DNA of 64,000 nucleotides from Paraphysomonas bandaiensis (GCA_965644295.1 CBFFRP010000077.1:1-64000), one strand, 5' to 3'; shown: positions 1-64,000, counted from the first letter of the stretch. Numbers and translations are program-made. The notes: a model not told the origin generated them from the letters alone.

Positions 1-547
1 CTATGATATTCTATATTTGGTTTGTTTAACCATGTCAGGCAATATTACAAGCATATATATATGGTTGATTCAATTCTTCGTCTACTCCATATGAACCTCG
101 TATGTTGTCATAGCGTGGATTGATTTGCTTTGAAGTTTGTGTTTGACTTCTTCAGAACTATAGTGGTTCTACGATACGATGACCGCTGTGTTCATAATAT
201 CAGTATATATATATATACATATATTATATATACATATGTCATTACCTATATATTATATTAGTGGGAGTGTATGACTCGTAGATGGTATGCCCCATCTGGT
301 CCTCTGCACACACTATATCTTATAGTTATGGTATATATATTCTATTGTTGGATACTTTCCCTTTTGTTTTCCCATGCATCCATCATACCATCATGGTTTT
401 CTTTTCGGGTTTTCAGTATCTATTTTCAGTATCTAGCTTAGTACCTAGTTTTCATGTTGTCCATTACATACGTACGCTTAGTTTTAGGGGGAGAGTTGAA
501 GTGTAAACTTCGCTTCCGTAGTTTTCCTATCACATACGCACTACGTA

Positions 548-2376
548 TTATGAATGAATGGATAGTATGTTTTTAATGTCTTCATCTGTCAAATCTGTTT
601 GTTCTGGTAACTTTATAAGATTGACATCTTTATTAGGTTTCTTCTCTTCATCTTTCTTCTTATTTGTATTGATTAGTTTATTCTTTGTCTTGTTTATGGT
701 GTTTTTACTAAAGTCAAATGATTTATTCATGTCTTCTAGCTCTTCATTAGGTTTATCTTCTTTCGCTGTCTTCTCATCATTACTCTTCTCAAGTTCTTTT
801 ATTCTTTCTTTCAATTGTTTGATTTCATCTTTCAATCTTTTCTCTTCTTCTTGTATACAGTTAGTTTCATAAGTACAATCATTTTCAAATTCATCGTATT
901 TGCATAACCACTTCTCTTTCTCTGCTATGGAATATAACTCTTTCGCAGAATAGTTATATCTATGCCCATTAGACTTTATAGTTGTTATTTTAACTTCTTC
1001 TAGTTTTTGATAAAATGTGTTTGACTTTAACTTTCTTATTGATTCACTTGATGCCCATTCTGTGTAACTATCATATAAACTTTTTCTAGGAACCCTCTTG
1101 ATAGGTAATCTCTTTAAAACATACATATCTTTGATGAATCTATAAGCACTCTCTAAATTACTTGATATTGCTATTCTCTTATTCTCTGTCTCTGGAAAGT
1201 CTCTCTGAGGATAGTATTTTGAACATTCTTCATCAGTAATTTCAGTTAGTAAGTATGAAAAGAATGCTTCTCCACATTTCATATTAAAGCATGTATTTCT
1301 TAAGTCCTCAAAATAATTAAAATCTTGTTTTCTTGATAAAGATATATCTAATTCTACTGCTCTTCGTCCTGATGAATCTTTCATATGGTAATTGGTGGTT
1401 GCTGTATAGTTGTTTATATTAGGTGCTTCAAATTGCTTTTCGTATTTGTCAGAGTAAAATGAAGTCTTTTCAGTTATATATAAAGATCTGATTATTACAT
1501 GAGAGAACTATTTTGTTCTTAGCTATCTACGACTTTAGACTAGTGGTATCAAGTTGCTAAAAACTGAGTTGTCTCGGGACTGCTTGTGCATTGCTGCAAG
1601 CACCTTGGTGCAAAGTCTTTTCAGTTACTGATGTTTTAATTTTAGATGAGAACCTCTTATAATCACTGTCTGTTAAGTCTTCAACATCTTCTATTATAAC
1701 AAATACCTTACCAAGTAATATTTTGTTATTTGCTGTAAGAAAAGGTGATAAATCTGTTACTCTTACTGATACATTAGAGGTCCAAATACAAAGTCATAAA
1801 AAAAATCTGGTTCTGTTGATTTTCCTACTCCTTGAGCATTTGTCTTTCTAACTACCATTAATTCTGTCTTTATGCCTCTTGCTATTAAAGCATACCATAA
1901 CAACAATGCTTTTAATGTCTTCTCGTCATTGTTACACGAAATTTCTTTCATGAAATCAATAAATTTATAAACTGCATTTTTAGTTTTTTTATCATACTCT
2001 TTGAATGGTTTATAATTAGTATATGTAAGAATGAACCAGACTCATTTATATAGTATTTAGAATTGATCTTAAATATTCTTGGTTTACCTATTTGACAAAC
2101 TATTTTAAAGATTTTGTTGTTCTTGTTCAATTGCTTCTTTATCTCTGCTTGCTTATCAAGTTTAACTATTACTTCGTTTTTGAAATTTTCTTTAGTCTTC
2201 ATAACAAATTTATCATCGTCAACATCATAAAAGTAATATGACCCGCCTTGTATTTCATAGTAATACTAAAAGACATATTTAATCACGTCTAGATTGTCTT
2301 TAAGTTCTCCATGTTTCTCTAAATGTTGCATCCTTGAAATATTGAAGTCTTCTTTTGGTAATGTAAGATTTTCCAT
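548..2376 (-). pseudogene. Decayed SF3/D5-like (DUF5906-type) helicase, probably from an endogenous Polinton-like virus or virophage
   Basis: Stitching minus-strand frames gives Walker A (QGVGKST), Walker B (FVIIED), motif C (TTN) and an arginine finger (SSGRR). There is a premature stop near 2266, frameshifts, and a LINE-tail insertion. Intronless and much more AT-rich than the host genes. Confidence 0.75.
1477..1612 (-). mobile_element. 5'-truncated LINE 3' end inserted in the helicase gene
   Basis: Perfect 15-bp TSD AAGTCTTTTCAGTTA at 1462-1476 and 1613-1627. The insert matches the 3'UTR of the LINE at 36181-39190. Confidence 0.85.
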
Positions 2377-2899
2377 ATCTATATAATAGTTTTATATTTT
2401 ATTTTTTAAATTGTTTTATATATTTTTTATATATTTTTTAAAACTATTTTATATATTGTTTGTTGCGTGTAGTTTGTTTAATCTTCTTTTCATTTCCTTT
2501 ACAACACCAACATCAACATCATCACCATTACTATACCATCACCACTTGTGTTACTACACCATCATCAACACCATCATCACTTGCGTTATGGCACTGGCTT
2601 TTTATAACTTTTTCTACTTTTCATGAAAGTCATAATCAATCATACTTTAAGTATAGTTTTTTCATGCTGGATAGATTGGGTGGATTTTCTAATTTCCAAG
2701 CTTTTTTTTATTTTTTTTTTATCTTTTAAAATATTATCCATTATATCCAAGTTGTCATCTTGTTACTTTTTGGGTGTATAAAATGGATAACTTAATAATA
2801 TTATTATTTAAAGTATAGTATTATTAATATTATTATATAAGCTATATAATAATTATATTTAAAGATTGAGTGGAAAGGAAGAGTAATAAAACGAAGTTT

Positions 2900-3200
2900 T
2901 ATTACGATACGGAGAGCCTTTCCGGCTCAGGAGGAATGCCTAAGCGGCAAGAGCGTCCCTCTGCCCTCCTCCTCGCTGTGTGTGTGCGGCACTGGAACGC
3001 CAGAAACACTGCCCAAAGGTAGACCCCCGGACTAACTCCAATACAAGGGATGGTTGCACCAAGTGTGCTTGCAGCAATGCACAAGCAGTCCCGAGATGGT
3101 TGAAGAATTTAGTAAAAATAGCGACTCATATTATTAAGTCCATAGCTACATTACAAATTCTAGATACAACCGTTCTCATGTAATAATCAGACATTTCTAC
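2900..3200 (+). mobile_element. LINE 3' fragment (ORF end PKGRPPD*, structured 3'UTR, terminal motif)
   Basis: cccaaaggtagacccccggactaa, then GGGATGGTTGCACC...CAAGCAGTCCC, then the atgtaataatcagac terminus shared with the other copies. Confidence 0.75.
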
Positions 3201-3692
3201 ATGGATCGATGCTATCAACAAAGAAATATCCACTCTTCAGAGAAAAGGATGCTGGAGATACAATGCGACTCTAAGTCAGGAGCAGTATGTCAACAAACTA
3301 CTGGACAAATTCAATATGTCCTTACGAGAAACCACTAGGAGCAACTAATTTCCTCACATTGTGAACTACATTAATGGGGGGAGCTGGGTTCGACATACCA
3401 TCCAGCAACAACAGAAAGCGATCAACAACCTCTGAGACACCCAAATCACAATTCTCTCTATTATCTACGGTTCACTGATTATTTCATTGAGGGGGCGTAT
3501 TAGGATTCAGCTTAATACAAGATTGTATCTGTGAGTTATAATGTTCAATGAAATACATCATGAACTGAATTAGAGAGAGTATCTGTTGAAGATACATGAT
3601 CGTCATCATAACGTCGTCATTATCAGTTACACTTCTAACTATTCCGTTGTGTATGTGATAGTTATGTTCTATATTGTTATACATTATTCTCA
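3200..3692 (+). mobile_element. Copia 3' remnant: RT fragments, PPT and partial LTR
   Basis: WIDAINKEISTLQRKGCW and LSQEQYVNKLLDKFNMS are Copia RT-like. PPT GAGGGGGCG precedes an LTR starting TATTAGG at about 3499, homologous to 4497-4677 and 34606-34875. Confidence 0.65.
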
Positions 3693-3699
3693 CTTCACT

Positions 3700-4677
3700 G
3701 AAGAAGGACCACTGTCTTCATAGTCTGCGAGTTGGTAGAAGTAGTCGTTTTGAAGCTGCAAGCTGAATACTGTCGGTTTTTGTTTCTTCGTTGCTTGACA
3801 ATAGCATTCCAACAGACGAGCTCCCTAACCTGCGTAGTCTGCGTATCAGTGTTTTGTAGTCATCGATAGGGTGCATTTGGAGTTTTTGCCAGTTCACGAT
3901 ACGTCATATTTCCTTTGGATACCAGGTCTTTTCGAATGCGAGATATTAAATCTTGGTCACTTATCTGATGACAATAATTAATCAGCTTGTTTCTGAGCTT
4001 TTCGACAGCGTCAAGAAAGTTGATTATCGACTGACCTTTTTTGATTTTTATGCTCTGGAATTGTCCAATCAGATCAGTGATTACGTCATTAGTCGTTTTT
4101 TCCTTAAAGTGGTTCAACAAGTCGGTCCAGGCGGTTTTTTACCATCTCCAAAATCCCTTCAGCCTTTTCATTTTGACCAAAGATAGAGCTTGAAATGACT
4201 GACCATAGGTAGTTATTACCTTCATCACAATATCGATTCGCATCCTGATATTGTTCGAGTCGATACTGGTAGTCCCCGCATCTGATTTTTCTCCTGCTTC
4301 AGGCTCGATTGGGTGATCGTTCTGTAGAGTATAAACGACCTTTATCTTGCGATAGAACCATGTGCGGCATTTCTTCTGCCACCTGGAGAAGTTCTTCGCA
4401 TCGAATTTCGGCATTGAGTCTTTTCGCTTGTCGGTTGTCGAATCCGAGTCGGTTGAGTCGTAACTTGTAACTTTAACTGACATATCTCGCTACCAAATAA
4501 AGAATTGATCTTAGTAATAGTAAAACAATGTTGTGATTATTAGAGTTAGTGATAATGACGACGTTATGATGACGATCATGTATCTTCAACAGATACTCTC
4601 TCTAATTCAGTTCATGATATGTTTCATTGAACATTATAACTCACAGATACAATCTTGTATTAAGCTGAATCCTAATA
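3700..4677 (-). mobile_element. Copia 5' remnant: LTR, PBS and decayed gag
   Basis: LTR 4497-4677, then PBS TGGTAGCGAG (tRNA-Met-like), then gag MSVKVTSYDS...PKFDAKNFSRWQKK and a UBN2-like segment at 3860-4120. Confidence 0.7.
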
Positions 4678-5043
4678 ATAAATGCTGCGAGATGGATATG
4701 CGAACATAGAAAGGTAGTTTACAAGAGGAGGTACGCACCAAATCTCTCATTGCTCTATCATAGTGCGTGTGCTAGATGCACATATCGACTTAGATACAAA
4801 ACAAAGATTAAAAGTAGTGCTTGGTCTGGTGATACTTTTAAGTCGTCGTTGATACAACATCATATAAACTAATGCATTCTATATCTAAAATATTACAAAT
4901 ACGAGGGTAAAGCAAAAGCAGATGGCTTTACGCAAATGGAAATTAATTAGGATTAAAGAATCCACTGTAATACGATAATATATATGACACACCTCAGTAC
5001 TTCTTGCTGTGGCGCACTTGAAAACGACAGTACCCCGGCACCA

Positions 5044-5736
5044 TTACCGGCTAATACTTTGGCGCCCTCCTGGAAATACATTAGCGTACATATCACAAGA
5101 GGAACTGTACCTGTTCCACTTCGGCAATCGAGAAGGGCTAACATCACGCCCTGCGTCATAGCTTGACCTTGGTGCTGATCCGGTCAGTCTTAATGTTGAG
5201 CTTTTCGATTCTGTTATCATTTTGCATGCATCAGCCATATCTCGAGATAATATCTTTTCTCTGCTGAGTTGGCGAGACCCTTCTGGAATCGCAAACTTTT
5301 TAAAATTAGAGTTTGCATCTGTCATAGTCGTTGAAAATCGCTCCTTAAAGTCCAATGAGTAACACTACAACTCATAGAGTAAACCTTCCTCTTACCTCTG
5401 CAGATAGTGGTGTCAATCCATGTTCGAATATCAGCGAATAGGACATTCCGTCTTTATTTTTTGCCCTGATATCTTCAATTGATGGAAGTTTCAATGACGA
5501 TATTCTGGGATCGGGCTGCATATCACGTGGGTCACAGTGATTTCTAGAATACTCTGTATCATAGGAATACTGGCATCGACTCCGTGACACTAGAATTTCA
5601 GCCCCATACTTATCTTCATTCCAATTGCCATCCCGCACCTAAAATATATTACCAAAGGTTGAGTTGACATAGGTAGTACACATACATATGAAGAATACGA
5701 GTTCTTGTGCCCACATATACCGAACCCTTGATGCAT
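5044..5736 (-). CDS. Three-exon gene with an N-terminal YSSYVRDGNWNEDKY motif, similar to ciliary microtubule-inner proteins (CFAP68/CFAP107-like)
   Basis: Exons at about 5736-5686, 5638-5396 and 5344-5044, with GT-AG introns of 47 and about 51 nt that keep the frame. The GNW-x-E motif is recognised from memory only. Confidence 0.55.
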
Positions 5737-6281
5737 ATTATAGAAACTTAATTTTCTATAAGGAGAATTCTATGCCTCACAGATTCACTTAATAAAATTT
5801 CGCCGAATTAAGGGGTTTATCACCACGAAAACCCTTCCCCCTAAGTATTGAATTAGTTTTCAATACGACACAAAGGCTAAACGGGGTTGCTGATAAATGT
5901 AGTGAGAGGTGCTTTCTTGTGTGCCGCGAGGATTGAGTATCGTGACGTCCCAAATAGAGCGGTTTCGTGTTTTTTAGTTTAGTGAAATCTGACACCACCA
6001 GGAGCACAAACTCTAGTAGGAATAATTTTAGTAGAAGGAAGTACTGTTTTTTGGATGAATGCAATGGTGTGGTTGTGTACTTCTGTAAAACAGGGTATTC
6101 CCTATTCGGCGGTATTCTGAAAGGATATAAAGTTAACTGCAGCTACTGTAAATGCGTCTTTTTGGTGTGTGGTACAGTAATCTATTCATTGAAATATCAT
6201 TTCAAGCTTGTCATTAATTTAAACGAAAGTTCACATTCCTATCGTCCTTAGCCTCAAGTCTTCAGCTATATTTGAAATTCC

Positions 6282-7543
6282 ATGGCCCGCGCATTTCTTG
6301 AAATTGAGAACGAGCTTAAAGATGCTTTTTACTCTGCCCAAGAAAACACACGCATACGTGGGCTGAAGGTGTGAGCAGATGTCGTGGAGTATACGTTTGA
6401 CGAGTGTTGTGTAGATATCTATATCTAATGATATTATTAAACTGGAATCTACTATAGAATGTTATGAGAGTCCGGAATATGATTTTGAAAACTCACTGCT
6501 GCTAAGTTTAAGTGACACTGAAGCCCGTTTAATTACGTTTTGCATAGCTGATAGAATGTCTGGGTGCACTCCAAAGTGGGTACTCATTGCTTGGGTTCCT
6601 GATTCTTGTCCAGTAAGAGACAAGATGCTATATTCAAGCTCAAGAGAAGATTTAAAGAAGTCACTTGGACTGGGGTATTTCGTCGGCGAGTACTATGCTA
6701 ATACGAAAAGTGATATGACATGGAGTCAGATCAATGAGTATATATCTAAAGATCGTGTAGATGTCCCACTGTCTCTTGGTGAGAAGTTGGTACTTGAAGA
6801 GAAGGTTAGCCAACTAGTTTTGTGTGTATTTCTGACTCGATAGTAGACTTTGACTCATGTGGAAAGCAACGTGACGAGATCCACTGCCATGGGTGCATTG
6901 CCATTCCATTTGTCATCGTCAATTATATCGGCATTAGATAAACTTGAGAAAGGCGAAGTAAATTGGGTAGAAATGACCCTGAATTCTAGCGAAGAGATTG
7001 ATTTAGTGCATGAAAAAGTGGTGGACACAAATTCCACCCTTCAGGCCCATATTTCGTCGACCGATGCCAGGTCTATATTGTTAGTACTGTAGCTTTTGTA
7101 AATGGATAATCACAGGTTTATCGCTATACGTCTGTCAAAGTCTTCATCTTCGTGTTTTGTGTTCTTGTTTTCCTGTCCGGAGAATACGCCTGTAAGGATG
7201 AGGATGTCCATGTCGTCGTGCAAGGTCGCAGTTGTGTTGCATGGAACTGTGCTGATATTGAGCTATTAGGCATCCGTTTTGGCGGCATGTTCATCAAAAG
7301 GAATTAGTTTTGACAGGTACTCACTTAGCTGCTTCGTGTGCATGCGGTAACATTTGCCATATAATGATCAGAAGCATTGAAATCCGCTCCAGTGATGAAA
7401 TAGACGATCATCTTCAACTTGAACGTGAGGATACTACAACTGCCGCGACTTCTGGGCCCAGTTCTGCATCAGCAGTGATGACTCACTCTAAACCTCAGCG
7501 CCCTGGCCGAGGAAAGGCAAGAATTGCAAAATTCACTCTATGA
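6282..7543 (+). CDS. TWF: Twinfilin (two ADF-H domains), six exons
   Basis: WVPDSCPVRDKMLYSSSR, FSCPENTPVRMRMSMSSCK and C-terminal KPQRPGRG. Five short GT-AG introns give a continuous frame. Confidence 0.9.
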
Positions 7544-8055
7544 GCGGAGATATCCCGATCCACTACTGTTAATGGTATCGAGTTGCATTTCTGAGTGTTA
7601 CATGCTTTGTTAATATATGATACAGATACGAACCCAGATACGAAGGAAGAAGATGTTCGTACAATTGAGTTGCATTAACTTTTCTAACCATAAGACCATA
7701 TGGTAACACAGTAAATGCAAATATTCTTGACACCTGTCTGGTATTTTCTTCGAAGGAAAGATATTTTAAATAGAATGACTACAAAACATCAGTTGGATAA
7801 TGCACACAATATTTTCTTTGTACTCGCTATTTAGTATCATAAAAACGAATACAACTAGAATGCCACCGCGAAATCATTATTTTTCTCTCTTCTCTTACGA
7901 TAAATCTTTACCTTCAGTTTCACCCTATATTACTTCTAACTACAATATACGGATTGTACTGTTTTGATGCACTGCAAGTACCATTTAGTTTGGAATCTTA
8001 ACAGCTACTTTAAGGTGCATCGTAGGTCTTAACATAACACTGTACGGGTTACCAT

Positions 8056-9767
8056 TGTTGAGTTCTGCAATATGATGTAATATATATTGTGCAACTGAAG
8101 TGAGTTAACAGTGTGCAATAGGTAAAGTCAACTCATAGGTGTAACGGGTGATTATAGTTACAAAGGAATTAAATTCAGTTACTGATGTGTGACTATACAA
8201 GATATAGAACTGACTGATGAACATATGATAAACAGATGTTGCTATAAGAACAGATGTTTCAACATATGTTACACGAATATGTAGTGAAGTGTTCAGAATA
8301 ATAATCATAATTTCTTACTTGCAAGTGCATTGTGTTCAACAGCAAGGTTAAGGTTTACGTGTAGAGCAAAGTTAACTTCAGTGAAATGTCCAATGTTAAC
8401 ATGGTAGCGAGTGGTAGCACTGAAGAGACGAAGGAGGACAGCAAGGTGTTGAAGTTCGACAAGTACCAGGCGGAGGCGTCTGCTCAGAAAATAAAGATTC
8501 ATCTGATGAAGAAAAATCGGAACCATCTGGGGTTAAGCCGAAACCTGCTGGAGGAGGCAGAGCACGAGAATTATGGCATGAGCGAAATGACACGTGTGTT
8601 GCAACGATTTGGGAGGCTTGTGAACATGACGCTGATGTATTAGAGGTTGCCAATCAATACATGGAGGCGAAGGCGTTACTTCCAGATGATGATCCCAATA
8701 AGGAAGTTTTGTCCAATGAAATGCTTCAGACGCTGGTGGATAGGTTTAGAGGTGAGTTGGGAAATGTACTCGAGAAGACTACAGCGGAATACCATAGCTT
8801 TAAAATTAGAGCCAATGAAAAGGTCGCTATTGGTATTGATAGGTTGAATGGGATAATACAGAAATTGACTAAGTTGGGACAACCGCCAACCGAGGAGAGC
8901 AAGCTCGCCAAGATCAAAAAGTCCATACATACTCCAGAGCTGAAGGAGTTGTGGTTAGCTATTGCAATGCTGCCTAAAGCAACGACCACGTATCAGATAG
9001 TTAAAGACGCGTGCGAAGAATTCGATGAGGCTAAACGACAACTGGAGGAGTTCGAAATTGACAAACAAGGAGAACAGGTCAATATGCTCGGACCACAAGG
9101 AGGTGTGGAGAATGTCAAATGCTCATTCTGTATGAAAAAAGGGCATACTGCAAGTGTGTGTCGTGTCAAACACAAAAATAAAATTTTCCAGAAGTTCAAG
9201 CGAAATGGGAAGGCTAAAGCAAAGAATATGAGGAAAGGAGCGCAACAAGTGGGTTCAGAAGCATATACAGGGTGTTTTCATTGTGGTAGCAAAGAACACA
9301 AGGCTGCTGAGTGCAAAAGAGGGAACAAGAGGAAGATCGATAGGAAATATGAGAAAAAACGCTCCACGAAGGTTAAGAAGAGTTCATCAGTGGGGTGGTC
9401 CTAATACGTAGATGATGACGTTTCATCTGGAGAGGAGACCAACATGATAGATGGTGAAGTACTTCTGACTGAAACTGGAGATGAACGAGTGTACCTGGAT
9501 AGTTGTGCTGGAAAGCAGTTGTTTATCGTCAAGGATGATAGAGTGCTGGAGAAGTATGTAGAAGAGCCGGGAGTAATATCACTGACCAAAAAGGGATCGG
9601 CGATGGAGACCCAAGGAGTGGGAAGTTTTCAGCAGTGGCGCGGCATCAAAGTATGTAATGATGCAGTGAAGAATATTGTCTCTGGAGGTATGCTGCGGGC
9701 TATGGGGTATGGAAATTGAAAATCTGATTATTAAGAAGCGCAAGCTTGTGCGTTGCCGCGACCAACC
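8056..9767 (+). mobile_element. Copia remnant: 5' LTR (8056-8341), decayed gag with two CCHC knuckles, and protease
   Basis: LTR ends TGTTGA...TCAACA. Knuckles CSFCMKKGHTASVC and CFHCGSKEHKAAEC. Protease YLDSCA. Internal stops and frameshifts. Confidence 0.8.
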
Positions 9768-9769
9768 TA

Positions 9770-10920
9770 ACAACTCGCGCGACACTATGCATAACATGAC
9801 TCTCATCTAGTTACTATTGCATGCACCGACAAGTGCTCAACTATACAACACGATTTAGTTAGCTACATGGGCATACGACGAGTTGCGTGTTTAAGCCGGA
9901 TCATACGCTCCTGCCCAATCTACTTGTCCTAACACAAACAACTTGCGGTCGGTGACTTCGGCATATGTCTCCTGTATATGCGGCAGATCTTTAGGGCCCT
10001 CTTCAAGGTGGTGTTCACAGCAGCAGGTAGTCTGGAAGGGAGAATAAAGTAGCTCTATAGCGCCGGGTCCTCCCACGGTCACGAAGCGGTCTCACTGGTG
10101 CAATTTTGCACACTGACGCATGAAACAGACATCTACCAAAATCTGTTACAAATTCAAGCTGACTCCAATGTCTTCCCTCCATTGTGTGCACTCGTCCAGC
10201 ACATGCATCCACCTTGCACTCTTCTCCCGAGTGACTTACACTAGTAGGAAACCGTGCACCTTCCCCGCTCGGATGAAAACCTACTAAGCAAGAATAACAT
10301 AAAAGCACCACAAATGTACCTGACACTGCTTGGAGAACAGTGCCAGAGCCTTGATATAATCTCAATGACCTGGGTCAGGAGAAACCAAGACTAGGCAGTA
10401 GACGTGTGAGAAGACATGACAGGTCTAATCACATCATTGCCATTGCCATGCATCCATGAGGAAAGTTTGACGCATTACCTCGGTCATTGGCCACACAGAT
10501 ACCGAATAATGTGAACTCATACTCAGCATCAATCACTCAAAGCAAACGCAGGGAGCAAGCAGAATGTTGATATACCTGACATCTGCTGACTTCAGGTGTT
10601 TTGAGTTCTTAAGGTGAACATCCCGGATGCTTGACTTCAGCAGGCAGCCCAATACCCCGGTTACCCTTCTGGTGGGCCCTGTCCCGGATGCCCTTGAGGT
10701 GGGCCCATTCCCGGATGCCTGTTTATTCGTCAGGGCCCAAAGACGTCTACACAAGTGACACTTATTAGTGTCCCTTGTACCACACAAGCATTTGGCTATG
10801 AGTGGGCAGAACAATATCTGCTGACTATGTTTGCGGCTCACGTTAGTTTCCCAGAGAGAATCTCTCCGGTACTTATCCCCCAGAACACCACGAAAAGGTG
10901 CGAGTCCGACTTTGTTGAGG
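9770..10920 (+). mobile_element. Possible DIRS/tyrosine-recombinase retroelement remnant with a structured GC-rich 3' region
   Basis: Degenerate YR-like pieces (LATWAYD..AGSY, LFSR, H-SMRK, GHW). 10630-10920 recurs inverted at 57336-57576. Confidence 0.35.
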
Positions 10921-11074
10921 GTGGGGTATGGACTCGAATTACTGAGAGTACAAAAAATCGTAGAATTGAACACTGGCAGAGAGGTGTTGGTTGGAAATTA
11001 CGATGTGCATGGAGGAATGCCATGGGTGGCATTGCATGATGTGTTAAATTTACCTTGCATATCGTCCTGCCATT

Positions 11075-13638
11075 AAAGCAACCTTAAGACAAACGTGGGA
11101 AAAATGTTCAAATTTGGGACTTTTGATTGAAAGCTATGTTCTACGAGTAATTTTAATGTTAATTTGTCCCGAAATGTTATTCGAGTAGTTTGCAAGAAGT
11201 TTTCATAATTATAGTATGATATTTTAATAAAATATATGATATATTCATTATTTATAAGTAGTTACCGTGGGGCTAGTACGTTTTTCCATAACTTTTGGGG
11301 CTGAACCTACTGCACTCTAGTATCTTTTCATTCATAAGGTACAATTTCTACTTCATAACTAGCACAAGTTCTATTGACTCTTTTCATGACGTTAGCAGCT
11401 TCCCTTCCATTCCTTCAGCTACTTCACCGACTATGAACTCTATATCATATTTTCCATTCTTGTATTCTAATACGGCACCATTAATATTGTGAATTTTCTG
11501 ATCTTTTCACCTATATTTCATAGAAGTGTTCGTGCCCACTACTATTCTCAGCACTACTATCGCCACAAGTTTCAATGCATTGCGTCGATGACCTCATTTC
11601 CAATATCTTCACTCAACTATATCTTCCTTTCCACTTTCTTCACTCATATACTGCTTTCACTTGAACAGAGCTCTTCCTCACTGGGGAGCTGCTAACTTGA
11701 AATCGTGAACGCTTCTTCTTATGGACAACCTTTCGACGAACAGTTCTACGCAACTCAAAATCACTGCCATCATAGGACACATCAGACAATACAACGGTCA
11801 AGATTGAGTGGGTCACGACGCCCTCCAGGAGTAGCCACATTCATCAACAATGACGCCATCGCCCTGTCCCCCAATGCAATCAACAAGTGCATTTATCTCC
11901 CCGTGTGCAATCCAATCTTCCGCTACCACATTCTCAAATGAATTCATGGGGTCATCGCCTGGATGCAACCTGACCACTCCGCTTATTCCTCCAGTAAATC
12001 CTCTTGCCTCCACCTCGGATATTAATCATATGTCCTTGACGAACGAATCGGGATGCCATATCCGTTGGGGACTCTCTCCCCACAACTCAAAATTCCGACC
12101 TCATGTGCAGCCAGCTTTTTCCTTCTCTTCCACTTCCTGAAGACCTGAACTTATACCGGGAGAGCGTTCCTATTCACAACTTCTCCGTTAATCATACAGC
12201 GCTCAACACGCACACTGAGATCAACGTGGTTATCTGAACGCTTAAAGCCCCATCAACTCCATCGAACACAGCCCGTGGCGCACATCTACTGAAGATCGCT
12301 GGCTATACAGCGATCACTCAAGGGAACAACCTCCACAGGTTCCGCAGTTTCCCTTGAGAAAAGGATATCACCAAGTAAGTGGTATTCGAAGACGGTGGTG
12401 ATATATTCTGCTACCGTATCTACACGTAGAATTCTGACCTTGCCCACTCGTTCCCCATTCGCGGAGAGCAGATAGATGTTTCCTTGGAACTCTATTCGGC
12501 ATTCGTATAACACCGCAAAATACCATATCTAATTTTGAATGTAGACATCATGGTCACACATACATGCATATACATATATAGACATGTAGACATGGACATA
12601 ATGATGCGCATTAAGACGCACTGTGCCAGAGTATGATATAGTAATATCATGACTGATTTAGATGCATTGCAAGGTATGGTTCAGGATACAACAGGGGACC
12701 TGAGTGAGAGCGATACGGGTGACGTCGCCATCACTGCACCCTGTACAGATGTATGCACCCCATCTCCATCTGCCACATGTGCGGGTTGAGGTGGTTGTGG
12801 CAAGGAGTTCCCGATTGATGAGAAGGGCTCCGATTTTTATCATGGAGTGCTATGTGCCACATGTAATGGGATGTAATCATATGTACCCCACATCACACAT
12901 ATATACAGAGAGTGTACATGTTGTCACGTTCGTAGTATTCATCGAAGGTTCTAATCTTGGAGATGCTCTTCAGTCTGACCTCACTACTGGTGATGGCACC
13001 CCTCTTTCACAACTTCCCTCTAGTCCCGTGACGTATTACTACGTAGAAGATTACTGTTTTGATGATGATGACCCTGGTCATACTCTACCAAAGGTGACGA
13101 CCCTCTTACTCCTCTGTCTCAGCCCGTTGCATATGAGGAGGTGAGTTCCCGTAGTATATATTAGTGATTCAATTTACTCCTTCTTACTATTTTCGGACAG
13201 TTGCTCCCCGGTTAATGGTTCTTTGAGGAGTAAGTTATTACATGTATACCCCTCTTTCACTTATGTACCATGCTGGTAGTATTAATACCGGTCAGTGTAG
13301 TTGTTGTGCTTGGTGTAAGTTTTTAAATGTTTTTTACTTATATTGTCGCTGTATTACTTAGTTAATATTGTACATGTTTTATATTGATGAGGCTATTTCG
13401 ATACTTACAGACGCAGTAATAACAATTTCGTTGTGCTGAGCACTGTCCTGAAATCATTCTTGGAATATTGTTATTTTTTTAATAAAATAACAATAAGAAT
13501 AGTATTGTATAGCTACTATAATATTATTACACAGTTTTAATAATATTAGATTAATGAAAACGATAAGTATAGGATAGGGTACAAAGGGGTCCAAAACGTG
13601 GGAAAAAATTTTTCCCACGTTTGTCTTAAGGTTGCTTT
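11075..13638. mobile_element. TIR DNA transposon (about 2.56 kb) nested in the Copia, superfamily unresolved
   Basis: About 30-bp TIRs AAAGCAACCTTAAGACAAACGTGGGAAAAA / TTTTTCCCACGTTTGTCTTAAGGTTGCTTT. Interior is degenerate and no clean TSD was seen. Confidence 0.7.
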
Positions 13639-14878
13639 TTTATGTTGTAATGGGGGGGGGAAGCAGTGAAGTGATGCTGTCCGATACAGTTCAGCAGGAT
13701 CCCCTCGATTTACTGCACGAAAGGGCCGGTCATGTTGCTAAGGGAAAACTACTGGAGGCTCATAGACATATATATGCTGATCAAGGGAACAGGGTTACAG
13801 CGACATCATTTACCTAAGACTACCAAAAAGAAGTGTGAGACCAGTTTGCGCAAGTGGTGTGCTAAGGCGAAGATCACTAGACATGCATTTCGAGGACAAA
13901 GTGACCAGAATGTGGAGATGAAGGCGACAGCATTCCTGGAGCGTATTACAGTGGATATTTCGGTTTATATGAATTGTCCATCTGTGGAGGGGTATAAGTA
14001 CGCACTTGTATTTGTAGATACGGCTACGAAAGAATTCTGGGAATACGGTCTACGAACGAGAACTGGGGATGAAGTGTTAAAATGCGTGAAGCATCTCTGT
14101 GAAGTCAGGCTACCAAAATACCCAGGGTGGAACAGGATACAGCAGTACCATGCTGATGGTGGACCAGAGTTGATGGACAGGCGAATCATAGAATACTTGT
14201 TACAAAAATTTGGAACCACATTCTCCTACACTCCTAGGGAGACACCAGAATTAAACGGTGTTTCAGAACGGAAATTCAGGACACTAGTAGGAGAAATGAC
14301 ATTATCGCTTTTATTGTCATCAGGTATGCCAAAAGCGGAGTGGTGGAAAGCCTTTAGACATGCATGCTGGGTTCTTAGGAGATTACCCACAAAGGCCTAT
14401 AGAGGGTGGATGTCACCCAACGAGTGTGTTCCTGGAGGAACGGTGCCAGATTTTTCTTGGTTACGGAAATGGGGGTGCAAGGCGTACGTTCTCATCCCGA
14501 AGGCAGATCGCAGGAAAGACTGGGAAGAAAAGGCACAGACTGGATACTTTGTAGGGTTCCCAGAGGATCAAATGGGATACCAAGTATTGATTGGAGATAC
14601 TATAGTTACGTCTGTGCATGTTTTATTCGATGAATCTGTGCCTGAGAGAACGGCGGATTATTATCGAGAAATGGACGAGGCCATGGTTGCTGTGGATCCT
14701 CAGGAAAGAAATATTAGAGACTTCGATTACTTAATCGGAAAGACCCATGAAGATGGCGGCCACCAATACAAGACCACACGAATATTGGTTCGAAAAGGTT
14801 TGACTGTAGGGTATAGATCCCTATTGTCTGGTGGTGCGGAGCAAGTGGAAGATAAGACTCCTATTCACATCGCCGATA

Positions 14879-15209
14879 CACTAGTGAAATAAGCAAGTTC
14901 AAAAGGTAGTTCATAAGGTAGTTCAAAAGGTAGTACGTCCTGCAAAAAAGTTCAAAAGGTACTTCAAAAGGTAGTTCGTAAAAAACGTGTAGAGTGTGAA
15001 AGTAAAAAAGGTAGTTCATAAAGTAGTTTATAAAAGGTAGTTAAAAATGTGCAAACCTGTAAACATTTTGTCGAAAAGTTCATAAGATAGTTCATAAGGT
15101 CAGGTAGTTCATGAAAAAATGAACTACCATATGAACTGCTTTTAAACTTAATCGAACTACCTTATGAACTTCTTTTGAACTTCTTTTGAACTTCTCCATT
15201 TCACTAGTG
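14879..15209. mobile_element. Non-autonomous CMC-type (CACTA/Chapaev-like) element
   Basis: Termini CACTAGTGAAAT...ATTTCACTAGTG, 4-bp TSD GATA, subterminal AAGGTAGTTC repeats. Excision restores the Copia frame (HIADIKRM). Confidence 0.85.
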
Positions 15210-16061
15210 GATATAAAGCGGATGAGTGAAGACCTTGCAACAAGAAGAGCATCTGCAAGTTCTGGATCTCGTGACGACGGGACCAGCGGACATTTATCAC
15301 AGCAGTTGACTGGGACGGTTCCATCCCTTTCTGACTTCGTAAGTGCTCCGGGAGAGGAAGCTCCATCAGATCGCTCATCAAGGGGCAGGCGTGCAAGGGC
15401 TCCAAGGGTGGTGACGAATGTGTCAGTTTTGGGTGAGATGCATTTATTGTCGTCATGTGTCGAAGACGAGTGCAGCCTATTACAGGAGGCAGATTCCATC
15501 TGGTGCTCGTCAGCGGGACCTAAGGTGCCTCAGACATATTCCGAATCCTTGGAATTGCCGGAACGGAAGTAATGGAGTTCAGCAAGACAAGCAGAACGTG
15601 ACGGATTGAAACGTAGGGGAGTATAATGGAAGTTAAGCCCATCCCTACCGGTGCCACTCCATTGAAATCTAAGTATGTTTTCGCCTTGAAACGCAACAAA
15701 GAGGGTGCGATTCAACGATATAAGACAAGACTTGTGGTACTTGGATGCGGAGACCATGAAGGTGGCAGAGCGAACAATTATGCTCCAGTGGTAAAAGCGG
15801 TAACAGTGAGATTGCTTTTAGCTATCGCTTTTGTTATGAATATGGTGGTGCATCAACTCGACGTATCTAATGCATTTTTGTATGCAGATATACAAGGAGA
15901 TGTGTATATGTATGCTACACCAGATTTTAAATTGCCACCAGGACACTGCTTTAAACTGAAGAAAAGTTGATATGGTCTTCGAAGCTCACCACGGTCATGG
16001 TATAAATGTCTTTAAATTTAATAAGTTTATTAAGTCCTTGCATTTTATATCATGTATACTT

Positions 16062-18000
16062 TGTAGTTGTTCTTAAGAACAACGTATGCTCAAGCAAAAA
16101 ACAGAAACTGATCTATAACGTTTTAAAAGGATTTAAAGTGTACGCCAGCGGGCTGCTACACTATTAAGCTCACCAGCGGGTGATGCTCCTCAACTCAAAC
16201 GCAAACCGCGAAAGAATTTAAATAAATTGTTATTTAAAACGTGTAATAGAAAAGTGAGTAACATGCTATACAACTATACAGTAACACACACATACAACAT
16301 CATGTTCAGCATTTCACTTCAGCACACAACACACCAGATCAGAAATATTTTATCCGGTACGTATGTACAGCTTCAACACTCCGTGTATATACTGAAAGAG
16401 TAGAAACTGAATATGTAACTGAAAACTGAAAATACAAAAACACTCTGTACGTGTTAGAGAGTACAACAGAAGAGTAACATATAATACTACTACCAACGCA
16501 GAAAATAACCAGTACTGCGTTACACTACCCTCTTTCCCCCCAGCTGGAGAAATTAGATTGTGAATACAGACTGTGATTCATGTATGCAAATACTTAAATC
16601 AGCCATACTAGATAGCGTCATTCTAAGTATAAACAAACAAAATCAGATTTAAACAGATACTGAGAATAAACTAGATAGACAAGGTAGTAGTATTATAATA
16701 GAAATAAAAGAATATTGTAAATATTATCATATATAATAGAAAAATAAAACCTGTTTACAAGAGTATATCAGGAAAACTCTTGCAAAACTCCGCATCGACA
16801 AGCACCATAGTAGATGGATTAAAGTCAAAGCATAGTCCATAGCAGTAAACATCATACGCACTCCATTCATATGTAGACTGAAACAAAGGGCAATATAGAT
16901 CAATACGTAGACAGCGTTTGCCTGCCCATCGTTTATAACGGCATAACACTACATAATTTTTGAAATAGCAATCTGGTAAAGATAATGCGTCGTAGAAATC
17001 TGCTCCCCAAGCTCGTAGGTTGATGTACACCTCTTGGCCTGGTTGAACTCCATCAATCTGCTGTTTCCGCATTCATAGTCGTTGTTCTTTAGCTTCCTTA
17101 GCAGAAAATAAAAGTGGAAATAACGCAGGAACGTCTTTACAATACTGCTGAAAAGCCCGTGCTGTTGCAAGATCAGAATTGTATGGAATCCACACTTGTG
17201 AATCATCACTAAATAAAACGAGAAAATCCATAGTAGATCTCTTTTCAGGATCTCCCCGATAAGCCACAATCTTTCGCACTTCATACTGGTTATAGTCTAC
17301 TAAAGCAATGCGAAATGCCTCATCATGAGTACCAAAAAATGGTTTAAGCCAAGACATATGAAAGACTACCTCAAATCGCATTACTATATGTGTACAGGTG
17401 ATATCTGCTTTGTACGTAGAGACAACCTCGTATGGACCTTTAAATCTAGGATATAGTTTTGACGGTTTAAATTTCGAAGAATTTGGTTGAAATAAAACGA
17501 GCTGTCCTGGTTGATATTCCGTAAGTGTCTCCGGAGGTGTTTTGGATTTTCTCTTTGCCTGGATCTCGCGTTGAACATCACATGCAATATCACGTATAGT
17601 TCTCAAATTCTGATTTATAAGAGATAAATATTCCGTAGTATCAACCGAATCTGACACAGCATCTGACAATTTGAAATAAGGTTTGTCTATTGTACCAAAT
17701 GTAAACTCAAAAGGTGACAATCCCGTTTCGCTACTTGTTTCATCATTCAGTATGAACTGGATTACCATATAGCACTCCGGCTCTCCCCAGCAATCTTGCA
17801 ACCTTTCATCATGTACAAGAGCACTTAGAAATCGTAATGTCTCTCTATGAGTTCTCTCCACCATGTTGGACTCACGTCTATCTGTCAAAGACATTTTGAA
17901 GCGCATGCCAAACCATTTTAACAATAACCGAACAACCTCTGCTGTAATATTCGAACCTGGGTCTGAAACTAACACTTCCGATATTCCGTACGTCACGAAA
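16062..18000 (-). mobile_element. Truncated Gypsy: integrase C-terminus, chromo-like domain and C-terminal extension, PPT and 3' LTR (about 16062-16524)
   Basis: VSDPGS, NMVER, ETGLSPFEFTFG, KLYPRFKGPY. One nonsense codon at 17073. Clearly homologous to pol at 20456-24394. Confidence 0.85.
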
Positions 18001-18001
18001 T

Positions 18002-18613
18002 TTTGTTTGTATTTAGAAATCAGATATCCACGAATTGAAGAAGAAACACACTATATTCTACCATGTTATTATACCATTATTTGCTTCATACTGCAACATG
18101 TGTATTACATTACATACCACTGAGAGTATTAATGTCCAATATAGTGGAAAAGCAAATGATCATTAAGTTAAAGAATAACTGGTTAATATCACAGGAAACG
18201 TTCACTTCCGACGTTGTCCGAATATGTAATACTTCGTGGAACTGTTACTTACCCTGAGGTGATTGCTTCGGGCATATCACCGGGACTTACGAACATCAAC
18301 ATAGACGAAATGATGCGCGTAAAGTACTATCAAATCTAACAATTACGAGGTAGCTTATGATTTAGCATTCGAAATATCTTTTTATATTTTACGTTCATTA
18401 CAGTTTTGTTGTCTTCTTTCCTATGATATTAACCAGTTATTCTTTAACTTAATGATCATTTGCTTTTCCACTATATTGGACATTAATACTCTCAGTGGTA
18501 TGTAATGTAATACACATGTTGCAGTATGAAGCAAATAATGGTATAATAACATGGTAGAATATAGTGTGTTTCTTCTTCAATTCGTGGATATCTGATTTCT
18601 AAATACAAACAAA
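18002..18613. repeat. Inverted repeat with 197-bp near-perfect arms (18002-18198 / 18417-18613)
   Basis: The arms are reverse complements with about one mismatch seen, around a spacer of about 218 bp. Confidence 0.9.
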
Positions 18614-19233
18614 GGCAGGATGAAACTATCTTAATTAGATATTATATATAAGGCACTCGGAAACGTTACACAATCAATCCAGAACCCATATCATACAAGG
18701 CAGGACTAACATATATACAAGTTGCATCGCGAACCTTCATATGAAAACACACACCACATCACATAGAGTCAATGTCTCTAATTTTCTCCATTCTTCTTAC
18801 CAGTGTAAAGTGTAAGTGAAGGCTTTACGGAGCACAGCGGATGGACACCAGGTAACACTGCCAACACAGTTGTTCACCTCACATTGCTGGTTGAAAGCAG
18901 CAGTAGTATGGATGAGCGGAGAAGTGTCCTTACGATATGAACACTCGTGCATACGAGGGACATGGCGTTGTGTGTGTTAGTTGATTGGGTGTGTAGTTAT
19001 TGAAGTGTACTCTATACTGCTGTATACAGGTACATGTGGAGAGTGTATAGTGTACGGCCATATGGGACTGTTTTTTGGTTTGTGGGGGCCCCGATTTACC
19101 AGGTTTGTAGGTATACTCTCTCTATATATACAGTACGTACACTGTATATAAACGTACTCCGTAGTCGTGGGGTTGCAAGTCAAGTTCATACTACGTAATG
19201 ATGAGTGCCTGTTTTTTTAGGACGAGTGGGACC

Positions 19234-20425
19234 TATAAACAACTCAGGTCTTGCAACCTAAGATCACTGAAAAGATATGAAATGGTTGTTTATCGAAACA
19301 ACAAAACAGAATGCTATAATAATAACTCTTTAAGAAACCAACAGCCAGAAACACAAGCTCCCCTGTATCCTGCAATCTAAAGCTCCCAATAGACAGATCA
19401 GTCAACCAACTATGTTAATTTCATAGAGAATTATTATTAAAAACTAAGTTACAAGCGAAACAAAAGACAGACCCCTAGTCTAAAGACTCCTCCTCATACA
19501 CAGGACATTGAATGCAACCACAACCGTACAATATGCTCATACATGTACTACACTACATACGATTCATATCCTACATCGTTTATAGTCAAAAACGCCCTGA
19601 AATACGCCTAAATAGGTCCTTTCCAAAAACCTCCGATTTTTGAGTCCCAAAACCCCAAAAATCCCCAATTTTTTTGAGAATTGCAGAAAATCGCCGATTT
19701 TCGAGCCACAAACACCCAAAATGACAATATTCGAATCCACAAAAATTGCAAGCACATTTCATGACAACGTGAAATACACAATCGCCAACTCATGCATAAT
19801 ACCGACAAAATGCAATCGGGTTCAAAAGCTTACAATCGAACGGTTAAATATCATTTCCTTGCAAGAGTGTGTACTTTAGACTGGACCATACAAATACACT
19901 CATATTCAGATCACTAACATGCCCATGACACCTCTGCATCTGCGTCCAATGGCACCTTACGAATTCCTCCCCATTCCGGAGAAAATCAACGGTGTATGGC
20001 AATGGAAAATAATCGTATATCATAGTCCGGAACGATGAGCAAGCACATAGAGCTGTTCAAAAACATCAGAAAGCTTCTCATAATGATGGGTGGACTACGA
20101 ATATCGCACATGCGGTACCAATCAATGCTTCCTGACCCAAAACGCTATGACACCGACTACCGTATGGATATAGGCGTAAACCGACGGGTAGCAATCGCGT
20201 AGATCAAAGAAAACGTGTGTTCGAGGGCAAATCCTAGTTGTCTGTCGTCTTGCCCTCGTAATAATAATCTGTATCTCTTGTTGTCACCAATCTTATACAA
20301 AACAAGCTACATATACCCTACATATTATGTTATCATATCGTTATTGCATTAATATAGTTATCAATATTATTATGATGATGTCATTAAACGTGTAAAAGGG
20401 TGTTATAAAAGCCCACGGCTTTACA
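19234..20425 (-). repeat. 3' LTR of the Gypsy element
   Basis: Direct repeat of 25936-27127. Reads TGTAAAG...GTTTATA on the minus strand. Confidence 0.95.
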
Positions 20426-20455
20426 TTACCCTTTCTCCCCCCCCGGATGCCGTAG

Positions 20456-23400
20456 CTACTCCTGAATAATTTTGGGATAAGCCGCAGCCAGCGACGCATC
20501 AACCAAAATCATGCGAGTAGGGTCAAAATCCTTCTGGGATCCCCAACAGTAAACCAAATAGTTGTCGAAGGCATAGTTGGAACCGTTGAGATTAAAACGG
20601 GCGCTAATCTTGCGTTTGGAATTCTTGTGATACCAATGGGTGTACGTGAATTCCATGACATACGCAGCCGTGGCATAATCCGGTAAACCAAGACTCTCGT
20701 ACCACAGGTCACCGTAGAACCTGAGATCAACATAAACAGTATCTCCAACCGACACTGTTGTGATATTCTCTTTCCTCATTGAAGAAATAAAACGCTTCGC
20801 AGTAAACGAGTCGTATGCGAGGTGCCGCAAGTAAGGCCTAGACTCACAAAAATCGTAATATGCCTCACACTGAATATCCGGTGTCCATGGAATGTCCAGG
20901 ATATCGCCGTCCGCATACTTCACCTTGAAGACCATCGTAGATTTGGTTCGTGAATCTCCCGTATATGAAAGAATCTCCTCCACCTTAAATTGTTCATGGT
21001 CTCGCATCGCCGCCTCAATAGCCGATTCCTTATCTCCGAAAAATGGCTCAAGATCAGAGACAGAGTATTCCCGAATCCCCCCGGTAAGAAGATTTCGAAT
21101 TTGAACATCATTCTTGTATTGCCGTACCACTTCGAAAGGACCCTTCATCCTCGAGGATAATTTCGGATGTGGTTTAGCACCAGCGTCGAACATAACAAAA
21201 TCGCCTGGACAATACTGGTTTTGTTTGGCAGGATCCAAACCCGCTTCCGCTCGTTTCTCAACTAGAGACTTCTGGTAATCTGCTGATATCTGGCGAACTA
21301 GAGCTAAGTAATCGTTCAGCCTTTTCAACAGCTGATGAGACGGATCATTGTCTCTTCCCTGGGCAGCCAAAAGATTCTTATAGATAGAATCCTGGGACCC
21401 AAACGTCAGTTCGAACGCAGAATACCCCGTCTCACTACTCTCGTGGGTATTCAGAATGAACATGATAGTGGCAAGTAACAGTTCGTCCTCCAAAACAGCA
21501 TCAGCCTCGATTCGCTTGTCAAAACAAATAGCCCGGATGTGACGAACCACTTCCTTAATAATACGCTCACATCCGTTGACATGCCTGTTGGCAATACTAA
21601 AAACATGACGAAGTCCTGACAACTTAACCAGTTCTGCGAAAAGTTCTGATTTGAGATCAGGACCCATATCTGATATAATCATATCCGTGAGCCCGTATGT
21701 ACACCAGCACTTCCACACTGCTGTAGCTAAATTGATAGCTGTCATTCCTTTCACCGCATATAGGTACACCAATTTCGTAAACAAATTAACCATGACCACA
21801 ATATGCGTGTAACCAGATTTAGAAACAGGTGTAATAGCAACCGCGTCAATTCCCAAAGCACTCCTGGAATGAGGCGGTTTTAAATGTCTAGTGATAGGAA
21901 TCAATCGCTGCTTCAGCTCTCGCCTATTCTTCTGACAGTTGATACATTCGTCCACGAAGTCTGCAACCACCTTGAAAGGCACGCCGTGTCCCGGAAATTG
22001 CCTACACAGACGTTTCCACGTCTCTTTCGCACCCCAGTGTCCTGCTTGCGCGTTGTGAACCTCTTTGATAGCCTGATAATAATCTATCCTCTGTACCTCC
22101 GTAGGCGGCGCGATCTCTTGAACGTCGTCCTCAAAATCGTCTTTTTCAAAGATGTTATGCAGTGTCACGAAGTTCACTTCATCTGAGTCGAAATCGTCAC
22201 TTTCGTCCACAAATCCGGACAAATACAGCAATCTTGACAAGCAATCCGCAACCACATTGTTCTTCCCTGGGATATGACGAATCAAAAAGTCAAAATCCTG
22301 CAAATAAATTCTCCATCGAATTATCTTCGCAACTTCTGATGCCTCCATCCACACAAGGTTGTTGTGGTCCGTCTCGATTGTAAATTTCTTTCCTCTCAGA
22401 TAAAACGAAAATTTCTTGACTGAATAGAATATACCAAAACCCTCCTTCTCAATAGTACACCACTTCAAGGCTTGCTCTGACAATTTCTTGGAACAGATAG
22501 CAATAGTTTGCTGTTGAATCGGACTAGACCCAGTTCCCTCAACAGTCTGGAAAAGAATGCCTGCCACTCCATAGTCACTAGCATCTGTCCTAAGTGTCCA
22601 CTCAAGATCATAATTCGGATAAAACAAAGCACAAGACTGTTGCAAACCACTCTTATAGTTTTCAAACTCCTGCCTATAATCGTGCTGCCATGTCGTTTCT
22701 TCCCAATTAAAACTACTCTTAGTCATATCCGTAAGATGTTTGACCAAATCTGAGTAATTCTGAACAAATGGAGCAAAGAATACTCCCAGACCCAACAAAG
22801 ATCTAATCTTCTTACATCTATTTCCATTCTCTGGAAAAGGAATCTTCAATAAAGCCTCTTTCCTATCGTCCGTGAGCTCGAAACTATTGTGCCTTACCAA
22901 ATAGCCAAAAAACTTGATCTCCCTAAATCCTAACCAGGTCTTTGCAAATTTCAACACAACTCCATGTTCAATGCATCTATCCAGGAAAATCTCCAGCTTC
23001 TTATACGCATCATCAAAATCATGTGCCAATAACAGAACATTATCAAATATACACAGCGCCCATTCCAGATCTCCAAACAATTTGACTACCGCTTCTTGCA
23101 ACACACTAATCCCTGGAGACACTCCCTCCGGAAGGAATAAAGGCTGAAATTGGCCCCACGGTGTTTGAACTGACAATTTTTCAGATGTGTTCTCGTGCAA
23201 CCTGATCTGATGGAACGCATTCGTGAGGTCAATGTCCATAAATATCTTATAGCCAATAATACGATCCAACTCATGTCTTACATTAGGAACTGTATAGTGT
23301 GGACTTGGAATGTACTTGTTGATTTGCACGTAATCCCCACAAATCCTAATAAAAGGTTTCGTGGCTTTTGGCGCGATCACCAAACAAGAAGCCCATGGCG

Positions 23401-24394
23401 ACCTACTAGGAACATAGATGTAACCACACAGTCTCCTAAACTCCTTCTCCGCATCCTCATATAATCTAGGATTTACGGGTCTTGCCTTCGGCTTGATCCT
23501 AGGAGGCAAATTCTCAGCGAACTTGATATTCAACGGATCCACTCCTTTTATACCTTCCCACCGCTCTGGAACAAATACCTCTACTCCCTTAGTCCTCAAT
23601 AACTCCAGCACCGGTCGCGCTGCTGAGAACTCTGGAGACACGTGTTCACCAAACATATCCTCGAACTCGCTCAAAGCTTCCTCTCTAGTTTTTCCAAGAA
23701 AACTTGAGGCAAATCCGAACTGCGAAGGGTCCGGAACATCCAATTCTTCAGGTGCTACCTCCCTACTACTATCACACCACGGCTGCAATAATTCTTCAAC
23801 CGCATTCAACAACAAATCATCCTCGGTAACATCGTCCTCACGCCTTTTAATAAAACTTACTTCTGATTCAATTCGTTCAATAGTCCTTCCTTTAAGCATA
23901 AATAGAAAATAATCCCATAGATCCTTAACGATAGCCGGAAGTCCAATGATAATATCGTTGCTACCCATATCAGCAACAATGAAATCCCCGTCATATAACA
24001 CGAACTCTCCCTTGGAGTCTTCTCTCTCAAACCTCAATTTTAATTTCACTACAAAACTACACTTCATTCTCGACGTTTTATCGGCAAATCCTATAACTGT
24101 TTCTTTTTTTATGACTTTGTTTTCACACACATGATTTCTAAACGTCTCAAACAAATCCTTGGAAATGAAGTTAGATGTTAGGGCTCCAGTGTCGAACAAT
24201 ATTCCACGCACAGATATTATATAGTTATCATCACATACAATGCTTCCCCCAGAATGAGCCAATGTCAAGTCTTTTCGTTCTCGCGTATTACAGACATTCA
24301 TCAAATTTCTGAGGAAAACTCGACTAACAGTCTCAGGATCATTCAAACCGTACAATATTTCTTCGTGATCCTGCGAACCATTAGCCTCGCACAT
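20456..24394 (-). CDS. pol: Gypsy Pol: protease, RT, RNase H, integrase, chromo-like domain, C-terminal extension
   Basis: LFDTGA; DIDLTNAFHQ; CIFDNVLL; LRTDASDYG; ETDHNNL; HHCC (HNAQAGHWG...CINC); ISDMG; KGPF; VKYADG. Confidence 0.95.
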   Translation of the reverse strand: MCEANGSQDHEEILYGLNDPETVSRVFLRNLMNVCNTRERKDLTLAHSGGSIVCDDNYIISVRGILFDTGALTSNFISKDLFETFRNHVCENKVIKKETVIGFADKTSRMKCSFVVKLKLRFEREDSKGEFVLYDGDFIVADMGSNDIIIGLPAIVKDLWDYFLFMLKGRTIERIESEVSFIKRREDDVTEDDLLLNAVEELLQPWCDSSREVAPEELDVPDPSQFGFASSFLGKTREEALSEFEDMFGEHVSPEFSAARPVLELLRTKGVEVFVPERWEGIKGVDPLNIKFAENLPPRIKPKARPVNPRLYEDAEKEFRRLCGYIYVPSRSPWASCLVIAPKATKPFIRICGDYVQINKYIPSPHYTVPNVRHELDRIIGYKIFMDIDLTNAFHQIRLHENTSEKLSVQTPWGQFQPLFLPEGVSPGISVLQEAVVKLFGDLEWALCIFDNVLLLAHDFDDAYKKLEIFLDRCIEHGVVLKFAKTWLGFREIKFFGYLVRHNSFELTDDRKEALLKIPFPENGNRCKKIRSLLGLGVFFAPFVQNYSDLVKHLTDMTKSSFNWEETTWQHDYRQEFENYKSGLQQSCALFYPNYDLEWTLRTDASDYGVAGILFQTVEGTGSSPIQQQTIAICSKKLSEQALKWCTIEKEGFGIFYSVKKFSFYLRGKKFTIETDHNNLVWMEASEVAKIIRWRIYLQDFDFLIRHIPGKNNVVADCLSRLLYLSGFVDESDDFDSDEVNFVTLHNIFEKDDFEDDVQEIAPPTEVQRIDYYQAIKEVHNAQAGHWGAKETWKRLCRQFPGHGVPFKVVADFVDECINCQKNRRELKQRLIPITRHLKPPHSRSALGIDAVAITPVSKSGYTHIVVMVNLFTKLVYLYAVKGMTAINLATAVWKCWCTYGLTDMIISDMGPDLKSELFAELVKLSGLRHVFSIANRHVNGCERIIKEVVRHIRAICFDKRIEADAVLEDELLLATIMFILNTHESSETGYSAFELTFGSQDSIYKNLLAAQGRDNDPSHQLLKRLNDYLALVRQISADYQKSLVEKRAEAGLDPAKQNQYCPGDFVMFDAGAKPHPKLSSRMKGPFEVVRQYKNDVQIRNLLTGGIREYSVSDLEPFFGDKESAIEAAMRDHEQFKVEEILSYTGDSRTKSTMVFKVKYADGDILDIPWTPDIQCEAYYDFCESRPYLRHLAYDSFTAKRFISSMRKENITTVSVGDTVYVDLRFYGDLWYESLGLPDYATAAYVMEFTYTHWYHKNSKRKISARFNLNGSNYAFDNYLVYCWGSQKDFDPTRMILVDASLAAAYPKIIQE

Positions 24395-24397
24395 TTG

Positions 24398-25867
24398 TCA
24401 AGTCACTCCACCAGGCCTCGGCAAAATCTTTCGCGGCCCTTTGGAATCATCTGCCATCATCTGAGACAGCTTCTTCATCATCCATTTCCGGGTTTCCGTT
24501 GCAACTGCTCCATTATGACCCTGGACATGCTTACATTCCTTCCCTTTGTAGCAGTTCCCATACAACGCATACGCAACGCAACCACGGGTTGGATTAACAG
24601 TCTTCTCTAGGTTCATCACCTGTTCTATAGCTTCCTTATCAGACTCTGGTTCGCCGAGCAACATCTCCTCAACCTCATTCTCGAAATCATCATCTGACAT
24701 CCCGTCATCCTTGACCACAACTATCGGGTCAACCTCCTTGTCATCTAAATCACTGTAGAAATCATCCTCAACTCGGTCCGCAAACTGCACGTTGTTTAAA
24801 GATTTCGGTTTCTCCTTTGCAACGTATCCATTGTCCCGATTCCTCGAACTCCTTTGAATTTGCTTCCTACTGAAATCGGACCCTTCATAAGGCACCAATC
24901 TGATGTTCTTGGACGCCTCATAATGCTCACTCGCCTTGGAAACGTATGTATCCAGAAACTCTTCAACATTACCATAATTAGTATCCGTCACCCTTGGAAT
25001 CTCAGCCAGAACTCGTTTGTTGTAAGACTCGTCGATCAACTCCAAAAATACTTGAGCCGATCCAAACTCTTTTCCTCCAACCGGTGGACACTTAGTACTA
25101 TTGGCCTCCATCATGATAGTAAACGTTCGCATAAAAATACTCTTTCGCTTCAAAATCTCTTGAAAAAACAGCTCATGTGTATTCGGCCGCACTGATTTCC
25201 AATCCAGTGGCTTAAAATATCTCAGCGCGTATCGCAAAGTCTCAATGAACTCAACTTTGGACAACACCTTGGTCTCCTTAGCCATCAGCTCACAGAATTT
25301 CTGAGCACTCAACTTAACAAACATTTTATCCGTCAAGCTATTGTTGAACATAAGCAGGTTCCGAACACGCCTGCTAACTATCTGGGCTGGCTCAAGCTTA
25401 ATCCCATTGATCTGTTCATATTCAAACCATTGGATGATAAACTTTGTAAAATCACTAAGCTCCATCGAATCCAGAAAAATATGCTTATGGGATGGCTTTT
25501 CAACGTTGATGATGACATGCTTTGGAACCTCCATTCCCTCTGAAGACTCAGCCTCCCTCATGAATACAGATGTCCTTCGCTCTTTCTTCTTGCCTTTGTC
25601 GTCGGCAGCCCTGCCACTCTCTCTGGTATGTCCCTGCTGCTCTTCACGCTGGTCACGGATGGCCTCATCTACTTCCTTCTGAGCTTCCTCCAGCTCATTA
25701 ACTAAAACTTCTTCATTAATAGACATTCTGGACTCCAGATTATCTACCCTACTGGCAGTTGCTACACACAACTTAGTGACGTTCTCCAAATTGAGAGCAA
25801 TTCCCCGTAACATTTCCTTAACTTCATCTAACTCAGATGAACCAACAGGACCCTCCGAATCAGACAT
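24398..25867 (-). CDS. gag: Gypsy Gag (489 aa) with an N-terminal coiled coil and a C-terminal CCCH-like finger
   Basis: First ORF after the 5' LTR, in frame with pol across one TGA. Confidence 0.85.
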   Translation of the reverse strand: MSDSEGPVGSSELDEVKEMLRGIALNLENVTKLCVATASRVDNLESRMSINEEVLVNELEEAQKEVDEAIRDQREEQQGHTRESGRAADDKGKKKERRTSVFMREAESSEGMEVPKHVIINVEKPSHKHIFLDSMELSDFTKFIIQWFEYEQINGIKLEPAQIVSRRVRNLLMFNNSLTDKMFVKLSAQKFCELMAKETKVLSKVEFIETLRYALRYFKPLDWKSVRPNTHELFFQEILKRKSIFMRTFTIMMEANSTKCPPVGGKEFGSAQVFLELIDESYNKRVLAEIPRVTDTNYGNVEEFLDTYVSKASEHYEASKNIRLVPYEGSDFSRKQIQRSSRNRDNGYVAKEKPKSLNNVQFADRVEDDFYSDLDDKEVDPIVVVKDDGMSDDDFENEVEEMLLGEPESDKEAIEQVMNLEKTVNPTRGCVAYALYGNCYKGKECKHVQGHNGAVATETRKWMMKKLSQMMADDSKGPRKILPRPGGVT

Positions 25868-25935
25868 TTCGATATATATCTATAATCTACAATAATGATA
25901 TCTTCACTTACGTGTTTTACCGTGAGTAAATTTAC

Positions 25936-27127
25936 TATAAACAACTCAGGTCTTGCAACCTAAGATCACTGAAAAGATATGAAATGGTTGTTTATCGAAA
26001 CAACAAAACAGAATGCTATAATAATAACTCTTTAAGAAACCAACAGCCAGAAACACAAGCTCCCCTGTATCCTGCAATCTAAAGCTCCCAATAGACAGAT
26101 CAGTCAACCAACTATGTTAATTTCATAGAGAATTATTATTAAAAACTAAGTTACAAGCGAAACAAAAGACAGACCCCTAGTCTAAAGACTCCTCCTCATA
26201 CACAGGACATTGAATGCAACCACAACCGTACAATATGCTCATACATGTACTACACTACATACGATTCATATCCTACATCGTTTATAGTCAAAAACGCCCT
26301 GAAATACGCCTAAATAGGTCCTTTCCAAAAACCTCCGATTTTTGAGTCCCAAAACCCCAAAAATCCCCAATTTTTTTGAGAATTGCAGAAAATCGCCGAT
26401 TTTCGAGCCACAAACACCCAAAATGACAATATTCGAATCCACAAAAATTGCAAGCACATTTCATGACAACGTGAAATACACAATCGCCAACTCATGCATA
26501 ATACCGACAAAATGCAATCGGGTTCAAAAGCTTACAATCGAACGGTTAAATATCATTTCCTTGCAAGAGTGTGTACTTTAGACTGGACCATACAAATACA
26601 CTCATATTCAGATCACTAACATGCCCATGACACCTCTGCATCTGCGTCCAATGGCACCTTACGAATTCCTCCCCATTCCGGAGAAAATCAACGGTGTATG
26701 GCAATGGAAAATAATCGTATATCATAGTCCGGAACGATGAGCAAGCACATAGAGCTGTTCAAAAACATCAGAAAGCTTCTCATAATGATGGGTGGACTAC
26801 GAATATCGCACATGCGGTACCAATCAATGCTTCCTGACCCAAAACGCTATGACACCGACTACCGTATGGATATAGGCGTAAACCGACGGGTAGCAATCGC
26901 GTAGATCAAAGAAAACGTGTGTTCGAGGGCAAATCCTAGTTGTCTGTCGTCTTGCCCTCGTAATAATAATCTGTATCTCTTGTTGTCACCAATCTTATAC
27001 AAAACAAGCTACATATACCCTACATATTATGTTATCATATCGTTATTGCATTAATATAGTTATCAATATTATTATGATGATGTCATTAAACGTGTAAAAG
27101 GGTGTTATAAAAGCCCACGGCTTTACA
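25936..27127 (-). repeat. 5' LTR of the Gypsy element
   Basis: Direct repeat of 19234-20425. Confidence 0.95.
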
Positions 27128-27288
27128 GACCATCCACGGTCCTACAAGTGGAGGGTTGGTCCACTTGAAAAACGTCTCCAAACGAAATGCTGTATGTGGG
27201 AATTCTACACTAAGGCCGTTCCTTAGGACATGTCAAAATCAAAAAAATGGTATTATTTTGACAGTGGGGTGCGTTTTGCCATTCCTTA

Positions 27289-27759
27289 GGCCGTTCCTTA
27301 CGGTGGGTAAAAAATAAAAAATGAATTTTTTTTTTGCTCTTCCCGTTCCTTACGGTGGTCAAAAAAAAAATTATTTTGGATCATGGTAAGAAATGATTTC
27401 ATTTCTTTCCAACATACATGGTATGGTAAGAAATAATATTGCGGCCTATATTAGGAACCTCGAGTCATATTATTGTTATCACGAGTTTTACCAAGTCTAT
27501 GTCGAGTAGGCTGAGCGCTTGTTGTGATTCAAACGGTGTCCTGGAACCAGCATAATGCATCCAATATATCTACATTAACTTTTCAATATATATGGCATGA
27601 AACCCCCTTTTCTTTACAAAACACTGGTTTTTGACAGTTTCTCCTATAGAAATGGGTGCTTTCATCATGTGTATGTTATCTTTTTTTTTGACCAACCGTG
27701 TTGAGAATGCGGAAGAAAAAAAATTTCATTTTTTTTTTACCCAACCGTAAGGAACGGCC
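27289..27759. mobile_element. Tourist-like MITE nested in the Harbinger left end
   Basis: TIR GGCCGTTCCTTACGG / CCGTAAGGAACGGCC, TTA TSD. Confidence 0.85.
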
Positions 27760-28158
27760 TTAGGACAGTCAAAAATCAAAATAATGGCAAAATATTATTT
27801 TTGGCACGCGGTTGTGAAAAACAGTCATTTTAGTGTCTCTCATCGACATGACAAGTGGACTTTTTCATCCCTAGGGTAGAAAATTTTTTTTTTCTTCCCT
27901 AGGGAAGAAAAGAGCTCTTTTCATCCCGCAAAGTGTTTTTTCATCCCGCATATGCGGGAACAAAAAAAAAAGTGTTGTTCTCATTACGACCACACACTCC
28001 AACGACTTGAAAAGATGCTAATATCTTCACTAGAAAAAGTGTGCGCTTAGCATAAATTCAATTTACCACACTTATCACATGTGAGCAGAATTTCAAACGA
28101 ATACGATCGAATTTCCTCATCGTACCCTCGTTTACTAAGAAACAACTTAATGGTACTT

Positions 28159-28330
28159 CTGTCTGTGGGAATAAGTCGATCCAGCGGAATATGTCGATCC
28201 AGCAAAAAAATCCAGGCTTTTTTGACGCATGTTGTTTTTTGACGAATATATTTCAGAGAAATAACAATAAAAGGTCGATTTTTTTGCTGGATCGACATTT
28301 TCCGATGGATCGACTTATTCCCACAGACGG
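28159..28330. mobile_element. 172-bp MITE with about 55-bp TIRs and a 4-bp TSD (Sola-like?)
   Basis: CTGTCTGTGGGAATAAGTCGATCC ... GGATCGACTTATTCCCACAGACGG, flanked by ACTT on both sides. Confidence 0.8.
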
Positions 28331-28968
28331 ACTTTCGTTACTAAAAAGCACTGGATATGTTCAATCAAAAAAAAATTCGTTCCAAAATGACTCAAATATT
28401 GAGATAACTATTATCTGAATTCCAGCCGTAGTTGTATATTGCAGTAATGTAGAGAATATTTGCTTCAATTTATTCCCGAAACAAATTATGCTGACTGCTG
28501 ATACGTACTTTTTGGATTTTGTGCAGGACAATTTTACCAAATTCAAAATCACGAGAACAACTATACAAATCAAGGGGACAGAACAAATGCAGCGCATTTT
28601 TAATTGTGTACTGCAGTAGGCCTGTTCGGTTCATCCAGTGGACTTTTGAAAAAATCTCGGTCCACTGGATGAACCGAAGAGGACTATATAATATCAATAA
28701 TTCGTTTTTCACAACCTTATACCAAAAAGAAATATTTTCACCTCGGGCTGCCAAGTCGTTTTTTTTCGCCCCCCCCTTCGGTCGGGACGAAAAACACTCC
28801 TTGTTGCCCTCGGTAAAAAATTACTATTTGACACCCGGCTCGCATCAAAATAATGGTCACTATTTTGACGCCAGAGAAGGAATGTCAAAATAGTTGACCT
28901 CGCGTCGAAATAGTTGATAAGGCCATTATAACCACAATAAGTCATCTTTTAGACAGAAGTAACACACG

Positions 28969-30254
28969 ATGAGCACCAGTGTGATCAAAGTGAACACCCC
29001 AAGCGTGTTCACGCTTGTTTCGAACCTAATAACAGTTGAAGCGGCGCTGGAGACCGTGGCTCAGAAGGAAGGAAACCAATCCTCCTTGGATCTCAAGGTT
29101 GCGTTTTATTACTCCAGGTTATCAGAGTTCTGTGACACTGTATTCATTGCTTACATGGTCAACAGGCAAGTGGATAAGTATTTGGCTTCTGGCGACGCAT
29201 TTGTCTCGCGGCTGTCGACACAAGAAAGGCAGAAATTGTTGAAAACAGCTTCTGATTGCTTCATCGAGAAGCACGAAGAACTTGCGAAGTGCAAGATCAA
29301 ACAAGCGAAAGGCAATTCGCTTTGGAAGAAATGGAAAAGACTCAGAGGAGCGATGCAGAATGAGGACATCCCTTTATGGAATGCCCTTGTCCAAAAGAAC
29401 TCCGGCATTAATATCGATGAAATGCTTCTTCTGTTCAGACAGAAGTAGTATTTGGAGGCTGCCTCTGCAAAGCAAAACAAGAACAGAGTGATCCAAGATG
29501 ATGATGAAGCGGTTGGTGATGAAGACTATGTAAATGAAGCGGCTGGTGATGTGAATGACGACGGGAATGTTGATGCTGCTTCAGTGGATCAAGATGATCG
29601 TGAAGATAAATCACCTGATTCTACTGCTCTGACAGAGCCCAGTGCTTCAAACCTTATGACAAAACGAGAAATAGAGAAATGCCAATTGCTGAAGAACTTC
29701 CCACCTGATTACATGCATCAAACATATCTGGCATTTATAAAACTAGGTCCGCCGGCTGCACCATTTGATTCACCAGTCCTTCGTGGCGAATTAAGCTGTG
29801 GACCGAAGAAAAAGTTGGGCACTCTGTCCTCTGATAGTTTAATGATTAAGGCTTGCGATCTATCGAAGCCCGCGGATCGAAGCACGCCATTAAGCAGAGC
29901 AGATGCACGAAATCAGCACAGAATGGAAGAAGAATTCGCCATCGAAAAGAAGAGAACTAAAAAATTCTAGGTTGCGCAACAGGAGAGGAATGCTATCGTC
30001 AGAAAATCGAAGACTTTGAGAAGAAAATTGCATTGCATGAGGCCTTAGGAGACAAAGACTTAGCAAATCGTCTTCGTAAAGAATTGTTGTCGTATTATGA
30101 AAACAACAGTATGCCATCCAAACCCACGCTTGTTGATCTCACTGCTGAAGATAATAGCGATGACGATGGTAACCCGCATCATCCAATGAAGAAGAAGCGT
30201 ATTAACCCTTTCCAGACACCATCTCCTAAAGATGAAAGCCCGTCTAATGTATGA
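28969..30254 (+). pseudogene. Harbinger ORF2 (accessory, putative DNA-binding protein), disrupted
   Basis: Lies inside the TIRs opposite the transposase. In-frame TAGs at 29446 and 29968 and a frameshift near 30030. Confidence 0.65.
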
Positions 30255-30505
30255 TCTTTTCGTTGTGTGCTTTACAGTTATTGCTATTAAGCTAACACTA
30301 CTTATTAAACAAGCACAACTGTCTTTTTATTTCTTGCATACATTTATTCTTCTGCTACTAGCATATTACAGTCTCCAGTCTGCAGCTAAGTTCATTTTAC
30401 AGTCTCTACAGTAGTCTCTAGGTAAGATTGCATACTTCCTTAGCTACAGTATGTGAGCTCACAATGGGTGGGATCTTAAATTTTAATTACTTAACATATA
30501 GCAAG

Positions 30506-31652
30506 CTATAACCAAATCAATTCACGCTTCCTTCTGGCAACAGAATGATGAACAATAAGGTCACGACGTAGCTCATAGTGTGTAGTCTGCACTTCTTCTT
30601 CGATATGATCTGCAATAAAAGGACGCAACATAGTTCCTTCTGCGACAGGTGTATTACCATTTCTTGCGCGATTCATTGCTCTGGTTTCCATTACTCTGCG
30701 CTGAGTACCATCGTACAGGTCATCGTACTCGTCATCTGGGTTTGATTCATTCCAGTCATACGCCTCTTCCCACCTCTTATCATATCCATCATAACTCAGC
30801 AATATGTTATGCAGAATGCAACTTGTAAAGAAGACATTATCAATTTGGTCTTTGCTATGAAGTTCAATTGCATTGCACAAAAGACGAAATCGCTTCTTCA
30901 AAATGCCGAATACATCTTCAACATCTTTACGCACAGACTCTAAATTGCAGCTCCAGCTTGCCGTCTTCTCGCAACTGGTATGTTTTAGAGGACACTGCAA
31001 ACAACGCCATTTATGGTAACCCCCATCACAAATTAAATAATAGCCTCTGTGAGTGGTCAAACTACCATCCTCATTGTATAGCTGGAATTCCTTATTGCTA
31101 TATAAGCCATCATCTTTAATATTCATAACATGTCCATCATATCGCACTATCGTTTTATCGTTTCTTGCACCATAATGACTCGTTGTACAGGATAAAATGC
31201 GCTTTGTATGGTCTACGCAGCACTCATATGCGAGAGTGGGATACCCTTCCTTTCCTTTACAAGACGATCTCAAAGGAAAAGGACATTTGTCCCACCTAAT
31301 GTGTACACAGTCTATAGAGCCAATAGCCCCAGGAAAGCCAAGGATGCGGTATATTCTTTCCACCTTCTTTATTTCCTCGTCACTCCGAGGTGGTTTAATG
31401 AAGATATCGTAAAATGCTTGCGCAAACTTTTCACAGAAATCATGGAAAAACGTTCTTACAGTTTCTTCGTGCATCGCTCCAATCGGTTCTTGCCTTACGG
31501 TTCCTGTTTTTAAATCTCCTCTCTCTCCGAAGTTTACTCTTGATCTTCTTCGTCGGATGAAACCACTCCAGCATAATCTTACTGCAGCGTCGTCTCCTCT
31601 TCATACGTTCGAAAGCATTGAACAAACGTGTCATGTTATTCCTGTCTCCCAC
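30506..31652 (-). pseudogene. Harbinger DDE transposase (DDE_Tnp_4/Plant_tran), internally deleted at the N-terminus
   Basis: GFPGAIGSIDCVHIRW, GARNDKT, YYLICDGGY, ESVRKDVEDVFGILKKRF, CILHN. Frame break near 31480. Confidence 0.9.
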
Positions 31653-32142
31653 TGCTCATAATAATGACACTATATATGTCACATTAAATGACAACACTGC
31701 TTGATTTGAACATTTGAATTCAACCCAGGCTATACAGGTGTATACGTGGCTGTATATACTATTTTGATGCGAGATGGAATGGCACATCAAAAGTCAAAAT
31801 CCACCGAAATCCACAAAAATATTGATTTCACATCAAAATAATTATTTTGATTTTGACATGTCCTAAGGAACGGCCTAAAATCCTAGATTTTTGGTGTGAT
31901 GCTGTTGCAGGAAGATAAAAGTTGCAAAGAGAGCATTGCGCATTGCACCACCAACGTGTTTGCACAACCAACGTTGTGTTTGTTGCAGCACTCTGCTGTG
32001 CAATATAGCACTCACACTGCACTTTTTTTAGTCAATAGTCCATAGTTTAATGACCTCATGTGGATAATGGTGCAAATTGGTGTTGATACAATTTAGAGTT
32101 AATTTGAGTAATTATATCTTGTATTCATATTTCTCTCCAATT

Positions 32143-34194
32143 ATGAGTGATGAAGACAGTATCCCGACAGAGCCGCTGCTCTGTAAGCCAGGAGGAGTTC
32201 AGTCGTTGCGTACCCTGGCACACTATCGCAGCGACACCTCTGGAGGGACCTCACTGGAACCCAGAGTGTTTGATGATGTCTATGGCTCTAACCCTGTTGT
32301 AACTAGTTTAATTCAACCCCCTCAAGATGACGAGGAGGAGCTAGTCGGTGGTAGCAGCCTGCAACTCGAGCCTGAATTTCAGAATGCGTCAGTCAAATTT
32401 ATTGATTTGGATTCTGATTTGAGTGAGATATTTTCCACTGGGATGCGAGCAAAGCACAGTGCATCTCAAGAGCAGGAAACTGGACACGAACCTGACTTAG
32501 AAATAGAAGCCATGAAGGTCAATATTGCACAGCTCCAGCTTGACAACGCGCGATTACTAGAAGACAACCTTATGCTAGATGCTGAGAAAGAAAAAACGAA
32601 AAAATTACGAGGTGAAATTGATTCTCTCAAGGAAGAGATCAAGGCGCTCCAGTACGAGGTCCGGAGTAAAGATGATCAAGTAAGTATTATTTACCACCAT
32701 CTGGCTTCATTTAAAGTGTTACCTTTTTGCGAAGTTGAAGCGGATGGAACACAGTCGCAACATGTTGCTTGGTAAAGTTGGTGAATCGGATAGTACTCGA
32801 ATGGAGAAGGTGGCGCTGGAAAATGACATCGAAATCCTGCGGACAGAGAACTCGGAGCTGCGCAGAAAACTCAATGACTCAGAGAGGCTCACAGAATCTC
32901 ATCAAATTGAAGTTGGCATACTTAAGGAAGATCTTAGATCCCTTCAAAGTGATATGGACCGTGCGAGGATGGAGTATGAGTCAAAGTGTCGTGAACTTTC
33001 GAGTTTCCGTGAAAGTGAGCGGGGTGCGCTGAAATGGGAAGAACAGGCCAAACGATCCGATGAGCAAATACGGGCATTGCAAAGTGAGGCATTAGATCGA
33101 CTGCAGGCGGAATCTAGACTCAAGACTGAACTATCTGCGGCAGATGCTCGATGTGCTCAACTAGAGAGTGAGAATGCGTCTTTGAGAAGGCGTGTCATGG
33201 ATACTGCTGAGACAAGAGACAGAGAGGTTTCCCAGTATCAGTCCCGAGTTATATCTCTCGAGGGGGAGATCAGAGGTCTCTCAGATGATCTTGTGCGGGC
33301 ACGGCGAGCTGCGGAGGTACACAGCGCTAGCAACAGAATGGAGCCAACTTACTACACCCCCACAGCGGTAAATTACTATGCCGCACCTCCGGTCCCTGAC
33401 ATGCGACAGGCCAACCCCAGCAGCTATGGGGTAAGCAGAACTACAGGGGCTAGAGATGACTACCAGCACGACCACAACGCCACTCGGAGTCGTTACTGCT
33501 CATTGCCTGGAGGTCTAACTGATAGATACTTGGACCCTCCTTTGGACGCCAAGCAGGGAGAATTATATGCCCCAACAACCAAAAGTAGTCAGACAGCTGG
33601 AAAAGTGTCAACTCATTCCTTACGAGGAGCCCTGGTCCATTCCTTGGATGTAGACAGAGACGTTGGTACGGGCATAGAAAGATCTCGAGACAATAGTCAC
33701 CATGAGGCTATGTCTGGGAGGGCACCAGTCACACGGTCACTGGCTTCTCTGATTGGTGGAGGCGGGGTAGGTAACAAGTCCGTGCCATCTGTGAAAAATG
33801 TACCAAACAAGCCTAGAGGAGCGGGAGTGTCTCCGTTTGCTACTGAAGCCACTAGTGATGCACTGAGATCATTTGAGGAAATGGAGCGAGAACTAACATC
33901 TTATATGACAGAGAAGACCGCATTGGAGGAAGAATTAGCCAGGTAGCAGAGATTGTAGAGGGTGTTCACAATGAAATGCTGATGTATATGAGGCGTATTA
34001 GTAACTTTCTCCCTTGATATTATTCTGTGATATAAGGGATTTATGTGTTAATGTGATTGTTGTCTAGGTTACATCAAAGAGGAGGTCGGACCCTTAAAGA
34101 CAGAACTCGCACGACACAAGTCGAAGGACGTCTCGGAGACCTTAGCAAAGACATTGCCAGAATAAGACGGGATTTAGCTACAAAACCTAGTTAG
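32143..34194 (+). CDS. Three-exon coiled-coil protein with an MPHOSPH9/enkurin-like C-terminal segment
   Basis: Exons 32143-32679, 32735-33942 and 34068-34194 with GT-AG introns. Ends ...EKTALEEELARLHQRGGRTLKDRTRTTQVEGRLGDLSKDIARIRRDL. Confidence 0.75.
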
Positions 34195-34605
34195 TTTCTT
34201 TTATCTGGTGAATGTATAATGTATTTTAATGTTAGAATATGTATGATAATGTTGTAATATGTGACGAAAACGATAAACTAGCTCAGTTCAGCTAGCAGCT
34301 GACTAGAATCGAATGTAACTCTTGTCATAGTATATGGAATTAAAAATAACATTCGATGCAGGTGTACTTGTTTTGTAGTATATACCTAACGGTAGCTTCG
34401 GAATTCTTGTATTCATTTAGGATGAGGTATTACATATGAAATATATATCTCCCATCTGAGATACTAAGATCATCGGCATCATCCAAACCAAAAGCAAAGC
34501 CTATAGCTTTAATTTGCTCTTCACTAGCATTGGCAATGGATGGATCTAATCCTCCTAACATTAACCTGAGAGTCGTTTTTACTGACTCCAAGTTAGAAGA
34601 CTTTC

Positions 34606-35057
34606 TATTAGGATTCTGCTTAATACAAGATTGTATCTGTGAGTTATAATGTTCAACGAAATATATCATGAACTGAAATTAGAGAGAGTATCTGTTGAAG
34701 ATACGTAATAGTCATCATAACATCGTCATTATCAGTTACACTTCTAACTATTCCGTTGTGTATATGATAGTTATGTTTTATATTGTCATTCTTAATTCTC
34801 ACTCTATCGTTTTCATTACTTTACACTCTAATAATCACAACATTGTTTTACTATTACTAAGATCAATCCTTTATTTGGTAGCGAGATGTCAGTTAAAGTT
34901 ACAAGTTACGACTCAACCGACTCGGATTCGACAACCGACAAGCGAAAAGACTCAATGCCGAAATTCGATGCGAAGAACTTCTCCAGGTGGCAGATGAAGT
35001 GCCGTGCATGGTTCTATCGTTTATACTCTACAGAACGATCACCCAATTGAGCCTGAC
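34606..35057 (+). mobile_element. Copia 5' LTR, PBS and gag start (same family as 3700-4677)
   Basis: High identity to the reverse complement of 4300-4677. PBS TGGTAGCGAG. Confidence 0.8.
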
Positions 35058-35059
35058 GT

Positions 35060-38000
35060 TGTGTGCCCGCTGGCCGACGTTTTAAGTTTATAAGACTGCA
35101 TTGTACAACAGCTTTTTCTTTTGCAATTGCGACTGCTGTTCACGGTTTGTGTGCGGCCAGTAAAAAGAAAAGTTATATAATAAATTTACTTCACTTTTAG
35201 TGCTGAATACACTTAGGAGTGTATTGATTATTGTAGTGTGTAGAGTAGTTAGTAAGTTAGTAATATAATCTATGTTGAAAGATGGACCCGCAAGAGTTAA
35301 TAAATGTAATGAATCAACGTTTTCGACCAAATGGAGCAAAGATTGCGCCAGGAATTTAATAAACGCTTTGATGAGCAACGCCAGGATACCAATGAGCTCA
35401 AACAATCGGTAGAGGGACTTCAAGAATCCAACCAGCAGCTTGTACATTCTAATCAGCAGCTTGGAGAGCGAGTTTCAGCATTGGAGGAGAGACGATCTCG
35501 TAGAAGTTCTCCTGCAGTATCAGTAGTTGGTGAAGAGCAAGCTCCAGTTCCTGCGGCACAGAATATATCAGATATTCAAATTGAAGTCTAAATCATCTAG
35601 TGATGAAGAGCGTCGAACAGAAGTAGCTGTTTCCGAGGATTAGAAACCAGTGAATGATACTTTAGCAGAACGAGATGTTTGTGTTGCGAATCAGCCCTTG
35701 AATATTAATATTGAAAGTTTTAATTCTACCAGAGTGGAATCATTGTTGGAACAAGTTACTGTTGTTCAAATTGAGGATTGTGAGATCGAAAAGTCTTCGG
35801 AAATTTATTTATAGAGGATTCGGAATTTGTCGAAGAGGAAGCTTTGATTTCTGTTGCTGATTCTCAAGTCATTCCACTGTGTGAACCTTTAATTGAAGAA
35901 CTTGGACATCTAGAATTTGTTTCTGAGGAGTCGGAATCTACACAAGAGAATGACTCAGATGTTGTTGTATGTTCTGTTGTTATGACTGTAGATAGATGTT
36001 GTTTCAGTGAATCAACCTTCACTTGAAAAAACCTCTCTCTGCCAATGACGATATTGACTGTGATACAACTTTTATGCCAATTCTACAGTTAGCCATATCG
36101 AATGCTGTGGTTATTCCCTTAAGCTATCTTCTTGTCATGCCAGGACGAATTATGGGAGAGCATTTGATGTTGTTGAGTTATATAAAAGATCTGATTATTA
36201 CATTAGAGAACTTGTTGCATTTAACTATCTATTACTCTAGACTAGTGGTAACACAGGTTATGAAATGCTCAGTTATCTCGGGACTGCTTGTGCATTGCTG
36301 CAAGCACCTTGGTGCAACCATCCCTTGTTTTACGTTTAGTCTGGTGGTCTTCCTTTGGGTAGTGTGTCTAGTGTTCCAGATCCGCATGCGAGCCGGGGTG
36401 CAGGGGGTGACGTGCCATTCTGTGAATGTGTGTCAGCGGGGGTTTCGGGATTACTAGTTGGGGTTCTGTCGGAAATGAGTGTCGTCTGCCTCCGGATTGG
36501 GTGGGCAGGCCTGCGTTGAGGACGAGGTCTCGTGCGGGGCACGGCTCTGGGGGTGGATGTTACTTTAAGTAGTTGGAGGATCGTCGGGTTGGTGGTAGGG
36601 TGTGTGCGACGTGGTTGTACGCTGGCATGAGTCGAGGGTGGTGTCATTGTTGTCGCATCTGTACACTGTGAAATCTACAGCCTCTGTTTTTAAGCATGTT
36701 TATTCCTCCATTGTAGAGAGGGAGCAGAACTTTGGTGACGGATTTTTCGAGCTTATGGAACTGATGGTCGTGTAGCGAGGTGGAGATGTTGTGTCCGAAA
36801 GCATTTGCCAGTTGCGAGAGGCTGTTAGTTGTCCAGTCCAGTATCTCTCAACTTGGGGTGTGGTGGGATCCCATGCTGCCCTCGCCATTCTTTGTAGGGC
36901 AGTGTGGAGCCAGGGGATGGGTTGTCGTTGCCCATGGAGTTTGGTAAGCTGGGTTTGTTGTGTGTGGAAGGCATGTTCACGTATTTGGGCGATCTCAGGG
37001 TGTGGACATTGGAGAGGAGCATATACGCCATGATGTCCAAATTGTGGTCACAGTCTGTACATTTGGCTGCTGTTGTGAGTTCGTCTCCATGTTTGCCCTT
37101 GGCTCTATTTCTGCCCATCGCGTAGGATTTATCCCAGACGTATGCGGTTTCGCGGATGCGGTCATGGAATGGGACATAACAGTTGGAAGAATTATTGGTC
37201 TTGAGGGGATGAAGTCTGTGTGGAAGCCTGGTGCCGCTGCGTGTCCAGTACTGCGAGTCTCGGCTTGCACTTGTGGGGTACGTGCCGTCCCGCGTGAGGA
37301 TATACAGTATTGTTGGAGGCCCCATTGGTGTTGGAGTTCGGTGACGTCCCCTAGCATGGGTCCGCAGTCGGTGTGGAGGAATTTGTCATATCTTCTCCAT
37401 TGCCATTGGCCGGCAGTGAGGAATTCGTTGATGAGATGTGTGACCTCAGTTGTGACAACGTTGTAGTTTGTGCCGCCTAGTATTTTGTCGATCGCCGACC
37501 ACTCCCCACTGGCGGCAGCGTCAGCTATGTAAATGCCATAGTCATTGTAGGTCCATTTGTTCCGATCTTGTGTTCGTCGTTCTGGATGAGAGCGGACCCA
37601 TCGGATTGGCCGCTGTCGATGATTTTCTGTGGCGAGGCATTCATAGAAGATGCCCTGGGGCTTTGTACCGAGGGCTCGCCGCCGACGAGAGAGAGCTTCT
37701 GTGGTTCGTGTTTGTACTGCTTGGCAGTCGGTGCACATAGGTACGGTGGGGGATACGAGTTTCGAGAACGTGAGGGCTGCTGACATTGCCAGGGTCTCGT
37801 ATGTGTATGGGGTTAGCCCGGGTAGGGTTTGCTTGGGGGCTGTAAGTCGAAGGATTTTGGTTATTCCTGTGCTCCAGTTGGTTTTGGGCGGAAGCCAGAC
37901 GATTGCTGCCCCCCCGTTGTGCGTTTCGGGCTGCGTGTGAGAGTCACCTAGTAGATGAGCAGGAGAGAGATTAGTGCGAGTGAAAAAACCATCGGTGAAG

Positions 38001-41000
38001 ATGGCTTGAAATCGTGTGGGTGATTGTCGTGTAGTTGGAGTTGAGATTGGACCCTGTCGGTGGTTTCTCGGAATTGGGGCGTGGCCGGAGATGGGGGCTG
38101 CAGTCGAATTCCGAGCTGTTGTCCCCATTGGACCAGGCTAGTGATGTACAGGTCGATGTCTGGGTGATTGTGGTCGTGACGTTGTAAGATGGATATTATG
38201 GCTCGCTTGGGTTCCCCTCCAAGGGTGATGGCCCTTTGCAGTGTGTGCTACTTTTGGGTCTGGGCACAGGTGGAGAACTTACGCAAGCCAAGTCCTTTAT
38301 ATTTCGTAGGTAGATAGATGAGGGCTGTGGGGTAGCCTGGGGGTAGACGGAGGACTTTCCTGGCTGCTCGTGCAAGTAGTTTGTCTATGTCAAGGTATCT
38401 GTCGTACGTCCAGGAGGCTTTGGTGGCTTTGTAGAGTAGTGTCGGGAGTATTTGTGTGTTAAGCACTAAAAGTTTACAGTCTGGGGATGCACATTTGTCG
38501 CGAAGATGTGTTGCGGAAGTGGTGACGTAGTCGACACACCAGGCATGCGAGTCAACGTCTTTCGAGGAGAACGGGAGTAGGACACCGAGGTATTTGGTGG
38601 GGACTGTGGTGGCTCTAATTGGGATGTTGTGCGGGATTCAGTTCCAGTCTCTAATGGTTATGGTAGGCTCTGTTTCTAGCATGGCCTCAACTTCAAAGGG
38701 AGAACCTATTGCAATGCATTCCGTTTTGCCTATGGCTAGCTGAATTCCCGTGAATGCACAGAAGGAGGAGAGTCTATCGGCCTTCATCTGCGCGGTGGCA
38801 ATGGAGTTTGTTATTTGGGAGAGGTCGTCCGCGTACGCTTTGTCCTGACTGTCGTCATTAAGGTCAGACCAGCAGAGGATCATGTCGAAGATGACGATCC
38901 ATGCAACTGTGGACTCTGTTCCACCCTGTGTAACACCTCTGTCGGCGGAGAAGCCCATGTCGGGGTACCGGAGGAAGGAACCGTCGGATTGACTTAATTC
39001 CTCTAGGGTTTTGGGATCGATGTGGTCAGCCATATGTGTGGTGTCCAGATGTAGGTGCGCCCCTCGCAGTCTAGTTCGCTGAGCCATTTGATCGTGTCTT
39101 CTGGAACCCCAAGCCTCGCCCACGCGAGTTTGAGTAGATTAGGTGCAATGGAGTCGAAGGCTTTTAGGAAGTCCCAAAAGGTGCATAAAATTCTATCAGC
39201 GTGTTCAGTAATATCATTGTTGTCATGTTATTCAATTTCATTTCAAAGATTGTTGCAAGAAGAATAATTTGATTGTGGAGTTAGTTGAAAAAGTTTCAAA
39301 CGTGTTACAGAGATCAAATGAAAGACTTGTCAGCAGATGTATGAATGATTTGTGGTGACATTGTTAATGAATGTTTCAAGTTGAAATCAGTTGTTCAATT
39401 TACATTTTATTCAATTTATGGTCAGTTGCTTTTTTGGATCTTTTGATTTTGTGCAGTTTGTATTGACTGAGTTTAGTTTGTATTGACTGAGTTTAAATAT
39501 TTATTATGATGAAAGCTTGAATCGACTGAGAGTAGATTACGTTTGAGAGAGGTTGATTTGAATACTCATTGTTCTTTATCAAGAATTATCTTAGGTTAAT
39601 TGCTTTTCATTGATGCGTGGTATTGTTGTGATTCAAAATATGATGTGAGTAATGAAATCATCTATGCTCAATGGAGGGGTTGTTGAGTATGTTGCCTTTA
39701 GCCTGATCTATTTTGTTGTGTGTTGTACTCAAATATTACTTCAACATTTATTCAATTTGTGCAAGTGAAGTGCGATGTTTTGCAATGCGCAGATGTTATT
39801 GATTCCAATGGTTCAGTGCATAAAAAACTTTAATGGTTTTGTGTGATGTTTCGATGAGTTCTGTTCAATTGTATTATTATGCTTTCAAGAAAGTTATTCT
39901 TAAGATATTATTGTTGTATGACAAATCTATTGATGAGAAGACTTTGCTGAGAATGAGTTTCAATTGTGATGGCTATTAATAGTTGAATGTGTTGATGATA
40001 TTTTGCAACTCGTGATTCAATGGGAGTTCATAACGATGAGATCTTGTTGGGAGTAGTGGTTAAAAGTCTGTCATCATGTGAACAGTGTTTCATCGGTTGT
40101 ATTTTGTTCGCAAGAATGGTCGGATATACTTCTCATACGGTTGTGTCTTCAAAAACAAATGGGTCGAATGTAAAGGGAGTCTGTCACTTGAGTGAAACAA
40201 AATTCAATGTGGTGGTTATGAGAGTGAGTTGGTGATATATTATGAGGGAGAGACTGTTATTACTGTTCGAACTATTGTTGTCAGAACTATCAGATGCTAC
40301 GTTTTTGTGAGCAGCAAATTGATTCAAGGAATGCATCAATGTTTGTTACTGCATCGATCTAAGTAACTACGTGGGAATCAATGAGTCAAAATTCAATGTG
40401 GAAAACTCTGCAGCTAACTTGATGTTTTATGTAATTTCCAAGTTTTCTTTTCCATGTATGTGTTCAAAATGATTATCCACCAGTCCGTATATTGAGCCTG
40501 CTGTATCAATTCAACGAGTGAATGTTTTGGTTTCTTCCAAGTGGTCTCAAATTTCAACTGTATATATAAGTGGTAATTATCTACATCACGATGTAAATCA
40601 GTACTATGCTTTGTGAAAAAAGGTTTCATATTGATGAGTGAATGCTGGATGGAGTATTATTAATAAATAGTTATTCCGATGAAGTTGAAATAATATTCCA
40701 ATTGCTTATACTTCAGTTGCTTATCAATGTTAGCATACCATTGTGAGAGTGTGATAATGATATTGTAATTTTGAATTTGACGTGGATACGTTATGATGAG
40801 ATGTTTGGTTTCAGAAGAAGTGATTGAATGTTGCACCTCTATATATGTTTACTCATGATCGCCAAGTGTCAGTTTCAGATGTGTATCATGTTCAGTCCAA
40901 CTGTTGTGAGTTTCAATCAATGGTATGGGAACTGTGTCCGTACTTAAAATATTGTTAACACTGTTGAGAAATATTCATGGGGGTGGTCCAGATATACTGT

Positions 41001-41280
41001 TGAATTTTTCAAATAAATTGATATTGTTCAATATTTCTTCAAAACGTGGAATGAAAGGGAGATACACCAATCTAATCTGGATTTCTTTTAAACAGCTCTA
41101 TCTCAAGGAAAATTTTCTGAATGGAATAACAACTATCACCCTTGCTGACTACTGTATTATTCATTGCTACACCACTGCTATATCTGTTACCAAAGCCTCC
41201 TTCCTGTATTGTCGTCTATATTTAATAATATCTCTGTCATTATCTTACATTATGAAAGAGGTGCTGTTTCTTTCCTCTTG
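35060..41280. repeat. Unclassified long repeat, interrupted by the LINE; homologous pieces at about 54830-55400 and inverted at about 51200-51450 and 57220-57330
   Basis: Shared segments such as ttcagttgcttatcaatgttagcata and gatgagatgtttggtttcagaa. Decayed coiled-coil ORF at 35331-35591. Confidence 0.5.
36181..39190 (-). mobile_element. 5'-truncated LINE with RT, RNase H and a C-terminal zinc finger, decayed
   Basis: GVTQGGTES, KAYADDL, KYLGVL, RNase H (IFTDG, YETLA, CTDC, WVRSHPE, IADAAA), GRNRAKG...KCTDC, PKGRPPD*, structured 3'UTR. Confidence 0.88.
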
Positions 41281-42049
41281 AAGTCAAGCTACAAGACTAA
41301 GTTCAGCTCAAACGTTTTCTGTTGGGAAAATCTGATGATGAAAAAGAAGCAGGCGTGGACTCACTGATGAGAAGAAACGAATCGCACAAAGAACAAAAGC
41401 GACTACTAAACCAACTAAGTACCGCCGCTTGAAGCATATTTACTCCACTACAGGGAGGATTCGAAATAAACGACAGTCCGATGAATGCTATGCTAAGTTA
41501 AGCTAGTTAGCTAGCTAGATGCTCTAGATTGATTCATATGAACACTAATATAAAATGCTATCTTGAAATACATGGGCGTTGCTTATTCTAATTTACTTGT
41601 AAAGTTATACATAAATTACCCAAAAAAATCATGATTTTTACAATATATATATATCGAATAGAGAAATGACACAATTTTGAAAATAGCATATCTATACGAA
41701 ATAATCGAATTAAAACGTCATCCACAGCGCAAACAAAACACAATGACATAACAGTGACTATTCTGCGGTAATATTTATATCTTTCGATACATATATCGCG
41801 TAAATAGATATATATAAGTACAACTAAGCCAATATCAGATATATGTATTCCCGATATAAAAAAATTTCAAGAAAATTGAATGAAAATGATAAAAATGATA
41901 TTGCACCTGTGTAAAGTGCTAAAAAAGCTATCTTGATCCGACTTCCCGTTGCTTATTTGAATTTTCTCCGATTTCTACATATCACCAAAAATTACGTCAA
42001 ATATATGCTATACTCACAGACAGGTATATAGATACAAGCATCACACAGA

Positions 42050-43300
42050 CCTTTATACTGCCTCCTTACAATTCCTTCTTCTGGTACTGATCCCACTACC
42101 ACTACTGGACTCTATTTCATCTTCTGGTAGCCATTCCTCATAAATGAAGAACGATTAGATGGTCATAAGTCGATGTAACCGCCAAACCTGTTGAAATATC
42201 GAAAAAGTCGATTTAAGTTGAGTTTATGATACGCATTGCAATAATTAGTGTAGTAGATGTAAAGAGAACATGTTTGCAATGACATTTAATAAAATTTTAT
42301 CAATTACAGATCAAAAAATGTTGAATGAAACGGTTACATTATACATAATATATGTGCACTATAGTGCTATACAATACAAAGGTGTTATTGACTAATTAAA
42401 GTACTTACAATCGACAATCAACCGACTTCTGTCACGTTTTCCAGTAAAAATAGATGCAGAATATACTGCACCAGTGTCTGTCAACTCCTGATTGCATAGA
42501 AATAAATGAGGAATAACAATATGTATTATTACGTATATATACTACCTTCATATATTATCGCAACTGGTACTGCAGGATTGTTCAACACCGTCATTATCGA
42601 CCTCTGAACCTCATACATCCCTCTGCCGCTGTAAGTGAACTGTACAACAACCTAGCTGATATTAGGGTTCTTCACAAAAGCACCAATCTCACTCCTGCGG
42701 TACAACTTCATTAGCACTTGTACCGTCGTTGCTACAGAGCAAATATACCTTTATCACCGTTATCATCTTATATAGGTAAAACTTCAGTGTCATATCGAAA
42801 AATAGAGGTGAAAGGAGCGAAGTTCTTTGCTGTGGGAACAGTAGCCCTCTCTGATGCAGCTCAACGAATTGATAGACTGACAGCACTGAGCCTTTATACT
42901 TCACTACTTCGGGGTCTCTCCTCCCACTCATCGGCTATGGTGCCTATGAGTGTCAATGGCTTTATTGTTGAGGCGAAAGCGGACAACACAAGACTAAGAT
43001 ATTAACTCCAGGACCAACTCGTTAGCCTGCTGTCACTCATTGACAAGTTCTGTGGTCTCTGTTGTCACAGAGACCCAGAGCGAAGGCATGATATATAGGC
43101 ACTTCCTACCGCTTCCGTTAATCCTGCAGATAACTTGTTCTCCCTCGCCTTGAGAGCTTCTTCTGCATACCAACTTCCATCCACCCCTCCACAGTTCGTT
43201 TTCATGTGGTTGACACAATGGTTCTTGAAACAGGAGTGATATTACGTCTGTATTCAACGTATATTACAAGGCATAGTCAAAATCTATGCAACGCCGTTAC
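42050..43300 (-). pseudogene. Degenerate intron-containing coding region of unknown identity
   Basis: Exon-like blocks bounded by AG/GT (VVQFTYSGRGMYEVQRSIMTVLNNPAVP; ELTDTGAVYSASIFTGKRD), but with stops and frameshifts. Confidence 0.3.
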
Positions 43301-43874
43301 CTCGACATAACACCTCCGATGATATCAAACTCACACCAAAACGCTATTAGAGGGATACCCAATAAATGAATAGACAGATATCTGATGGCAGATCTCATTC
43401 GCAGTCATATCAGCTGCGTGTGTGTGCTGCTCTGTGCTGATGTGAACAGAGACCGTCGAAGCAGTCTGAATATGCTGACTGCACAGAGCCTTTCGGCCCC
43501 TCTCCAGATCGAATAAATTACTCTGATCGCTGTTCCTCAGTCCCCGAGGGTTCAGACAGGAGTCTTGTCTCTCCTTCCTCTTGCTGTGTGCTCATCTCTG
43601 TGTTTATCATCTGATGGATATGAGTGCTCTCTCTTCCCTCTTGTTAGGCCTAATAGGGTTATGAGATATGCATATGGTCACATGAACTTACTCTGATCTC
43701 GTGTGTTGTTATTGTGGGGGTGAGAGCATCGTATGAGGGGTGTGGATGATGTGTGTGTGATGCTTGTCTTAAGAGGGAGGCATCATGATCACTTCACTAT
43801 CAAAATCATAAAAAAAGTCAAAAAAGTATTTTTGAAAAAAAAACTGAAATCTGTCGTTTATTTCGAATCCTCCC

Positions 43875-44060
43875 TGTACTAATTGTGTAGAAAGGCTTTT
43901 TAGCAGAGCAAAAATCAACATATAAGTGATCTGCGCAAATCTATGGCACCTCATCGATTGGAGGCCCTTATATGTTTTTTGCGATTTAATAGATATTTGT
44001 AGAAAGCAAGTACGCAAGTACAGTTGAAGGTGCTATTCGTGCTTGTAATGAGTTAAGAAT
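43875..44060 (+). mobile_element. hAT transposase C-terminal remnant (also at about 41290-41450; right TIR remnant at about 45260-45367)
   Basis: NCVERLFSRAK...LRKSMAPHRLEAL, homologous to 53284-54304. Confidence 0.65.
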
Positions 44061-44134
44061 TTCAAAAAAGTTACATAATACACATGATGGTTGAAAAGTT
44101 CATAAGCTTCAAAATATATATAGTTATAATATTT

Positions 44135-44600
44135 AACCGCGGGCAATAAGGAGGCTATATCGTCCAGCACTTAAAATTTTGAAACGAGGGCGAGAAGCCC
44201 GAGTTTTAAAATTTGGACAAGGGGCGATACTTCTTTCAGGTTAAATTGTATCCCTAGGTTAAATGTAGCTTATCCTCATGATGTTGAAAAAATAATATTA
44301 GATTGTATAGCTATTAGTAGCTTGCTTGCTGTAATAAGAATAGGTGTTTCTCCTGACTAGCATGAAGAAACAAAAATGAGAATACATATTGTTTCAAATG
44401 AATGGTATACTTTGGGAATATATTGCAATTGCACTATAAAAGAATGTCTGATTATTACATGAGAACGGTCGTAATTGCACTATAGACCTACTCAAGCAAT
44501 AACCCCTCAGATTTCTATATTATATAATAGCGACAACAAATGTACTCTTACCACAGAAGGATACTGAGGGTATGTCAACTGTGAGGTGTTGAAATTCGTA
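44135..44600. repeat. Crypton-like dispersed repeat; inverted homolog at 61440-61822
   Basis: Shared roughly 400 bp including the CGAGGGCGA(G)AAGCCCGAG hairpin. The Crypton assignment is from recall only. Confidence 0.5.
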
Positions 44601-45605
44601 CATAATTGTGATGATGAATGTGAACAGTTGTAGTCGCACGAAAGGCCTCTTATTGCCTTAACCATCATCACATTTATATACAATGCGCTTAACCTCTACC
44701 AGTGCACCTGATTAAATGATGTGAGTATGATATGAGGCACACAATATCCTGATAAGCACAATGTAACCCAAACCCTGAAAGAACCGGATACCACTGCCCT
44801 TAACCACCTATACAGCATCAGATATGGTGTTTAAACTCTCCTGAAATATTCTTGAAGTTGTTTCGAAGTCCTGGTTATGAAGATAGATCGCTTGCACTGA
44901 CATCATTATGATCTTCTACAGCAGTCGAAAGATGGAATATAGCTTGGAGTGTTTGATGATCTGCCCTTGATAGTTTGCTCATGATTGTGGTTTCTCTATA
45001 ATTGTGTACTATAATGAATTCACATACATACATATGACTTCCAACACCATAATTAAGGTAGAAGTGAGTTCTGTTTTACCGAATATTGAAGTTGAATGTC
45101 TATATTTGACCGGTGTTGATATGAGCGCTCTGTTGAGCCCAAAGCTTTTTTTGAGACAAAATGGGGATAAACATATTTACATACTGTAGAAATTACGTGG
45201 GCAACATGGTGATATTTTATATTTTTGTTCTCTATAGCGAGTTCCCACATCTCGTAATCTAATTAGACAATAATTGGCAATTTAATTTCAATTATAATTG
45301 CGCGAGCTATAACCAGTACTGCAATTTAATTGCTCAAAAACTTTTACAATTAATTGTTGCGCAGCCGATTATGGTGCTGCATTCTGGCTGGTTCGGAAGG
45401 TTCTAATACAATCGGCCCGAATCAAGGCACCTCATCCGGTCATACCTATTACTGGTGCTTCAATGTATTTTTTTAAACTATGCTATTAGGAGCAGTTACA
45501 ACTTCTTGTCACGAAAATATCAATACCACTATGCGATGAAGTAATATTCGTAAATGGTTATTACAGATAAAGAAATCTCGAATGAATTAGTGCGTCAGGA
45601 ATATG

Positions 45606-45689
45606 AAACAATAAGCTTGTAAAATATCAGGTCCCATCTGAAACTTCCAAATGATTCCGTCATCCATTTACAGGTACAGCTTATTGCTT
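45606..45689 (-). promoter_or_regulatory. SECIS element in the GPx 3'UTR
   Basis: Minus strand: helix I AAGCAAUAAGCU..UGUAAA / UUUUACAAGCUUAUUGUUU, core AUGAC...UGAU, 11-nt helix II GGAAUCAUUUG / CAGAUGGGACC, apical GAA loop. Confidence 0.85.
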
Positions 45690-45743
45690 ACATTCGAAAC
45701 CCAATAATCCATGAGAATCTACTCATCACAAGGCGGAATCAGT

Positions 45744-46406
45744 CTAACAAGATCCGTTCTTGAGAAGACTGTCGATATCCTTGGCGATATTAGCAGTAGG
45801 GTAAAATCGGCTGTAACGCTTTACGATATTACCATTTGCGTCAATCAAAAACTTCTCGAAGTTCCAGGCAACATCGGAGCGTGTGACTGGAGACCAGAGA
45901 GTGATGGTAGTCGAGTCAAAGCCTCCACGGGGAAGAATCAACACATCAACATCATCGGCACCATTGCCTTTGCTATCACCAGAGGGGTCGTTGGGGATAG
46001 GAATCTGTGAGCGCATCCACTTGAAGAGGGGATGGGCAGCAGCTCCGTTGACATGAACTTTTCCAAACACTTCGAACTTAGGTTCGAACCCATTACCAGG
46101 ACGGACATATTTCAAGGTGTTTAGGAACTCACTCTCGTCCTCGTTAGTCTGGTGGCCAAACTGGTTGCAAGGGAATCCAACCACAGCCACAGCGTCGCCG
46201 AACTGATCCGCAATGTCATTCTGTATACAAAGTGAAACAATCCCAATAAAAATTAATATGATTACCATTGCAGTCATGTCGGCGACAGTTGTGCCTCATA
46301 AAGATGCAACATTCTCGATGAGAACAGGCTTACCACGGAACTTGCTCAGAGACACATCTTCGCCGTTCAGGGACTTGGCGGTAAATTCGTAAAGGGTACC
46401 AGACAT
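45744..46406 (-). CDS. GPX: Selenocysteine glutathione peroxidase (GPx1-like); UGA at codon 37 read as Sec; one 45-nt intron (46221-46265)
   Basis: MSGTLYEFTAKSLNG...IENVASL-U(TGA at 46296-46298)-GTT, GFPCNQFGHQ, LKYVRPGNGF, WNFEKFLI, and a downstream SECIS. Confidence 0.95.
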
Positions 46407-47379
46407 AGAGGAAAATGAGCGTTTGGCAAGACTAGTACGAGCGATAGATCTTATGGATTGCATGAACAAAGGAATAATATTGTTTTATTCCCTAAACTCA
46501 ATTGCAGCACAACGCGACAAGAATATATATGGGCACTCACAGCCACTCACTTGTATCACACTGAGGAATAGAAAGATTCCAGAAGGGTGGTGTGGGGGGA
46601 GGAATTCCAGCCGAATCCGAATGCGAATGTGCAAAAGTCGGCATATTATATAGGGTATACTGCAAGTGTACTCGAACAAATACAGACTTGACTTGCAACC
46701 CACTACACTGCCCACGACTACGGAGTACGTATATATACGTATATATAGAGAGAGTATACTGCAATGTATTCTAAGCAGTATTACAGTTGTGCTAAGGGGT
46801 CCAAACATGGACGATACTTAAGGTAACTGATATGCAAGAGTATATGACGTTAGAAGTACTAAGAAATGTCATTTATGGAAATTATATTTTGGGTAAACTG
46901 TGCAGTATATAAATCACGTGTATCAGTACCATACAGCAGAAGTTGTCTCGGTGTAAGATCGGTACTTCTTATATGCCACTCCATTAACAGGCTACCACAG
47001 GTGTCATATACGAGTCAATGGTAGAATAATGCCACCAATGCATTATCATGAGTAGTGTAATGACACCAGAACAGAGAAAAGGAAAGTGAAAGAGCCCTAG
47101 ACTTCCAGAGAAGCAGCAATCTGTCCAGGAACAACATAACCCATATCTTTCATATTCATGACCAATTTACATAAAGAGCTAGTTGAAACCACTAAATAAG
47201 AGAATAATGGTGAAGGGACAAAATATTCCATTGCCAATTGTTAAGTTATTGATGCATCATTGCCTTGATTTAGGAAGCCCGCCTGACTTCGCTCATGAAA
47301 ATCTTACTATAGATGACAATATCACCCTCAAACATATTAAAAGTTGTGGACAGAATATAAAGCATGAGTTATGAAGAGA

Positions 47380-47910
47380 GAATGCATCGTAGTACGAATC
47401 ACCCAAGAAAACGCCCCAGACACACGCTTGAACAGAATGAAGACGCTAAAGATTGCCTTGATGAAATGTTGGAGATGAATCGTAGCGTCATATTGCGGCT
47501 GCTTACTCTTCGATTCAATTAGGAGTACTTTGGGCAGCATTGTCCAAATTCTACTTAATTGGCAACAGTGTATAGGACCATCAAATTGGATAACACTCGA
47601 AACAAAGTGGCTTGGAAAAATATCAGGAATCCAGAGGAGCAGATTCAATTCTTGGAAGACATTTCACACATATCTGCTGGACGCATTGTGGATATTGATG
47701 GAATGGTCCAAAGCTCAGATGATTTTTCAGCAAGATATGGTTGGGCACCAAGAGGTGAAGATTGTGAGCGCGCACAAGTTCAGATAGGTTGCCGTTCTTT
47801 TGCTGTTCACGCTGCATACAGCGAAGGAACTGTCTCCGATATCGAAGTTATTTTTTCTTGAAGTCGATTGCGTCGTTACTTAACGATCATGCATATGGTT
47901 TATTTGATAT
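47380..47910 (+). pseudogene. IS630/Tc1-like (DDE_3) transposase remnant
   Basis: ATVYRTI helix-turn-helix, IVDIDG, RYGWAPRGE, FAVHAAYS. Confidence 0.65.
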
Positions 47911-48195
47911 ATTGAATGTCTTATTATTTAGCAATAGGCGTTGAAAGCCTGCACTAATTAGTGGCTAGAAGAATACTAGACATACTATTTAGACCTCTAC
48001 CCGTAACTAATCAATACAAACTCTTTTATCCTACCATTTAACGCTGCAGAAGCTGCTTGTGCGTCGCCGCAAGCACCAAGGTGCAACCACTTCCGTTCTT
48101 TGTGTGTGTTATAAGGCCCGCCATAATCGTCTGTCCTGGGACTCACCGGCGCGTGTGATCTGGAAGTCTCCCCTTGAGATGAGACTCCACTGGGT
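47908..48195 (-). mobile_element. LINE 3' fragment, subfamily 2 (homolog at 59236-59478, +)
   Basis: KGRLPD, GGAAGTGGTTGCACC...CAAGCAGCTTC motif, terminal TAATAAGACATTC. Confidence 0.7.
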
Positions 48196-49203
48196 TAGGA
48201 AATTGTTTTCATTATGTATGTAGTATGCATTAACAATTAACACTAATTATGTGAAGTGATTTGAATTAAGAAATTAATGTCATAACTAGAAGTATATATG
48301 ACACCAATTCGGTGGCGTTCTCTTCTACGAAATAAAAAATCTGCTATTTACAAATACAGCTGAATAGTCAATCACGCGTAGACTGTTAATGTCAATCGCG
48401 AGATTTTCGATAAATCGGAATTGTGTCATAATCCGTAAAATATTTCAAGAAAATGTATGCTATTGTGAATGGTTTTCGATTAGAGATGCTGTACGATCAT
48501 CTCCAACATTTCATCAAGGTAATCTTTAGCGTCTTCATTCTGTTCAAGCGTGTGTCTGGGGCGTTTTCTTGGGTGATTCGTACTACGATGCATTCTCTCT
48601 TCATAACTCATGCTTTATATTCTGTCCACAACTTTTAATATGTTTGAGGGTGATATTGTCATCTATAGTAAGATTTTCATGAGCGAAGTCAGGCGGGCTT
48701 CCTAAATCAAGGCAGTGATGCATCAATAACTTAACAATTGGCAATGGAATATTTTGTCCCTTCACCATTATTCTTTTGTTTAGTGGTTTCAACTAGCTCT
48801 TTATGTAAATTGGTCATGAATATGAAAGATATGGGTTATGTTGTTCCTGGACAGATTGCTGCTTCTCTGGAAGTCTAGGGCTCTTTCACTTTCCTTTTCT
48901 CTGTTCTGGTGTCATTACACTACTCATGATAATGCATTGGTGGCATTATTCTACCATTGACTCGTATATGACACCTGTGGTAGCCTGTTAATGGAGTGAC
49001 GTTGGGTCTTACTGAGTGCTGTGAGAAGGACGAAAGCAAAATAAGTACAACTTTCGAAAAAAAAAAGTGAAGTGAAAAAAACATCAGCCTCCTTCGTTGA
49101 AAAAGACCACACTGTAAATTCATATACACAGCAGTTTGGCATACTATATATCAACATCTCCTCATATTATTACCGGATCAAGATAAAGGCGTCAATATTC
49201 AGG

Positions 49204-51033
49204 ATGAAGAGAGCACGAAGTACGGATGATGATGATGACGAATTGAAAAAGTTTATGGAGTTAGCTGAGCAAGATGATACGGAATATCATGAATATGTGC
49301 CAGTGAAGCATAGAAGCTCTTGTAAGACCGAAAAATGTTCGAATACATCAGGTGTTGCTGCTGATATCAGCTCTAATAGTGATCATGTATATAACCAAAC
49401 CAAAACTTTACTGGATGAAGCAGACGCACTCAGAAAATCTCAAGCTTCGATGGATAAAAAGCTGCTCAAACAACAAAAACAACAATCATCTGAGGAGCTA
49501 CTACTTAGAGAAGCGAATCAGGTTCAAACGAATGCTTTACAATCTAACGAGGAAATTGCACAGGGTGTTCGATATTCAGAGAGTATGAGGTCGAGTTGGT
49601 CAGCTCCTACATATATTCTAGCTCAGGGGGAAGGCCATCATGAAGCTGCAAGAAAGAAATGGCATATACTTGTTGAAGGAGAAAAATGTCCTCCTCCTAT
49701 TAAATCTTTTCGTGAAATGAAATTTCCTGTGTGTATTTTGGAAGCAATGAAAGAAAAAGGAATATCTAAACCAACTCCAATACAAGTTCAGGGTATGCCG
49801 GCGATATTGAGTGGTAGGGATATCGTTGGTATAGCTTTCACTGGATCGGGAAAAACGCTAACGTTTTCTCTTCCTATGATTATGTTAGCCCAAGAAGATG
49901 AGGTGAAGCTGCCACTTCAAGCGGGAGAGGGGCCTATTGGCTTAGTCTTGTGTCCCTCTAGAGAACTTGCGAGGCAGACGTTTGAAGTGGTGGACTATTA
50001 CTGTAAATGCTTTAGTAAAAGTAGGGGACTATATACTCCCCTTCGGTCTTTGCTTTGTATTGGTGGTGAAGATAAGCGATGTCAAGTGGATTTTGTTCAA
50101 CGCCATGGTGTTCATTGTATCATTGCTACTCCGGGTCGTATAAATGATTTACTAAATCAGGGACGTATAAACATGCATCTATGCCGATATTTAGTTTTAG
50201 ATGAGGCAGATCGTATGTTAGATTTTGGATTTGACGAAGAAGTACATAGTATTATAAATCACTTCAAACGGCAAAGACAGACCATTTTATTTAGTGCCAC
50301 TATGCCGCAAAAATTTCAAGATTTTGCGAAGCATACACTGGTTCAACCGTTAGTCGTAAATGTTGGGCGGGCCGGTGCAGCGAATTTGGATGTAATTCAA
50401 GAAGTGGAATATGTTAAGTCTGAGGCTAAGATCGTATACCTTCTGGAGTGTCTGCAGAAAACTCCACCTCCAGTAATAATATTTTGTGAAAGGAAGCAAG
50501 ATGTTGATGATATACACGAATATTTACTTGTCAAGGGTGTGGCAGCAGCGAGTATTCACGGTGGGAAGGACCAAGATGAACGTAATGAATCCATACGAAT
50601 GTTTAAAGACGGAACCAAAGATGTTCTAGTTGCAACTGATATTGCAGCTAAGGGACTTGATTTTCCTGACATTCAGCATGTTATTAATTTTGATATGCCC
50701 GCTGAAATCGAGAATCACGTTCATCGCATTGGTAGGACTGGTCGATGCGGTCGTACAGGTGTTGCCACCACTTTCATAAACAAAGACGTGGATGAAAGTA
50801 CATTGTTGGATTTAAAACATTTGTTAATGGAGGCTAAACAACGAGTACCTCCTGTACTACAAGCGCTTGATGACCCAGATGACGATTTAATAGATGTTGG
50901 AGGAACTAAAGGGTGTGCATTCTGTGGTGGGTTGGGGCATAGAATTACTGACTGTCCGAAACTTGACAAAGATGCCCGCAGACTGGGACAAGGAAGAAAA
51001 GATGTCATTGGTACAACCGGAGGTGATTGGTAG
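49204..51033 (+). CDS. DDX41: DEAD-box RNA helicase DDX41/Abstrakt, intronless
   Basis: IAFTGSGKT, DEADRMLD, SATMP, VNVGRAGAANLDVIQEVEYVK, HRIGRTGR, C-terminal CAFCGGLGHRITDCPKL. Confidence 0.97.
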   Translation: MKRARSTDDDDDELKKFMELAEQDDTEYHEYVPVKHRSSCKTEKCSNTSGVAADISSNSDHVYNQTKTLLDEADALRKSQASMDKKLLKQQKQQSSEELLLREANQVQTNALQSNEEIAQGVRYSESMRSSWSAPTYILAQGEGHHEAARKKWHILVEGEKCPPPIKSFREMKFPVCILEAMKEKGISKPTPIQVQGMPAILSGRDIVGIAFTGSGKTLTFSLPMIMLAQEDEVKLPLQAGEGPIGLVLCPSRELARQTFEVVDYYCKCFSKSRGLYTPLRSLLCIGGEDKRCQVDFVQRHGVHCIIATPGRINDLLNQGRINMHLCRYLVLDEADRMLDFGFDEEVHSIINHFKRQRQTILFSATMPQKFQDFAKHTLVQPLVVNVGRAGAANLDVIQEVEYVKSEAKIVYLLECLQKTPPPVIIFCERKQDVDDIHEYLLVKGVAAASIHGGKDQDERNESIRMFKDGTKDVLVATDIAAKGLDFPDIQHVINFDMPAEIENHVHRIGRTGRCGRTGVATTFINKDVDESTLLDLKHLLMEAKQRVPPVLQALDDPDDDLIDVGGTKGCAFCGGLGHRITDCPKLDKDARRLGQGRKDVIGTTGGDW

Positions 51034-52769
51034 TATTAGAAAAGCCTTTGCGTTGGTGTTAAGAAAATATCGCATGGATTATGTGGTCTATGTGCTGACA
51101 GGTAGCCTTAAATACCATGCTCATTCGATAAAGCTGTGTAAAGATACTTCTAATAGTACTCTTATTAATAATATTCTGTCGTACTCTTAATAATTGCTCA
51201 ATACCAATGTTTGACATTTTGACCATATTAGAAGTCTCGATTGAACTCTAAAATAATACAGCATTTATATATCACCATTTGTCATATTCGGATAGTTTAA
51301 ATTCAATTAACTCAACATTGTAAACACTCAATTATTAATACTATAATCAATATCTCATATCATTTATTGTCACTCAGCAAGTTCACGTTGTCTCTACTAC
51401 CAATCAATATTTTCAAATCTTAGATAGCCACAATCTTCAAACGTTACACTGCACAGTCAAGAAGTAGACTCAAACAATATGTTGCAAGAAGCAAGAAGTG
51501 CAACAGACTTGTTTCGCCGGCGCTTCATCAGAGCCCCCACTGGAGTACATATCTAGAGTGTTGAATTTAAACCATCCATTAATTCAATATATTATATTTA
51601 TGCAATTACTTAATATACGTAATATGTATATATGACCAGATTGACTTTCGTAGGTAAATCATTAACTAAAACAAATGACTGTCGACAAATACATACATTC
51701 AATGCTAAATTAGTTCTGACTCTTAAACACACCTATTGCTAATAATAAGACATTCACTACTATAATCTGGAACTCTAATATCGTCGTCATTTATATTAAA
51801 CTCATTGCAGTGATATCTCAATTTAATGTTGTGCTATTTTAATTGTTGCAATCTGTTTGCTGTATGAGCATTTGATTTGTTTGTAATCAGTAAGATCAGA
51901 ATCTTTCGTCCAAAACGAAAGAGAATGTTAAGATTTTCAAGTATTTTAGCTTACTTTGGGAGAAATGTTAATTATGTCAATGAATACTGGTCAGACATAC
52001 TACATTGCTTATAATAATCATAATGCATTGAAAAACACATCAGTGCAACACCTACTACACCAGTTTAAATCAAGAGCTGTATAACATAAGTCAAGAGTAT
52101 AATATGTAATATTTTCCCAGGTTTCGACCGTTTTACCAGATTTTATGCCCAGGTCGACTTATGGTACCAGGGTAGGTTTAGAAGCGTATCGAAATAACAA
52201 GCCGGTGGATTATCTTAAAGTTGTTTAGAGTGGTTATAATCGAATATACAATAATGTACATATATATATTATGTTGCTATATTATATAATATACTATATA
52301 TAACAGTTCTGGTGCCCTTGCCAAATACAATAGAAGCAGCACCAAATTAGATATTACCCACTATAATAGGGCGAAGATACACACAAAGAAACTGCGGTTC
52401 GCACCAGTATCTACCCACTCTTGATCATCTTGATCAAGTTCTTTTGCACCGAATCCTATTTTTTATATCGTTCAAAGCACATGTATTGAGAATAAGAAAT
52501 ACTGGGTAAGAGAGCGTATGTCGAGGTAATACCAAAACCTGGTGAAATTTTTGATGATAGTCGGAAAAGAATAAAAATAATATGCACAATAACTAACTAA
52601 CTATGAAGGTATTAATAGAGTGGTAAAGAATATAAATAATATTACTTACAATACTTTTTACTATTTTCCTACATTTATATTACTTCACTGACTACACCTA
52701 TATATATAATAATATTATACAGTTCAAGCTATTCCAACATTGACAACTAGTATAGTAGAGCTATTCTTT

Positions 52770-53283
52770 GTACATCATGATGACGTAGACCCATATGAAC
52801 CACTTAATACAGCGACACTGTATCATGTTAGTGCCGGTGACCAAACTGCTGATATTTTCACCGAAATTGTCTCGTGGTGTCACATATGAGAAACATCGAA
52901 AGCGGTGTCTAGACGAAAATCTGAAAGATTCTAAGGAAATTATCAGTAGAAATCAAAGACCATATGAGCGATGACTACGGTATAAGGCTAACTAAAATGT
53001 CGGAGTCATACGACGTCCACCATGTCTTGTGATGAGAAGATTCTATCTCTACAGTCTTGAATCAAGAGGGAGGGTTGAGATTGCTGTTTGAGAGCAATTA
53101 AATGCTATAGTTCTAAGTTCTAAGGTATGTGAATTATGACCGTTACTAATTTTTCTTGAAGAATACAGTAGTGGGGTTATCAGCATCATATTGAGCTAAT
53201 GATATGATAATAATAATATAAATAATAGTAGTGAAACTAAAACATATTGACTGTATAAGATATGAGATGGTGTCTATATAAGG
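52770..53283 (+). mobile_element. Copia RNase H end, PPT and LTR (LTR continues after the hAT insertion)
   Basis: DQTADIFT and PPT AAGAGGGGAGGG. LTR homologous to 59480-59735. Confidence 0.6.
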
Positions 53284-54304
53284 CAGGGCTGCGTAACAAT
53301 TAATTGAATTGCAATTAATTGTTATTGCAATTTAATTGCATGGAACATACGTAATAATTGCAATTATAATTGCTCGCTGGAAAGTTGCGATTAAATTGCA
53401 ATTAATTGGCAATTGTTTCCTATATAGTATAAGGACATATTATTAAATTAGAACTTGGAAAACATGAAGGACGATGGCCATTTATTTCCCTTAATGGCCA
53501 TCACTCTTCTTCATGGCTATTAACATGGTGGGGAGCCAAGAAATCAGGGCAGCTTTACGTGGAGCTGATCCCATGGATTCTTATGTTGAGAGAAAAGTTT
53601 CTCCTTCCCCTCTTCATGCGTTCAGATGGTTGGAGTGGATAACTATAGACGATCGTCCATTTTCTTTTGCGGAGAAAGCGTTGACGATCTTATAGTAATG
53701 TGCGTTTTTTATTAATACCTTATTTCAAAACTAGTACTAGCCACCACCTTGGTGCGGACGTGGACATAATTATGAATCAGTTGTGAAAGTTCACAAAGTG
53801 GATTGTAGGACACTCCCACTCGACCTGAAAGTGTGCAGCTCTAACGTTTTCTGTTGGACAGAACTGATGAAGAAGAGAATAAATAAGATGATGGTGTCGA
53901 ATCACTGACGAGAATACATCAAGCGCACCATGAACAAAGCGAGTACGCACTACCAAACCAACTAAGTACCGCTGCTTGAAGCATATTTACTTCACTACTA
54001 ATTGTGCAGAAAGGCTTTCAGAGAGCAAAACTCAACATGAGTGAATTGCGCAAATCAATGACACCCCATCGATTAGAGGCCATTATGTTTTTACCTAAAA
54101 TAGACTTCTATGGAATGCAAGTACGGTTGAAGATGCCATTCGTGTTTGTAGTGTGTACTCAGTTACTTAGACAATAATTGGCAATTAAATTGCAATTAAT
54201 TACATTGATTGCAATTCTAATTGGGCGAGCTATAACTAATAATTGTAATTAAATTGCTAAAAAACACTTGCAATGTAATTGTAATTAATTTTTACGCAGC
54301 CCTG
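53284..54304 (+). mobile_element. Internally deleted hAT transposon
   Basis: TIRs CAGGGCTGCGTAA..ATTAATT / AATTAAT..TTACGCAGCCCTG, 8-bp TSD ATATAAGG, AATTGC subterminal repeats. Transposase pieces FRWLEWITIDDRPFSFAE and AKLNMSELRKSMTPHRLEAIMFL. Confidence 0.92.
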
Positions 54305-55761
54305 ATATAAGGTCGTATGAAAATAATAGGTAGTTGATATATTGGCGAATGGTAATGAACGATAAAAGTGAGATTGATCATACAGTAACTTATAATTCAA
54401 GCATCGAGTGTACACTACGTTCTATTATTTAAGCCTCTATCATACTATTATGTTCAGTCTTGCTTCTATTTCGACTCAATGTAATAATATATAAAACCAT
54501 ATAGAGCCAATTATAGCATCAGAACATGTTGTAGTTCTGTATATAATATGGTGTCTATATATAAGATCATATGAAAAAAAAGGAATTTACATTGCTGGCC
54601 CGGTGGCAGGCGGTGACTGGTAGAGGTTAACCGCATGCTAGACCGTCACAGTTACACTTTCTGTGAAATTATTGATTTTCCCCGAGCCATGGAACGCATT
54701 ATTTCCGTAAAACAAGCCACCGGAATCACACACCCCATGATCATTGATTTTCAAACCTTACTTCGTGATCAATGCCGCGCCCCAAATGCAAGTGTAATCA
54801 GAAAATTCTCTATTCCAATGATCTGTTTTCATTTCATCTACGATTTTTATGGAGTTGATATATCCCAATTGATTTTGATGGATCTTTGAGTTTGCGACTT
54901 TGGAATTTTCTGTTGTTCTTCAAGAGTCCTGTTCAGATATATATTTTGATGAGATTCACAATGTTCAACAGAGAGTATTGTAGTTCAGTTGCTTATCAAT
55001 GTTAGCATATCGAGAGGTTTGAAGATAAAGTTGTAATTTTGATTGTGACGTGGATATGCTATGATGAGATGTTTGGTTTCAGAATAAGTGATTGAATGTC
55101 GCACCGGTGTTTACTCTAAATAGTCAAGTGTCAGTTTGGGATGTGTATCACCTCGTACTTTAAATATTGTTAGCATTGTTGACTCTATGTGCATGCAGTT
55201 TCGATTTGTTGCACTTCACAGTGGAGAAGGTTTAGATATACTGTTGAATTTTTTCAAATAAATTGATTTTGTTCAATATTCGTTCACCTTGGAATGAAGG
55301 GGAGATGAATCAATCTAATCTGAATTTCTTTTCAACAGTTCAATCTCAAGGGAGATTTTCAATTTCTTGTTCTGAATGGGAACTATTGTTCGACTATTGT
55401 ATTGCCAATGGTGCCTAAGAGTTTTCTATACGGTACTATGTGGACTATGCTTGTTTCAATTGATGTTGTTTCAAAATAAGCTTGCCTCGCGCCCAGAAAG
55501 ATGGGAGGCCAGGAGAATTCATGTTACCCAGCTCTATCAATATCGGATGTTAGCGAAATCAGAAAAGTATCACTGGGTCAAGCATATTCAAGTTAGTCTA
55601 AAACACCTTACCTTAAACAACAATGTAGGTGTCGTGAGCAATTAACGTACATGTTGGATATATTCTTTTCTCCATAACCACTTCTTCGTGATTTTAATTT
55701 ATATTTTGTAATTTCTCCTACGTTTCTCACCAAGATAAGTCAGTTTGATCCTGGCAGTGAA

Positions 55762-55834
55762 GGGCGTCTAGCTCAATTGGTAGAGCGCACGCTTCGCATG
55801 CGTGAGGTATTGGGATCGAAGCCCAAGTCGTCCA
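55762..55834 (+). tRNA. trnA-CGC: tRNA-Ala (anticodon CGC)
   Basis: Cloverleaf with a G3-U70 pair, D arm GCTC-AATTGGTA-GAGC, anticodon arm CACGC-TTCGCAT-GCGTG, T loop ATCGAAG, followed by a T9 Pol III terminator. Confidence 0.95.
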
Positions 55835-55996
55835 CTTTTTTTTAGCGCCACTCTACGTCGAGGGCACCCTACACAGTATATATGGTATACTGCGAGGTAC
55901 TGATCATAGGCAATGCATGATGTTTGAAGTCGTATATATGTCGCAATGAGCACAATTTCTTGGGAACGAGTTCGGTTTCCACCATCTAATTTTACA

Positions 55997-56952
55997 ATGA
56001 GTGAGTTTGCAACTGAGTTACTTATATACCAAGGGGCAGAAGGGGTAAGCATCTGTGAATATACTGCGAGCATTGCTTTTGTTCACATATCGCACAGAGA
56101 GTGTATTCATCCTATTTACTTTCGCGGAAGGTCGTAATTAAGGAACGGGTACGTAAAGCCTACAGAGTCCCAGAGCTCGACATCAAGATCAATAAGCAGC
56201 GGCTACTTCAGGTAGCATTTAGTATTTTTCATTGACAACAATTCATAGTGGAATAGGAAGTTCGATGCAATGTTAAATGTAGACGAGCAGGAGTACCGAC
56301 GCCAACTATATACAACGTAAACTTGCTGGGTTTAAGAATTACTTTCGAATACGTCGGTGGCCCGTCCGTGAGGGATTTTATTCGAAGTTCAGGTCCTCCA
56401 TACTGTAATGTAAAATTGTGATGCATAATTCCATTTGCTTTTAGCTAACAGCGAGCTTCTGATTGTACTTGCCAGAGCGATTGGAAATGCTGTTGGGAAA
56501 ATGCATGATATTGATGTTGTTCACGGAGATCTCACCACATCTAATATTATGTTGCGCGCCAAACCGCCTTCAGATATTCGACCAAGTGAGTGGAATCCTG
56601 AAATCGTAATTATTGACTTTGGACTGGGTATGACAAAATCAATCATTGAAGACAAAGCCGTAGATTTATATGTTTTGGAGAGGGCACTAATATCAACTCA
56701 CCCAGGATCAGATTACCTGGTGAGTGGTTCTCAAGAGCCGGATGATACACTAAAATTGTGGTGTACATATAGGTGGATACTGTGATGGATGCTTACAGAT
56801 TCGGTTGTCGCCGTGGCGCACCTATACTTCAAAGGCTAGAGCAGGTACTGTCTATAAATTTATTTGGAGTGTGGCACCTATGTCGTAGTTGTGTGTCTGA
56901 TAACGGTGAGCAGGTCAGGCAGCGAGGTCGTAAGCGTGATATGACGGGATAG
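55997..56952 (+). CDS. BUD32: BUD32/TP53RK (PRPK) KEOPS kinase, multi-exon
   Basis: YQGAEG, KERVRKAYRVPELD, EVRCNVKCRRAGV, VHGDLTTSNIML, IDFGL, EDKAVDLYVLERA, VRQRGRKRDMTG*. Confidence 0.95.
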
Positions 56953-57335
56953 AAAGCTACTTTTAATGGAAAGACGGAAGAAAACGTAGAAGAATAATAT
57001 GTTTTAGGTTTATTTCTGAAATATAAGGCATGTGGTTGCGTTTACTAACGTGGAATTTATCATATTCTTACTTTCCATGAAAGAGGTTAGCACATCGAAC
57101 AAGCGAAATACACACAGTACAGGCATGTTTTTAAATTTTGTAAATAACATTAGTGAGGAGATCACAATGATAGCACTATGGTGAGTGTCGCATACATGTG
57201 ACCCTAGTAGCTAAAAATTTATATCTATTATCTCTCATCGTTAATTGATATTCGCTACAGTTATATTCTCTCAACTACCAATCAATGTTTTCAGATCTTA
57301 GCCATGATCTTATACAGTCAATGTTACAGTTAAAC

Positions 57336-57576
57336 ACCCTCAACAATAAAGTCGGACTCGCACCTTTTCGTGGTGTTCTGGGGGATAAGTACCTGGAAAC
57401 TATCGTGAGTTGCATATAGAGTCAGCAGGTAATGTTCTGTCTACTCATAGCCAAATGCTTGTGTGGTGTGTGGTACAAGGGACATTAATTAGTGTCACTT
57501 GTGTAGACGTCTTTGGGCTAAACAGGCATCCCACCTCAAGGGTATCCGTGGTATTGGGCTGCCTGCTGAAGTCAAG
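57336..57576 (-). repeat. Inverted, internally deleted copy of the structured region at 10630-10920
   Basis: Long matching blocks, e.g. aagtcggactcgcaccttttcgtggtgttctgggggataagtacc. Confidence 0.85.
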
Positions 57577-57789
57577 GAAAGGGATATAGTGTTATATAGA
57601 TAGTAGTGAATGTCTTATTATTAGCAATTGGAGTTTCAGAGTCAGTACTAATTTAGCATTGAAGTTTAGCTAACTATTTGCTTTGTTGAGTTTTGCTACA
57701 GCTCTAAGGTATTTAAAATTTGATTCCTCTTCGGGTGAAAATACAGTCCAACAAAAAGTTACACCTTTTTAGCAAGCTCTCAGCTCAAT

Positions 57790-59235
57790 GTCTCTATGGA
57801 GACCGTGGTTGTGTCACATTTGCGGGCCCAGGCTCAGCGTGTCCTCTTTTTCCCAAGAATGGCTGCACTTTGTTTCACACCACCCTGCCGACAAATATCT
57901 TGTCTTACCATGTTGTATATGTTTCCAGGTCCATAACTTGGCTTTGCAATTACCTTTTTACCTAACGCCTTCAGTTAAACCACGTGCCTGCACCAATGCA
58001 GCGCTGACAGCTCCTATAGGACATCACCCTAGTAGATGCATCCGTCTAACACACCGCTCTCTCCGGCTACAGCCAATTAGAGCATGGCTCGTGCGAGCAG
58101 GTCCACGCAAACGGCCTCGATGTACTTTCTCTGCAACCCCTGTCTCCTCTCGACACCTCTCCACTGCACAACAGGGCTATCTCCTGACGACCACCCAAAC
58201 CAACCCAACATGGTTTGTCTGTGGGTCGATGCACCAAGCAGAGTACCCCCTCACACTGTTTACCTATCATCATACATCTCATTGGATGGACACAGTGTTC
58301 CGCATACAACTGTGTCCTACAGGATTCCAAATATATTGCAGCTGTCCCATGTACCTGTACATGTACCTGTATACCTGTACTGTTGGACACATCACCATGT
58401 ACCTGTACACCTGTACTGTTGGACACATCACCATGTACCTGTACACCTGTACTGTTGGACACATTACCGGCTCTCTCTCTCTCTGCTGTCCAACACACTC
58501 ATAACACCACTGCACTGTCATACACACGCACCCCACACTCTACCTCCTCCTCGAAAACACCCCCAGACAAACCATCTCCCCTCCCTCCGTCTCTGACACC
58601 TTGCCGTCATCTTCCTTCCACACACACTCTATGCCTCAGCCTGTACTCCCCTGCACCAACACAGACACTAACAAGGGCAGCTGAGGCCGTCCGAGTGTCT
58701 CCTCCAGACCATCATCATCATCTCGTGCATAGGTCTATAAGAGTACCCGACCTTAACAGACCTAGTTCTGTTGCGCAGTCCCACTCTCCTCAATCAGATG
58801 TTGCCTCTTTTGCACCATCACACTCCCTCTCGACTCCCTGTTGCTGGACACACCGGATGACCCTCATATCCCACCCCTGTCCAGCTATACACTCTCTTGC
58901 ATGTGCTCTCTACCGCTGGCTAAGACAGCAAAAGAGTCGATTTCGACGCTTCTTCACAGTAGGCCATAACCTTTTGCAAGACCTTCATCCACATACCTCC
59001 GAGCCACTTGGCACAATGCCTAAAGGAAGGCCACCAGATCGCCAATCTCAGCAGGGTATAGTACTGTTTCCCCTGGTTGCCGTGGGGTACATAAGGCAGT
59101 CCCCGATGCAAATTGCACACAATGTATGTGTAGTCTTAAGCGTTCCAGTGTTGTAGTAGTAGACTTAGATCACTGCTTTCACTTGTCATGCTGTACGTTG
59201 CACAATGTGTCCCCTACATACACATCTATTATATA
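57790..59235 (+). mobile_element. Decayed LINE 3' portion (subfamily 3) containing a 36-bp tandem repeat
   Basis: Ends MPKGRPPD, followed by ...AAGGCAGTCCCCGA. About three copies of ATGTACCTGTACACCTGTACTGTTGGACACATCACC at 58360-58468. Confidence 0.55.
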
Positions 59236-59478
59236 GCGCCGGTGAGTCCTAGGACACACAACAATGGCGAAACTCGCAATCAACATCAAGAACGGAAGTG
59301 GTCGCACCTTGGTGCTTGCGGCGACGCACAAGCAGCTTCTGTAGCGTTAAATAGTAGGATAATGGAATTTGTGCTGATTAGTTATGGGTAGAGGTCTAAC
59401 TAGTATGTCTAACATTCAACTAGCCACTATATTGGTACAGGTTTTAACGCCTACTGCTAAATATAAAGACTTTCAATA
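59236..59478 (+). mobile_element. LINE 3' fragment, subfamily 2
   Basis: Reverse-complement homolog of 47908-48150. Confidence 0.7.
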
Positions 59479-59479
59479 T

Positions 59480-60110
59480 CTAAGGTATTTGAATGATGAC
59501 CGTTACGTGAAGAATACAATAGTGATTAACAGTATTAAATGAACTATTGATGAAATAGGAAAAATAGTAGAGAAACAGAAATATATTGACTGTATAAGAT
59601 CGTATGAAAATGATTGCCAGTTGAGGTAAAATGCATTTTGGGCGAATTGAGATTGATCATAATTTATAACTAAACTATTGAGTGTTATTTACGTTCAGCT
59701 TATCAAGCTTTTACCATCCTATTCTGTCAGATTTTGATATGGTAGCAGATATTAGTTCCGCAAGTAAGCCAACTCGGACTTGAAACAGTTTCCGAAATTT
59801 GACCAGTTTGGTGTGGCGAACTAGACGAAGCGATTATAAGGGTGTGGCTCATGAGGAAGAAATGGAACCCTAGAGGATTAGAGGAGCTCCCGCAACTACC
59901 TGCTGACAACGCATCTACAGCCGTTAGAAACAAGTATTCAGAAGATTATGTGGCTTGAGCGGAAAGACATCTGCATAAGCTAACACAGAAAGGAGGTGAA
60001 ACCTGTAGCTGAGGCTCTCGAAATTGTCGACCACTCGATGATCTGGAGAAGGAAATGTTAGCAGGTGAAATTGTGAACAGATTAGTTACAAGGGTACGAG
60101 GTGAAACTCA
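59480..60110 (+). mobile_element. Copia partial LTR, PBS and decayed gag start
   Basis: LTR similar to 53120-54480. PBS TGGTAGCAGA at about 59740. WLMRKKWNPRGL resembles the gag at 8386. Confidence 0.55.
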
Positions 60111-60309
60111 ATATCATAATTTAATTATTTTATATCTCATTAATACTGTTTCATTTTAATATTATAAATAATACTATACAGGGGGGGATTATAGATAAGC
60201 GACAGTCCGATAAATGCTCTACTATGCTAAAAGCTATTTAGGTGCTCAACTAAGATAGATGCATATGAACACTATATATAAAATGCAATCTTGAAATACA
60301 TGGGCAAGG

Positions 60310-61150
60310 ACAGTCAAAACTCCTCCGCCTTACCGCCCCCTCACGGGACGTTTCCGGTCTGGACTCATACGCTTATGAGCTCCTGGGCACGACTACGGCT
60401 CTATCGTTCTCCACCTAAATCCCCATTGAAAAACCCATGCGCTCAGACTGCAGGCGTCTGTCTGCGCACCGATGAAGCCTTCTCCTCACAACAACGTGAA
60501 CTAGGACATCGAGCCAATGGAGTCTTCTTAGAAAGCATCGTTACCAACAAGGCGTGTGACAGGGGAGGAACATCACTACTTATAGATAATTCAGAGCGTC
60601 GAGACTGAATGGTCATTTGAATGCAAGGGAATCTACTTGGCGACACCGACGCGGAAGGCGACTGGCTAGAAGTCGGTCGTCTGGGTGGACGGCAAAACTA
60701 CACTAATAAGTGTGAGTCAATGTTGGAGCTTGATTCATTGATTTAGACAGAACAGCTTGCTTGAACTGTGGTCATCCCCAAGACACTATAAAGCACATGT
60801 GTCTCGACTGCAACCATCCCTCCATCTCTCAGCTGCGGGAATCTGCCTTCTTCCAAACACAAAGAGGCTTGATGTCGTACGCACAGATCAGCACACACCG
60901 GCATGATGGATAGTCACAGTTCTCGAAGCCCTATCATGGAGAGCCTGGGACACGCCTCTACACCCCAAGTCCAGAGATTTTGGACATGCACCATCACTCA
61001 GGATCAAAACTAGCTAAAATATGTAGGCCCGAGCACATCCTCCAGCCTAAATACTCGAGGATTGCGTGCATTTGAATCTGCGGTCGTAAGCGCCCTGTAA
61101 CCTCTCTTTGCTGCAGGTAAACGGATGCTTAGCGATCGCTGCAAACGCTA
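60310..61150 (+). mobile_element. LINE RNase H and zinc-finger remnant
   Basis: LGHRANGVFLESI, WSFECKGIYLA and CLNCGHPQDTIKHMCLDCNHP parallel the LINE at 36181-39190. Confidence 0.6.
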
Positions 61151-62844
61151 CGCTGTAACGCTGCGGCGATAAACTATTACTCTTGTGATTGAGATCTGGC
61201 TGTCTACTTTTCTATCTATCTAGCTGCGGTTCGGAACGAGTTGTGCTTATGTGGGCTACGCTAGGACGAGTGAATCCCCTTCTTACTAGTGATAATATGC
61301 TATGTGTACGTATCATCATTACTTACATGCTTGTACATCATGTATGTATTTTACACAACATCATCACTAAGACTTTGTATTCATTATATCACACTATTAT
61401 CATGCTATGGCATATGTAAACATTGCGAATTTTAACAACTCGCAGTTGCCATTCCCTCAGTATCCTTCTGTGGTAGGAGTACATTTAAATTTGTTGTAGC
61501 GGTTATATAGAAACTTGGAGGTTTATTGTTTTAAGTTGATATAGTACAATTGCTATTCCCTAAGCATACAGACAGTATACATAATATCACTGATTTGAAT
61601 ATATGAGTTCTCATTGTTTTCTTAATTTTTTTCACGGAACACCTATTTCTTAATACAGCAGCATGCTACAAATATTTAATAGCTATATAATCTAATATTA
61701 AGTTTTCAACATCATGAGGATAAGCTACAATTTAACCTAGGGATAAGGAGTATCGTCCCTTGTCTAGATTTTAAAACTCGGGCTTTTCGCCCTCGTTTCA
61801 AAATTTTGAGCGCGGGACGGTATATATATAACTATCTATATGAGTGATATATATCTTGTTCTTGAAAATGTAATGCGTTAATGATAATATTTACGTATTT
61901 ACTTCAATTAGGTTGTATAGATGTAGAGGTACAACAAAAGAGTAATACAAATAGAACATATATTATATCGTACTTGATTGAATATACCGAGTAATTGCAG
62001 AATTTTAATTAAAGCAATGCTTACTTATATAGTACACCTACTGTCTCTTACTCTCTCGTAGAACCACACATGTAACATGCTAGCTTCAAATATATAGATT
62101 GCAGGTAGAGATTCTGGGTGACGTATCTTGAGTAGCCTGATGTTAATAACTGCCTATAGGGTAGCTGCATGTATGCAATTCAGTGTGTTGTATTTCTGTG
62201 ACTCTAGCGAGATCATTGTCCGTCCCACTTAACTAATCATCATGTGCTGTTTGCTGCACTTCTTCTGTTGTTGCTTCTCGTACTGTTGTTTCTCTCACCT
62301 TGATAATACTACTAACCGCTACTGTGTAAACCATCAGAGTTACACTACCTTTCCCCCCTCTTTTAATCAAAATAACATAGATGAACTCAAAATGAATGTT
62401 GATTGACCTCTGGGGAAAGCGTAGCGCAAACTCGGAGTCTTCCAGTACCATCGTCGTCGGATAAGTTCGGATATTCTTCAGTTGAGTTCTTCCGATATCT
62501 TGTAAACTGTTTTTAAAAAGTTGCTAGGTATCTAGGTATATGCCATGACTACTGGAGTGGTACGACGGATCTACACAAAGGATTTTGTTTCTATGCGGTA
62601 ATTCTTCATCTGACCTTGAAACACTTTCCCTATTTTATTAAAAGTGTAACTGATATGACTGCTGCTATCAATGGATATAGGTTTAGCTACGTAAGTTTTA
62701 TCATGGGTATCTGTTAATGTGCTGGAGTTCTATAGTTATGGATTACATTTCAATGGCTATACAAGTGAAGTCTTAGAGCTTCATCCGCATTATTCACTAT
62801 TTACATCATTCTAATCGGAAGCCTTAAAATTCACGACGTACATT

Positions 62845-64000
62845 CTACTTTATATTATTTCTTTTTCCAAAAGGGTTTTTCAACATTTTTTCCTTAGCAC
62901 TTTCTCGTACCACAGGCTTTGCAGATGTTAAGGGTACTGAGGATGGTGACGGAGTAGAACGCTTTTTCGTGGTTGTATTTGACGATATTTGCTTGGAGTT
63001 GTCACTGGTTTCCTCCGTTTTCAATGGACTATCCTTGGAAGCATTGCTGTGAGAAAGTTCAGAATAAGATGGCGGAAGTATGTCGCCGCCAGACACTTCT
63101 GAATCTATAAGAACAGGTTTAGGCGGGTCAACGGTGCTGTCAAATTGGCGAGACTGTAAAGAAATATTCCGCTCGCTTTGGGAGACTGTACTATCACGTA
63201 GGGAGGGATGATTTAAATGTAGTTCGGTCTCGTTCACACTGTGAGTACATTTTAACGAAGGCACCGGAAACGTGGTAGATAATTGGGCAGTAGAATTCTC
63301 TGATGACTCCATCGGCATTACACAGTTACTACTCCAAGAGATGCCCAGCGGAACCATTCCACTGTATGCAGCTTTCTTAAACTCATAAAAGTCGAGAACC
63401 CCATCTCCATTCATGTCCACTTTACTTCCAACTTTAATAGCATAAGCACGTGCTTCATCCCAACTTATTCCAGCAGATACCATGACCAAATTTGTCAGTT
63501 CATTCACATCAAGTGCGTTGCTTCGATCCCTATCGTAGGCCTGAAACATGAGCTCTAATTTCTCATCATTACTTCCATTCGTTAGTTTCGCAAAACCAAT
63601 AGCGATTTCGGTTAAGGAGAGGGCCCCATTTCCATCTAGATCAAAAGCATGAAAAATATCGTAAGCAAACTTTTCCTCGAAATTCAACTGTGGGCTAGTA
63701 AGAGCCTGAATGAACAGCTGGCGATCAATTTCAGAAACATTTTTGTGCTTGAAGTAGTCGTAAAAGTCGCTGATTAAATTGACATCAATATCCTTATTAT
63801 AACGTGCACACTGCTTCTTTATATCCCGTATTGCAACCTCTTTAGATCCCATGTGCAAACCATTTGCGAGGGGCTTCTCACAAGCATTCATTTGAACAGG
63901 GCTGAAGCTTGATGTCGTGTTTGCAGTCAGGTAGATGGTTATACAGGGAATAGTTTCAGTGCGATATAATTCTGCAAAACGAATCATTTCACTGAAGTCA
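62845..64000 (-). CDS. EF-hand calcium-binding protein (NCS/calcineurin-B-like) with a low-complexity tail; 5' end probably beyond the window or spliced
   Basis: EF loops DLDGNGALSLTE, DRDRSNALDVNE, DMNGDGVLDFYE; EKLELMFQAYD. Confidence 0.85.
   Translation of the reverse strand, partial: DFSEMIRFAELYRTETIPCITIYLTANTTSSFSPVQMNACEKPLANGLHMGSKEVAIRDIKKQCARYNKDIDVNLISDFYDYFKHKNVSEIDRQLFIQALTSPQLNFEEKFAYDIFHAFDLDGNGALSLTEIAIGFAKLTNGSNDEKLELMFQAYDRDRSNALDVNELTNLVMVSAGISWDEARAYAIKVGSKVDMNGDGVLDFYEFKKAAYSGMVPLGISWSSNCVMPMESSENSTAQLSTTFPVPSLKCTHSVNETELHLNHPSLRDSTVSQSERNISLQSRQFDSTVDPPKPVLIDSEVSGGDILPPSYSELSHSNASKDSPLKTEETSDNSKQISSNTTTKKRSTPSPSSVPLTSAKPVVRESAKEKMLKNPFGKRNNIK

What the first reader, a model, noticed from the sequence alone, without database searches (positions are those of the whole stretch)
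23040..23051. Apparently active Gypsy whose RT catalytic motif is IFDN, not YxDD
Seen: pol reads ALC-IFDN-VLL at the YxDD position, and the usual MPFG reads LPEG. The element still has intact ORFs, LTRs with no visible difference, and a TSD. Established: both Asp residues of YxDD are nearly invariant in RTs, and the Ty1 D211N substitution of the second Asp keeps polymerase activity but blocks transposition. Inference: this lineage may have a functional two-aspartate RT, possibly with compensating RNase H or priming changes.
Basis: partly seen in the sequence, partly recalled or inferred. Interest (0 to 1): 0.8.

Follow-up and report, generated by a model that had tools for sequence, protein, structure and literature searches.

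The report
Gypsy retrotransposon clade with FDN reverse transcriptase
This intact, freshly inserted Gypsy-type retrotransposon belongs to a large marine (probably diatom) lineage in which the reverse transcriptase always has Asp-Asn instead of the supposedly universal Asp-Asp, always paired with a Glu in the neighbouring motif, so a natural enzyme family seems to work without one of the three "invariant" catalytic aspartates.

Summary
The element spans 19233-27127, with two identical 1193-bp LTRs, open gag and pol frames and a 3-4 bp target duplication.

FDN is a deep lineage trait, not a private mutation or an error.
- **Same genome:** five subfamilies, down to 51% amino-acid identity, all carry [I/L]FDN plus PEG. 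Asn codons alternate AAT/AAC.
- **Public data:** the 120 nearest protein clusters all carry it. So do 144 of 144 single-RT sequences taken from the top 150 clusters of a 1.8-billion-protein library.
- **Tree:** the D-to-N change and the F-to-E change in motif B (the HIV-1 Q151 position) each map once, on the same branch (support 100).
- **Other catalytic residues:** motif A Asp, the first motif C Asp, motif D Lys and the primer grip are invariant.
- **Selection:** RT dN/dS is 0.003-0.08.
- **Independent samples:** marine metagenomes from many studies and two metatranscriptome libraries carry the same codons.

Best reading: an autonomous, recently active element whose RT works with two Asp plus Asn, and Glu as an obligate partner. 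Catalysis was not tested. I found no paper reporting this. Other first-stage readers noted the same motif on other pieces of this genome; none had been followed up.

The parts
25935..27127 (-). 5' LTR (1193 bp; begins TG in element orientation)
   Evidence: 100% identical to 19233-20425 over 1193 bp.
24398..25867 (-). gag ORF (489 aa) ending in an in-frame TGA at 24398-24400; C-terminal Cys/His cluster; no Pfam family
   Evidence: The TGA-C junction is conserved in family copies and in the 67-68% subfamilies.
20456..24394 (-). pol ORF (1312 aa): protease, RT, RNase H, integrase, C-terminal extension
   Evidence: Pfam hits RVT_1 (38.7 bits, weak), RT_RNaseH, RT_RNaseH_2, Integrase_H2C2 and rve.
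24182..24196 (-). protease active-site motif F-D-T-G-A (pol residues 67-71)
23225..23239 (-). RT motif A, M-D-I-D-L; the catalytic Asp is D389, aligned to the Ty3 motif A Asp
   Evidence: This Asp is present in 143 of 143 clade rows.
23123..23134 (-). RT motif B, L-P-E-G; E423 sits at the Ty3 F, MMLV Q190 and HIV-1 Q151 position
   Evidence: Glu is present in 144 of 144 clade rows and absent from all 13 YxDD rows.
23039..23050 (-). RT motif C, I-F-D-N (D451, N452) in place of Y-x-D-D
   Evidence: D and N are each present in 144 of 144 clade rows. Asn is encoded by AAT or AAC in different subfamilies.
22901..22954 (-). RT motif D Lys (K485) and motif E primer grip F-F-G-Y
   Evidence: Invariant in 143-144 of 144 clade rows.
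22235..22591 (-). RNase H domain with the canonical D, E, D, D positions (TDAS, E-K-E, TDH, VAD)
   Evidence: Alignment to the Ty3 RT/RNase H structures; Pfam RT_RNaseH at 82 bits; coordinates.
21560..22057 (-). integrase: H..H / C..C zinc motif and candidate D, D, E residues
   Evidence: Pfam Integrase_H2C2 and rve; coordinates.
20429..20444 (-). polypurine tract (16 purines), 3 nt upstream of the 3' LTR
19233..20425 (-). 3' LTR (1193 bp)
27128..27130 (.). target-site duplication, upstream copy (GTC in element orientation; GGTC if 27131 is included)
19230..19232 (.). target-site duplication, downstream copy (GTC; GGTC if LTR base 19233 is counted as target)

Best explanation
This is an autonomous, very recently inserted Ty3/gypsy-type LTR retrotransposon. 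Its layout is gag, an in-frame UGA, then pol with protease, RT, RNase H and integrase.

It belongs to a large, old and monophyletic marine clade. The host is probably a diatom, so the clade may be the 'GyDi' cluster. In this clade RT motif C is x-[F/Y/H/W]-D-N instead of Y-x-D-D, and motif B is P-E-G instead of P-F/Q-G.

Shown: Asn and Glu are fixed across the clade, they arose together, and they are kept by purifying selection. All other catalytic residues are intact, and many identical intact copies exist.

Inferred: the RT is catalytically competent by itself. It would use the motif A Asp (D389) and the first motif C Asp (D451) as the two metal-binding carboxylates. Asn452 would act as a neutral ligand or hydrogen-bond partner at the primer-end metal site. 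Glu423, in the pocket that holds the sugar of the incoming dNTP, would be the obligate partner that makes the Asn tolerable, by balancing charge or re-positioning a metal or water. The metal preference may differ (Mn2+ against Mg2+), as in the Ty1 D211N mutant.

Gag-Pol is most likely made by read-through of the conserved UGA-C stop.
For: - **Trait of the whole lineage:** 44 RT copies from five subfamilies of this genome (100, 88, 68, 62 and 51% aa identity) all read [I/L]FDN and PEG. So do 120 of 120 nearest 90%-identity clusters. In the 50%-identity library, every single-RT hit (39-65% identity) has xxDN plus xEG. The only YxDD hits are multi-RT giants at 23-28% identity.
- **Single origin:** on a maximum-likelihood tree of 157 RT domains, the 144 DN rows form one side of a branch with SH-aLRT 100. 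N/D needs one change and E/F needs one change.
- **Selection on the residue:** the Asn codon alternates AAT/AAC and the Glu codon GAA/GAG between subfamilies, and neither ever becomes GAT/GAC or a non-Glu codon.
- **Selection on the domain:** RT dN/dS is 0.003-0.08 in unsaturated pairs. In older pairs pN is 0.05-0.10 while synonymous sites are saturated.
- **Active-site context:** the fingers Arg, motif A Asp, E-G, D-N, motif D Lys and the F-F-G primer grip are invariant in 143-144 of 144 rows. The RT/RNase H fold is predicted with confidence and matches Ty3, CaMV and MMLV RTs.
- **Recent activity:** the 1193-bp LTRs are identical. At least 12 copies have a 100% identical RT-RNase H protein, and 15 of the 19 copies at 99-100% identity over the whole query have a 1313-codon open frame. 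Several LTR pairs lie about 6.7 kb apart elsewhere in the genome. The clade gives at least 99 scored matches out of 308 candidates.
- **Not an assembly artefact:** 18 runs from many independent studies hold most of the element. Contigs of two metatranscriptome libraries cover nearly all of the internal region at 95-100% identity (most at 99% or more), with no variant at the motif.
- **Biochemical precedent:** Ty1 D211N (second Asp of YXDD) still polymerises, 223-fold slower and with a preference for Mn2+ (PMC2148107).
Against: - No enzymatic or transposition data exist for any member.
- In Ty1 the same substitution abolishes transposition (PMC2148107).
- The same genome also holds many intact canonical Y-L-D-D Gypsy elements and other YADD/FADD RTs that could in principle supply RT.
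- The role proposed for Glu423 rests on perfect co-variation and on its aligned position only. I could not measure distances, because the model's coordinates are not exposed.
- Outgroup sampling in the tree is thin (13 rows), and the motif columns were left in the alignment.
- RNA-library contigs show presence in RNA libraries, not proven transcription.
- No recognisable tRNA-type primer-binding site was found.
Confidence: 0.8

Rival explanations
1. The RT domain of this lineage is catalytically dead or crippled. The elements are copied in trans by the RT of canonical Y-L-D-D Gypsy elements (or other RTs) in the same cell.
For: Canonical YLDD Gypsy elements with long open frames, and YADD/FADD RTs, coexist in the genome. 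Ty1 D211N cannot transpose (PMC2148107).
Against: An unused RT domain would decay. Instead RT dN/dS is 0.003-0.08. The active-site residues, including Asn and Glu, are the most conserved positions across 144 clusters at 39-65% identity. The DN clade is the most numerous Gypsy type in this genome (308 candidates, against about 40 listed YLDD-type matches). LTR-element RT normally acts in cis, inside particles built from the element's own Gag-Pol (established knowledge).
Confidence: 0.07
2. The genomic Asn codon is recoded to Asp in the mRNA: A-to-I editing of the first base would turn AAT/AAC into GAT/GAC. The protein would then carry a normal D-D.
For: A single A-to-G change in the RNA would restore Asp. 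No evidence was found for it.
Against: Contigs from two metatranscriptome libraries and one probable RNA library cover the codon and show no T>C at 23041 on the plus strand. This idea does not explain the equally fixed Glu in motif B. Contigs can hide minority variants.
Confidence: 0.02
3. It is a private mutation, a sequencing or assembly error, or a dead copy of an otherwise normal YxDD family.
For: None was found.
Against: All copies and all subfamilies carry FDN. So do all public relatives. Independent runs agree at the codons. Synonymous turnover of the Asn codon shows long-term retention.
Confidence: 0.01

Closest known systems
Ty3/gypsy (Metaviridae) LTR retrotransposons, with Ty3 RT as the solved reference (PDB 4OL8, 7Q5B)
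   Same: The layout is LTR-gag-pol-LTR with the order protease, RT, RNase H, integrase. The best sequence match among solved structures is Ty3 RT (E 4.6e-38). The RT/RNase H fold matches. A polypurine tract and a short target duplication are present.
   Different: Motif C is I-F-D-N rather than Y-L-D-D, and motif B is P-E-G rather than P-F-G. The Pfam RVT_1 score is only 38.7 bits, and some clade members have no precomputed RVT_1 hit at all. Gag and pol are separated by an in-frame UGA, not by a frameshift as in Ty3 (established knowledge for Ty3). No tRNA-type primer-binding site was recognised.
GyDi (Ty3/gypsy from diatoms) cluster of Maumus et al. 2009 (PMC2806351)
   Same: It is described as a diatom-specific cluster of Ty3/gypsy-like elements (Thalassiosira, Pseudo-nitzschia) with a typical PR-RT-RH-IN order. 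The present genome carries several silicon-transporter genes and occurs in marine plankton metagenomes, so the host is probably a diatom.
   Different: Identity with GyDi could not be tested, because no GyDi sequence is reachable with these tools. The paper's text never mentions the catalytic motif. Neither do the Leptocylindrus TE paper or the Tara Oceans RT survey.
Ty1 RT D211N laboratory mutant (Pandey, Patel and Gabriel 2008, PMC2148107)
   Same: It has the same substitution at the same position, the second Asp of YXDD changed to Asn. It shows that such an RT can still polymerise.
   Different: In Ty1 it is an engineered defect: kpol falls 223-fold, Mn2+ is preferred, transposition is lost, and RNase H suppressors restore only 5-10%. 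Here the Asn is the fixed wild-type state of a thriving natural clade, and it always comes with Glu in motif B.
Viral RNA-dependent RNA polymerases with G-D-N (Mononegavirales L) or A-D-N (Birnaviridae VP1) in motif C (recalled from my own knowledge, not checked here)
   Same: These are natural right-hand polymerases in which the second motif C Asp is replaced by Asn and the enzyme is active.
   Different: They are a different polymerase class (RdRp, not RT) with no homology beyond the palm core. No comparable natural case in an RT turned up in my searches.

Membership tests
Ty3/gypsy (Metaviridae) LTR retrotransposon | Two long terminal repeats in direct orientation flanking an internal coding region | tested here: met
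   The 1193-bp LTRs at 19233-20425 and 25935-27127 are 100% identical.
Ty3/gypsy (Metaviridae) LTR retrotransposon | pol domain order protease, RT, RNase H, integrase (integrase after RT) | tested here: met
   Pfam domain order and motif positions.
Ty3/gypsy (Metaviridae) LTR retrotransposon | RT closest to Ty3/gypsy and caulimovirus RTs by sequence and fold | tested here: met
   Ty3 4OL8 at E 4.6e-38 and CaMV 8R0S at 3.4e-30. Foldseek top hits are 8R0S, 4OL8 and MMLV.
Ty3/gypsy (Metaviridae) LTR retrotransposon | Canonical RT catalytic triad: motif A Asp plus Y-x-D-D in motif C | tested here: not met
   The motif A Asp is present, but motif C is I-F-D-N. This is the point of the finding. I file the element as a variant within the group on the other features, not as a canonical member.
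Ty3/gypsy (Metaviridae) LTR retrotransposon | Target-site duplication of 4-6 bp, a polypurine tract and a tRNA primer-binding site | tested here: inconclusive
   The polypurine tract is clear. The duplication is only 3-4 bp (GTC/GGTC). There is no TGG-type primer-binding site after the 5' LTR and no complement of 9 nt or more for self-priming.
Chromoviruses (chromodomain-bearing Ty3/gypsy) | Chromodomain at the C-terminus of integrase | tested here: inconclusive
   A chromodomain-like stretch begins at pol residue 1136, but Pfam reports no chromo domain at E <= 0.01.
GyDi lineage of diatom Ty3/gypsy elements | Clusters with GyDi1/GyDi2 of Thalassiosira pseudonana in an RT phylogeny | not testable with these tools
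The only supports are a probable diatom host (silicon-transporter genes) and the paper's description.

The most novel reading that the evidence does not exclude
A whole, ecologically abundant clade of reverse transcriptases has re-wired the polymerase active site. The third 'invariant' aspartate is replaced by Asn, and a Glu appears at the nucleotide-sugar pocket (HIV-1 Q151 position) as its obligate functional partner. Metal use may also differ (Mn2+ against Mg2+). This would be the first natural exception to the three-aspartate rule for RTs, and nature's own solution to the Ty1 D211N defect.
Probability: 0.45. Interest if true: 0.85.

Novelty: new variant of a known kind. Interest (0 to 1): 0.68.

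Why it matters
The RT literature states that all RTs contain three conserved aspartates, two of them in YXDD (PMC2148107). Mutating them is the standard way to kill an RT. Here a large, diversified and recently active retrotransposon clade of marine plankton carries D-N as its wild type, always together with P-E-G.

If the enzyme is active, several things follow:
- It defines the true minimal catalytic requirement of RTs.
- It offers a natural system to explain why Ty1 D211N polymerises but cannot transpose.
- It may give RTs with unusual metal dependence, speed or fidelity.
- Motif- or HMM-based RT surveys of ocean data may under-score this clade. Pfam RVT_1 gives only about 39-57 bits for these elements, and some members have no precomputed RVT_1 hit.

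Tried and rejected
- **Full-length sister copies.** I used a DNA search with the LTR as a proxy.
- **Extra Asp two residues before the motif A Asp (D-x-D).** I considered it as the compensating carboxylate. It is invariant in the 59-sequence alignment. In the wider clade it is replaced by N, E, A, K and others, and changes about 10 times on the tree. I rejected it as an obligate partner.
No perfect complement of 9 nt or more exists between the first 25 nt after the 5' LTR and the LTR. The window's only tRNA gene (Ala-CGC) was not compared with the post-LTR sequence. Priming stays unresolved.
- **RNA editing of Asn to Asp.** RNA-library contigs show no such variant.
- **Host and clade taxonomy.** The protein Atlas gave only generic RT clusters. 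Two NCBI assembly accessions that hold relatives (GCA_050043615.1 and GCA_009712145.1) were not found in any paper. Host identity rests only on silicon-transporter genes and the marine sources.
- **Literature.** Searches for IFDN, for FDN plus retrotransposon, for YXDD plus diatom or stramenopile, and for YXDD plus Ty3 plus asparagine returned nothing that describes this motif.
- **Geometry.** Distances between Glu423, Asn452 and the metal site could not be measured, because the structure tool returns no coordinates.

Full report
**1. What is at the coordinates**

The feature lies on the minus strand. The pol ORF (20456-24394, 1312 aa) reads ...EWALC-IFDN-VLLLAH..., and 25 residues upstream it reads ...LF-LPEG-VSPG.... 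The IFDN codons (ATA TTT GAT AAT) occupy 23039-23050, one base to the left of the reported 23040-23051. LPEG is at 23123-23134.

HMMER alignments to solved RTs fix the register:
- Against Ty3 RT (4OL8/7Q5B; E 4.6e-38), I-F-D-N aligns with Y-L-D-D and the E of PEG aligns with the F of M-P-F-G.
- Against XMRV/MMLV RT, it aligns with Y-V-D-D and with the Q of L-P-Q-G. By established motif B alignments that Q is the HIV-1 Q151 position.
- An AlphaFold2 model of the RT-RNase H part (59-sequence alignment, mean pLDDT 85.3) puts D-N at the tip of a beta hairpin, as in every RT. Its best fold matches are the CaMV, Ty3 and MMLV RTs.

**2. The element**

- The LTRs are much longer than the repeat finder first showed: 1193 bp each (19233-20425 and 25935-27127), with no mismatch.
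- In element orientation the LTR starts with TG.
- A 16-nt polypurine tract sits 3 nt before the 3' LTR.
- The flanks share GTC, or GGTC if the last LTR base is target-derived.
- gag (489 aa, no Pfam family) and pol are in the same frame, separated by one TGA followed by C.
- The same TGA-C junction is kept in the family's other copies and in the 67-68% subfamilies. I therefore infer that Gag-Pol is made by stop-codon read-through.
- pol has a protease D-T-G, all RNase H carboxylates, an integrase zinc motif and candidate D, D, E residues.
- After the 5' LTR there is no TGG-type primer-binding site. I found no complement of 9 nt or more that would indicate Tf1-like self-priming.

**3. Private mutation or lineage trait?**

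A six-frame search of the window's own 62.5-Mb genome with the RT-RNase H part gave 99 scored matches out of 308 candidates. They fall into groups at about 100, 88, 68, 62 and 51% amino-acid identity, and many have open frames of about 1300 codons. I extracted the three motifs from 44 full-length RT copies covering all groups. Every one reads [I/L]-F-D-N, x-P-E-G and D-x-D.

At the DNA level the Asn codon is AAT in some subfamilies and AAC in others. Glu is GAA or GAG. The neighbouring codons also show synonymous turnover. Asn and Glu have thus been retained through long divergence.

Outside the genome the picture is the same:
- The 120 nearest 90%-identity clusters of the 5.8-billion-protein collection (54-100% identity, mostly ENA, JGI and Logan metagenome assemblies) all have x-F-D-N and x-P-E-G.
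- In the exhaustive HMMER search of 1.84 billion 50%-identity representatives, every single-RT protein among the best 150 (39-65% identity) has x-[F/Y/H/W/A]-D-N and x-E-G.
- The only Y-x-D-D hits in that list are giant multi-RT proteins at 23-28% identity, and these have P-F-G.

On a maximum-likelihood tree of 157 RT domains, the 144 D-N rows form one side of a branch with SH-aLRT 100. N/D needs one change and E/F needs one change. Two caveats apply: there are only 13 outgroup rows, and the motif columns were not removed.

**4. Is the RT domain in use?**

- **Selection on the domain.** Nei-Gojobori comparisons between subfamily lineages give RT dN/dS of 0.003, 0.019, 0.022 and 0.084 for pairs with unsaturated dS. 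In older pairs pN is 0.05-0.10 with saturated synonymous sites.
- **Conservation of catalytic residues.** Across the 144 clade rows, the invariant positions are the ones a working polymerase needs: the fingers Arg, motif A Asp (D389), E423-G424, D451-N452, the motif D Lys (K485) and the F-F-G primer grip.
- **Recent activity.** At least 12 copies have a 100% identical RT-RNase H protein, and 15 of the 19 copies at 99-100% identity over the whole query have the full 1313-codon frame. LTR pairs about 6.7 kb apart occur on several other contigs. This copy's LTRs are identical.
- **Independent samples.** The element's words are held at 0.84-0.93 by marine metagenome runs. The 20 holding runs come from 14 studies, and two metatranscriptome libraries hold 0.53-0.71. 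Laid contigs from those RNA libraries cover almost the whole internal region at 95-100% identity (most at 99% or more). No difference is listed between 22742 and 23195. That excludes a sequencing error, and, at the level of consensus contigs, RNA editing of Asn to Asp.

**5. Rivals**

The same genome holds many intact canonical Gypsy elements with Y-L-D-D, plus YADD/FADD-type RTs. Supply of RT in trans is therefore conceivable. It does not fit the strong purifying selection on the D-N RT domain, nor the clade's numerical dominance among Gypsy elements here. I give it 0.07. A private mutation or an error is excluded. RNA recoding is unsupported.

**6. How it probably works**

Established background (PMC2148107):
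- RTs are held to have three conserved aspartates.
- In Ty1, changing the second Asp of YXDD to Asn leaves nucleotide binding intact, lowers kpol 223-fold and shifts the preference to Mn2+.
- The same change abolishes transposition, which RNase H suppressors partly rescue.

My inference is as follows. In this clade D389 and D451 bind the two metals. N452 acts as a neutral ligand or hydrogen-bond partner at the primer-end metal. E423 is the only residue that co-varies perfectly with the Asn, and it sits where Q151 of HIV-1 RT lines the dNTP sugar pocket. I propose that it compensates by restoring charge or re-positioning a metal or water.

An extra Asp two residues before the motif A Asp looked like a candidate too. 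It is not universal in the clade and changes about 10 times on the tree.

From my own knowledge, not checked here: natural Asn at this position is known in RNA-dependent RNA polymerases (G-D-N in Mononegavirales L proteins, A-D-N in birnavirus VP1). It is not known in RTs.

**7. Host and known relatives**

The genome has at least six full-length silicon-transporter genes, and the element is found in marine plankton samples. The host is probably a diatom. Other first-stage notes guess 'stramenopile'.

Maumus et al. 2009 describe a diatom-specific Ty3/gypsy cluster, GyDi. The D-N clade may be that cluster, but this could not be tested. Neither that paper, nor the Leptocylindrus TE paper, nor the Tara Oceans RT survey mentions the catalytic motif. 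Targeted full-text searches found no report of it.

**8. Verdict**

Biochemical proof is missing. This is a new variant of a known kind: a Ty3/gypsy lineage with a non-canonical, co-evolved active site (D-N plus P-E-G).

At least eight first-stage notes record the same motif on other pieces of this genome, and none had been followed up.

Noticed in passing
window 24398-24400 (minus strand); also L026-L030: gag and pol share one frame and are separated by a single TGA followed by C. The junction is conserved in family copies and in the 67-68% subfamilies (one L026 copy has TAA). This suggests programmed stop-codon read-through rather than a frameshift.
   Followed up: partly
window 25900-25934 (minus strand, just inside the 5' LTR): There is no TGG-type tRNA primer-binding site after the 5' LTR, and no complement of 9 nt or more in the LTR for Tf1-like self-priming. 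How minus-strand synthesis is primed is unexplained.
   Followed up: partly
window 24398-24560 (minus strand, gag C-terminus): Gag ends with a Cys/His cluster (C-x8-C-x5-C then His) that resembles a CCCH finger rather than the usual CCHC knuckle. Gag has no Pfam match.
   Followed up: no
run X15 laid on window 20426-25934: One run of a coded organism (RNA by guess) covers the element with hundreds of very short contigs at depths in the thousands, some ending in adapter sequence. It looks like a small-RNA library, so the element may be a target of small RNAs.
   Followed up: no
G000:C349:46078-57949: Three LTR-like copies (92% identical to this LTR) lie in the same orientation about 5.3 kb apart. 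This could be a tandem LTR-internal-LTR-internal-LTR array, or a shorter derivative of the family.
   Followed up: no
own genome, LTR matches against RT matches: Sister copies have RT-RNase H proteins identical to this one, but their LTRs are only about 98% identical to this copy's LTR. The LTRs diverge faster than pol, or have been exchanged between copies.
   Followed up: no
window 13732-14892 (+): An ORF with an integrase core and a retroviral SH3-like domain. It is a Copia-type pol fragment unrelated to the element studied.
   Followed up: no
window 30506-31474 (-): An ORF with a PIF/Harbinger-type DDE transposase (Plant_tran, DDE_Tnp_4).
   Followed up: no
window 49072-51033 (+), 62845-63987 (-), 55762-55835 (+): Host genes in the window: a DEAD-box helicase, an EF-hand protein and tRNA-Ala(CGC).
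   Followed up: no
G000: C348, C406, C398, C150, C298, C149, C405: Several full-length silicon-transporter (Silic_transp) genes, each with both halves of the repeat. This points to a diatom or another silicifying host.
   Followed up: partly
proteins P0261, P0278, P0279, P0286, P0289, P0292, P0294: Very long public proteins (2300-3600 aa) contain two to four canonical YxDD RT domains in series. They are probably nested or tandem Gypsy insertions read as one gene.
   Followed up: no
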